64,000 nt of DNA from Podarcis erhardii (Eukaryota): assembly GCA_964252035.1 (NCBI GenBank), contig OZ176200.1. One strand, given 5' to 3'. The notes under the pieces were generated by a model. That model had not been told where the DNA came from. It made no database searches and saw nothing but the letters and a program-made list of their open reading frames with translations. The translations under genes and the position numbers were made by a program. Shown one piece after another: positions 1 through 64,000 of the stretch. Numbering within the stretch: position 1 is the first letter of the stretch; each line of letters begins with the position of its first letter.

Positions 1-889
1 AGAGAATTGATTAACAAGAATATGGAATCTGCAAACTAGTAACCTAGTCTTGTGAAGCAGCATGCCCCTTTGGAGAAAGAAATGTGCAAGCTTCTAGTTA
101 CATTTCCCCCCATTCCTCCTTCCCAACTTGGAAGCCAAAACCAATCTCTGTTCTGAGAAAGTCTCTTTTGTGGTTCCACACCTTCCTTGTCTTTCTGACA
201 AACTGAATGTTGCGTTATCTCTGATGAGCATGTCTACCCCTGCTGATGTCTGAGTCAGGCAACATATAGCCACAACTCCAAGCTCCTATCTTAGCAAGCA
301 AGATAAAAAAATGATTTTGTCTGTTACGAATTCCCACAGGCACACAATAGAGGAGCTGGCTGGAGTCACAGAAACCATCCCACACTGTTTGCACAGCCCA
401 CAAACCTTCACTTGGGCTCACAGAGTTTTCCACAAGCATTCCCACAAGCCTCATATGATCATATCTTGCATGACATGAGCATGGAAGGGACAGTGCATTG
501 TTCCAGTTCTGATGGTGGGCAGGTAGGTAGAAACATGATAGCCCTTATAGGGGTGGGAGTGAAGACTAAGGCAAACAGCTGGGGAAGAATGTTCTGGATT
601 TTCAGTAAGGGCAGCCAGCCTTTGTGACATCTACAAGTGTAAGACTCTCCTTCTGGCAAATTAGGCATCCTGAGCAGGAGCAGGATATCTATTTGATATT
701 TTTATTTTTATTTTTGTATGCATATATCACTTTTTCTTCAAAAGAAATCAAAGTGGCCAACAAAATACATATTGAAACAGCCAGATGCAATAAAGCAATA
801 GGCAAAATAACAACAAAACAGCTCAACAAAGCAGGGAAATGGGCATAACAGCATCACAGAGGTAAATAGAAGGTAAATAGCATGGCCCC

Positions 890-1290
890 ATCAACAGCAA
901 CAAGAAAGACAATAAAACTGATAATCTATCAACACCCTTTCCCCCCCCCAAAAAAAACCCTGCCTAGTCTTGGTCAGTTGGAGGCAGGTGGGCTTTTCTA
1001 AGGAGAGCATTCTGTTAAGCTGCCACCTGAACTGAAATGGCCCTGCTTATCGCAGCAACCAACTGTATTTTATTGGGGGGGGGGGCAGAGCAGCACCTCA
1101 TACATTGAATGGATTGAATTGTTGGAGGGACATACCAGAAAAGACAAGCCTTAGCCTACCCAGTTTCCAAGCTGTGGAAGGCTCTACATGTTAAGAACCA
1201 GCACAATAAACTCAGCTAAGGAACAAGTAACCACATAGTCTCCCACTGCCCGGCAAATGCCAGGACTATCACAAAAACCCTTAAGCCACC
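890..1290 (-). mobile_element. Old L2 LINE 3' fragment
   Basis: Degenerate antisense similarity to the L2 ORF2 C-terminus and 3' region; boundaries approximate. Confidence 0.45.
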
Positions 1291-1631
1291 AGGGCTTCTC
1301 ACTTTGTCATGCAGAGTTCTGAATATTCCCCCCTCAAAAAACCTCCTTCCATCTCCAGGCCAAGGAAAGAGAGAAGCAGCAACCTATTTGGGATTCTTAT
1401 TTCCACACTCCTATGAGCTGCTCAGCAGCATCATGCACAATGGGGAGGGTCTGCTCTGTGTCCAAACCTCTTAGGTCCCTACTCAGTTTCTTTGCATTGC
1501 TGCCTCACCTACCATTGCCAGTTTCATTTGGGAACCTGAAGTGTCACTGAGCCATCACCACCTGTGTGGTGTTTCCCATCTGGCTCCTGCTTGGAGAGAA
1601 ATGCAAAGAGATCTGATCCTGCAGCTTGGCG

Positions 1632-1657
1632 CTCTCTCTCTCTCTCTCTCTCTCTCT
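1632..1657. repeat. (CT)n microsatellite
   Basis: Direct inspection. Confidence 0.95.
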
Positions 1658-2198
1658 GGCTTAAAGTGATCTGGACTAAATTCCTAGAGAGGAAGGGGAT
1701 TTGCAGAGACGGGGAGGGGTTCTCTGCCTGGCTTCTCACGTGGATAGAGAAAAGGCTTTGATTTCTCTCATGAGCTAAATTGGTGCCACCTTCTGAAATC
1801 TGATGCGAGTCTCCCCATTTTGTGCATCTGGGTGAAGAGAAGTCCCAGGACAGCTGGGAGGGGGATGCTTGGCAGGGGTGTCTGTACAACTGATCCATCC
1901 AGGATTCATCACCACACCAGGATGTTGAAGTCGCTTACACATTCCTAAGTTTGAAACACTAAAAAAGGGAAAGTTTATGTATCACTGATCTCAAAAGTCT
2001 CTATGTCCCTGGGCCCCCAAATAAACATTGGTAAACCCCACATCAAACACCTACACAATCACAACAATAAGGGTTTTTCAAAGTTATCATGCTTCCTAAA
2101 AACTCATAAATGCATGGTGCATAAAATATCCCAATTTTCATCTGAGGACAATTGGAGGGTATGTAACCAGTGCAGACTGAATAACACTGAATGAATAT

Positions 2199-2306
2199 GT
2201 TGCTATACATCCGGAATTTCCCAGACATAGCCAGGATTCGGCCATCAGAAATAGTGTCCGGGCAGAAATTGCTGAAATGTTCAGGAAAATCTGGATGTAT
2301 GGCAAC
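2199..2306. mobile_element. Short hAT-like MITE
   Basis: Terminal inverted repeat GTTGCTATACATCCGGA / TCTGGATGTATGGCAAC (2 mismatches). Confidence 0.6.
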
Positions 2307-2329
2307 CCATTTCAGAAGTGTAGATTTTG

Positions 2330-2410
2330 ACCTTCGCTCTAGTCAAAGTTTCAAGGCATTTTAAGGGTAGCCCCATGAGAATTCATTGCAGTAGCCCAGC
2401 CTGGAGATTA
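2330..2410 (-). mobile_element. L2 fragment
   Basis: Antisense match to the L2 RT C-terminal motif seen at 56500-56560 (LDYCNALYVGLPLK-like). Confidence 0.45.
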
Positions 2411-3460
2411 TTTAAACAGGAATGAAAAAAATGCTACAAAAGCCTGCCCAGAGACTTAAGTGCCTCTTTACAACAGACAAAAGAAGGATGTGATTCGTAA
2501 GATCAGGAAATGAACGCGATCTAATCAGGAAATTTCCCCTTAAATATTTGACAACAAGATACTAAAGCCAACTTTTGAAGTCAAACTCTGGCCAAGTTCT
2601 GGTAATGGACTTCTGTGTGATCAAAGGCTTGGGGACTGGGAACCCTCAAAGGTTCAAAATAATGGCTGGATGACCCTCAAATCGTGGCATGAACTGAAAA
2701 AGCATAGCATAACTAATTTTTTGGTCTTCAGGACAGTTCTTTTATTCATTCAACTAGAAAGCAAACTTGTGGACCAAAAGCACAGGTCATGCTAACATAG
2801 GAGCCTGTCAAAAAGATCACCTGAACAAATTCAGATCAGCAGGCCAGAACCTGTGGAATCCTAAAGGAGATAGTGGGTTGTATCTAATGCTGTTCTTCTA
2901 CTTGATCCAGGGAAGGCTCTTCTGAAAGGAAAGAAGAAGGGGTTGTTGGGGGGGGCGTGTTTTAATTTAGATTTAGAAAATTTCCCCTTCCCTCTGCAAC
3001 TCCAAAAATCTGTTCCAGGGAGTTAGGGGCCCTCCACAACAATGTGGGTGGTAGTGAAGGGAGCTGCAAGAGAAAGAGGGAATTTGTGGAAATGGACTCC
3101 TGCCTCCTCCCATTATTTGGCTTTTCTGGGCCAAATAGGCTTCTGTGAAGAAAAGGACAGCATTGGGAAAAGCTAGCCAGTCCAAGATTTGCCCAACTAA
3201 CTGCTATATTTGAGAATTAATGGAAAGCTTGTCAGGTCCCATAAGGCTGGAGAAGAACAATTCCACTGCCTAGGGATTTGAAAGAAAACCATGAGAACTA
3301 AATTTTGTGGGAGGCGGTACGGCAGTTTTGAAGTAGCTCAGACATATATGAGGAGTGGCTGAAATGTTCCCAGCCTTAACAGAATGGAGTAACAGAATAG
3401 TTCCACTTGTTAAGCAATGGAGAGAAATAAGGTGTGCCTGTCTTCTGAGGATCTCTTTTG

Positions 3461-4647
3461 TTGTTGTTGTTTTTTGTTATAATATTTATTTTGGTTTTAT
3501 GTAATAAAACAGATATTACAGTCCAACAAAACAACAGAGAAATAGAATAAAAAACAACATAATCCAACAGAGATAAAAAACACAATATAAAAACATATAA
3601 CAGAAAAAGTAAAAAAGAACAGAAATTGAAGAAAAATTAGTTTTTTGAATTCTTATCTTTATAACCCTCTTTCCTGACTTCCTCACGTCTCCCTTTCCTG
3701 CATTCCCCTTTACTCAATCAAATTTAGCAGCTCCTTACCCTCTTTCAAATCTTAATCAATATTATACATTCCAACCTATTATGTCTTCTATTTTCCCTTT
3801 CTTTTTAAATACATTCTTGCATATTCTTTATAACTTAATCCCTTATATCCTTTGTTTAGTTTCGACATAATTTTACTCTGGTCTTACCCTTTTTTCTTAA
3901 AACATTTTTGCATATTTCTTTTTACTATGTCACTGATGCCATATTATCTTTATATCCAACATCATTTTAACATTCAAACATTTTACAATGTTTTTGGAGA
4001 TATTCTTTGAACTTCTTCCAGTCCTCTTCTACCGACTCTTCTCCCAGGTCTCGGATTCTGCCAGTCATTTCTGCCAATTCCATATAGTCTATCACTTGCA
4101 TCTGCCATTCTTCCAGAGTGGGCAAATCTTGTGTCTTCCAATACTTTGCGATGAGTATTCTTGCTGCGGTTGTTGCATACATAAAGAGTGTTCTATCTTT
4201 CTTTGGCACCAATTGGCCGACAATGCCCAAAAGGAAGGCCTCTGGTTTCTTAGGAAAGGTATATTTAAATACCTTTTTTAGTTCATTATAGATCATTTCC
4301 CAGAAAGCCTTAACCTTTGGGCATGTCCACCAAAGGTGAAAGAATGTTCCCTCAGTTTCTTTACATTTCCAGCACTTGTTATCAGGCAGGTGATAAATTT
4401 TTGCAAGCTTGACTGGGGTCATGTACCACCTATAGATCATTTTCATAATATTTTCTCTTAAGGCATTACATGCCGTAAACTTCATATTGGTGGTCCACAA
4501 CTTTTTCCAGTCAGCAAACATAATGTTATGACCAATGTCCTGTGCCCATTTAATCATAGCTGATTTAACTGTTTCATCCTGAGTATTCCATTTTAACAGC
4601 AAGTTGTACATTCTCGAAAGTATCTTAGTTTTAGGTTCTAACAATTC
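3461..4647 (-). mobile_element. 5'-truncated L1 LINE with 16-bp target-site duplication
   Basis: TSD CTGAGGATCTCTTTTG at 3445-3460 and 4648-4663; T-rich (antisense poly-A) end at 3461; encodes an ORF2 C-terminus. Confidence 0.92.
3967..4644 (-). pseudogene. L1 ORF2 C-terminal part (cysteine-rich zinc-knuckle region), 5'-truncated
   Basis: 225-aa open frame with CWKCKETEGTFFHLWWTC motif typical of L1 ORF2; no RT or endonuclease domain present. Confidence 0.9.
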
Positions 4648-4743
4648 CTGAGGATCTCTTTTGAACTCCTACGCTTCAGCTAATATGCAGGAAATGGTCA
4701 CACAGATGTGCCCTTCAAGACCAATCCACAGCCTATACCAGCC

Positions 4744-4870
4744 TTCTCCAACCTGGAGCTCTCCAGATGCTTTGCATTACAATTCCCAAATCCCTAACCA
4801 TTGTTCATGCTGGCCAGGGCTGATGGAAGTTATATCCTCAAACATCTGGAGGAAACTATGTTGGAGAAGG
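4744..4870. mobile_element. hAT-like MITE (CTCCAGATG...CATCTGGAG family)
   Basis: Inverted CTCCAGATG/CATCTGGAG with ACAATTCCCA core; related copies at about 8490-8615, 19320-19450, 30360-30465, 30812-30910, 38990-39125 and 50284-50720. Confidence 0.65.
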
Positions 4871-6452
4871 TTTGTTTCTCTCGTCAACAAAGTTTGTAAT
4901 AAAAGCAGTGACCATTCCAGCACATCATTCCAGAGAACATTTGGCAGGTGGTCCCTCCCCCCCCCCCCTTTGGTCTAATAGCCTTGAGCTTGATTTGTGT
5001 GAGAGCAAAAGACTTCATGGCCAATTTCCCATCCCTTGAACAAGCAGTGTGGAGGCTTATCCCAGCAATTTTGGTAACAACGCAGAGATAAAAATGAAAG
5101 AGAAAACTTCTATTATTTTGAGTTTTGAGCATCTATGCAGGTTTTAGCTGCCCAAAATCACCAGTTATGCATGCAGAACAAATCAGAAAGCAATCACTGT
5201 TTGTGATCCAATTGTTTTGTTTATTGAGATTTTACTGATTTTTACTGATCCACAGTCTGTCCATCTCCCATTAGACATAGATCTGCCCTATATTTTGGAA
5301 ATTCCCAATTCCCAAAGCTTCTACCATGTCTTCCCTTCATCCCATCCACCCATAAACTGATCGCCTTCCTTGCCTTGCTTTATCCCTATACATGTAAGCT
5401 TCCAAGCAAGAAGCTAATCAGGGGAGTGGATGGGGTTAACTAGGACAGAACTAGAAGGCAGAACAAAAAGGGAAGGCACAATGATAAAAAGAAAATGAAT
5501 GAAATGAAGAAAGCTGCTACTGAATTTCCATCTCATAGGTATGATTAGAACCCAGGTTCCTGCAATGTGCCTTTATAGAAAACACCTTCATTTTCACATC
5601 AGTCTACATAGAAATCAAGGAATCCTTGCCAAATTGCTAGAAATTTGCCCTCCTTTTGTAATCTAATGTAATAGATTTTTTCATGTGCCACCAAAGCCAA
5701 CATGTCCCAAATCCAATTATTTACTGATTGGATTTGGGTTGCTGTCCAATTCTGTAATGTGATACATTTAGCAATTAATGTGGCTTAGTTAAGCCACAGC
5801 TTAGATTCTGGCTACAGGTTCCAATAGTTTGAAGGTGCCATGCCATAGCATGCATATCTCCTACTCTAAGGAAAGCTTCTAAGTCATGTTGATTGACCCT
5901 TGTCAGAACCTCTTTCTGAGAGCATCTCCAGAACAGTGGCCTATTTGTGGGAGACCACACTTCCAGCAATGTGTTCTAAGGAGACCCCTATATACTGGAA
6001 GAGGATCCAAGCCCAGTATGTTCTCTAGAATATTTTCTACTGAATCAGTCTTAGCCTATTGTCTGAAGTAGAAGTTTGTCCATTTTCAAAGTGGCCTCCA
6101 CTGCACTGGATTCAGTTTTGTATCTAAGCATTCTTTATTTCATTTGGTTCTCAGGTTGAGGACCGTAGCAACACATACTGAACCATACACAGATATAGCA
6201 TACATAAACACACACATAGATTTAGGCCTGGGTCTTCTGAATGGCCTATTACCCAGAACACGCAAGGTATCTGAAAACAGGTAGTATGGAGCACATATCT
6301 AGTCCATTCACATAATGCCACTCTCCAGCCTATTTTCACCATAAAAGCCCAACTTTTAAAGACATTATAATCCAACAGAAGTCATCAAAGCAGTTTATAC
6401 TTTCCCTGAATTCTGTGGAAATCAGATTCTAGAAAACTACAAGGTGCTCTCA

Positions 6453-6457
<5 letters not shown>

Positions 6458-6487
<30 letters not shown>
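6458..6487. repeat. (GA)n microsatellite
   Basis: Direct inspection. Confidence 0.95.
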
Positions 6488-6490
<3 letters not shown>

Positions 6491-7179
6491 GGTGAATATC
6501 TTCAAAGCGATACTTTGAAGGTATTCATACCAGTATCTCTATAAGTCAAGACTATTAGAAAATCTCCTATATTTCTGTTTCTTCTTAGAATGGCTCCCTG
6601 GTGCATACTGCGACCTGTTTTGGTAGCTACCTTACAAACTGCTTTACAGAGGCCTTTGTCAATTACAGAGTTAGATGGATGTCTGATGAAGCCATCTGAG
6701 TAGCTACTTCACTGGATGCAGCTTTGTGACAGAGATAGAGATATATTGATATGGCACTTAGAGTGGCAGTAGTTGCGGGGATCTCCAATTTCCACTTTTT
6801 CAGCCTCTTCAGCACATAAAATGTTTTAGGTACAAACAAACAAAATGCAATATGTGAAGCAGAAATGGATCCTTATGGAGGATTCAAAATTATTGACACA
6901 GTTATGTGAGTAAAACAAGCCAGCTATGTAGAGATACAAGCTAACAATTATTAATAGTCGATTTTATTGCATTAGCCCTGTGGCCATAGCATAATATACA
7001 TAGAAATAACAACATAAAATGGGGGTGGGGAGATAAAAGTGGATGTCGTCCTGGGCGAATACTTTGAAAAAATGGGGATAACAATTATCAAGCTAACAAT
7101 TAATGAGGTCATAAAGTTTGATTAGCTTTGACTTTGTCTTTTTATGTTTTCTGTGTTTGATGTTAATTATTTGTTAACT

Positions 7180-7380
7180 GTGCCCTCCTATACATGTCTA
7201 CTCAGACATAAGCATCAATCAGTTTAATGGGGCTTACTCCCAGATAAATGAGTACAGAATTTTAGCCTGAATCTTCATATTATTGCCACTCTCAGTCCAA
7301 CCCTATGCATGTTTACTCAGAAGTAATTTCCACTGCATCCAACAGAACATGCTCCCAAGTATGCTTTGGACTGCAGCCTA
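7180..7380. repeat. Two adjacent copies of a short palindromic squamate repeat (CTATACATGTCTACTCAGA...GGGGCTTACTCCCAG)
   Basis: The two units resemble each other and a further copy near 16875-16915. Confidence 0.5.
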
Positions 7381-7444
7381 AACATGTCAGTGATTAAGAT
7401 AATTACTTGGAAACATGCCTATGATTAAGATAATTTCTCTGTAA

Positions 7445-7556
7445 CATCTGAATCAGGAGAGGCTATACAAGTCTTGGACCAATGCCTGGACTTGGTGGTG
7501 GGCTGGATGAGGACCAAAAAAACTGAATCTGAATTTTGCAAGATAGAGGTGCTGTA
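7445..7556 (+). mobile_element. Old L2 RT fragment
   Basis: Degenerate match to the 56160-56270 segment of the young L2. Confidence 0.55.
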
Positions 7557-8489
7557 GGTGAGTGGTAGGGATTGGGAAGAAATTCAATTCAGTTCACATT
7601 TAAAGGCAAACATACATAATTCAAAACAATATGTGAACCAAAACACAGCTATTCTTCCAAATTCACACTTCTCCGAATCTTGCAATGCAGTTCTCCAGCT
7701 AAGTAATTTATGTAAAAATGGACGTACGAGGCTAACGTGTACTCCAAAAGGCATATATTTGTGAAAATAACATCCAAAATGTACTGGGGAGAATAGCTCT
7801 GTAAAAATGTTTATATGGGGAAATTGCATTAAAAAAAACTAGTGTGTTAGGAGAAATTCACACTAAATTCACACATGAGGACTTGAAAACAATTACAAAG
7901 TGATGTGGAAATGTGGATAAATGAACATAAATTCAGTGGGGAAAAGAGGAACTGAGAGTAACCAAAACTTTTAGACTGATGCATTCCTAGAGAGCGGTCC
8001 TCGAATCTGGATGATTGAACAATTGTCAGCTTTGAATGGGATCATACTTCCTCTGGGATTGCCCCAGATCCATCTTAAGATACAAAAGCCCTGGTAACCT
8101 CGGTGACTGCATGTGCATCTTACCAGCTTCCCCTGGCAGGAGAGTTACATAAGTTTTCTCACTCCTTATTTTCCTCACTGATCACCACGCTCTGCAGAAG
8201 AGGGCCTTGTGCAGATGCCATCACATCAGAAGGATTGTAGAAATGGTCAGAGGCAGATTTGGGGGGGCTGAGCCTCAGGGGTGCCACAGGGGGCCCTGCA
8301 GCTATGATATAGAATGGAAGCTGAGAGTTGGGAGGCACCAAATTTTGGCATCACACAGGGAGTCACTGAAATTTGAGACCCCAAAGTCTGCCACTGAATC
8401 GAGCATTAAGTGTGATGGCGCCTGCCTTTTGGAACTCCCTCCTGCTATATATTGAGTCCCAAACTTTACACAGTGCCTAAAACTGGGGA

Positions 8490-8615
8490 TGGTCTGCAGC
8501 CCTCCAGATGTTTCTGAACTACGACTCCTATCATCCCTGACTATTGCCCCTGCTGGTGGAAAGTGATGCCGGTTTGGAGTCCAACAACATCTGGAGGACC
8601 ACAGGCTAGCCACTT
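8490..8615. mobile_element. hAT-like MITE copy
   Basis: CCCTCCAGATG ... CATCTGGAGG inverted ends with ACTACGACTCC core. Confidence 0.7.
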
Positions 8616-8635
8616 GTGGCCCTGAAAGTAGTGCT

Positions 8636-9068
8636 AGGGATGGAAAGAGCTGTCAACTTCAGTTATCTCAGTTTCACATTTTCCCAAATTTCTGAAATTT
8701 AGTGCTCCGTATTTCTACATCAATTTGTGACTAAAATAAAATACAAATCTTCATGAAAATTCATCAGCATTTTAGCGCAAATTTCTTCTAGTAAACACAT
8801 TTTTTGTATGCGATTTTGACTTATGTACACATTTTAGCAAGCAATTTCCCCTCATGTAATGCATTCTTTGCAAGTTATTTTAACTGATATATTCATTTTT
8901 TATGCACAGTTGCCCCCCAATATATGCATTTTTGAAGCTGCACCCCAAAATTTGGATGATTGTGAATTCTGATGGACAGTTGTTTCAGCTCACTTACTGT
9001 TTAGGAAAGTGTGGATTTGGTAAATTCACCCTTAAATGCAAACCAAATCAAAGTTCTCTCACATCCCT
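8636..9068. mobile_element. Non-autonomous DNA-transposon-like element with TAGGGATG/CATCCCTA ends
   Basis: Inverted termini at 8635-8642 and 9062-9069; related copies at about 7563-7975 (opposite orientation) and 46610-46975. Confidence 0.55.
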
Positions 9069-10236
9069 ACAAGAGTGGAATGGTGCTCCATAGCTGGGGC
9101 TCAGTTGCTTAGACTAGTGAGTAGCTCTGACCTGGAAGCTTGTGCAGGGAACACACCACCACCTGGTCTGTTCTAGCATTCTTGGCTGGTTTCTCTGCAG
9201 ACCTGGGAGGTGCTGCACAGTCTGAGTTTGTACATGCAGTCCCTCGGGTCTTCAGTTCAGCACCCAGTGCGAGCTTTAGTATTGACATATATGCAAGCAG
9301 AGGCTTCCTATTTTGTTGTCAAAAAGGCAAGTGTTCCATGAGCAGATGGGTATTCTCCTCTCTGCACGCGGAGCATTTCTCCCAGCTCACAGAGGAGTAA
9401 GGGGGAGATATGGGTCATCTCAGGGAAAAGCTCTGTTCTTTTGATGTTTATTTAAAAAGCAGACTGTACTGACAGAAAGTGCTTATGTCAGAACATTGGA
9501 GAGCTGTTAGCAGCTGGTGTTGATGACAACACTGTATGAGTATCGAGACAGATTCATTTTGGGTCTGTGGAATAAATTGATAAATGAGTCCTGAACAGAA
9601 GCAGCATTCTGTTTGGAGGATGCTTATAATGACAGGCCTGGGAAACAGTGTCCTAGTAGTTATCCCATCCTCAACAGAGGTTGAAGAGCTATCGTACTAC
9701 AGCTTTACTGCAAATCTCAGTGTGCTTCCACAAGGTGCTTATTCTGGAATGACCATTCTTTGATCATTCCTTTTTTAAAAAAAAAAAATCAAGGTGACAT
9801 TATCCTCAAATCATGGTGTTTCCCCCCAGAGTTCTTCCATCTCTTTTGAGATCTAATAAAATCTTCCTTGGGTGGGGGGTGGGGGGAGGAATCAAACAGA
9901 AGCACACAATAACCAGAGGCGTATATTTTCATTACACATATTTCCATTGTTGCAGCATTGTTTCTTTAAAAAAATAAATATTTTCATTTATGCTATACCA
10001 CTTTTTTCAAATACAGTTTTTATATTTTAGATACTCTGCTGCTGATTTGCTTCTCCTTTATTTGTTATGCTGTCGCTATTACAAGAATCTGCATTTTATT
10101 ATGTAATTCTTCTCTTATATTTATATAACTGTTTGATTTTTATGTTCCACAGATATTAGGTTATGTAATGACATTTGTGCTGCATGTTGTAAACAACTCT
10201 GTGGTCTTCCAATGAGTGTTATATAAATGTCAATAG

Positions 10237-10306
10237 TAATAATAATGATAATAATGATGATGATGATGATGATGATGATAATAATAATAATAATAATAAT
10301 AATAAT
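10237..10306. repeat. Compound (AAT)n/(GAT)n microsatellite
   Basis: Direct inspection; source of the poly-Ile stretch in the ORF track. Confidence 0.95.
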
Positions 10307-10853
10307 GCTATAGCAGTTAAATAAAACAAAACATTTTAGCACAAATTTAAAATCTGATTTATTTATTTATTTATTTTAAAAATTACTAAAATATAATGCA
10401 TAGGTGCATTTTCACTAGGTCATGGCCACTAGAATAGCAGGATCCACATTCCACCATTGGCAACACTGAGCAGGCCACATGCCAGGGGTAGATGGGACCA
10501 TATGCATACATGGGCAGGACCATCAGCAAAGGGGAGGGGAGTAATGGATGTGGCTCTCATCTTTGTACAGTAGGCTACATTCCAGACTACATTCCAGTCC
10601 TGTGAAAATAATAAGTTTCTATACACAGTTCTCTTCATCCAAAGAAGCAAAAGGCATTATCTCACTTCAAGGACACATTCTTACTTGGCAGAAGTCCTCA
10701 AGGAATGTGCAGAGCTGACCTGGGGATAAGTTGTGACCTAGGGAAAGTCCCAAGGGACAGATAGAGGTGACTACCTGAGGCACCCCTACCCTGCTGAAAC
10801 TCCAGCTATCTCCTTGCCCTATACTTTTGCTGCCCCAAATCTCCAATACTTTG

Positions 10854-12000
10854 GGTTTTTTAAAAACATAATTTTTATTAGCAGGCCAATCCAATCACAT
10901 TATTTCCAAATCATAATTCTAAATTATACAGCCAAATTTTTAAATTTATTGGGGGTACCCATACATCAAGCTCTGAACGAGGATCAAAACATCACTTCTG
11001 TTCCTGCTTTTATCAAACAGTTCTATCCAGAACTGTCCAGATAGTCTCTTTATTACTTTCTTCGTCTTCTTGTTGTTATCATATATTCCTTTCTTTGCGA
11101 TCTCTGATAGTCTTCACAAGCAGTTTAGAAACAAACAACATCTGCGTGGGTTTTGCACAGTCCAAAAGTCATATCTCATAAGGACAGCCGCCATTCCTCC
11201 CCTTCTTCAAAAATTTATCCCCGGTCTGTCCTATTAATTTTCCCAAGCTTGCCACGTATTTCACAAAGGGGCTCTGCCAGGTTATCACATTTCAATCCAT
11301 CATTCACATTCCAATGACCCTGGTCCTCCTCCCCTCGCTTTTCTTCGACAAGCCTGTCTTATCAAGACGCCATTAAAAACTGTGTCATAGAATTTTTCCT
11401 CCGCTCTCCAATATTTACCAGTCCTCTCTTCAATCAATAATTCACTCCACACAGCTCTTAAATTCTTGCTTGCGATTAGTAAAAGGCAACGATTCGTCTC
11501 TTTGGGGTGGAAGTTTATAAATACTCACATAGGCAAAGAAAATAAAAGTTTTTTCCTCCCCCCCCCTCTTTTTTCGCTCCGCATGTACCAGTCTCGTAAT
11601 GGTGGTTCATCGCTTGATTTATTTGTCTCCTCCCGTCGCTCCAATCACAGAGATGCATTAATCAGCAGCCTTATCTCTCAAACTTTGTTTGATGTATGTG
11701 CTCCAGCTTCTTTTCCAATTATATATTTCCAATTATTTTTCCGAGCTGAAGCAAACCAGGGCGCTGATTGGAGATGGCTTCAGGAAGAGCCGACTTCACA
11801 GAGGGCTTGTGCCAAGTGATCCTCACCCCCGTCTTTCGAATCGGAGGATGCATTGTGACCACCGCTGGCAAGGCAGCCCCCCCCCCCATATCCTTGGGGG
11901 GGTAGGAAGACTGCATACTTCCCATAGCAGCCTCTTAATTACCTCGTGTGGGTCGGAGAGATGTTATTGTCGGCCATCTTCCAATGCGCCACCTGGTGGC
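10854..12000 (-). mobile_element. 1147-bp non-autonomous L1-type retroelement with apparently intact 5' end
   Basis: 21-bp TSD CCCCAAATCTCCAATACTTTG at 10833-10853 and 12001-12021; minus-strand AATAAA at 10874-10879 plus a short A tail; AAGATGGCCG at 11980-11971 near the 5' end; no recognisable ORF. Confidence 0.75.
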
Positions 12001-12001
12001 C
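11985..12001 (-). promoter_or_regulatory. CTCF core motif GGCCACCAGGTGGCGCA
   Basis: Close match to the vertebrate CTCF consensus CCACYAGRKGGCRC; binding not demonstrated. Confidence 0.55.
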
Positions 12002-12392
12002 CCCAAATCTCCAATACTTTGTAAGCAAAATCCTTTAACCAAGTGATTTTGAAGCAGATAATAGCTGTTGCAAACCCAGATCCCTCTGAGAAGGTGAGGA
12101 GGAAATCCCAATGTCCTAAGTGTGGGGGTGCTGAGCTCAGCAGCCCACAGCTAAGGCATCTGAAGTATAAGAAAAACCATTTCCTGGGCAATGGGGTAGC
12201 AACACAAGCCTTAAAGGGATTCCCTGCATTAATAGAAACCAGCATACTGGTTTGTGCAACAAAGGATTTTCATACCCTCCAACATTTCTCCAATGAAAAT
12301 AGGAATGTCCCATTCCACAATGATAATTTTACTATTTATACCCCACACATCTTACTGGGTTGCCCTAGCCAATCTGGGCAGCTTCCAACATA

Positions 12393-12642
12393 CAGCCGTA
12401 CCTTGGGAGTTGAACAGAATCTGTTCTGGAGGTCTGTTGGACTTCCAAAACATTCAGAAACCAAGATGCAGCTTCTGATGGGCTGCAGGAAGCTCCTGCA
12501 GCCCATCAGAAGCCGCGGAAGTGCCATTGGACATTCAGGTTCCAAAGAATGTCCACAAACCATAACACTCATTTCTGGGTTTGTGGCGTTCTGGAGCCAA
12601 AACATTCGTCTTGCAAGACGCTCGGGATCCAAGGTGCAACTG
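12393..12642. mobile_element. Tigger/pogo-type MITE inserted into an L2 3' end
   Basis: TA at 12391-92 and 12643-44; imperfect TIR CAGCCGTACCTTGG/CCAAGGTGCAACTG; L2 tail sequence continues on both sides (12355-12390, 12645-12680). Confidence 0.75.
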
Positions 12643-12699
12643 TATATAAAAACATAATAAAACATTAAACTTTAAACAACAACAACAACCCTTCCCTAT

Positions 12700-12876
12700 A
12701 CAGGATTGCCTTCAGACATCTCGGGGGTCAGATAACTCCACACCCTCCAACATTTCTCCAATGAAAATTGGGACATCCTAAGGAAAAGTGGGACATTCCA
12801 GGATCAAATCAGAAACCGTGGCAGCTCCTCTAAATCAGGGACATTACTGGAAAATAGGGACACTTGGAGAGTCTGG
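12700..12876. mobile_element. hAT-like MITE (GGGACA-rich family)
   Basis: Repeated GGGACA/TGTCCC subterminal motifs; CCCTCCAACATTTCTCCAATGAAAAT also present at about 12275-12300. Confidence 0.55.
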
Positions 12877-15019
12877 ATTTTGCATATATATTTCTAAACA
12901 TGCCGCATAGCAGATGTGAGAAGCAGTTCAGCAGCAATGGAAAGCACACTTACCAGAAAATGTCTACGTGAGCTAAAGATGCCTTATCTCCAGACATTTA
13001 TTTGTAAGGCGGGGGGAAGCATCCTCCTCCACCACCCTCCAGGTCTTCCAATCCTTGGTACCAGCTGGGCTGCTGTCGCCAATGCGTTCAAGGTCCAGGA
13101 AACCCACACAGCTGTTTTTGAGGACAAAGCAAAAGAGGTTTTCCTCTGCCAGGACTCACACTGAGTGTTCCCAAGAAGCAAGTGTATCTGTCGATTCTAA
13201 GGCAATGTGGTTTTGGAGCAGCTCTGATTTAATCTGAAGTTGAGAAATACAACCCTCCTAACTTGGCTGTTCCATTCTCCATGCCCTAAACATTTTTGAC
13301 AGGAAAACAGCTATTATTCATCTATAAATGGCTATGGAATCTTAACCCACAGCACCCTTTTACTCCCATTAATTCCACTGATGAATCTTATTCTCAACAG
13401 CTTCACGTTTTCTTTCTTTTCCTTCTTTTCTGCCTTCCCTCCATCCCTTGTTTTCTTTCCCAATTCTCTTCTCTCTTCCCTTACAGAGATCTGGATTTCA
13501 AATCAATCAATACAAAATACTTCTGCCTCATTAATAATACACACAACAGACCCTCCTAATACAACATCTGAGTCATAGTTGTGAATAGAGAAGATTAGAA
13601 TTGCATCTTAGAAAGAGGAAGCTGGAGGGGAACTTCAAAATAAATAAATGCATCCCTTGGTTCTTGTAACCATCCAATACTTTTCGCACATATGGCAGAG
13701 ACGGAGAGGCAGGGAGAGATATAAAGAGAGAGTCCTGGGCAGGTCATAGTACAGCTCATTTTCAGATTTGGGGCTCAGCCTGAGAACATGAGAAATAGGG
13801 TGTGCACAGATGAGCTGGAGAATGAAAAATGGAGAGTAATCACTACCATTCTAGTCAAATAAAATACTCAATCGATTTGTCCAACAGATGGGCTGTTTGC
13901 TGGCATCAGACTCCAGAATCTGTCTCTGCAATATCACTCATTCAGTGGAACTATTTTTTCTCCGAATCCGCAGGCTAGTTGGAAAGGAGAATGTTCTTGG
14001 CACGTGCAGGTTGTCTTTCCCTAGCTACTGAGTCACTCACTACAGCTAGCACGCACAAACTGGAGATCAGAAGGCTGCTCCAGAATTAACCCCATGCACC
14101 TGTAAGCACTGATTCCAGCCCAAATGAAGTTTCTCCTCAAATGTAGGGGGGTAGAATGGATGGACAGAAAGGCATGCTACGTGCCTATTCAGGTTTTGGC
14201 CTAGTGAGCCTGACGCTTGGTTAACAGTCTTAGCTATGGATGGTGTGGCTTGGATGTGAACGCTCCAAATTAGGTATTTCCCTGCCCCTGAACTTGTGGG
14301 ACTGAGGTGTCAAGGGGGCCAGCCCCCTTGTTTCACTTGTAGATATGCTTTTATAACACGCGTGTGTCCTTTTGTCATAATTGTGTCGCTCCCACGTAAC
14401 CAAGAAGCTGCACTTCTCTCTGTTATGGCTGAGGTAGGGTTTTGTGTTCTTGGCATGCCATTTCACTTCTACAAGAAAAAGAAATTGGTCTCTCCTTTAA
14501 AGAACAGTTCACTCACCTAAGGAATTTTGCCAACTTAAAAACAAAACAAAAAAACAAAGTGGAAAGTCCCCCGTCATCACCAGCATGGATTTATGTCGTA
14601 CCAGCATAAAATGCTTTATAGTGACAGGTCACAGATTAAAATCGGGAGGGGCGCGCTTGCATGCTTGACTGTTAACACACATATTCTCATCCTATGGATC
14701 ACCTCCTGAGCCCCCACATTCCTTTCCCTCATGCTAAACATTGCTAATGGCTCTTCTTTGCCGGCCTTTTTTGTTTTCTTGGCAATTGCTGCCCCCACAA
14801 TGATGTAAAAGCAAAGTCCCTATGTCTGTGCGTTCATTCGCTGGTTAAAAATACCATAATATGCTAGTGCCAAAGAGTGTGTCAGCTACAGTGTGTGTAA
14901 TGATAAGCTGGCAAAGCTGTACACCACAAAAGAGACTTAGTGGTTCTCAAGTGTGTGTAATAATAATAATAATAACAACAACAACAATAACAATAAATAA
15001 ATAAAATAAAATAAAATAA

Positions 15020-15167
15020 AAATTGTTTACCTCTTGGATGTCTGACAGGAGGGTGTTCCACAGGCTGGGTGCCACCACAAAGATGTCTTTCTGCCTGGTT
15101 CCCTGCAACTTCACTTCTCGCAATGAGGGAACCACCAGAAGGCCCTTGGAGCTGGATCTCAGTGGGA
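15020..15167 (-). mobile_element. L2 ORF2 C-terminal fragment, same family as the 55-kb copy
   Basis: Antisense translation VPSLREVKLQGTRQKDIFVVAPSLWNTLLSD aligns with the C-terminus of the 613-aa ORF; A-rich repeat adjacent at 14957-15020. Confidence 0.85.
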
Positions 15168-16080
15168 CAAACCCAGAATTTGTTGCCTCTATCCGTCATT
15201 GGCTCTACTACTTCCATCTACCCTGCCTTCCACCCTATTAGTCTCAATGGGCACCAGCCACCACTGACCACAACCCTGTTTGGTACAATCATTCACCATG
15301 CAGATTAGATGGCCCACTTGTAAGCCTACATTTGTCAGTGAGCATTAAGGCAATTAAACGTTCAACATCAGCTTTTCAAATTCAACATTTTAGGCAATAC
15401 CCACTAACTAAAATCCATCAATCTGACAGCATCGATAACTGGGAATGTTTAGAACATTCAAATTATGAGAATCTGAATTCGTTCTGGGTTTGTATTAGGT
15501 TTGCATATTTATATTGTAGCCAAGCAAACTTGCTAAATAAACCAACCAACCAATCAATAAAAACCCGCTGTGATCATACCATCCCTCTGCAAATTCATTG
15601 CAGATCTCGTCCATCAACTTTGTGGTTCCCTTTTCTAAGATTTTCTAATTTCTTATTTCTTATTGCTGTGTCTGTAATTGGCATGCTGAGAGCCTGCAAG
15701 TTGTGAAACCATAAAATATCGCAGACATTGCAACAGAAGAAAAAATAAGTCAGACCCTGGATGGCGCCTGGCTCTATCTTGCTCCATATTTATCTGCCCC
15801 TCCTCCACACCCTAGTTATCTACTCCAGTTGAAGCTTTTGTCAAATTGTTAAGGAATAAAAAAATGGTTTGGGAGACTGTGATATGTATCAGTTTTGTTT
15901 CCAGATTTAGAGACAGAAAATTCAAATGTACTATTTTCCTGCAAGCTCAATAAAAATGTTTTTCTATTTGTTTTATTGTTGTTTATAATCATTTTATTGC
16001 ACACTACACTGAAAATCTGAATCAGGTTATATATACATATGTTCCTGCTGTACCTTTATGCTGCACTTCCACATACATAC

Positions 16081-16425
16081 AGGTAAAGAAAGGTCCATTA
16101 GGTCCAGTTGCTGATGACTCTGGGGTTGTGGCGCTCATCTCGCTTTATTGGCCGAGGGAGCCGGCGTACAGCTTCCAGGTCATGTGGCCAGCATGACTAA
16201 GCCACTTCTGGTGAACCAGAGCAGCACACAGAAATGCTGTTTACCTTCCCGCTAGAGTGGTACCTATTTATCTACTTGCACTTTGACGTGCTTTCGAACT
16301 GCTAGGTTGGCAGGAGCAGGGACCAAGCAACGGGAGCTCACCCCATTGCAGGGATTTGAACCGCTGACCTTCTGATCGGCAAGCCCTAGGCTCTGTGGTT
16401 TAGTCCACAGCGCGACCCGTGTCCC
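16081..16425 (-). mobile_element. Sauria SINE, full length
   Basis: tRNA-like head GGGACACGGGT at 16425; (ACCTTT)-type tail at 16081; TSD ACTTCCACATACATAC at 16065-16080 and 16426-16441. Confidence 0.93.
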
Positions 16426-16464
16426 ACTTCCACATACATACATACATACATACATACATAATTT

Positions 16465-16627
16465 CAGTGCTTTTTTCCTTAAAAAAATGTTTAGGGGTAC
16501 TCTCATTTTGACTCAAGAAAATCACCATTTTATAGTTTAAATCGGGGGAAATACAGTAAATGTACAAAATTCACAAAATGTTTAGGGGTATGTGTACCCC
16601 TGCGTTCGCCCCAGAAAAAAAAACTGC
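16465..16627. mobile_element. hAT MITE with 8-bp TSD
   Basis: TIR CAGTGCTTTTTT / AAAAAAAACTG; TSD CATAATTT at 16457-16464 and 16628-16635. Confidence 0.8.
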
Positions 16628-16633
16628 ATAATT

Positions 16634-16860
16634 TTATTTGTATGCCACCTTTCCACAGTTCAAACCATGCTCAAGGCAGCTTACAACATGAAAATACTTA
16701 AATACAACATAACAATAGTAGTCATAAACAATAAATGAAATATTTAGAAATACACAACCAAACTGAACAATTTCAACATAAATCACAAGAACTAAAATAC
16801 AGAAAACCAACAGCAACAACCTCCCCATGAGAAACCTCCAAACATCCCACACTTCTAAGC
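16634..16860 (-). mobile_element. L2 3' end fragment
   Basis: TTTATTTGTATGCCACCTT...CTCAAGGCAGCTTACAAC antisense L2 tail followed by AT-rich 3'UTR-like sequence. Confidence 0.55.
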
Positions 16861-17377
16861 ACACCAGAGATGTAGCCCATCAGGGGGGCTTACTTCTGAG
16901 TTAGCATGTACAGTTAGCATTGTGCTGAAGTGGGGATTTTGGATGGCCCTGCTTTTCATGCCCTTGTAATGCTGTGACAACAAGCGGTCTAAGCGCTGCA
17001 AATACACCCTGAGCTAAAGAAGTGCTGGCCTTGAAGACTGGGTGGGTGGGAGAGAGATTTTTTTAAAAAAATCAACTAGGACTGTACACACAGGCCTAAT
17101 CTTGGATTCTTTGCCAGACCAGCCTCTGTGAGAAATCTTTAACCATTTTCCTGCTGGTATTTGATTGGGGAAGCAGCATTCAGCAATTACCTGGGGAAGC
17201 AGCTAAGTAGGAACAGCCTGTTCTTTGGTAGAAAGCAACTTCTGGGGCTCTCTTTTAATAACAACAACAACCAACAACAACCAACAACAACTGAGCAATG
17301 TTGAATAAATTGCAAGGCATTTATAAATGGAGGGAATTTAAAAATGCAAACAAACAGGGAAATCACTGTCTCCAATG

Positions 17378-17575
17378 TAAGAACAGAAGAAGAGCCCTGC
17401 TGTGTCAGATTGAAGGTCTGTCAAGTCCACCATCCTGTACTCACAGTGGCCAACCAGATACCTGTGAGAGGCCTCAAGTACTACCTGAGCACAAGAGCTT
17501 TCTCCTTCCCTGTGGTTTCCAGCAACTGGTATTCAGAGACATACATCCTCTGACAGCCGAGGTAGAACAGAGCTA
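17378..17575 (-). mobile_element. CR1 3'-end fragment or CR1-tailed SINE
   Basis: AAGAAC..AAGAAGAGCC...TCCAGCATCCTG..CTCACAGTGGCCAACCAG pattern shared with 32242-32412 and 39274-39500. Confidence 0.75.
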
Positions 17576-20220
17576 CTGAACTGAACATAGTCCTGTTATC
17601 AGAAAATGAGGTGGACCACTTAGTCCAATGATTTTGGGTGCATTGGGCTTGAGCCTAAGTTCCAGCCAGGCACTAAGACAAGCAACGTGGCTGAAAATTG
17701 CACTATAGTGCTCTACCAATTAGGCAATTTCCCTTAGAACAGGCAAATATAGTGACCAGCTGCAACAGAGGACAAACATCCAGCACTTTTAATACTTAAA
17801 GGGAATTCCACATTGTCATTTGAGCTGCTGAAATTCCCTATTCTACACAACTACAAAGGCTGTGAGAGCCTTTTCCTCTGTTGCAGCTGAGCACTCTGTG
17901 AACAAAACTGTTTTTGGGGTGGACATTTGCCCACATGCGCTGCACCCCCTCTCATGGTGGCTACTCTTGTTTCTGAAGTGGTCACTGCCAGCACCTTTAA
18001 ATGTCTGCATATCAATAAACCCGGGCAAGATCTTAAGGTCAGGCTGGGAGCCGGAGGCCTTGCAGATATTGGACACCAGCTCCCGCAAGTTGCAGCCCCC
18101 CACAGCCAGTGGCAATAGGAGCTGTGTTCTAGCAACATCTGAAGGCCCAGAAGTTCCCCACTTCTCCCTTAAGGTTTTACATTTACATTGTACTCGGTGA
18201 CATTCTCACACTGACTGTTTCATGAACCCATCCCTTTACAGTGCCACCAAGCCACAGGCATGAGGCAAGTCTGACTTACGGAGGCTATGGCTTCTGACAT
18301 TTGACATTGCCCTGGCTGGTCCTCCTGCAAGAGAAGTGTATGTGAGAGAGTTCAGACCAGGACATTTTGTCTTCCTGTTATTTCTGTTGCTGTGCTAGCT
18401 AACCCCTGATGACCCCAGGATACCAAATGCTAAATTCAGAACTTGGCATGAAGCCAAGGAATCAGCACAAGAACTTGAACCCGACTGCTTTATCCTGTGC
18501 TCTTTTTGAGACCCAATGTGAATAGTAGATGGAAAACCCATGTCCAGTTTAGCCCATCACAGCCTCTTTCCACAACTTCCCCCATAAAGATGTTGGGCAA
18601 ACCTCTGCTGCTGTTTGTTGGCTCATTCCATACTTTATATGGTGTGCCACTTTGTATAGGACCATGCATGGACAATACCACCATAGCCACCTAGCATTGT
18701 CAACCAGTGATGTTTTACTGGTCCACCCAAGAATGAAGTCAGCAACCATTATTATTAAACTGAACTTGGATTAAACAGGCCTTCAATAGAAGCCTATCCT
18801 CTGTAATATAGGAAATGTGGCTGTCCTACTGTATAATCCACCAGTTCTGCTCAGGATTCCACTGTTCCGACTGCACCTCATCTAGTTCTCCACAAAATAC
18901 TCTCAGCATTAAAAAATTATAATCAGAAATTAAGAGCTGGAGGGACAAACTGAAGAGAAATGATTTGATTGTCCAATTGTTAAGTCATCCCTGAGGGCAA
19001 TATTAACAGATGGAGGGTTATATTAAACTCTGCTTCTATTGACTAAGTATTAGGTATATTCCTATGACCATTTTTGAGGACCCGCAAATTTCAGTCTTGA
19101 TAACCAGCTAAAGGTTGAGGTCACGAAGCCACCAGGTGGGGGAGGGGTGTGCTGTTGTCTACCACACCATGAAGTCATGGACAGTCTCCTGATCACCACC
19201 CAACTCAAAGCTTGAGAGAAGATCTGGAATTTGTCCACTTCCAAGGCACTCAGAGCACTGCAGAAGCACAATGTGACACACAGGTGAACCTCAGCCCCCT
19301 TGCTCTCTGAGCTTCGAAGTTGGAGAAGCAGCCTTCTCCAACATGGTGCCCTTCAGATGTTGTCAGACTGCAGCTCCCATCAGCCACAGCAAGTCTGGCC
19401 AATGGTGATTATGATGGCAGCTACATCTGGAGGGCCACAGGTTTCCATGCTCTGCTTCCTTCAAGGTCTCCATAACCTTGGCATCAGGGGTGTTACTTGC
19501 ATTAGCAGGTGCTGCTGAGACCTTGGCATACAAGAGGAAGAAAATCTATCTCTTGTCTCTGATGAAATAAAGTAAGGGTCATGGGGTTGGGGAAGCATGC
19601 AAGCCAGAGAGGATGAAGACTGGCTTTATATGGCTCTGCTCACCTACCAGTTGGATAAAGAGGACACATAACTGTAGATTGCCCTGGAGACTGAAAGTCA
19701 GGTCAGACTGATTAAGTCACTTAACTGCTAACTTGTTTGTGAGTATAAACAGCTAGGACAGAAGGGACGTGGAAGGCAAAGGATAGCAAATCACTGGTGA
19801 ATTAAGTGAATTTGTGTAGTGTACAAGAGCAATCATATACCTGCCCTTGTTTTTATCTGGGGTGTATGATTGCATGTACGGTATGTGAAATAAAGTCAGA
19901 GGTCAGCCTACATAGTTTTTCAAAGAGTAGTTGTCATATTAAAACGGTGGTGTGTCTTCACCGGTACATGCAGAAATTGGAATTCTGGCCAATTTATGAA
20001 CTTGTTGAAATGTATTGGAGGATTGCCATGCCCACCCCACTGTGGATGTACATACCAATTTGCTTATGTGAAACCTCAGCATGGATTCAAATAGCAATGT
20101 GGGCTAGAGACATTCTGCTTTTGACCCACATTTCTGCATATGGGGAAATTTTTGAAGGTGCAGTGCACGTATTATCGTAGTGCTACCTGACAGATTAAAG
20201 CATAGCTAAATTAGGCCTTA

Positions 20221-20596
20221 GGGACGCGGGTGGCACTATGGGTTAAACCACTGTGCCGCTTGGGCTTGCCAATCGAAATGTCCACGGTTCGAGTCCTTGC
20301 AACAGGGTGAGCTCCAGTTCTTCGGTCGCAGCTCCTGCCAACCTAGCAGTTCAAAAGCATGTCAAAGTGCAAGTAGATAAATAGGTACCACTATGGGAAG
20401 GTAAATGGTGTTTCCGTGTGTTGCTCTGGTTTCGCCAGAAGTGGCTTAGTCATGTTGGCCACATGACCCGGAAAAACTGTCAGCAGAAGTGGACAAACAC
20501 CAGCTCCCTCGGCCTGTAAAGTGAAATGAGCGCCGCAACCCCAGAGTCGTTTGTGACTGGACTTACCAGTAATTGTCAGGGGTCCCTTTACCTTTA
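20221..20596 (+). mobile_element. Sauria SINE, full length
   Basis: Head GGGACGCGGGTGGC, B-box-like GGTTCGAGTCC, tail CCTTTACCTTTA; degenerate TSD. Confidence 0.93.
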
Positions 20597-23491
20597 AGTT
20601 AGGACTTGCATCATACCACTAACTCCAGCACTGCCCTGCAAAGGACCAAACTAGAGAGAAACAGCAATATATTCTTACAGCCACACACCTCCCCTGTTTA
20701 CAACTGAAGCCTGGGACAATTTGTGTGAAAGGGTAAGTTCTTACCTCACTTTGCTCTGTGATTTGAAGCATTTTCCACTTGGTGCAGCTCACATCTGATA
20801 TTGGAGAAGTGCTCAGAAATGAAAAGTGCCTGTATCAATGGAGTGAGGAACAACTGTTCCTCACAGAACAGAACCCATGGAACAGAAATGGGTAGCCTAA
20901 CATGGTGTGACACACTATTGGTTCTTCAGGGATTAAAGTGGGGACATGAAAGAGAAGCCAAGTTCACTAAAAGAGCTACTGTCTCCTGAGAGGAAGCCCC
21001 TTCAGTTTATACTTCAATATGGCTGCTGGTCTTTCCTACAACACTTGAGCGGAGAGGTAAGCGTGCTACTAGAGGACTACTTGGGCTTGCTTTCCTTCCC
21101 CACCATTGTGCTCTTTTATTAATCGTACAAACTGTAAAATGTGGGTACTGCCATGGTCTTATTGGCTTGAATCAAGAGTTGGCCTTGTTATTTCAAGTCT
21201 CGCTGAGTGAGAATTTGCAAAGCCTGCAGCTATTCAGGCCTCAGAATTACAGGAAACAAAAAAGAGAGGGAGGAAACTTTGGAGAAAACTGCACACAACG
21301 AGCCTTGCTGCCCTTTTGACTCCAATCAAGCCAGGTTACGCAAGCCCAATAGCTTCCCTCTTTCCGTCTTTCTCCATCAACCCTATTCTGCCCAAAGCTC
21401 TGAGCCATGCCAATCTATTGTTATCGTTTTTTTGTTTGTTTTTAAGTCATGCGGGATGCTCTGAGACTTCAGACCTGAGGCCTCACTTCCCTTGAGAAAA
21501 TGTACAGCAGAGGCGCCACTCTGATAATTTGCACCACAATTTCTTAACTTGGAACCTGTGGTTTATCTTTTAATTGCCGAAAAACAGACTAATAAAGCAC
21601 GGCTCATTAAATGTCCCAGTATTGTGAGATAGTACAGCTAGGTCCCCCTGTTAAGTCTTTTCAGAGAAGTTTTTAAAAAAGAAAGACACCATCGTATTTA
21701 AAAGTTTACAAGACACGTGACGCTATCTGGTTTTGCATAAGGACTTTTTGGGTCCCTGAAATATAAACAAAGCAATTAAAGGGGCCTACAGAGAATGGCA
21801 TTGTTCTGAGATGTGGGTTACTAGGAGCCATTAACTGTTTCTCCAAAACTCAACCTTTGGAGTAAAGGAGACACTCTTGTTGGACGTGGCTGAAGTTCTG
21901 AATAACAAGAGATGTAACTAAGTGAGCACAACTCACCCTTCCCAGCATGCACTGCGTTTTACAGGAAATTGAGAAGAGACTTTAGTGTGTGTGCTTTGTG
22001 TGTGTTTGCTTTTTTGAGTACACTAATTTGGAAGGGAGAAAGAGGGTATCTCAGTCATTTCTGGAAAGCTGTCATCTGGCACTACTCTGGCAGTTTAAAA
22101 GTAATTATTATCACAAGTAGAGATTATTTACTATGTTGCTAATTGCTTGGAGTGCCTATGGCAGAAATGTGCCTCATAAATGTTCAAAGTACATTATCAC
22201 CAACTAATTAATTAATGCCAAATCATACCTTACATGGAACCGTGGTACAACAAACAACAGCAGAGGTAGAGAGAAATCTTGATTAACTGATTATTTTATA
22301 TGACGAAATACCTTTTCATATATCTAAACAGTAATATATATGTTAACTCCATGGGCTCATTTCTGTGGGTCAGTGGGGAGGCTTAGAGTTGGCTGGGAAA
22401 CATGTGGGAAACCCATGGCCTGCAACAGAGGGCTTCTCCACACTTACCCTTTGCCCTGCTTAACACTTAGTCTGTGTTAAGGTTTGTGCTTAACACTTAG
22501 TCTGAGTGTTATTGTTGGGTTCTTTGCCCCAAGGTTTCTCCATGAAAGCCTGCTCTTTTAAGCTGAAATGAAGCAAATGTCCATTCAGCTTTTCCACTGA
22601 CTGCCATTTGTTCTGATTGAGCTTAAAAGAGCAGGTTTCCACCAGGAAAGCTCCAGAGCGAAAACAAGGCCGCTCAGACACAGAGCTTTAAACTACAGAC
22701 CGTGCCTGGGAAGAGAGGAGGAAAGGGAAGTGTGGATAAGCCCTAAGCTTCTGCTTTCTCCTCCCATCCCACAGGTACTTTGCTTGGCAGCTGCTTATGC
22801 AGAGGGCTGAATGCTAACGGGCTCTCAGCCAGTGGATCATCACCAAAACTAAGCAGTTTTCCTCTTCTACAAACAATGCCAGAACACCTGCAGCTGTTGA
22901 TAGCACACAAAAAGATCACCGCCACTTGGCTGACAACTTGGCAGTGGGTAGCTATCACGTCGCCAGCTCAAACCACAGCAGCATCAGTGAAACTCAGAAG
23001 GTTCACAAAAAGCTGTAGCTGCATCAGAATCAAATAGACTTGAGAAAAAGTTCTCACTGTAAGAAACATCTTAATGAGAAGGGGGCTGGCCAGATGGTTT
23101 GTGTAGATTAGTTCTACTAGGATTTGTCTTAAATAAAAAAAAAGTGGTTCTTAGGCATTGGTGTTCTGTTTTTTATTTGATTGACTGGTTGGGTTGCTCC
23201 CTGTGAGGTGGTGAACATCAGCTGTCTGGGTTGCAGCTCCTGATTCCCCACAGGATGAGGGTCTCTTGGTGGGTAAAGGCTTAATCTCCCTTGATGAGAG
23301 ATGAGAAGAGGTACATTTCATTGCCCCAGCCGAGAGATGCATGAGATCTTTTTTTTGGGGGGGGGGCGGTTCAGTTATTGTTGGGTCATTATTCAGTGGA
23401 CATACTTTTCTGTACATGATTATTTGATGAATGAGTGTTTAAAACACATTAAGTGTGTGGTTATCTTCCAACACTCCTCTCAGCACTTCAG

Positions 23492-23518
23492 GCCCTGAGA
23501 CCTTTGGGTATAGGGCGG

Positions 23519-23572
<54 letters not shown>
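23492..23572 (+). mobile_element. L2 extreme 3' end with long (TAA)n tail
   Basis: GCCCTGAGACCTTTGGGTATAGGGCGGTA followed by (TAA)n at 23521-23572. Confidence 0.7.
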
Positions 23573-24514
23573 TTTAAAGCAGCCATCTATGAGATGTTTT
23601 ATCCATCAGTAGGTTTTGCTTAACCTGTAATGGTAAGCAATATTTGCAGTCTCTCATATTTGATCAGTCGAATACCCCAGCCATTGAAGCTTCTACATCC
23701 TTACATATGTACAGACACAAACACCCTGTGTGATATCCACCCTGCATAATTATATGTTTTCTCATTCTGAATGTTTCCACTGAGCGTTAGGGGAAGAGAA
23801 GTAGAATCAGAGTTACGAACGTTACAATGAATAAGGAAACTAATATTTTCCTCACATAGCATTTGCCCAAGGGACCCACTTCATCGACACTGGAAGCAGA
23901 TTTTATTATATTGCAATGTCCTGTATTGGGAGGAGGGCAAAGAGGAAATCTCACAATTTTTGATATTAACCAAATATTCCTGCAATGTGGTTTTGATTTT
24001 TTGTTAATTTTAACTCTTGGAAGCATCTCGCTGGTATGTGAAGGCTTTTACAGCAACACAGCTTAGTGAATTTTTAATATACAATGCTTTTTGTCAGGGT
24101 TTTATATAATAGAAAAGATGCAGAGATATGTGGCACTTCCAAGTTTGCTGCACATATATAGGGATGGATTCAACTAAAAAGGTGCACCAGTGCGAGCCAG
24201 CACAGTGAGTCCCACTAGTGAGATGGGACTTCCCCCTTCTCTTCCCCCCATGCGCCCCTCAATTAGCTCTGAAGGTTCTGGAAAATCTTAAAAACAGGAT
24301 GCAGGAGGAGGAGAGGGGAGATTGTTCCATTGGGCAAACTGAAATGCTTGTGCTGACAGAATTATTAGAAGAGCACAACACTGAATTTTCTCCCTGTATC
24401 AGAGAACCGAAGAATTTCATGGATTGAAAGAAGTTCCTCCGTATTTTCACATTTTAGTTTCTTGATAGCATAAGCACCGGCTGTAGGAGGCCAGGACTGT
24501 TTGGGAACCTCAGT

Positions 24515-24516
24515 CT

Positions 24517-24556
<40 letters not shown>
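24515..24556. repeat. (TTTC)n microsatellite
   Basis: Direct inspection. Confidence 0.95.
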
Positions 24557-27055
24557 TTTTTCGGGCCAGGGGGCCCTCATGGTTGATGCAGAACCCTGAG
24601 CTGGGCACGGAGTGACCTCTGGATGTTGCACGACGTCACATGCATGATGTCAGGATGTCGCGTCAGGCCCCCTCAATGTTCTTTGGAAGATGCTGCCTCT
24701 GCTTGATTGTACACTCACTTGATGCACAAGTTTGAGTAATTTGAGGCAAGTGTACGGCAAGAGGGATCGGAGGCTGTGTTGAATAAAGGTCTTGCCACCT
24801 TCTGCAAGAGCAACATACTCAACAGAATCCTAGTTTGGACCAAATATTTGGAAATGGTCTGTATTCTGCAACTTTTGTAATTATAATAATAATCCAGCAT
24901 CAGGTCCTAATAGCAGCAGAAACTAATCTGTTTATACACACAGGTCACTCCTCCTCCAGATGTCTACCAAGAAGATGTGTCACAACCAACTGTCCAAAAA
25001 CTATTACAAAATGGGACAAGATGCACCACAGTTTCACCACATGGACTGTGTAGTTTTATCCGCACTTCCACCATGGGCCAAGCTGTAACTACATCAGATG
25101 AGGTGTACAAGCCCTGAAGGCAGGCCTGCATACCTTGTTACCCACCACTAGCTATATTTGGAAGTCCGCCATGGGCGTGACAAACCTCTGGCTTATGTAG
25201 TGAAGAAACAGAAGGATTGCCAAGCAACTGACAGACCACAATAGATGGTTCATGGCCTGGGTCTGGGTTTAGTCAGCCACAAGGTGTGTAAACTTACTCT
25301 GAGGCATAATACAAGTCTCTGTGTAAAGATTTCAAAGTGGAAAACAGTATGATTGGGGCAAATTGGGGCATTGGAAAGGGAGGAGATTAATGTGTTCTCT
25401 GAAAAGGCATTAAAGTAAGCCAGTTGGAATCCCTTGAAATGCCCACATGGCTTAAATATAAGGACAAAGCCACTAACATTGGTTTTCTGTCAGGCCAAAA
25501 ACAAGGTGGCCAGGTGTCCTGTTTTGCAGAGGACAGAGAAGGGCTTATAGAGGATAGTCCAATATTTGAAGGGCCATCAAAGAACAATCCTCTATTTGAA
25601 GGAGTCCTCTTTGAAGAGTGTCCTTCAAAGTCAGATTTAAAGAGAAATAGACTTAAGCAAAGAGAAGTGGTGGGCCTTGAAGTTTCCCATCAACATTTCA
25701 CACCTGGACAGCAGACTAAGCAGGTACACATGTATCACCTGGCCACTGTCTTCTCCACTATGGTGAGATGAATTGTGTTGCTAGTTAAATTATAGTACTC
25801 ATTTTTATATTTGAAAGTTATCCATATAAATAAGCCTGTACACGTTTTTATGCAAATTGGTACCCTCTTTTGTCTTTTTTTGGGGGGGTGACATAGGCTG
25901 AAATCTGTTGCCGTTAGCAAAGAAATAGAGGCATAGATTTACTGGGATGAAACAAGGAGAAGAGGTCAAGAGACCTCAGGCTTAGAAGGACAGAAAGAGC
26001 AGGGTAAGCAATTCATATAAATACATTCATCTGGAGAAAAGAAAGCCTGTATTGCTGGAGACTGCCAAGCTGGTCATGAGCCTAAAATATCAAAGCCTGT
26101 GCTGCAGTTCAGCATCTTGTAAAGAAGATGACAAGACCTTGTTTTAAACTCTACGATGCTCCGAAGCGTGGGAATGTGCAGGGTAAAGTTCACAGTGATA
26201 AAGAAAGAGGCAGGAGTTTGAACTGTCCTCCCAAGTCAGTTTGCCAACACACATTGCAGAGCAAACCCTTTTACGACCACCTCCTCCGAACAGGTTTTGA
26301 TCATGTTAATAAAGAGCCTTCTGCATAGGTCAAGGACAGGAGAGAGGATAATATCAAACGGGAACCATTCCCAGGGGATTCAATTACAAAGTTGCACCAG
26401 CAGCTTCCTGGAATCATCTTGGCAAGGCTTCTGGGAAAGACAACACCCCACCCTAGCAGCCCCAATAACCAAAGAACAGGCATGAAGTGGGGGAGGGGAG
26501 GAGGAGAGGTTGGTTACTGTGTTTGGCGCAAAGCACAGTAAATAGGACTCTTGGAGATACACGAAATGTGCCAGTTCCCTGCTCTTCCCAAATCCCCCCT
26601 CCCTGCCCTCCCGATCCCCTGCATGAGCCAAGGAATGGAGGCAGGAGCCAAAACCAGATCGGTTCCAGTAAACAGGCTGCTGCTTCCATAACTTTGGGAA
26701 TAAGCAAAGCCACCGTTAAGGGCAAGTTTCCAACCAGAGGCAAGAAGCTGTTGACTGAGCAGTGGAGCAGGCTGAGCGGTGAAGCAGTCATGAGCGATTC
26801 TAGTTCAAGGAGGCAAATATCTGGTGTGATTGCGATAGTGGTGGGATCAAGCAATCCTTCGTCCCACCCGCCCCACTCTTTGACAGAACCCCACCTTCTG
26901 TTTCTGCCTAGCTCAGAGTCATGTCTAATACCTCAGTCCGCCCCTTAACAATGAACCACCTGTTGGTTGGTGTCATTGCTACCAACACCCACAACTTTCT
27001 TCCCTGTCCCCTTTCCACCCAATGAACTCTATATCACATGGCTTCTTTGGGACTA

Positions 27056-27297
27056 CAGTGGTACCTCGGGTTACATACGCTTCAGATTACATACGCTTCA
27101 GGTTACAGATTCCGCTAACCCAGAAATAGTGCTTCAGGTTAAGAACTTTGCTTCAGGATGAGAACAGAAATTGGGCTCCGGCGGTGCGGCAGCAGCAGGA
27201 GGCCCCATTAGCTAAAGTGGTGCTTCAGGTTAAGAACAGTTTCAGGTTAAGTACGGACCTCCGGAACGAATTAAGTACTTAACCCGAGGTACCACTG
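27056..27297. mobile_element. Tigger/pogo-type MITE, copy 1
   Basis: TIR CAGTGGTACCTCGGGTTA/TAACCCGAGGTACCACTG; TA duplication at 27054-55 and 27298-99; internal CTTCAGGTTA repeats. Confidence 0.92.
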
Positions 27298-28384
27298 TAT
27301 TCTGTTGATCCGATGTCAGTGGTGCCCACCTCTTCCACTTCCCACTGTGCTTCATCTCCAACTTGCTTCTGCCAGATAAATGGCAATGATGCTGGCTTCG
27401 GGAAGGTGGCTTCATGGTCCTGACTCACCACACAAGGCCACTAATGCACATCTGTCCACAACAGTTTACCCATCCTATGCCTTGGGGTTTCTTTTGCTTC
27501 TGTCATTAACAACTATTTTCTGATTTTCTCCCCACTCCCCTAGTCACCTTTTCTGCATCCTTTAAACAGTTCCAAACCTTTGCAGCCTCTTCGCCCACAG
27601 TTCAGCCATCATTACAGGTTGGATAGCTTTAACACTTGTTGTTCTTGGGTCTTTCCAATTCTACATGTTGCCTTTGGAATTGTTCCAGAGTTAGAAACAA
27701 CATTGGCAGCTGCTGGGAGCTTTCTGTATTTATGCTACAAGTTAGCATCCCCAAGATATCCTTCCTATGCCCATATCCTCTTGCCCAATAATTCTATCCC
27801 CTCATCCCCATGTTTGCCTACAGTTGAGGTAGGCCCCATCCAGCAGCTGTTCAAATGACTTCTGTTTTCCTAAAGCAAGCTTAGAAAGCTAGAAATTCTG
27901 ATTTAGTGCTGTTTGTCTGTTTTTATTTGGTAGCTCTGTGAGGTCTGGCCTCTTGTGTGTGTCCACCGTTGCTTCTGCTGTGATAATACGGGCTTCCTGT
28001 GTGCTGTTAGCTGTGTGACTCTTGATCACCCACCAAATTATAAAAATAGAAGGAAGATCTCCAGAAGGCACCTAGTGAGAGGCAAAGGATAACATATCTC
28101 AGGCAATCCGAAGGTAGATTTTAAGCCCAAAATGGATGCGATCTTGCTAAAAATTGGCAACAATGGTAGTGGCACTTTTCTGCCATTGGTGGAGGCAGTG
28201 GAGCAGGTGGGCATCCATGGGCATGCTTCCTGGGGAGCTTCTGCTATCTGAGGCAGAAAACTCACCCTGTCTAATGGCTGGGCCAGCTCTGCATCAAAGA
28301 ATCATTCAATCCTTCCCCTGTTGCTTTTACTCTTTTTGCCTCTTCAAGAGCAAGAGGAACTGCCTGATCAATACCAGTGATCTA

Positions 28385-28803
28385 TTTTTTTATATAAAAT
28401 ATTTATTCAAGTTTTCAACAAATAATACAATGTAAAAGAAAAAGAAAAAATAACAAAAATACAAAAATAAAAACAATTAAAAACACATAGAATTTCCATT
28501 ACTTATTTTCTTTTGACTTATTTTCCAGACCTCCTCATACCTCCCTTTCTTGTATTCCAATTCAAATTGTTAGTTCAGCAAATCCTCACCATTAGTTTTT
28601 ATTTATTTCTAAACCTTTTTTCATATCTCTTAAGCATTACAGCTGGAAACCACTTAATTTCTGTCCAACATCAATCTAACATTCATTAATTTTACAATAT
28701 TTCTGTAAGTAGTCTTTAAATTTCTTCCAGTCTTCTTCCGCCGACTCTTTTCCCTGGTCTCGGATTCTGCCGGTCATTTCTGCCAGTCCCATATAGTCCA
28801 TTG
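28385..28803 (-). mobile_element. Heavily 5'-truncated L1 (ORF2 last 41 codons plus 3'UTR)
   Basis: Antisense translation MDYMGLAEMTGRIRDQGKESAEEDWKKFKDYLQKYCKINEC* matches the end of the 3967-4644 ORF; TSD ATACCAGTGATCTA at 28371-28384 and 28804-28817. Confidence 0.92.
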
Positions 28804-28817
28804 ATACCAGTGATCTA

Positions 28818-29192
28818 AAAGGTAAAAGGTAAAGGACTCCTGGTAGTTAGGTCCAGTCAAAGGTGACTATGGGGTGTGGTGCTCATCTCACTTTTCAGGC
28901 CGAGAGAGGCAGTGTTTGTCCACAGACAGCTTTCCGGGTCATGTGACCAGCATGACTAAACCACTACTGGCACACAGAGGACCGTGATGAATGCCAGAGA
29001 GCACAGAAATGCCATTTACCTTCCTGCTGCAGTGATACCTATTTATCTACTTGCTTTTCCGAATTGCTAGGTTGGCAGAAGCTGGGACAAAGCAATGGGA
29101 GCTCAACCCATTGCATGGATTCAAACCACCGACCTTCCAATCAGCAAGCCAAAGAGGCTCAGTGGTTTAGAATACAGTGCCACCCGCTTCCC
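28818..29192 (-). mobile_element. Sauria SINE (more diverged copy)
   Basis: Tail AAAGGTAAAAGGTAAAGG at 28818, head near 29192; TSD TACCAGTGATCTA at 28805-28817 and 29193-29205. Confidence 0.9.
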
Positions 29193-31011
29193 TACCAGTG
29201 ATCTATGCAGGTTGTATCCAACTGGAGGCTTCTGGGTGCAAGCAGAGACTGGTGGTATAAATGTCATGCAGTTGTTCCTAGAAACCTTGAGAAAAGAACA
29301 TGCTGCACAAGAAGAGAAGCTGCTAGAACCCATTTGATTTCATCCCCAGCTAATTCCCCCCTCTCCTGTCACAGGGAAAACCCACCAGGAGAAATTTAGA
29401 AGAAGATCGGTTTGCAGAATCACTCTGTTCTTGGGTGGTCAGATGCACTCTGAACAGGAAAGCAAAAAAAATAAATAAAAATCTATTGACTGACCCTCCT
29501 TAAAAGTATGAAACAAAGAAACAAAAAGTGCCCTGGGACTGGGAGAATATGCTGAACACAACACAGTTCTAGTAAACACCAGATAAAGTGTTATCATGCA
29601 GAACACAATGACAGTAGTCTATGATTTACAGCTCCTCCCTCAAGATAGCCTTGACCACGAGACTTATCCTAGCCACAGCCCCTCTTTGTCTCAAAATGTT
29701 CTTTATGATGTCCACATCAGCCAAGCAGTGGCAAACACTGGAGAATCATGCATCTCGAGGCATAATAATTAATACAGAATGTAAAAGCCTTTTTCATAAT
29801 TTACATAGCATATCCTGTCTGCAAGATGTGCAGCCTGATCAGATGATGTTTACTTGGAGATAATAAACCTTATTGCATGTTAGTTACTTATTGACATTCT
29901 TCAGCTAGCCTCTCAAGAGTGTTGACAAAGGGCTCATCCACACTTCTGCTTGTCCTATGCCTAGAAAGCATGGTGTCTAAGCAGTTTCACACTTGACCTG
30001 AGTTTTCCAGGCACAGGTCTGAGCAATTTCCCCCCTGCCCTGCTCCTTTCCCAGGGAAAACCCACTCTTTAGAGCAATCCTAAGAAAACCTGAATTGCCT
30101 TTTGCACCAATTGAGCACCAAAGAATGGGTTTCCCCAAGGGAAAGGAGTGGAGCAAGAAGAATTGTGAATAAGCCCAAAGAGATGCTGTGCTTCCATCAC
30201 TTTCAGCTGACGCTTCAGACTGACATGTGAATTATAGTCTAAATAAATTATTGGATGGAACCAACTGACATATTTGTTCTGGCTGATTAATCGATCCAGA
30301 ACATTTTATATTGAGTATGGGGCACTAGATGACCTGGAGCTTTCAATCCCACATGCGCAATCTGTGGCTCTGCAGATGCTGTTGGACTACAGCTTCCATC
30401 ATCTCCATCTATTGGCTATACTGGCTCCAGCAGATGAGAGTTGGAGGACCATAGGTTCCCAATTCCTGATCTAGTGTATGGTTCAGAGGACCCTTAATTA
30501 GATATTTCCATTGCCTTTTTTAAAAATGCATCTTTTTATTTCCTATCCTGATTGATTTCATTTTATTGTTTTATAAGCAGTTTAACGTTCACTCTAACTG
30601 CAAGGACATAATGCAAACAAACTGCAAGTCAGCTGTTAGATCTCCATAGAGAAAATCTTAAAAGTTTGCATGTAGGATGCTTTTTAAAAGGGGGGGGGAT
30701 ACCAGAGATTATATGGGTGAGTTCTTGGCCAGAGTATGTCTTCATTCTACACACTTCCTGTCCTTCCTTGGACACCCCTATCCCTATAACAGGGGTGACT
30801 AACCTGTGGCCTTTCAGATGTTGATGGACTACAACTCCCACAGTCCCTGAGTACTGACCACATTGACTAGGTCAGATGAGAGCTGCAACACATCACCATC
30901 ATAGATCATAGGTTAGAGACCCCTTGCCCGATAGTATTCTGGTATCCCATAATTGCCTTTCCTCCTTGCCGCAAAGGAACCTTATACTCAGTAGGATTTT
31001 GTTTTTATATA

Positions 31012-31250
31012 CAGTGGTACCTTGGGTTACAGACGCTTCAGGTTACATACACTTCAGGTTACAGACTCTGCTAACCCAGAAATATTACCTCGGGTTAAGA
31101 ACTTTGCTTCAGGAGAACAGAAATCATGCTCTGGCGGGGCAGCAGCAGTGGGAGACCCCATTAGCTAAAGTGGTGCTTCAGGTTAAGAACAGTTTCAGGT
31201 TAAGAACGGACCTCCGGAATGAATTAAGTACTTAACCTGAGGTACCATTG
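31012..31250. mobile_element. Tigger/pogo-type MITE, copy 2
   Basis: Same TIRs and TA duplication as 27056-27297, with a slightly different centre. Confidence 0.92.
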
Positions 31251-31456
31251 TATAAAACAACTGTGCAAAGTGTGCAAATTAACTCAAAGAAAGTCCCTGG
31301 TTTACAACACATAGAAAATTGCTACAAATTGCAGAATTCATATTATATGGCAGCAAAATTAGAAGGCTATTAACTCGTGATTCTAGCCCAATTGAAGTAG
31401 GAACAAATAATTTATAAAGGCCAAGAGAGGGATACACTATATGATGAAAAAGAAAG

Positions 31457-31665
31457 TGGCTGTGGCTCAGTGGTAGAACATTTGTCTTGCATGCAGAAAT
31501 CATGCTCTGGCGGGGCAGCAGGTTCAGTTCCCAGTATCTCCAGGTAGGACTGAGAGAGGCCCGTGCCTGTAACCCTAAAGAGCCCCTGCCAGTCAGTGCA
31601 GGTGATACAGAGCTGGGTGGAATAACAGGTCTGACTCCGTATAAAGCAGCTTCCTATTCTCCTGA
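31457..31665 (+). mobile_element. tRNA-derived CORE-type SINE (Squam3/MIR-like)
   Basis: A-box TGGCTCAGTGGTAGA, B-box-like GGTTCAGTTCCC, tail GTCTGACTCCGTATAAAGCAGCTTCCTATT. Confidence 0.75.
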
Positions 31666-32241
31666 GACTTAAATACCACAGGTTCTCCTAAGTAAGCATT
31701 TGCTTTATTCCCTGAGTTTTATTCAGTCTTTCCGCAATAAGCTATAAGCAGGGAAAGAATTCCTTAAAAGTCAAAAGCAGTGATTTATTGTTGTCGTTAA
31801 GGAGGTCACGGCACATAAGGGAAAACTCAAAATGTTTATAATCCCTCATAGTCCCATAGCAGTAAAGTTGAAAAACGGTGCCAGAACTGGACAATGTTTG
31901 TCCAACCCCAAACGCTCCACTGGCATCCTGGGGCAGGCTGTGAAAAGCAGGCAAACATATCAGATGATAAAATAGATGGCCCCCGTGGCTTTGCTGAACT
32001 CCAGCCACTCCATGCATCCAACATGACCAGCTCTAAAACTGTCATTTGATTCTGCCTGTTTGGTTTCACAGGCCACACTGAGACATTTTCATCGCTTCCT
32101 CCACCCCCATTTATAGAAGCAATAGCAATAATACAGATGAGCCGGTCTCTATTTCAAAAGGGCTATAGGTGTTAAATGGATAGGTCTTGCAGGAGCCTGA
32201 GGCTTCCAAGGAGGCAACGTCCTAGTCCCTGGGCTAGGCTT

Positions 32242-32412
32242 GAACATAAGAAGAGCCTGCTGGATCAGGCCAATGGCCTATCTAGTCCAGCATCCTGTTC
32301 TCACAGTGGCCAACCAGATGCCTGTGGGAACCAGCAGGCAGGATTCAATCACAAGAACGCTCTCCTCTCACGTGGTTTCCAGCAACTGGTATTCAGAAGC
32401 ATTGCTGCCTTC
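32242..32412 (-). mobile_element. CR1 3'-end fragment or CR1-tailed SINE
   Basis: GAACATAAGAAGAGCCTGCTGGATCAGGCCAATGGCC..CTAGTCCAGCATCCTG. Confidence 0.8.
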
Positions 32413-32744
32413 AAGTCTTACTTTCGTGCAACCCTGTTTTTATGTTGTGAACTACCCTGTGATCATCAGATAAGGGGTGGTATACAAATCCAATAAAAAA
32501 ATAAATACAAAATAAAAATAAAATATTGAAACAATGCAGTTCCAGCACATAAGCAAGCATGATGCGAGGACAAGAAGAATCACTGGAAGAGGAATAGTCG
32601 GGGGTTGGTGAATCAGTCTATTTCCAGTACATGTGTCCCTTTTACATGTGTCTTCTTGTCCTATTTCACTAGTAATCCATGAAAATTTGCATATTTATAT
32701 ATTTTTTTAAAATATGCTCAAAGTACACCCCCCATTACCCAAAT

Positions 32745-33502
32745 AAAGCTTTTGACAAAGTTCCCCCGTTATATTATTGCGGAAAAGCTGGTATAATGTG
32801 GACTGGACTAGGTTTACTGCTAGATGGATTTGTAGCTGGTTGACTGACCGAACTCAAGAAGTGTGCTCAAGAATAGTTCCTTGTCATCCTGGGGGGAAAG
32901 TGACAAGTGGGGTGCTGTAGGGTTCTGTCCTGGGCCTGTTGTTGTTCAACATCTTTATCAATGACATGGATGAAGGAATTGAGGGGTTGCTCATCAAACT
33001 GAGAGGGGTAGCCAATGGTGCAGAAGATAGAATCGGGATTGCCTTAATTGACTGGGGAAGTGAATTTCAATAGGGGGAAATGTAAGATTCTACACTTAGA
33101 TAGGAACAACCAGCTGCACAAATATCAGATGGGGGACACTAAATTTGCTCTGATGTGTTGAGTACATTTCAGGATGTCAGTGTGAAGTTGATAGGACATC
33201 TCCATGATAGCCAAATATCTAAGCAGCTGTTTAGGTGGAGCAAGCTTGTTTTCTCCTGGTCTAGGGGCCAGGCCCCATACCAATGGATTCAAGCTACAAG
33301 AAGGGAGATTCCAACTAAACATCAGGAAGAACTTTCTGACAGTAAGAGCTATTTTGACAGTGGAAAGGATTTTCACAAGAGGTGGTAGATTCTCCTTCCT
33401 TGGAGGTTTTTAAGAAGAGTTTTAGATGGCCATCTGTCATGTATGATCTAGCTCCTGCTTTGCTGGGGGGTTCCTTCCAACTCTACAATTCTATGGTTCT
33501 AT
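32745..33502 (+). mobile_element. Degraded CR1 LINE (RT fragment plus 3' end)
   Basis: KAFDKVP, SGV..GSVLG..LFNIFINDMDEGIEG and GFKLQEGRFQLNIRKNFLTVR remnants; (TTCTATG)-type tail; internal deletions. Confidence 0.88.
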
Positions 33503-34746
33503 GGATTTTAATACTTATTTTGATCCTTGAGATTAGCAAGCAATGTCACTCATCTACTAGAAAGACTTGTATCATTAGAACCTTCATAGCTATAGCAACA
33601 TTCTGGTGCTTTTCCACTGACCTGTAATCATAGATTGACTATAAGGGAGTGGGGAATTGCACACAGCAAGTTTCTAGCCCTCATGGTTACAGAGAAAAAA
33701 TTCAAAATGTTCAGGTAGCATCTGTAGAAAGTTCATGAGTGCATCTCCTACTAATTGAGGATAAGAAGTGGTTGGGTTTTTTTGTAAGCTTCTGTTTTTA
33801 ATCCCTTCTCCTCCTGCTGTTTCTTCACATTGGCCTACGCACCCCAACCACCGTCTGCTTTACCACCTTGCCAAAATACTCTGCCCAGACTCAACTAGTG
33901 CTTAAAGAAAGAATACATTATTAAAAGTAAATGTGTGCAATTTGGTATGAATACCTCTGAGTGCAGGTTTTGAGGGGGAGTGCAGGATACCTTCCACTAC
34001 ATTGAAGGGTATTATCCTGGCATTTGTTCTCTCAGGGCAGATCTTGGGTATGAAATTAAGGAATTCACTTATATAAATAGCAAGATCTGCGGAGGCTTCA
34101 TCAGCAACTAAGAATCTTCCCCCAACCAAACTGACAGTGCATGGAAACGTGTTCTTCTGAGTCAGAATGTGAGCACAATGAGGGAAATAAAAAACAAAAG
34201 GAACAGCAGGAAATGAGTCTGTTTGGAAATTAGAACGGCAAGTAAATTTAGATCTGTCCTTTCTCTTTCTGGCATGGTGTGTCCCAAAGTAAATCATTAT
34301 GTGTTGGACTAGTTTGTAATCCAAATAAAAAAAGGGGGACAGAAGGCAGGGAAAGGATTGGAGTTTTATGGAGGAATCTGATGAGGGAGAAGCTAGTTTT
34401 GCTCATAATAATTTAGGACACTTGACGTTCCTGGATGCTGAAAAATCCCTCATGGCTCTTGTCTTCATGGAGCAGCAAGTCAGTGTAACCCAGTGAATTC
34501 ACAGGGCGTGCAATTATATATGGCACTACTCTTACCTGGCAGTAATCGTAGTCAACACACATATCTTCAGACTGTGGTATTTATGATGGATCTGCTCTCG
34601 GATAGACACTTACACATTGGTATATAAGAAGAAACACATCGCCATAAAAGAGGACAAAATTTTGCATTAAAATTGCATATGCTAATCTATATATAGATGC
34701 AAATTCAGATTACTATCATTTGAGTAGAAATAGAGCACATCTCGAA

Positions 34747-35099
34747 GGGACACGGGTGGCGCTATGGGTTAAACCACAGAGCCTAGGACTTGCTGATCAG
34801 AAGGTTGGCGGTTCAAATCCCCGCGATGGAATGCGCTTCCATTGCTCCGTCCCTGCTCCTGCCAACCTAGCAGTTCAAAAGCACATCAAAGTGCAAGTAG
34901 ATAAATAGGTACCGCTCCAGCGGGAAGGTAAATGGCATTTCCGTGCGCTGCTCTGGTTCGCCAGAAGTGGCTTAGTCATGCTGGCCACATGACCCGGAAA
35001 CTGTACACCAGCTCCCTCGGCCAATAAAGCAAGATGAGCGCCGCAACCCCAGAGTCGGTCACGACTGGACCTAATGGTTAGGGGCCCCTTTACCTTTAC
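34747..35099 (+). mobile_element. Sauria SINE, full length
   Basis: Head GGGACACGGGTGGC, tail CCTTTACCTTTA; AGCACATCTC at 34734-34743 and 35100-35109 as TSD. Confidence 0.93.
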
Positions 35100-35850
35100 A
35101 GCACATCTCACCATAGTGGGTGACACTTTGACCAGGAGACCCGTTCAGTCCACTGTTCAGATGTTGACACTTGATGAGCAACTTCAAAGCCCTGTTTTCC
35201 CATTTTAGGAATATTTATACAGGGCTTGGACAAGACACCTCTTCAAATGGTCTCCTTCAAATAAAAAGTTCTCTCTGGTGGTCCTCGAAATAGAGGACTG
35301 TCCTCTTGCAAGGTAAGACACATAATTTTCCTTATCTGCTTCTTGATCCTAGCCAGATTTCCAGAAGGCCCTGCCTGGAACTGAGCCTATTCCAGCTCTT
35401 CAGATGCTTTTAGTTATTTGTCTTACTAAACTGCAGCACAGCAAGGCAATGTAGCTGTTTGGGAACCAATGGTTTCAAGCTTTTATTACAGATGTTTCCA
35501 ATGTGGGTGGGCCTAAAGCAGCTTGTACACACCTTGAGAAATGCTTGCAATAGGTCTCACACACCCTGAGTGCACATCTGCACTGCAACTGTCAATGGGT
35601 TTAAAACTGGGTTAACTGGAGTGGCTTTTGCCAAGAGATACTGGGGAATGTAGTTTTGCAAGATTGCTCTGTGCCTTTAACAAACAGCAGTTCCTGGTAG
35701 CAACCACGTGAGAGCAATCTATAAGCCATTACCTCATGTTGTCCTAGGGCATGGTCTGGAGATACGTGATGGTACAATTGTGCCGAGGCTAAGCAGTTTG
35801 GTCTAGATGCTGTTATTGTTGTTCTTATATTTATTACAGTGGTACCTCGA

Positions 35851-35982
35851 GTTACAGATAGGTAGCCGTGTTGGTCTGCCATAGTCAAAACAAAACAAAT
35901 TCCTTCCAGTAGCACCTTAAAGACCAACTAAGTCAGTTCTTGGTATGAGCTTTCGTGTGCATGCACACTTCTTCAGATACAC
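35851..35982 (-). mobile_element. Penelope-like element terminal (pseudo-LTR) fragment
   Basis: Nearly identical to the reverse complement of 46190-46332. Confidence 0.85.
35943..35980 (-). ncRNA. Minimal type I hammerhead ribozyme motif (PLE-associated)
   Basis: Minus strand GUAU-CUGAAGA-A-GUGUGCAUGCACAC-GAAA-GC-UC-AUAC. Confidence 0.8.
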
Positions 35983-35991
35983 AGAGCAGTA

Positions 35992-36233
35992 CAGTGGTAC
36001 CTCGAGTTACATACGCTTCAGGTTACATACGCTTCAGGTTACAGACTCCGCTAACCCAGAAATAGTACCTCGGGTTAAGAACTTTGCTTCAGGATGAGAA
36101 CAGAAATTGGGCTCCGGCGGTGCGGCAGCAGCAGGAGGCCCCATTAGCTAAAGTGGTGCTTCAGGTTAAGAACAGTTTCAGGTTAAGTACGGACCTCCGG
36201 AACGAATTAAGTACTTAACTCGAGGTACCACTG
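35992..36233. mobile_element. Tigger/pogo-type MITE, copy 3
   Basis: TIR CAGTGGTACCTCGAGTTA/TAACTCGAGGTACCACTG with TA flanks; nearly identical to 27056-27297. Confidence 0.92.
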
Positions 36234-37498
36234 TACTGCTCTTTATAAGAAGGTCCCAAAGTGTGTTACAGCAATTTAAAATGCACCACTAAAAACCGTT
36301 TTAAGAAATAGTGTTATGCTTAATGTGGTTGCGGGATACCTCTTGGGAACCCAATGCATGTTTTCATGGAATTAAAATGGAATATAATAAAGAAATGGAT
36401 AAATTACGCTGTGGACCCTACTGTTCCTAAGGCTATCTCTTAGTGACCCATCTCAGAACAAGAGCACATGATGACAGCTGGCTGAAGAAAGCAGAAAATG
36501 GACACTGCCTGAAAGCTGCATGAAGGGTGGCTTGTTTGAAGAGAAGATGGTCCCTGGTTGATCATATAACCTAGCCATACTTATAGAAGATAAGGTCATT
36601 CAGTGGAATCACTCCAGAGCATGTTACACAACACTCACCGCTTGGCTGTGTTGCCTGCATACTCAGAGAAGTTACTGGGAACACTGTAAAACTTTTCCAA
36701 GAAAGAGAAATATATATGCTATAACTCTGTTTGCAGGGTAAGATTTTCATCCCTTGCTTGAGATTATGGAAATACTATTCTACCCTCGTCCCCCTCCCCA
36801 TCATGTATTTATTTTTTAAAACAAGTGAATCCATTCTCTAGCCTTTCATTTTGCCTTTTCACACTCGCTTGGGGAATAATGAGTTTATTGCCCAGTCTGA
36901 AAGGGAAAGTTTTTGGGATCCTTTTCATTAAATGCACAGTGCTACCTTCCAGGTCTGCTCTGGAAGCTTTCTTATTGCCCGCCAGAAATTTACATCTGTT
37001 TGATTAACGTTTGGGGCTTTTGTGATTTTGCTTACTCTGGTTTAACCAAAAGTTAGCTAATTTCCTTTCGAAGTATTGGCAGGTGCTGTACATTCTCTGC
37101 AATAAGTGTGAAAGGATGTCATAGATGTCCCTCCTCCTTGTGCCTTGGAAGATATTTATGCTTCACAACCGGAATGCAAGATATTGCCATTGCCCTTCAT
37201 CTTTCAGCTCTCCAGAAAGAGCGTTGAGGCCAAATGTTCATCTGTCCTTCTTCTGCAGCTGAACCAGGGCCAGCACTACCATTAGGCAAAGTGAGGCAAT
37301 CAGCAGAACACACACACACCCTCTCACTCACCCCAGACATTCCTCCTAAGCTCCGTGGCTATTCCTCTCTATTGGAGATCAGAGTTGTGTCAAACAGCAT
37401 GTCATGTACTCCCTAAGTTAGCAGGATCCCTTATAATGCTCTCAGGTGCCATGAAAGATGTTCTCCCTTAGCCAGCAAGGTTCCTCCTCTCCCATTTA

Positions 37499-37664
37499 CC
37501 GTATTTCTCCTTCTATAAGACATCCCCATGTATAAGATGCCCCCTATTTTGGGGGTCTTGGATTTAAGAAAATGGGGGAAGAGGGCCCAGAGTATAAGAC
37601 GCCCCCTAATTTTTGACATTATTTTTTAGGGGAAAAACCTAGTCTTATACACGAAAAAATACGG
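37499..37664. mobile_element. Tc1/mariner-superfamily MITE
   Basis: TIR CCGTATTT/AAATACGG; TA at 37497-98 and 37665-66; internal TATAAGACGCCCC repeats. Confidence 0.82.
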
Positions 37665-38500
37665 TATATGGACTTGACTGGTAAGAAGGTAGTGACTTCT
37701 TCCTTTAGGTTTACTGAATGTCTGTGGCTTTCAAATTCAAAATAGTGTGCTCCTCAAATTTCTGCAAACTCATGGGCTATGTGGCCGAGTGGACAAAATG
37801 TTAAACAAGGTAGTCTGTTGTTCAGACCACCACCAATGCCCCAACTATGAAGCTCACTGAGTCACTCTGAGTGTTGGAAATTACAGATTTGAGTTGGAAA
37901 CATCATAATCAGAAACTGAGGTCTGGTTCAGAGAAATGTATGTCCAAGCTGTGCAGCCCTCTTTAAGAACAGAAAGAATGTCCAACTTTGCTTTCTTTGA
38001 TTGGGTGGCAGTATAACCATCTGGATTGACTAAGCTTGGTATAAACTCTAGGAAATTCTGGCCTTCTGCTCTTGCAAGCTTGACAGAGTATAATATGCTG
38101 GGGATACCAGCTTCCCACTTTCCTTCACAATCTCCAAGCTTATATTTGTGTGCATCTGCCCTTGGCTGGACTTTGACACAGAACAAATCATATCTCTCTA
38201 CCTAACATTAGCTTGCACAGAGAAATTTACATTAACACCTGATTAATGGGTAGCAATGAAGGTGATCCCTACTATAAATGATGGTGTTTTTATTTATGAG
38301 CCTGCTAACAAATGTTGTTGAAAGTGTCGTTGGTTTATTCATATTCTAAGAAGGGGGTAATGTTCAGTGTGAAACAGAAACACTGTTTATTCTTCAGCTG
38401 ACGAAGTCAATTCTATATTTATTTAACTGTTGAAAATGAGTTAAGGAAATGTTGCAATTAGGATATATATATATATTTATGGTTGTTCTTTTGGAGGGAT

Positions 38501-38502
<2 letters not shown>

Positions 38503-38534
<32 letters not shown>
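38503..38534. repeat. (GT)n microsatellite
   Basis: Direct inspection. Confidence 0.95.
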
Positions 38535-38535
<1 letters not shown>

Positions 38536-39273
38536 AAAATGCTTTGGTGGTTTGAGTAAAATGAATCTCATCTACAAAATCACTTGTTGAACCTCATGAC
38601 AGGAAGGCAAAGGAACATTTGAGAAAAGTGACCCACTGGGGCTAATCTAACAGGGAACTTATGAGAGGAAACATTTTGTAAACCTGATTCCGGAAATCTG
38701 ACAAACAGGAAGACCTGGAGAAATATTCAATGGGGTGATGAACTGAAGAGGAAAAGTCGGAGAGAGAATGGGCTCTATACACAGTGTCGGGTAAGGGGGG
38801 AGAGGAATAACATAGAAAATAATTAATTGTGCATTTCATTTGTCTGGGGAAGCTTCAAAAAAAAATTATGAAAGCAGCCATACAAGTAAAATCCATCTGC
38901 TGAGAATAGCTGTGTTTCTAAAGTAAGCAGCAAAGCAGGCCTGGGGTTAGAATACTAAAGTCTCGTCTGGCTCCAAGAGGCCATACAGCGCAGCAAGAAT
39001 GGGCAATGTGTTGCCCACCTGATGTTGCTGTACCCACCATCCTTGCCCTTTGGCCATGCCGTCTGGTGCTGATGGGAGTCAGAGGTGAACAATATCTGGA
39101 AGACCGCAGGTTCCCCATCCCTGAAGTACAGGAATAATGTGGAGGTTGTGAGTTAGAATTTGGCAAGATAGGCAATAATTGATGTGCAAGCTAAAGCACA
39201 GACATGGGGAGGCAGTCTAGAGCAGATTTAGCACCCACAGTCAAGGGTTCTGCGGGGGATCCTTGTGACATTA

Positions 39274-39500
39274 AGAATAGAAGAACATAAAAAACCTACT
39301 ACGTCAGGCCAAGGGCCCATCTAGCCCAACATAATAAATAATAATAAATTCTTTTTATTTATATCCTGCCCTCCCCAGCCGAAGCCGGGCTCAGGGGGAG
39401 GGAGGCACACAAGCCAGACTTGAACACAAGAGCCCTCTCCCCACCTGCAATTCTGATATTCAGAAACATACTGTCTTGGACAGTGGAGGTACAGCATATT
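39274..39500 (-). mobile_element. CR1 3'-end fragment interrupted by a ~70-bp L2 tail (about 39330-39398)
   Basis: CR1-type AAGAACATAA...GCCCATCTAGCCCA; the inserted segment resembles the reverse complement of the L2 end at 62013-62078. Confidence 0.65.
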
Positions 39501-39767
39501 CATCAGGGTTGGTGGCCTTTGAAGGGACCATCAGGACATCCTTGTAATTGTGCATCATAATTATCTGTATCATGATAGTATTGGAGTGGTTTTACACAAT
39601 GCTGCTTTTAATACTGTTTGTGCCTGCAAAGGTTTGGGATGGATCTGCTTCATTTCCAAGTCAGTGCATGTTCTGTGGTTCCCTGAGGAAATCCTGTAAC
39701 TTTTCATAACACAAATTTAGAGGGTTGCTGTTGTTTGGGTCTACTTTTGTTGCACTCTAAGAGAATA

Positions 39768-40133
39768 GGGACGCGGGTGGTGCTGTGGTCTAAACCACAG
39801 AGCCTAGGGCTTGCTGATTGGAAGGTCGGAGGTTCAAATCCCCATGACAGGGTGAGCTCCTGTTGCTCGGTCCCAGCTCCTGCCAACCTAGCAGTTCAAA
39901 AGCATATCAAAGTGCAAGTAGATAAATAGGTACCACTCCGGTGGGAAGGTAAACGGCGTTTCCGTGTGCTGCTTTGGTTTCACCAGAAGCAGCTTAGTCA
40001 TGTTGGCCACATGACCTGGAAAAACTGTCTGTGGACAAACATCGACTCCCTCGGCCAATAAAGTGAGATGAGCGCCGCAACCCCAGAGTCGTTTGCAACT
40101 AGACCTAACTGTCAGGGGTCCTTTACCTTTTTT
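39768..40133 (+). mobile_element. Sauria SINE, full length
   Basis: Head GGGACGCGGGTGGT, tail CCTTTACCTTT; TAAGAGAA on both flanks. Confidence 0.93.
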
Positions 40134-41610
40134 AGGTTTTAAGAGAACAATGCCTCTCCAGACGGCAGTAATACAGCAAGACTGGATAAGCATCACAAGG
40201 CAATGAATAAAGCAGAATCTTGTGTGGTTGGTCCAGTGTGAATCCATCACTAGGCATGATTATTGCATCAGTGGCAGGCTGCAGAAAACACCCACAAATA
40301 AGCCACCATTCTGGAGGGGCCCTAGGTGAGTAGAATACTGGAAAGGCTTCTCAAATGTTACATGTTTCCTTCATGGAAAGTAGTTCCATGTAGGAAAAAG
40401 CATGAAACCTCCATGTACATTGTCACTTGCACCTATCACACATATATCTCTCTGGCTTGCTTATATAGCAGTGCTGAGAAGCCTGCAGTTGGGAAGCCAT
40501 GTAGCTTGTGAATTATGGGTCCCATCCTGCAGCAAGGTGGGGGGACCAAGATCTCTAAGCAGAAACCACAAACCAGAACCTTAGCTCAGAGGCAGATTTA
40601 GAGCAGCACAACCGGTTTCCCCACACTGGGCACCAAGCCTAGGGAGTCCCACAGGGCACCACAACTATGACATAGTGAATTGAGCAGAATGGAAGGTGAG
40701 AGGCAGGGGGCGCACTGAATTTGACCTCACACAGTACACCGCTGAAATTTGAAAGACCAAAGTCTGCCCCTGCTAAAGTTGCATGGTGCAAATGACTGGG
40801 ACTGTGCAATTGGAGCGAATTTAGAGAATCTGGATACAGGGAATTTCAGCTAGCTAGAGGGCCATTCAAAGGAAACAAAGCCGATCATTGAGACTAAAAA
40901 GGCACAGTATTCCAGTGTGCAGTATTAATCCGAAACCCAAAATCATTGAGGAGCTCAAGTCAGCAGAAAGTGCAATGAGAAAGCCAGATAGACGTTATGC
41001 AAACCACTGCTGGACTGAACAAGAAGTACAAAGGGGCTCTGGCTCAGAGAACCTCTAGTAGTGTCTGCAATGAGAATAAAAATATCTTTTCCCCACTGCC
41101 ACGAACCTGAGTACAAAACTCTCCTCTGCTCCCATAGCTGCCCTCCCAGGTTGCTCCTGGTTTCATTATAAAGACACTTGCAAATGTTACAAGGCATTTT
41201 CCCATCAACAGGAATAGAAATACTAGAAACATCTGGCGTCACAGACTTTGGGCTGACACATGCAACTCTAGCAGGAAATGGTTCTTATTAGTAATGATGA
41301 CAAATCTTGTAATTAGGGGGATCAGAATTCAGCTCTCGACCATTCTTAGTGCCTCTGTGTATTCAGAGCCAAACCCTCTTGCACTGAAATTCTTAAACCA
41401 TTTGTAATAAATAAAATAAAATAAAATAAAATGTACTATGAATGTAGTGTGCCAGTTTTGCACTGGCATGTCCTGCTTTTCTTCACCTGTGTGGGTGTCA
41501 TTTATGGTTAGCTGCTACATTGGAAGATGTCCATAAGTCTCTGGGTTGCATCTAATGTAGTGCTGAGTAACTTGTTCCATCAGCTCAAGGATTTGCCCTT
41601 GCACAATGGG

Positions 41611-41772
41611 CTACTGGAGTAGCTTGCCGGTTCCTGCTCCAGGTGGATCACGTTTGGTCAAAACTCTCCACTATGACCTGTCCATCTTGGGTGGCCCTGC
41701 ACGGCATAGCTCATAGCTTCTCTGAGTTATTCAAGCCCCTTCGCCACGGCAATGCACTGATCCATGAAGGGG
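41611..41772 (-). mobile_element. Bov-B (RTE) fragment
   Basis: TACTGGAGTAGCTTGCC and ACTCTCCACTATGACCTGTCCATCTTGGGTGGCCCTGCACGGCATAGCTCATAG are characteristic of Bov-B. Confidence 0.8.
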
Positions 41773-42070
41773 AAAATACAATGTTAAGTTCTCCTAATCA
41801 TTGCAGGAAAAAGGAGATAACATCTTTTTCAGGGGATGAAGGTTCTTCCCCAGGGTGGGTGACACTAGGGTTCAGCACAGCATGAAGTATATAGAGATTT
41901 TGGAGGGGAAAGTAGCAGTCAGAAAGGAACTCTATGGTGGGCAGTCATCCCATCTGATAGGTGACTTTGCTTGTGTACATCTACCACTTTCATTTCTGCT
42001 GGCGGATCATCTGCTACCCACCTCATCATCCTCATCCACATGGAACTCTGTGTTTGTAAATAAAAATCAC

Positions 42071-42221
42071 ATAGAATCATAGAATTACAGAGCTGGAAGG
42101 GACAACGATGGTCATCTAGTCCAATCTAGTCCCCGCAGTGCAGGAATCTTTCACCCTGTGTGGGGCTCAAACCCTTGACCTTGAGATGAAGAGTATTGTG
42201 CTCCACTGACTGAGCTATCCC
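42071..42221 (-). mobile_element. tRNA-derived SINE with CR1 tail (Squam2-like)
   Basis: Minus strand GGATAGCTCAGTCAGTGGAGCA head and GACTAGATGACC...TTCTATGATTCTAT CR1-type tail. Confidence 0.75.
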
Positions 42222-44652
42222 ATGCAAACAACCTGTCATGGGTGAGGCATTGTGATGCATGATGTACAGGAAAGGAAGAGAAAGGGAAGGGAACATGACA
42301 TATGTGCCGAGGCAATGTCTTTACTGCCCCCACACTCTAATTCCAAAATAGCACTGCAAAAGTGTGGGTGGACAGAAGGCAAAACAAGTATAATTTGAAA
42401 ACTCAGAAAAGAGGAAGCCTTTAAATGAGAGATCTCTGATGTCATTCTCAGCTGATGAGCTGATAATGAGCCAGGAGGGAAACCACAAATTTCTACAGCT
42501 CCAGAATCAATAGTGGTATAAGAAGCAGAGCATCAGCCATGGTATCCCCTATTAACATGTCAATGTTACACCTTCATCAGATCCTGCCAATCTAGATTTA
42601 GCCTTTCAGGCTTATATTGGAGGTGTGATTCATATTGATCCAAGGGGATGCCTGCAAGACCATCATCTTTCAAAGGCAAGTGATTACCACCAGGATACCA
42701 CTTTTCTTTCCCTCTCATAGACTGAATTTGGATTGTGTCCCCAAGGAAAGGATGACTAGAGGAAAATGTCAACAGATGTTTTGGAGCTACAAAATGAACT
42801 TAGCAGCATGTCTGTTGAAGATGCTGCTATTCTGAGGCATTCTGAGACTGCACAGAGGGTTGGACAGGGGCTCTGTGAGAGCATGCAAGATATGTTAAAT
42901 TCTGCAAATCACTTGATAATTACAGAATTCTAGTAACTGCTTAAGGGAAAGTGTTGTTGATGAAGCTGCCAGTCAGGAAGTCAGGGCTTTACCTTTGTTA
43001 CAATCATGCCTGCCTGTCAGGACTCCACCCAGCACTGCACACTGAACCTGGGGGATGTCCAGCAGGAATTCTCCCTCTGAAATACCACTCATTTCTGGAG
43101 AAAGTAAGGAATTGCATAAAGATTATGCTCATCAGCAAGGAAGCCTCAACAACCATAGGCCAGAGTGGATCAGTTATGATTCCCAGTCCCCTGGCCCATA
43201 TTTAACCTGTCTGGTCAGACAGGCTGCCTTACTTGCCAACTTGAACATCTGGGAGGTAGGTCTCTGTTGTTGTTACTGCTCCTCATTCAAATTACAAACC
43301 ACTTTCACCTTGTCCCACTTCAAACTAGAGAAAAACCAGGTGTGGGCCTGCCTGTCTTGCAAACTAAACATGCTCTCAAGGAATCCCTGCAAGCTGGCTA
43401 TCAGAGTCTGAACCCCACACAAGAGCTGAGATCAGCTTCTGGCTGGATTTAGATCACACAAAGGGAGTTGCTGAGTCATGGGCCTGTGTGACGACTGTCA
43501 TCAGCTTGGCAGTGTTTACAATATGCAACCACCAGCACAAAGTCTCTGAGAGGCTCTGCCCATGTCATCCATCATAGGGTGGATTTGGCTGAGTACGGTA
43601 GGTAATTAATGAAGTGATATTGATAGGAAAGTAGGGGGGAACATCTCTGGCATCCAAATGGGCCCACACATGCCAAGGAAAGTGTAAGCAGATCGCTGAA
43701 AAATTCAGTCAAATGTGTGGCTGACAGGGATGGAATCAAAGCTGCCCTGCCTTCCTCAATGCCACTTCAATGCTCTCGTGGCATAAATGATTCCATGATT
43801 ATGGTTTATGAGTTGCACAGAGTGGAGGAAACAGATTCAACCCCATCCTTCACCACTTAAGCAGCTGATGGGCAAAGACCTTTATATGAAAAATGAACTG
43901 TGAAAGCATGTATTGGACATCAGTGCTCAAAACCGTTTACCTCCTGAATGGAGCCCTATAGACATCAGTAGGAATACTCCAGAGAACATGGCTTAATTGG
44001 CAGACTGAAACATCTCATGGGCATAGCCAGGGTTTTTGTTAGGGGGCAGGACTTTGTTAGGGGGGGGGCAGGACTTGTTTATAAGTTCTGAATAAGGCTA
44101 ATATTATTCAGTCGAATCTCTCTCTCTCTCTCTCTTCCTCTCTCCCTCCCTTGCTCCCATGCAAAATGCTTTCTGGACCGTTTCTTGAGTTGTCGACAAA
44201 CAATGCATGCTCCCAGTTCTTGATTCCTAGAGTGCCTTTTGAGGATAATGTAGTAGTTGTTTTAAGGCTAATTTGGAAATCTAGAAAGCAAAGAGGGGGA
44301 AAACTGAAAAGCTACCTCTGTACTGGTAGAATTCAGCATTCAAAGGGGGCAGAGGTCCAATAACCAAGTTGAAAACAGGTCCCTTTTGTGAAAATCCATG
44401 AATAGGTGGATGTTTCTACAGTCAGAACAACAAAGCAAACAAGCAAAAAGATAGAATGCCCTGATAAAGCCGAGACTATGGTTAAGATTAAAAGAGTTGT
44501 GAAACATTTGCGCAAACAAGCTGGCCGTTGTATTAGAGAGATTATGATAAGGTTACTAATTACTAACCATTTAATGATGTACTAAGCAGAGCATTAACAA
44601 CCTGGAAATGGAGTTCAAATCAGGACACAACACTGTCAACCCAATCTAGCTG

Positions 44653-45330
44653 CTTGCTCAGGCTGAAGGCCTATCTAGTCCAGCATCCTGTTTTCACAAA
44701 GGCCAACTAGATCCCTATGGGAAGACAAAGCCCATAAGCGGGACATGAGCACAACAGCACTTCCTGAATTGTGTTCTTCAGAAATGGGTATTCAGAGGTG
44801 GTACACAGCCACCATGGCTAGGGGCCACTGATAGACCCTTTTAAACCTCTTTTTAAGCCATGCACTTTGGTGGCCATCACTACCTCTAGTGAGAGTGAGT
44901 TCCACTGCTTATTTTTTTCTTGTCCATCCTGAATCTTCCAAAATTCAACTTCATTGGATGACCATGGGTTCTAGTTTTATGAGCAAGAGTGGAAAAACAT
45001 CTGTGTCCACTTTTTCAATACACTGCAGCATTTTATACACCTCTAACATGTTCTCCTCTCCCATTTCCTCCCTAAACTTAAAAGCCCTAAATGTTGTAAC
45101 GTTTCTCTATGTGGGAGTCGATCGTTTTAGTTGCTCTTTTGCTTTACAAGTTCCTTTTTAACCAGTCTTCCAATACGGGGGAAGTTTCCTCTTTTGAAGT
45201 GAAATGTGACCATGCTGAACCTTCTCAGCAATTCCCAACTTACATATATGTTGAATTTGATAGCACTGTGGTCACTGTTCTCTATCAGATCCGCAGCACA
45301 CGCTTCTCACACAATGTTGTGGGTACCTCT
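44653..45330 (-). mobile_element. Degraded CR1 LINE 3' part
   Basis: Antisense CR1 3'UTR and ORF2 C-terminal remnants (GGATGACCATGGGTTCTAG, AAAATTCAACTTCA); boundaries approximate. Confidence 0.75.
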
Positions 45331-45826
45331 TAAGATTAAATCCAGGGTTGCCTCCCGTTATAAAGCTGGGTAGCTTTGTCCAGAATAATCAAATCACCCA
45401 CTACCAGAAACCACCCACTACCCTGCCCACTGGAGGCACAAGAGGATATCAGTTCACCCCCCAAAAAATGATTTGCTTCTAAGGCTCATTTCCCTCTTCC
45501 TCGGGGTAGGGTTTGCCCACTCATGAGACAAGGTGAGGCGACTGCCTCAGGTGGCAGGATCTGCAGGGGCAGCAGATGTCAATGTAGAACTTTCCTCCCT
45601 TTTCCTTGATGTAGATCTTTACTCACTTCTTCTTCCCTGACAGAGAGAGAGCTGCCATTTTGAGGCTTGTCTCAAGGGCCAAAATGTCTTGGGCTAGCCC
45701 TGTCTCAGAGTAATGCCTCCTTTCCCAAGACCCTCATCCTCCATGACTGTGCTCTTGTTACAGTTTTAGATGAAATAAAAAAATTCCTTCCAGTAGCACC
45801 TTAAAGACCAACTAAGTTAGTTCTTG

Positions 45827-45864
45827 GTATGAGCTTTCGTGTGCATGCACACTTCTTCAGATAC
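45827..45864 (-). ncRNA. Minimal type I hammerhead ribozyme motif
   Basis: Reverse complement of the motif at 46191-46228. Confidence 0.8.
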
Positions 45865-46190
45865 AGTGAAACAGAAGTCACCAGACCCTTCTATATAGTG
45901 AGAAGGTGGGGAGGGGTATTACTCAGAAGGGTGGTGGGATTGGGTGATTGGCAGATAGCTGTGATGAGCCTGTCGACGACTCTTAACGACTGCAATAGGT
46001 CTTGCAGGAAAAAGCAAGGGGTGAGAAGGTGAAAAATGGCTTTGTCATGTATAATGAGATAAGAATCCAATGTCTTTGTTCAGACCAGGTCTCTCCATGG
46101 TTTTAAGTTTGGTAATAAGTTGCAATTCAGCAATAATACCCCTCCCCACCTTCTCACTATATAGAAGGGTCTGGTGACTTCTGTTTTACT

Positions 46191-46228
46191 GTATCTGAAG
46201 AAGTGTGCATGCACACGAAAGCTCATAC
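46191..46228 (+). ncRNA. Minimal type I hammerhead ribozyme motif
   Basis: Helix I GUAU/AUAC, core CUGAAGA, extra A, helix II GUGUG-CAUG-CACAC, GAAA, palindromic AGCU helix III, predicted cleavage after CUC at 46224. Confidence 0.82.
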
Positions 46229-47593
46229 CAAGAACTAACTTAGCTGGTCTTTAAGGTGCTACTGGAAGGAATTTTTTTATTTTTTTATTTTGTTTTGACC
46301 ATGGCAGACCAACACGGCTACTTATCTGTAACGAGTTTTAGATGATGCATCAATAAAACAAATTAACAAATAAAAGGGTAGAGATTACTCTTTCTGTGCA
46401 TAGCTGCCTAAGCCGCTGGGGCTCAGATGCTTTAGGGGTTGGGATTCCCCTCTTGCTCATGCAGCATTGGTCATGACTTTTTTTTGGAACCAATGAAACT
46501 AGTGGTTGTGACTAACTCAAGATTCATAACTTTCGGTGGGACAATAGCCCTCCTCAAGTGTTCTGATACTATGTTAATGAAACATGAGAGGCAGGTTTGT
46601 TAGCTTTAGGGATGTGTGGATCTGCCAGTTTTGGTTTCTCTCAGTTTCTAATTTTCCCACTCTTCAGTTCTTCACATTTCCACTACAGTTTGCCAACTTT
46701 TAAAAAAAATTCTCCTGAAAATTCAGCAGCATTTTAGTGTGAAGATCTCTTATTATAACCATGTTTGTCCATAATTTGTATGCCTAATATATACATTTCT
46801 GCAAACAGTTTCCCATAATAGAACACAGTTTGCATGTTATGTTCACTAATAAATTCATTCTTTATGCACACACATTACTTGGCCGGAGAACTGCATTGCA
46901 AAATTCTATGGGTAAATTTAAACAATGGCTGTGTTTTGGTTTGTGCATTATTTCAGAAACTGTGAGTTAGGTAAATTTGGAGATTGTGGCTTTAATTACG
47001 GCATGGATCTGTCAAAACGCCATAAAACAGTTCCACTGGGTCAGAGCCGGCACATGACTCCTAAAATCACTTACAAAGATAAGGAAAAGACTTATAAGTA
47101 ACACATAAAGATGCTGCAGAAATTCCAGCCCAGGTAGGTTTAATTGGAAACGTTTTCTAACATTTCCTGACCCTATACGCTGATGACTTGTTTGGAGAAA
47201 GATGTCAGTTCTGCTCAGTCAGTGATTTCATTGCTAGGACTCCTTTGTTCCAAACTGGTCCAGTTAGTATAGCACACACCTCCTGTAGTGGTGACGGCCT
47301 TGAAGGCAAGAAAGAACAATGAGAAACGTCAGTACATTCATGGTCCTGATCCACCATTCTTTTTTTTTTTTAAAAAAAGGAAAAAAACCAGCCCATGTTA
47401 ATTTGCAGAGTCTTCTCAGTAGTGGCCTCTTCCTTATGGAACTCTCCCCCAAGATGACACTCTCAATAACAGGATTTAAGAAAGCTTTGAAAACCAAACA
47501 ACTTCTCGTCACTTTCAACTTAGTTTATTAATCATGCTGCCATTTTGTTGGTGTTTTATTGCTGCGGAGATACCAGCAGAATTTTATTTTAAT

Positions 47594-47730
47594 TAGTGCT
47601 ATTTTTCTAGAAAAAGAGGTGCCAGAACTCAACATGAATGCCTCCCTTGTTCTCTTATAATGGCAATGATGCCCACCTGAGAGGTGCTGGTACTGAGTTC
47701 CAGTGAGTTCTGATTGAACAAAAAACCCAC
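47594..47730. mobile_element. hAT-like MITE
   Basis: AGTGCTATTTTTCTAGAAAAAGAGGTGCCAGAACTC start with GAGGTGCTGGTACTGAGTTCC internal repeat; right end degraded. Confidence 0.55.
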
Positions 47731-47809
47731 CCCTGATTTTAATGTATTTTTGGTTTCTTACATTTTTTAAAATTTTGAAATTCCCCTGCTTGTCTTGATT
47801 TCGTCAGAA

Positions 47810-48125
47810 TGCACCCTGGTCTTACATGCATTAGTTACATTTTGATTGGGCTGCTGCCGTGCATCTTATGTGGGGCTGCCTTTGAAAACCACTGGGAAAC
47901 ATCAGTTGGCGCAGGATACTTTTGCTGGGGCAAAGTGTTGGGATCACAGGAAACATATATTTTCTGGACTGCACTGGCTGCCAGTTCATTTCTGGGTGCA
48001 ATTCAAAGTGCTGGTTCTGGCCTCTGGAAAGCTTGGGACCAAGGTACTAAAAAAACCATCTCTTCCTATGTGAATGTGCCTTAAGATGTGCTTTCTCTGT
48101 GGTAGCACCCCACCTAAGAGGTGTC
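47810..48125 (+). mobile_element. Old L2 ORF2 C-terminal fragment
   Basis: YVGLPLKT and GLHWLPVHFWVQFKVLVLA motifs as in the 613-aa L2 ORF. Confidence 0.8.
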
Positions 48126-48581
48126 AATCAGCCTCCTTTTTTGTGTCCTGCTGGCAACAGAATATATATTTCTTTTTAAATAATATCTCGGATCTGTTTT
48201 TTTGCTTCCTATAACTGGCTAATTGTTGGTATTGGCTCTTTTGTCTCCTTGTTCCATGATGTTGCTTTTAGTCAGAAAACCATTTTTTTATGATGAATTA
48301 TTCTTATTTGTGTGTTCCTGTTTATATTTTGATAAAGCCACTTCAAATAACTTTTTCTTGGAGGGGAAAAGTGGAGCATTTAAAAAAAATGTAAATCAAT
48401 TAAATAAAGATGACTTTATTTTATTTCTATGCTTATCTCTTATTGGCTACGTTGGGTGGACCTAATTTAGAAAGGCTGCATATAAATATATAATAAATAT
48501 ATATAAATATAATATATAATAAAAAATATATATAATAAAATAAACACCCATATTGCAATGCTCATAAAGTGATCCTCCCTC

Positions 48582-48630
48582 CCTTCCTTCCTTCCTTCCT
48601 TCCTTCCTTCCTTCCTTCCTTCCTTCCTTC
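48582..48630. repeat. (TTCC)n microsatellite
   Basis: Direct inspection. Confidence 0.95.
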
Positions 48631-50327
48631 CATAATATGATCAGGAGACAGGTAACAGCAATTTTAGCAAAAATGCATGTTTTGTCACTGAAAGCCTTAT
48701 AGTTTAACTACAATTTAAGTAATTAAAGAGCATGGATGTAAGAAATCTGTATCAAAAACTTATCAAATCAAATGCTTCATTTGTAGTTGCTGGTGATTTC
48801 TTTTTATGGTTATAGCTAGATTTTTTTTACACTCAGCAACCTGATTTACCACATCTTTAAGTGAACATGTCAAAGCCATCACCACACAACTCCTCCAGCA
48901 CAATCTCAACTCAACAGACATATACTGAGGCCTGTGGTGGAATCCAGAACCTCATCCTAGTGCTCCCCTACTAATGGAGGAGAAGGGGAGGCAACTTAGA
49001 TGGTGAGGAGAAGCTTCAGAACAGATTTTTATGGGCTCCAGGGGCTAGAGGAAGGAAGGGGAAATGGGAAAAATCACCACCCCTCTTTCACCATTAGTGG
49101 GTGTCTCCTGGTGAATCAAAACTATATGCCCAAGGGTACCAATTGGATAAATTGGCAGAATGGACTGTGTCACTTTGTGTTGTGGGGATGGACAGTGCCA
49201 TAACCAGTAGAGGTGTATGTGCATCATTTTGTATTTAGGCACTGAAATCCTGCAACCTGGGGAAGCTGAGCATGGGAAAGAGCAGCCCTTTGTACGAAGC
49301 ACTCTTCTAGTCACTTCTATCACACCTCCATGTTTTGCACATCAATGTCATACAAAGCAAACATTCGAGCAATTCTTAAAGAGGTAAAATGGTGGCAAGA
49401 AACCCCCAGCTGTGCAGATCTTACATTCCCCTCTGTGTTGAGGCTCCACCAAGCCCATTGTCACCAATGACGGGCTTTGCTAGGGCCTCAGGATTTGCAC
49501 AATTACACTGTGTGCTGGTGCCAGCTGGGTCACTTTTAGACATCTAACCATCTTAGCATCCTCCAGCCCCCCAAAACATGGGTACCTTTAGCAGCAGTAG
49601 GAGTGTAGCCAAGCCCCAGAAGGCAATGCATGAGGAAGTTGCTGGGTGCCCTAGAACAGCCTCACTAAACTTGCTGCCTTCCAGATTTTGATGTTATTTC
49701 AGTGGCTACAGCTTGCATGTACCAGGTTTGGGAAGGCTGAGCTAAGACAGCCTAGCAAGATCATGTGTGACTAACCCTGAGGAGGAGAGGGAAGCTACAT
49801 CGGCTCCTGAGCAAAATTAACCATGGAACCTCCTTTAATGATGGGAATGATCAGCTTGTTTGTTTGTTTGTTTCAGTTAATAAACGATGTGATCATGGTT
49901 TTTTCAAAGGTTAGGCTAATATGGTAAGCAGATAACACACACAAACATACACACAGATTTCACATAGAAACTTTTTTTCCAGGATGCAACAAGGGGCTGC
50001 CCACTGCAAACCCCATAGGTGTACAGGAATGTCAAAGCTAACACCCCCCCCAAAAAAAACAAACCCTATTATGTGTCTGCATAAGACTTTAGAACAGATG
50101 TATCTGCACAAAGATTAAAAAAAAGTCACTGAATTTCAAGCTAGTGGGCAGAAAGAGGGTGAAGAGCTAAGCAAATTTCACTTATTCCTTGTTTCCTCCC
50201 TAAATATTTGATTCTAACCCTATGAAAGTGCATATGTCACATGTAACACATTTCTTCTTTTCAGCTGAAACACTCTACTTGCAAGGGTAGCCAACATGGT
50301 GTCCTCCAGAAGTGTTTGGGCTACAAC

Positions 50328-50632
50328 CAGGGGCGGAGGAAGGGGTGCGGTGGGGCCGGATCATCCCGGGTGTCACCACTGAGGGGTGTGGCAAAATGCC
50401 GGGTGGCACTCACCGCAGGGCCTGCAAACAGTTCGCCCGCCGCCACCCCCCTCAGCTGTAGGGCGGCTGAGTGGGAGGAGGCAGGCAGACTCAGAGGCCT
50501 TGTGGAGCGTCCTGCCCTGGCTTGCCCCGCCCCACGGTCAGCTGGCCCCGCCCATGTGAGTGGCTGGCCCCCTTCCCTGGGTGCAGGGCATGCACGCTGC
50601 CCCAGGCACCCGATCAACTTGCTCTGCCGCTC
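50328..50632. mobile_element. GC-rich non-autonomous hAT-like element nested in another MITE (host about 50284-50720)
   Basis: (G/A)CTACAAC duplicated at 50320-50327 and 50633-50640; imperfect TIR CAGGGGCGGAGGAAG/CTTGCTCTGCCGCTC; the host MITE resumes after the insert. Confidence 0.75.
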
Positions 50633-50810
50633 ACTACAACTCCGATCATCCCAGATCATGGGCCATGCTGACTGCAGTTGATAGGGGCTGGAGGTACCAG
50701 AGGGCACATAATTGGCTTGCCCTTCCTTTACTGGTTGACAGAAGACCATTTGACATAAAGTCATCTCTTGGATTGAGAGTTGGCAGAGTTCTAAAGGAAT
50801 GTGCATGTCA

Positions 50811-51005
50811 TCAACATGTTATTCCCTTCTGGACGGATACATACTGCAGTACAGAATGTAAGATAACTACTAAATTATCACCTGTTCTCTTTTTGCCTCC
50901 ACGACCACCTTTTTTTGTCCTGCCTCGCTTCCTACCACGTCCTTTCCCTTTACGGCAACCACCTTTCTTGCTGCGATGTCTGTGATATCGTCGGAATCTT
51001 GACAT
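50811..51005 (-). CDS. Putative protamine-like / transition-protein-like small basic protein (64 aa if unspliced; first 41 aa basic domain)
   Basis: ATG at 51005-51003 with A at -3 and an in-frame stop 12 nt upstream. The first 41 aa contain 12 Arg, 9 Lys, 10 Gly, 2 His and no Asp/Glu. Synonymous codons are varied, so this is not a simple repeat. All 7 CpGs in 50882-51005 lie in CGN Arg codons. Possible phase-1 donor CAG|GTGATA after 50882. Confidence 0.55.
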   Translation of the reverse strand: MSRFRRYHRHRSKKGGCRKGKGRGRKRGRTKKGGRGGKKRTGDNLVVILHSVLQYVSVQKGITC

Positions 51006-52838
51006 CTTCTCCTTTTCTTACATCTGTGTGGCAGATTTCTGCTCCAGGTGGAGCAAGATGCCTTTCTAGATCAGCTGGTGATGATCTGCTTGGAGTGTTG
51101 CATTGAAGATAAGCTTGACTTGGGCCCACAAGTCACCTATCAATTATGACATATGAGTGACTCTGCCTGCAGTGCTACATCATAATGGCCCGTCTCATGG
51201 TACATCACTTCTTGTTTTCTGCAGCCTTAGAAATATTGGAGATGGCCACAGAATACCACCATTCTGCCTTCGGACTTGATATACCCTGGAAGGATAGATT
51301 AAGGTCTATGTCCTGTTCCTACTTTCTCTTTATTAGCCAGAAGGAAATGCATGGTCTTCACCAGTTATTTCTCACCCCTGCCATTTGTAGTGTCCCATGC
51401 GAAGGCTGTGCACTGGATTCAGCTGAAGCCCAAATCAAATTGGGCTGATTTGTAGGAATCGAGGTTTCACTCAAGCCGGATGAGAACAACCTTGGATCAC
51501 CCCTGGACAGATCCAGCTGCTCAGAGCAGGCCAGGACATGAAATGGGAAGGAGGTAAGGAACGGTGAGAAGAAGGTTGGAAAGGAAGGGTGTGCAAGAAG
51601 AAGGAGAAGCTGCAGAGATCTGCTTTGCAAGCTCCTTGCCTGCAAAGCAGGCCCTTGCAAAGCAGCACCCAGCAGGATTGAATTCTCTACTCAATGACTC
51701 AATCCTGTAAGATGGCTGGTCAGCAGAGAATTCAACCCTGTGTGCTGCTTTTTCCAAGTGCCTTCCCTGAAAGGAAGAAGCTTGCAGAAAAGCACCCCAC
51801 AGAACCCCTGTGATCTTGGTTGAGGTGGGGTGGAGATGCAGCACCTCCTCATTTTGTCCCTTCCCAACTGTATGTTTAATCTGCTTTTTATTTTTATTTT
51901 TTTTTTAAAGCTAATTAAACTTTAGGCCTACCCCAAAACTGATCCAGGGCCAGATACAGAGTGAGGCTGGCATTTTCTGGGCTGTGGAGGCTGGGGGTGG
52001 CTGCACACAGCGCTTAACCCATGCTATTTTGGAGAAATGGATAAACTTCACCCAAAAGGCACATCACTGCTTCTAGCTCACTATCTGTAGTGAGCTAGAC
52101 ATTCTTCATTCTTTGACGCTATCTAGGAATTCTTATTTCGCCAAAATCAGGTTAATAGTCATAGGGACAATTAGGATGATGAACAATATTTCCCCTCCAT
52201 CCAACCTTTCCAAGTTGAGTTTCCTGTTGAGTGTGATTGTCTTCCAGCAGTTTTCAGGTTTTTGGAGACTCTGTCTTAGTATGAGTCTCCATGCCTTCAT
52301 TTGCCTTACCTAATAGCCATTGGCAACGATATACCTAACCTCATAAATTCGAACTTTCTAAAACTAATATGTACTGTTGTCTTAAAATATTGTGCAAATG
52401 CTGTTTCAACTTTATTGTATGTTGAAGTGGAGCTTCAAACATATCCTAAAATGTTTTCTGCCAATAGACATCTTTTTAAGCAATGTTCATTAAGTGAGGA
52501 TATTAAAAGAGCACCTTTAATAAACTTTCAACAATTGCTTGTTGAAAGTCTTGTGCTTTGCATGCCTCATTTGTTTGCAGAATCCTATGGGTTGGTCCAC
52601 CTCCACAGATGAAGGAGAGAAGAATAGGAGCTACACCTGTGTTATTTCAACAATTTTATGTTGTATAAAATGTAGATTTGGACAAAAGTGGCTTAATGAA
52701 GCCAGAATGACTTTGATAGTCTGGCACATCTTCTGTTAGGGAAATTATACTAATGGCCCTAGGCTAGGAGAAGGTTGGTGAAGATGACTCATCCTTTTTC
52801 TCCTCTCTCTCCAGTCCAAGGGAGAGGCAAGTCTGAGT

Positions 52839-53188
52839 AAAAGGTAAAGGGACCCCTGACCATTAGGTCCAGTCATGACTGACTCTGGGATTGCAGCGCT
52901 CATCTCGCTTTATTGGCCGAGGGAGCCAGAGTACAGTTTCTGGGTCATGTGGCCAGTATGACTAAGCCGCTTCTGGTGAACCAAAGCAGTGCACGGAAAC
53001 GCCGTTTACCTTCCCGCCGGAGCGGTACCTATTTATCTACTTGCACTTTGACGTGCTTTCGAGCTGCTAGGTTGGCAGGAGCAGGGACCGAGCAACGGGA
53101 GCTCACCCCATCGCAGGAATTTGAACCACCGACCTTCTGATCGGCAAGTCCTAGGCTCTGTGGTTTAACCCACAGCGCCACCCGCGTC
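52839..53188 (-). mobile_element. Sauria SINE, near full length
   Basis: Tail AAAAGGTAAAGGGACCCC; head ...CCACCCGCGTC at 53188; no clear TSD. Confidence 0.93.
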
Positions 53189-55082
53189 GAAGCAATAGAA
53201 GCATTTGGGGGAAGACTGACTGCAGTTTCTGGAGAGAGTCAAAGCTGAGCATTTGGAGCTCTGTAAGCTAACATTAGACTTCTGTGGAGATCAAATGCAG
53301 TTGCAGTTTATTTGGCTGCTATCCATTGCAATGTTTCGAGTTGTGTCTCCACCTATGCTCATCAATATGTATAACTGACAAGAAACACAAACATTACAAA
53401 AAACCATGAGGCTCCAGTTATCATTTTCCAAAAAACCCCAAAACTTGGATAAGTGCTGGACCCCCTGGAACTGCCTGCCGCTCTGAGAAATGGAGTGAGT
53501 GTAACAATACAAATACTAAGTAAATATGCTCCATGATGATGTGGTTTGTTGCATTCCCATTGGCTTCCCATAGATACACAAGAGTTTCTTTTCTGCCAAG
53601 AATTCTGAGATGTTTTCATTCCTAGAATCATTCCTTCTTTCTTGAAACTCAACAGAGGACTCACTTTGGTGGTATTAGGATACAGAGAAGGTCAACAACC
53701 ATTTATTCATTCCCAGTGCTCTGTTAAACAAAATATGCCTTTGTCAATTTAAGGGAGATGTTTCTTCTCTTAGTCAGGTAAATTGATCCTCGCATAAGTT
53801 GATCCATTAGAAATAAACCATGAGGAAATTAAATGATTTCTCCAATGGGGAGAATCATGTTTGTGCCCCTATTGCAATTTACAGTTCATGCCTTAAAATA
53901 TAATATCTAATTTGAATGCAGGCCTTCCTCTAAGGAGTTCAAGGTGACATTTAGCCATACAATAACCCTGTCAGGTGTGTTAGGCTGAGAGAAAGAAACC
54001 TTCTCCAAAATAATCCTGTGAGTTTTAGTGAAAAATGGTCCAAAGAAATTGGAGTTGTGTGTGGATCGTGTTATTCTCTATAGTTTCGTCACTAAATGGC
54101 AGTGGACTTAGTTGTACAAGTTGAGTCAGAGGTTTCTTGAGCAGTTCTGTTCTTATATAAGGACACAATAAAGTTTTTGTTTAGCTGCCTGCTTGGTGTG
54201 CATCCTCTGTGCCTTCCATGACAGTGTAAAAGACAGAGAGGTGGTTGAGCTTCTTAACTATGGTCACTGGTTGCCAATAACTGGTGTCTCATGTGCTCTG
54301 TGACACTCATGTACTGCATGCCAGATAAGACTTGTGCCTGAAGAATGATGGTAGATTGGAGATGCAATACTTCATACTTAATGGAGAGTAAGCCAAGTTG
54401 TTTATAACTTTGTGCTTCTACCACATTGATGTGGAATTTCTTTTTTGCTGATAACAAGAATCTCTGGTTAGCTTTTAGCAGGTTGCTAAGGGACCATGAG
54501 CATCTCACACTTGATTTTTATATAAAAGGGACTTTATTTTTAGGTTTTTCATGCAATGTTGATTTGATTGCATCAGAGGAAAAGGAAAGGCATCAGCAAT
54601 AACAGAGGATAAGGAGTTCAGAGCTATTTTTATCTGGGAGAGTTAACTTTGCTACTTCCTCACATTGGCCAATTTATCAAGATGACCTATACAAACCATT
54701 GCAGGCAGCAGTTAATTCTTATCAAGAAGAAAACCATCTTGCTGATGACTGTGGAATACAACAAATGAGGAATAAAGGAGATACTAGATAACTCAAACTG
54801 TATCCTGCTGAATCCCTCAACCTTCCCCCTTATAATTAAGTCATATTAATTCCCTCTTCTGCAGTTAGAATTTAGGATTTTGTTGTATTTATGAATGTGG
54901 ACATATATGGAGTTGTGGCACCTTAATTCATTCATTTGTAACTGCAGGTTTCCATACAATTTTTGTTACACAGGGTCTTTAAACATGGGTCTTTAAATGA
55001 CATGCATGGAAGCAGAAGGTCTCTAAAGTAGAATTCGGGTGATAGTACAGTTCCCGCTCTGTGGGGACTCACAAAAACCTAT

Positions 55083-57073
55083 TCTGACCGGACACAGGTT
55101 AGAGCTCAACGTCGAGCCTACCAAGTGGCGATAGCGACGGCGAAGAAGACTTTCTTCGCCGCCTCTATTGCATCTGCAGAAAATAATAGCAGGAGACTTT
55201 TTCAGGTGGTTCGGAATTTAACAGAACCACCTTTACCACCGGGGCTTTGTAAAGACCCCAAGATCTCCTGCAACGATTTTGCAAAGTTTTTTGCAGATAA
55301 AATCACTCATATTCGGAAGGAGCTAGACACCACCGTGGGAGCAGGGCTGGGGCGGGAGAGTGCTAGAGCTCTGTCTGGTCAAGTTGCATGGAATCGATTT
55401 CAATCCATTACCCCCGAGGATGTGGACAGGCTGCTTGGACGCGTGAAACCAACCACCTGTCTCCTGGATCCTTGCCCATCCTGGCTAATAAAAGCAAGCC
55501 GGGAAGGGCTGGGCGATGGGCTCTGCGGGGTGGTGAATGCTTCCCTCTGTGAGGGAACATTCCCAGATCCGCTGAAAGAGGCGGTCATTAAACCGCTTCT
55601 TAAAAAACCATCTTTAGACCCGGCCAGTATGGCCAACTATCGCCCAGTCTCAAATCTTCCATTCTTGGGCAAGGTGATTGAGCGCGTGGTTGCTGAACAA
55701 CTCCAGGCACGCCTGGAGGATGCGGACCATTTGGATCCCTTCCAATCGGGATTCAGGCCTCATCATGGGACTGAAACTGCCTTGGTCGCACTGGTTGATG
55801 ATCTCCGGCGAGCTAGGGACAAAGGTGAGAGTTGTTTCCTAGTTCTGCTGGATCTCTCAGCGGCCTTTGATACAATCGACCATAACATCCTTCTGGACCG
55901 TCTAGAGGGGCTGGGAGCTGGGGGCACTGTTATACAGTGGTTTCGCTCCTTCCTCCTGGGCCGTGTTCAGAAAGTGGTGGTGGGGGATGAGTGTTCAGAC
56001 CCCTGGGCCCTCACTTGTGGGGTGCCTCAGGGTTCCGTCCTCTCCTCCATGCTTTTTAACATCTATATGAAGCCGCTGGGAGAGATAATCAGGGGGTTTG
56101 GACTGGGTGTCCATCAATATGCAGATGATACCCAGCTCTACCTCTCTTTTAAATCAGAACCAGTGAAGGCGGTGAAGGTTCTGTGTGAGTGCCTGGAGGC
56201 GGTTGGAGGATGGATGGCGGCTAATGGATTGAGGTTGAATCCTGACAAGACAGAAGTACTGTTTTGGGGGGACAGGGGGCGGGCTGGTGTGGAGGACTCC
56301 CTGGTCCTGAATAGGGTAACTGTGCCCCTGAAGGACCAGGTGCGCAGCCTGGGAGTCATTTTGGACTCACAGCTGTCCATGGAGGCGCAGGTCAATTCTG
56401 TATCCAGGGCAGCTGTCTACCAACTCCACCTGGTATGCAGGCTGAGACCCTACCTGCCCGCGGACTGTCTCGCCAGAGTGGTGCATGCTCTAGTTATCTC
56501 CCGCTTGGACTACTGCAATGCGCTCTACGTGGGGCTACCTTTGAAGGTGACTCGGAAACTACAACTAATCCAGAATGTGGCAGCTAGACTGGTGACTGGG
56601 GGCGGCCGCCGAGACCACATAACACCGGTCTTGAAAGACCTACATTGGCTCCCAGTACGTTTCCGAGCACAATTCAAAGTGCTGGTGTTGACCTTTAAAG
56701 CCCTAAACGGCCTCGGCCCAGTATACCTGAAGGAGCGTCTCCACCCCCATCGTTCTGCCCGGACGCTGAGGTCCAGCGCCGAGGGCCTTCTGGCGGTTCC
56801 CTCATTACGAGAAGCGAGGCTACAGGGAACCAGGCAGAGGGCCTTCTCGGTAGTGGCACCCGCCCTGTGGAACGCCCTCCCATCAGATGTCAAAGCGATA
56901 AATAACTACCTGACATTCAGAAGACATCTCAAGTCAGCCCTGTACAGGGAAGTTTTTAATCTGTGATATTTTAGTGTATTTCTGGTTTTTATGGAAGCCG
57001 CTCAGAGTGGCTGGGGAAACCCAGCCAGATGGGCGGGGTACAAATAATAAATTATTATTATTATTATTATTAT
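55083..57073 (+). mobile_element. Young 5'-truncated L2 LINE
   Basis: Uninterrupted RT frame, 3'UTR stem-loop region and (TAT)n tail at about 57050-57073; TATTCTG at both junctions. Confidence 0.95.
55125..56966 (+). pseudogene. L2 ORF2 reverse transcriptase (613 aa, lacking the endonuclease)
   Basis: NYRPVSNLPFLGK, QSGFRP, LLDLSAAFDT, GVPQGSVL and QYADD RT motifs; the frame continues upstream to about 55083 and the GTG start is an artefact of truncation. Confidence 0.95.
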
Positions 57074-60000
57074 TCTGGATTGGGAGTTAGAACTTCCTAA
57101 AAGGGTCGGCTTCATACTTTTGGCCAATTGTGTAGGCTGCATAATCAGGGAGGTGCAAAAGTAAGTTGTGAACTCGAATGCTCTCCCCTGCCATGGGTGG
57201 AGCCTCTAGCTACTACAGCTGCTAGTTTGTAATCACACCTATACCTGTTCCTCAGCTTATGCCCTATATAATATCAAGGGTGATATCCAACTAATACATC
57301 CCATCAGCACATACATTTCCACTCGTGCAATGCAACTTCTCCCGTCCTCTCCCTATGCACCACTTAAATCTGTTCCAGGGGTTCCTTTAAGCCTCCTGAG
57401 CAGATATTAGGAGGGTGTTCAGGAGAGGGGGAAGGTTCTATTTCTCAAGTGGAAATCCTTGCAATGATAGGAAACAGAAGTTGGATTGTGAAGCAGGTAG
57501 TTGTGGTTTCAGGGGAACAGCTTTGGGACCCATGCCAAGCCTAATTGGGCCTTTGAACTGAAAGTTCCCCACCACTGCTCTAGCAGGAACAAGAAATTGT
57601 GCTGGAGAAAATGAGGAGCAGACAGTCCCATGAATGGTGCCTTCTTATGTAGACCCTGGTTCATTCTAGTGGTTGTATGCATGATGGCTGTTAGGAGCCC
57701 CTGGAGTGAGAACAGCTGGTTTTGGTTCTGTGTGCAGCGGATCCATCTGGTAAACTATCAGACCTGCAGCTTGGAACCTGCAGCTTGGCAGTGAAGCAAG
57801 CTCCAGCTTTGGGTTGTTTTCCTATCCACTGGACTCTCCTGGACAGGGAAGGCTACAAAAGGGTTTCTGTTTAGGCTAGGATTGCCTGAGCAAGACGTCA
57901 TCCTGGCTCTCGTGAGCTTCTGTGCATTCCTCCTAACCTTGATTCCTTGGTCCTGATTCCTGGCCTTGGTCTGTGACTCTGGCTCCTAGCTTGAGCTTTT
58001 GGTCCTGACCTTTGATTTCCTAACTTGGCTTCTGGCACATGTCCGATAGCCAACTACAGCTCAGCCTTGTAAAAAACTCTCACCAACTGCATGTAAAACT
58101 TGTCTTATTGGGCAAAGTATGAACCATTCCTGGGAAGATACACTTAGATGGAATAGCAGGTGAATGAGTGGAGATCATGAGCTTTGTCTAGACATCTTCC
58201 CTCTAACTACTGGTTCAAATTAGGTCTTTTTAATCAGTCCAGCACTGTCCTTACATGTTTCCACAGAAGCATACTGAGCACAGAATAGTTAATTTGACCT
58301 CTACATTCTGGAATTTGATATTCAGTATTCCAGGAGTTTGACTGTTGTTAAATTCAATTAACTTCACTTTTTCTTCCCCGCCATCACAGCTGCTCTGAAG
58401 ACTGTTGACAAAGTGCTTGAACACTCTGTAAAACACCTTGAGATGTGTTGATACAAAGTCAGCTGGATAGAAGGTGAAGTTGGTTGATGTTATTTATGTG
58501 TGTTTCATTATGTTCCATGCAAATCATAAGCTGCCCAGAGCTGCCTACACAAATTGAAATATATTCATAGCAAGCACTGAGTTCTTTCATTTGCAAAACA
58601 AACCCACAAATTCCATTATGCATATCAGAAAATAGAACATCCAGTTTTAGTCAGATAATACAAGCTGTATTGAAAATAGCATCTATGAGAGAGAGGGTAC
58701 AATCAGACGGTGTAGCCTTATAGTGGTATTTTTGCATTTATTTTTCCAGACAGCTTGTCAAACTGTTCCTACTACTTCTTTTTATTCCACTTATTTCCCC
58801 CAAGATTCATGGTTATTTTCATTCATGCCAGCAGGCATACTCTCTCTATATGATGTGACTTTGCAGTCTTTTCTCCTCCTCTACATGGTCTCCTCTGAAG
58901 TCTTCTCACCATCACTATTTCTAATATGCTTGTTTGGGGCTACTAGAGGCAGGCATGCCAAGTTGGGCCCCACATGGGGGGGCTGTTATGTGTGCATCAC
59001 ACGTGCAACACACCATTCCCCGTTGGATCACACCTACTGGGAAGCTCTCCAAGCCTCCCACCCAGCACAACGGCACTCACTCGATGCAGCAGGGGATAGC
59101 AGCCCTCTCAATATTGGGGGGCTCCACCCCGCCTCAAAATATTGAAGGGGCTGAAGCCCCTTGCACCCCATATACCCAGCACACCTGACTGGAGGACAGT
59201 CATGTTCTGAGCTGACAGGTAATTGTTTTGATAAGCAATGCACAAGAACAGCATGCCTAACTGTCCCATCTTCCAATGGTGTAGAAGGAGCATCGATACT
59301 CTGAAACCTCAGAATTCTAGAAAGAAAGAAAAAACACCTAGCAGAAACGTCAACAAATCGCAAATAAGAGAGAGCAAGAGATACAGAGACAGAGAGTCGG
59401 GGCTGCCTAGTTAGAGAGGAACTCAAGTGGACCACAAGAAACCCAGACAGAATTCTGTGTGTGAGCTATGGATGCATAGCACCAGTTAAGTGCAAAATAG
59501 AGCAGCGACAGGCATCAGTCTATTCCATCACCATTTGTATCAAGCTGAATCACAAGGAGACTGCTTGCTGGAAGACAATGGTAACAGAAATACCACCCAC
59601 CTCATTTTGATAGGATGCTAGAAACTCTTTTGGGGAGCTACAACAAGAAACATGCCTTCCTCCACTGTCAATGTTGCTGCCAGCATTCTCTCAGCTATCC
59701 TTATACTAGTATCAACAGGAGGGATGTGTGCCTTTGGGCAGCTGAATTTCTGATATCCCAAGTGAACCCAGTGCCCTTAAGCAAGATGCAGAACTTCCCA
59801 GCAGGCCCCTTGGCTATGCTCAAATTGCTGGGCTGCTGATACTGCAAACCATCCTCCTTCTCTATGGACTGTGACCAAAAGTAATAATGAAGAGAAAGTA
59901 TGTCTCAATGCTTAACCTCCTATGAAAGCAGTAGTGCTTGGGAAATGGGACAAATATGGGACAAATATGCGGATTAGAACTTAATTACCCATCAGATTCT

Positions 60001-60606
60001 CTGGATTTTGTGATACAGTTCTTGGCTCAAGAAATGGAACAAAACGAGTTTTTAAATGCATATTTTTATGATAAAATATTTAAGTGCAATTTTTGTTATA
60101 AATAGGGATTTAATTGTAGATTTTTGTGTCCCTCATCCCATTTACCCCAGTGACTGCAGCAAAGCTGCTGTGGGTGGGACCATTTAAAGCTCAGCATGCA
60201 TATCCTATACCCCTTGTGGTGGCTGAAATTCTTCCGTCTTTTAATTGCTGCTTTTCAAGCGATACAGATTTAAAATGAAAGACAGGCATATTACGTATAA
60301 TATTAATGTCATTGCTGGTTTGGCCCTTAGACTGTTGGGTGTACCTCTTTTGGATGAGTGTGGTTGAGAATCCCCCATATCTACAATATTCCTTTTTTTA
60401 AACAAATCAAGAAATACAGACTACATGGTTTTCTCCCCTCTGTTTAAGTGAACAATATTATAGCTTCTCATTCCCTGGAATACATCAGACTCCACTAACA
60501 ATCCACCCATTTGTTCAGCAGAATTTAATGTCCTTGACTGAACAAATACTGCATTGGCTCGATCATCTAAAGTGGTACCCATAAAAGTCTTGGCAAGGGT
60601 TTCTCA

Positions 60607-60609
<3 letters not shown>

Positions 60610-60648
<39 letters not shown>
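60610..60648. repeat. (AT)n microsatellite
   Basis: Direct inspection. Confidence 0.95.
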
Positions 60649-60652
<4 letters not shown>

Positions 60653-61165
60653 CTGTAAATTACAGTTTGTGCAGTGGAGTCTCCCTAATCGGACTTCAAC
60701 AGAACTTTGTTTTATTGTGGAGTTATGGCTGTGCATTTCTAATGCAGATCTGGAGTCAGTGGTACTAGCTAGGACCAGGTGCTATTATACCAGTTGCTTA
60801 ATTTAGGCCGCTTTACAGATGTACAGTATTTGGAGAACTGTAATCATATGTTTTCATGTAATCAGCAATTCCCAGAGTTGCCTGGGAAAACAGTGACTGC
60901 TAAACCCCGCTGAGAATTGTACCTCTGAGAGGGTTACTGTGGTCTCCTAACAAATCTCAGCACCTTTAACAAACTACAGTTCTTGGCATTCTTTGGAAGA
61001 AGTCTGTGACTGTTTAAAATAGTGTGACACTGCTTTAAATGTATAGTTTAGATGTGGCCTCAGAGACAAAGCACTTCTGATGCTGGAGGTTTAATTTAGC
61101 CATTGTGCCTAGTACCCATTGATAGCCTTATTCTCCATGTCTAATCCTCCCTGAAACGAGTGTAA

Positions 61166-61479
61166 AAAAATGTACTATAAACACTGACAACTGGGAAACA
61201 TTGGCCTGTGAGCGCTCCAGTTGGAGAACAGCCTTTACCAAAGGTGTCATGGGCTTTGAAGACACTCAAACTCAGCACGCAAGGGAGAAACGTGCTAAGA
61301 GGAAGGCACGATTGGCAAATCCACACCGTGATCAACTCCCGCCCGGAAACCAATGTCCCCACTGTGGAAGGACGTGTGGATCCAAAATTGGCCTCCGCAG
61401 TCACTTACGGACTCATTGTTAAAACCAGGTTTATGGAAGACAATCTTACTCGGCTACGAGTGATCGCCAAAGAAGAAGA
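61166..61479 (+). mobile_element. RTE-clade LINE 3' end
   Basis: NWETLACERSSWR...CPHCGRTCGSKIGLRSHLRTHC* C2H2-type end and (AAG)n tail. Confidence 0.88.
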
Positions 61480-61498
61480 TTGGTTAATGGAATATTGG

Positions 61499-62078
61499 TT
61501 AATGTATTGATCTTGAGAAGTCACCCGGTGCTATACCAGCTGCACTGGCTCCCGGTGGAGTACAGGATCAGGTTTAAGGTGCTCGTTTTAACCTTTAAAG
61601 CCCTATATGGCCTAGGACCCTCATACCTACGGGACCGCCTCTCCTGGTATGTCCCACGGAGGACCTTACGGTCTGCAAATAAAAACATCTTGGAGATCCC
61701 AGGCCACAGGGAGGTTAGGCTGGCCTCAATCAGAGCCAGGGCTTTTTTAGCCGTGGCCCCAATCTGGTGGAATGCTCTGTCATAAGAGACTAGGACCCTG
61801 AGTGACTTGATATCTTTCCGCAGGGCCTGCAAGACAGAGCTGTTCCACCAGGCCTTTGGCCAAGGCACAGTCTGACCCCCTCTCTCCTTCTGTGATTTTC
61901 ATAGAACTGTAGCCCAATGGTTGCCATTAATTTGATTCTGAATTGATTTTCGAATGTATTTTAATTAATTGATTGCGATTTTATGTAAACTGTGCTATTT
62001 TTATTGTTGTTAGCCGCCCTGAGCCCGGCTTTGGTTGGGGAGAGGGGGGTTATAAATAAAATTTTATTATTTATTATT
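61499..62078 (+). mobile_element. L2 LINE 3' fragment (second subfamily)
   Basis: QLHWLPVEYRIRFKVLVLTFKALYGLGPSYLRDRL; 3'UTR ending GCCGCCCTGAGCC...TTATTATT. Confidence 0.9.
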
Positions 62079-64000
62079 CTCTCTGTGTGTGTAGCTAAGT
62101 AGCAAAGCAAATGATGAGCGATTTGAAAAGGATGGTTGTTTGTGGACTCTAAATTTGGATAAGCTTTAATTAGGCCCAGGAATCTCAGCCAATTCTCACT
62201 TCCAGCAATCAGACCTGGAAGAATGCACAAGCTGAAAGGAAGCACCTCCATCAACAACACACAGGAGAAATCTGATCATGTAACACCTTGAGCTTAGCGA
62301 CTCTGCTGTGTTTCCACCCACAACCGCTATTAACAGACGTGTTTTTAAACCCTTCTTGCACTGATGATGACATATGGGGAATAAGAGGAATAATTAGGAC
62401 CAGAAACACAAAACTCTGTTAGCCCAAGCAAGGAAAACAAGAAAATAAACATGATGACCTAACCGGGGGGGCGGGGGGGACAAATAAAACAGGAAGCTAC
62501 CTGCCTTTGGGCTTTTGCCACAGACTCCCCTTGTTAGACCTACTCCCAGAAGTGGCTCTCTTGGTGGGATGGGGCCACTACTACACTAGCTTCCTAGCAG
62601 GTGGTCACTGTTGCTCAACCAGAGAGTGAGAGATGAGGTGGCATGGAGGTCAGCGTGGTGCAAACATACTGGCGGAGCTAATCAGTACTCCTGCTCTACG
62701 GTGCTAATCTCCCTGCTGCCTCGCCGCTCTGCCTCCCAGTATGCAGTAGCGACACACCTAGCAGGCTGCTTCTCTCTGTTCTATTCTGAGCCTCTTGGCA
62801 ATCTCTAGAGCTACTTCACTTTAGGAGAATATCGTCTGATGCTTGCCTTCATCGGGATGGATCTTCAGCAGGTGGAAATCCTTATGACTTAACTTGGTCC
62901 ACAGGATTAGGGCAAAGCTGGAGGTTACGCTAAATGTGCACTGAATGCTTGAAAATTGTAGCTGCACATAGGGTTGGGTGGATGAGATTATTTCTGGCCC
63001 TTGTCAATTTTGCATAAATTCATTCAAAGAATCATAGAATTGGAGAGCAGGAAAGGGCCATAGATCCTTTCCATTCCATTTCTGCATTCAGAAACTCTGG
63101 GTGCACATTTGAATTTACATACTTATTTTATCACAAAACTGAGATGACATACATTTTCTGCCTTGGCTGCAGATTTATACTATTTATAGAGGTTTTTGAG
63201 TATTAAGAGGCTCAGAAATGCTTTTTAAATAAACAAACGCAGTATCTTTTCACAAAACACTGTTTAAATACACAGTTGACTTTGATGTATTTTATCTAAA
63301 AATTGTTTATTCTAAAAATAACAATTTATAATGTATTTTTGGTATGCTTTTTCTGAGCCAAGAGTTGTATTGCAAAATTTGAAAAAAGTTTAAAATCTGA
63401 AGGATAAATTCTGTTTTGATGCTTACCTTAGCCTAGAAGGTACAGATTGGGTTGGTTCATACCTGAAGTCAAAGAAATCTTATTCCTCGAGCATCCCTGA
63501 ATGTACACTTGGTTCTCATTTCCCTCTCTGCAACATCTAGAAGAACCTAACTTGGGTGTGACCACAGGGACATTTGGCTTTCCCTCCTTTGAGCAGCAAA
63601 TTCCCTAATGCCATATCACTGTCTACTTTTGGAGGTCCTCCTCAATTTTCAAAGCAATTTGACATGGGAAAGGGGATTCTGCTGATTAAAAAACACTAGC
63701 CCAATGTTCTCTTGAGTATGCGGAACTCACTGAGCAGCAGTGTGATGTAATAGCCAATGATACGGAATGGGGGTGAAAATAATGGGTGACCTCATGACCT
63801 CATGACATGAGTAAGTTCTACTGCAGGAGTGAAAAGTTGCAGCTCCCCAGAGGTTTTTGGCTTGTAGCACCTGTCCACTCTAACCATTGTCCCCACTGGC
63901 TGGGGGCAGTTGGGAATTGGAAATCTAACAAGACAGTTAAAAACTAGCATAAAATGTATGCAATCTAGTAGAAAAAGTGTCCCTGTTATAAAGTCCCGAG

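Follow-up and report, generated by a model that had tools for sequence, protein, structure and literature searches.

Transition protein 1 (TNP1; TP1, PF02079) is a protein of about 55 aa in which Lys and Arg each account for roughly 20% of the residues, accompanied by Gly/Ser; it has a very high pI and adopts no fold. It is expressed in spermatids from a tiny gene that sits in the gene-poor IGFBP5-TNS1 interval and comprises two exons, the first with about 40 codons and the second, a short one, encoding the C terminus. Protamine P1 is richer in arginine (about 45 to 70%), and its arginines form poly-Arg clusters; it is specific to spermatids, is present in sperm nuclei, and has its gene in the SOCS1-PRM-RMI2 interval. 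According to the literature, the protamines of reptiles and birds are rich in arginine and free of cysteine, transition proteins count as mammalian additions, and validated squamate protamine or sperm chromatin sequences are nearly absent from databases (PMC13756071).

Here, we followed up an original prediction that a stretch of Podarcis erhardii DNA (64,000 nt, the whole of which is called the window below) holds an unannotated gene for a lizard sperm basic protein. Our preferred reading, to which we assign a rough probability of 0.4, is that the locus is a real micro-gene whose product is a polycation that binds nucleic acid, most likely in the germ line. The features of the locus were as follows.

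50883..51005, minus strand: start codon and 41-codon polycationic segment, recognized by its composition, a CpG observed/expected ratio of 1.1, and 7/7 CpGs in Arg codons
50811..50882, minus strand: final 23 codons and stop, either coding tail or intron, beginning at a possible donor, CAG/GTGATA
51006..51060, minus strand: probable 5′ leader, with an in-frame TAA at 51018-51020 and an upstream ORF (uORF) at 51018-51023, inside the 201-nt stretch found in RNA
50860..51060, no strand assigned: stretch with sampled 31-mers in RNA-run contigs (organism A, 0.74; D, 0.37; C, 0.32; E, 0.32)
50727..50732, minus strand: non-canonical poly(A)-signal-like hexamer, AGTAAA, which matters only if the gene is intronless

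The basic ORF comprises 64 codons on the minus strand (50811..51005), with its ATG at 51005 and its stop at 50811-50813. The ATG had been described as following an in-frame stop and having good context, and both properties were found, since an in-frame TAA lies 15 nt 5′ of the ATG and the −3 position is an A. Starting with MSRFRR, residues 1 to 41 include 12 Arg (29%), 9 Lys (22%), 10 Gly (24%), 2 His, and 1 Cys, with no Arg run longer than RR; the complete lack of Asp and Glu agrees with the predicted strongly basic segment free of acidic residues. This 41-residue segment has a pI of about 12 and a mass of 4.8 kDa, and the last 23 residues of the unspliced 64-aa ORF are mildly hydrophobic. 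The two KKGG motifs, noticed originally as a duplication, proved to be a 12-nt direct repeat that is in frame and has a spacing of 54 nt. Tandem Repeats Finder reported no tandem repeat in the basic tract, and thus a microsatellite-derived tract was ruled out. Upstream of the main ATG there is also a start-stop uORF (ATGTAA, 51018-51023, minus strand), which ends 12 nt before it and whose TAA doubles as the in-frame stop closing the basic frame upstream.

The ORF was then compared with the known basic proteins. It is close to TNP1 in size (41 to 64 aa versus about 55 aa), and both are very basic; the TP1 family typically has about 40% Lys plus Arg in similar shares, and the segment described here has 22% Lys and 29% Arg at a pI of 12. 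However, the basic ORF gave no match to the Pfam TP1 model. Its likeness to PRM1 lies in being a small polycation whose MSRFRR resembles the M-A-R-Y-R start mentioned in the original prediction, but it differs in having only 29% Arg with a longest run of 2, together with 22% Lys, 24% Gly, and one Cys, and in giving no match to the Protamine_P1 HMM (PF00260). With so little Arg and no poly-Arg cluster, the product is not a classical protamine, and it had originally been described as richer in Lys and Gly than classical PRM1. When the 64-aa and the 41-aa products were searched against Pfam-A by hmmscan, with the Protamine_P1 and TP1 models included, no family was reported at E values up to 1 and 10, although HMMER filters may suppress matches of low complexity. 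Since neither profile was matched, membership in the PRM1 or the TNP1 family is unsupported. Protamine-like (PL) proteins, adenovirus protein VII, and DVNP belong to a common class of disordered proteins with about 50% Lys plus Arg and no acidic residues, and the resemblance of the basic ORF to them is compositional only. Language-model features placed Adeno_VII (0.67), DVNP (0.61), and, third, Protamine_P1 (0.61, with 128/256 features shared) as the nearest clusters, all scores being below the informative level of the tool and serving as leads only. In size and composition, the predicted product resembles transition protein 1 and the "protamine-like" class more closely than it does true protamines.

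Next, the composition of the ORF was set against chance. No other 41-codon open stretch in the six frames of the 64 kb had at least 18 Lys/Arg residues (22 were observed here), and the maximum reached per 41-codon open stretch in third-order Markov simulations of the window (n = 100) was 16. When the bases of the ORF body were shuffled as mononucleotides, none of 20,000 sequences showed at least 21 Lys/Arg with no Asp/Glu in frame 1; under mononucleotide shuffling of the ORF's own bases, the frame stays open in 11% of cases. First-order Markov sequences generated from the dinucleotides of the ORF itself produced an open frame with at least 21 Lys/Arg and no Asp/Glu, in any of three frames, once in 50,000. 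These results confirmed that the composition of the basic ORF is not due to chance, and a chance ORF was thus ruled out by the Markov simulation and shuffle statistics.

A second departure from expectation was found in the distribution of CpGs. The original prediction counted 7 CpGs, all in Arg codons, in a CpG-poor background, and this description held: the CpG observed/expected ratio was 1.1 in the 123 nt of the basic segment, versus 0.24 in the window, 0.10 in the 395 nt upstream, and 0.16 in the 162 nt downstream. All seven CpGs occupy positions 1 and 2 of CGN Arg codons in the basic frame, such that CG dinucleotides fall in codon phase 0 in 7/7 cases and GA dinucleotides in 0/13, the latter accounting for the lack of acidic codons. 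Both products of CpG deamination (CGN to TGN or CAN) are non-synonymous in the basic frame alone. In the alternative frame named in the original prediction (…QDSDDITD…), C-to-T changes at 7/7 CpGs are synonymous, and therefore CpGs under selection for that frame should have decayed like those of the flanks; having no ATG and no family match, and with its CpGs free to decay, the alternative frame was rejected. The CpG pattern favours constraint on the basic frame, as judged from the codon table, but a very young sequence could also account for the retained CpGs. A single CpG-type transition separates each of the two His codons (CAC and CAT), as well as the only Cys codon (TGC), from an Arg codon, which would be compatible, speculatively, with a sequence that was formerly more Arg-rich. 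Accordingly, the proposal of protein-level selection at this locus is supported in that CpG retention and dinucleotide phase are frame-specific signs of constraint.

To describe transcription of the locus, we used sampled 31-mers, of which 19 lie in 50860-51060, taken as a subset of the 91 in 50600-51400 at equal sampling density. Their occurrence in the sequencing runs of related organisms, inside the 201 nt and outside it, was as follows.

Organism A, RNA (X1, X3, X4, and X19, one study): inside, 14/19 (0.74); outside, 6 to 10 of 72
Organism D, RNA (X7): inside, 7/19 (0.37); outside, 0 to 1 of 72
Organism C, RNA (X6): inside, 6/19 (0.32); outside, 0 to 1 of 72
Organism E, RNA (X8): inside, 6/19 (0.32); outside, 0 to 1 of 72
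Organism B, RNA (X5): inside, about 3/19 (0.16); outside, about 15 of 72
Organism G, probably DNA (X12 and X13): inside, 18/19 (0.95); outside, about 37/72
Organism G, RNA (X15 and X16): inside, 0; outside, 0

Words of 50860-51060 were thus found in RNA of five studies, four of which were clearly exon-limited. In organisms A, C, D, and E, the matches cluster within the 201 nt or do not extend beyond it, and the stretch thus behaves like a transcribed unit of exon size in at least four relatives. Organism B was uninformative, because its words are spread evenly across the region (about 0.2), and this even share may come partly from a GC-rich block at 50300-50720. For organism G, a close relative, the genomic runs were nearly complete for the exon words while the RNA runs contained none, indicating that expression is not ubiquitous; one further run of this organism likewise contained none of the words. 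Organism G retained 18/19 words in the exon and about 37/72 in the flanks, a difference that is in the direction expected under constraint but is not significant by a rough Poisson estimate.

The alternative that survives best, although we regard it as rather doubtful, is a non-coding transcript or untranslated exon on either strand, in which the basic ORF is untranslated or non-functional. The RNA-run contigs are strandless, and usable plus-strand splice signals, read by eye, surround the same roughly 200 nt, with an acceptor near 50848 and a donor, CAG/GTGGAG, near 51048; the lack of a relative in the searched protein collections and of a canonical poly(A) signal would also fit this explanation. 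Nevertheless, none of the plus-strand frames across the stretch is open, the minus-strand ATG is preceded by an in-frame stop and carries an A at −3, and the frame-specific composition together with the placement of the CpGs would be very hard to obtain without coding constraint or a coding origin.

Returning to the coding reading, we considered the structure of the gene. After codon 41 there is a fair donor in phase 1, CAG/GTGATA, whose first intron base is 50881, as judged by eye against the consensus MAG/GTRAGT, and it sits exactly at the switch from polycationic to hydrophobic composition. Acceptors were enumerated over the next 2.2 kb, and none made a convincing second exon. Without introns, the gene would encode a 64-aa protein, whose hydrophobic tail is atypical for sperm basic proteins. 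Downstream of the stop there was no canonical poly(A) signal, AGTAAA being the sole similar hexamer within about 550 nt. An AATAAA hexamer was seen by eye on the minus strand at 51329-51334, about 325 nt upstream of the ATG, and could mark the end of an upstream minus-strand transcript or repeat, or else be an A/T-rich promoter element. The RNA words bear on splicing as well. The share of words in RNA of organism A (0.74) equals that in DNA runs of organisms H, J, and K, and a common variant haplotype is the simplest account of this equality; RNA would then cover the entire 201 nt, including 22 nt past the donor. The k-mer shares thus hint that the transcript is possibly unspliced at the putative donor, and a transcript of about 300 to 400 nt would fit the word count of organism A.

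These observations also bear on the explanation that a larger protein begins with the ORF as its first coding exon, spliced at the donor 50882/50881, with the basic stretch serving as a nuclear or nucleolar targeting segment. The position of the donor-like site, directly after residue 41 at the composition switch, speaks for it. Moreover, the word-indexed search of 5.8 billion clustered proteins, in which the 64-aa ORF found no match, covered only proteins of 35 to 112 aa. However, phmmer, which has no length limit, found no match either among 1.84 billion representatives (E ≤ 0.001), the 2.2 kb downstream contain no plausible exon, the RNA share of organism A suggests coverage of the 22 nt beyond the donor, and there is no CpG-island promoter. 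We therefore consider a larger protein unlikely.

Further searches for relatives of the basic peptide were negative in the PDB, in IMG/VR viral contigs (tblastn), and in JGI metagenome contigs. The 141-aa antisense ORF had no match in the word-indexed search, exact-protein contig look-ups with four local ORFs had nothing on record, and Pfam gave nothing credible for all remaining local frames and the neighbouring ORFs. At the locus, Rfam gave nothing above threshold and ARAGORN gave no hit. A scan of the longest ORFs of the window and of the ORFs close to the locus recognized no flanking gene, and the literature yielded neither the peptide nor a printed TNP1 sequence. The lack of a catalogued protein match fits an unannotated gene for a small basic protein, and the gene looks lineage-restricted.

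Taken together, these data are best explained by a transcribed micro-gene on the minus strand, single-copy in the window, whose product would be a small (about 42 to 64 aa), intrinsically disordered polycation with a pI of about 12. Such a protein would be expected to bind nucleic acids electrostatically and to neutralize their charge, and its most likely setting would be that of a Lys plus Arg "protamine-like / transition-protein-1-like" nuclear basic protein, a term used here for a functional class only, acting during the condensation of spermatid chromatin. Translation of the basic ORF, its nuclear or DNA-binding function, and its germ-line expression are what we infer, and on composition alone "small DNA-condensing polycation" remains the best functional reading. 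The narrower proposal of a lacertid-specific sperm nuclear basic protein, Lys/Arg/Gly-rich, with a single Cys, transition-protein-like, and unrelated in sequence to PRM1 or TNP1, is possible but more doubtful than the micro-gene itself. Of the original prediction of an unannotated gene for a lizard sperm basic protein, the part that stood is a non-random, transcribed ORF with no catalogued match, while a relation to Protamine_P1 or TP1 was not supported by Pfam. If the sperm reading is true, an intermediate in the replacement of histones by protamines, or an alternative packaging protein, arose outside mammals, and expression in spermatids would make the view of transition proteins as a mammalian invention directly testable in lizards. 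If there is no spermatid expression, the locus would still be a clean example of a gene missed by annotation, being a very short ORF of low complexity that is recognizable only by intrinsic frame-specific signals, with CpGs surviving where any decay alters an Arg.

Alternatively, the protein could be real, small, and basic and yet have a role outside the germ line, e.g., as a nucleolar, RNA-binding, or other somatic protein. The words occur in RNA of five studies, and one would hardly expect every one of these to have used testis libraries; in addition, the richness in Lys and Gly is unlike the arginine-rich, cysteine-free protamines of sauropsids (PMC13756071). On the other hand, the two RNA runs and one other run of organism G lack any of the words, the promoter region is CpG-poor, as is typical for tissue-restricted genes, and no relative was found in other vertebrates, while housekeeping basic proteins are conserved. 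A somatic role is thus quite unlikely, and a germ-line micro-gene is retained as the preferred reading.

Finally, it is very unlikely that the ORF belongs to a repeated element, be it a solo LTR, a TE accessory ORF, or the arginine-rich N terminus of an endogenous viral capsid, with the RNA words stemming from other copies: a multi-copy origin would explain the high k-mer retention and the high CpG, and a TE-like GC-rich block adjoins the basic ORF, but the window has no second copy, LTR pair, or inverted repeats, TG..CA ends with 5- to 6-bp target duplications are about as frequent as expected by chance and lack terminal inverted repeats, the neighbouring and downstream ORFs carry no TE, viral, or capsid Pfam domain, no tblastn relative was found in IMG/VR, and the RNA words are confined to about 200 to 300 nt.

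The surroundings had been called a repeat desert, which is inaccurate, since a TE-like block begins about 90 nt after the stop of the ORF and an ORF for a LINE reverse transcriptase lies 4 kb away. The former, at 50300-50720, is a 420-nt block with 65% GC and a CpG observed/expected ratio of 0.40, in which motifs typical of squamate short interspersed repeats were seen by eye; no second copy of it occurs in the window, and a tRNA-like head was not detected in it by ARAGORN. The latter, at 55125-56966 on the plus strand, is an intact 613-aa ORF of a LINE-type element with an RVT_1 domain (Pfam, E = 1e-36), and a diverged second copy of its 3′ part (69 nt, 75% identity) is located 4.9 kb downstream at 61573-61641. 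On the minus strand, a 225-aa ORF at 3967-4644 had no Pfam match above threshold but by eye looks like the C-terminal end of an L1-type ORF2, including a Cys/His motif. A (GGAA)n microsatellite occupies 48600-48640.
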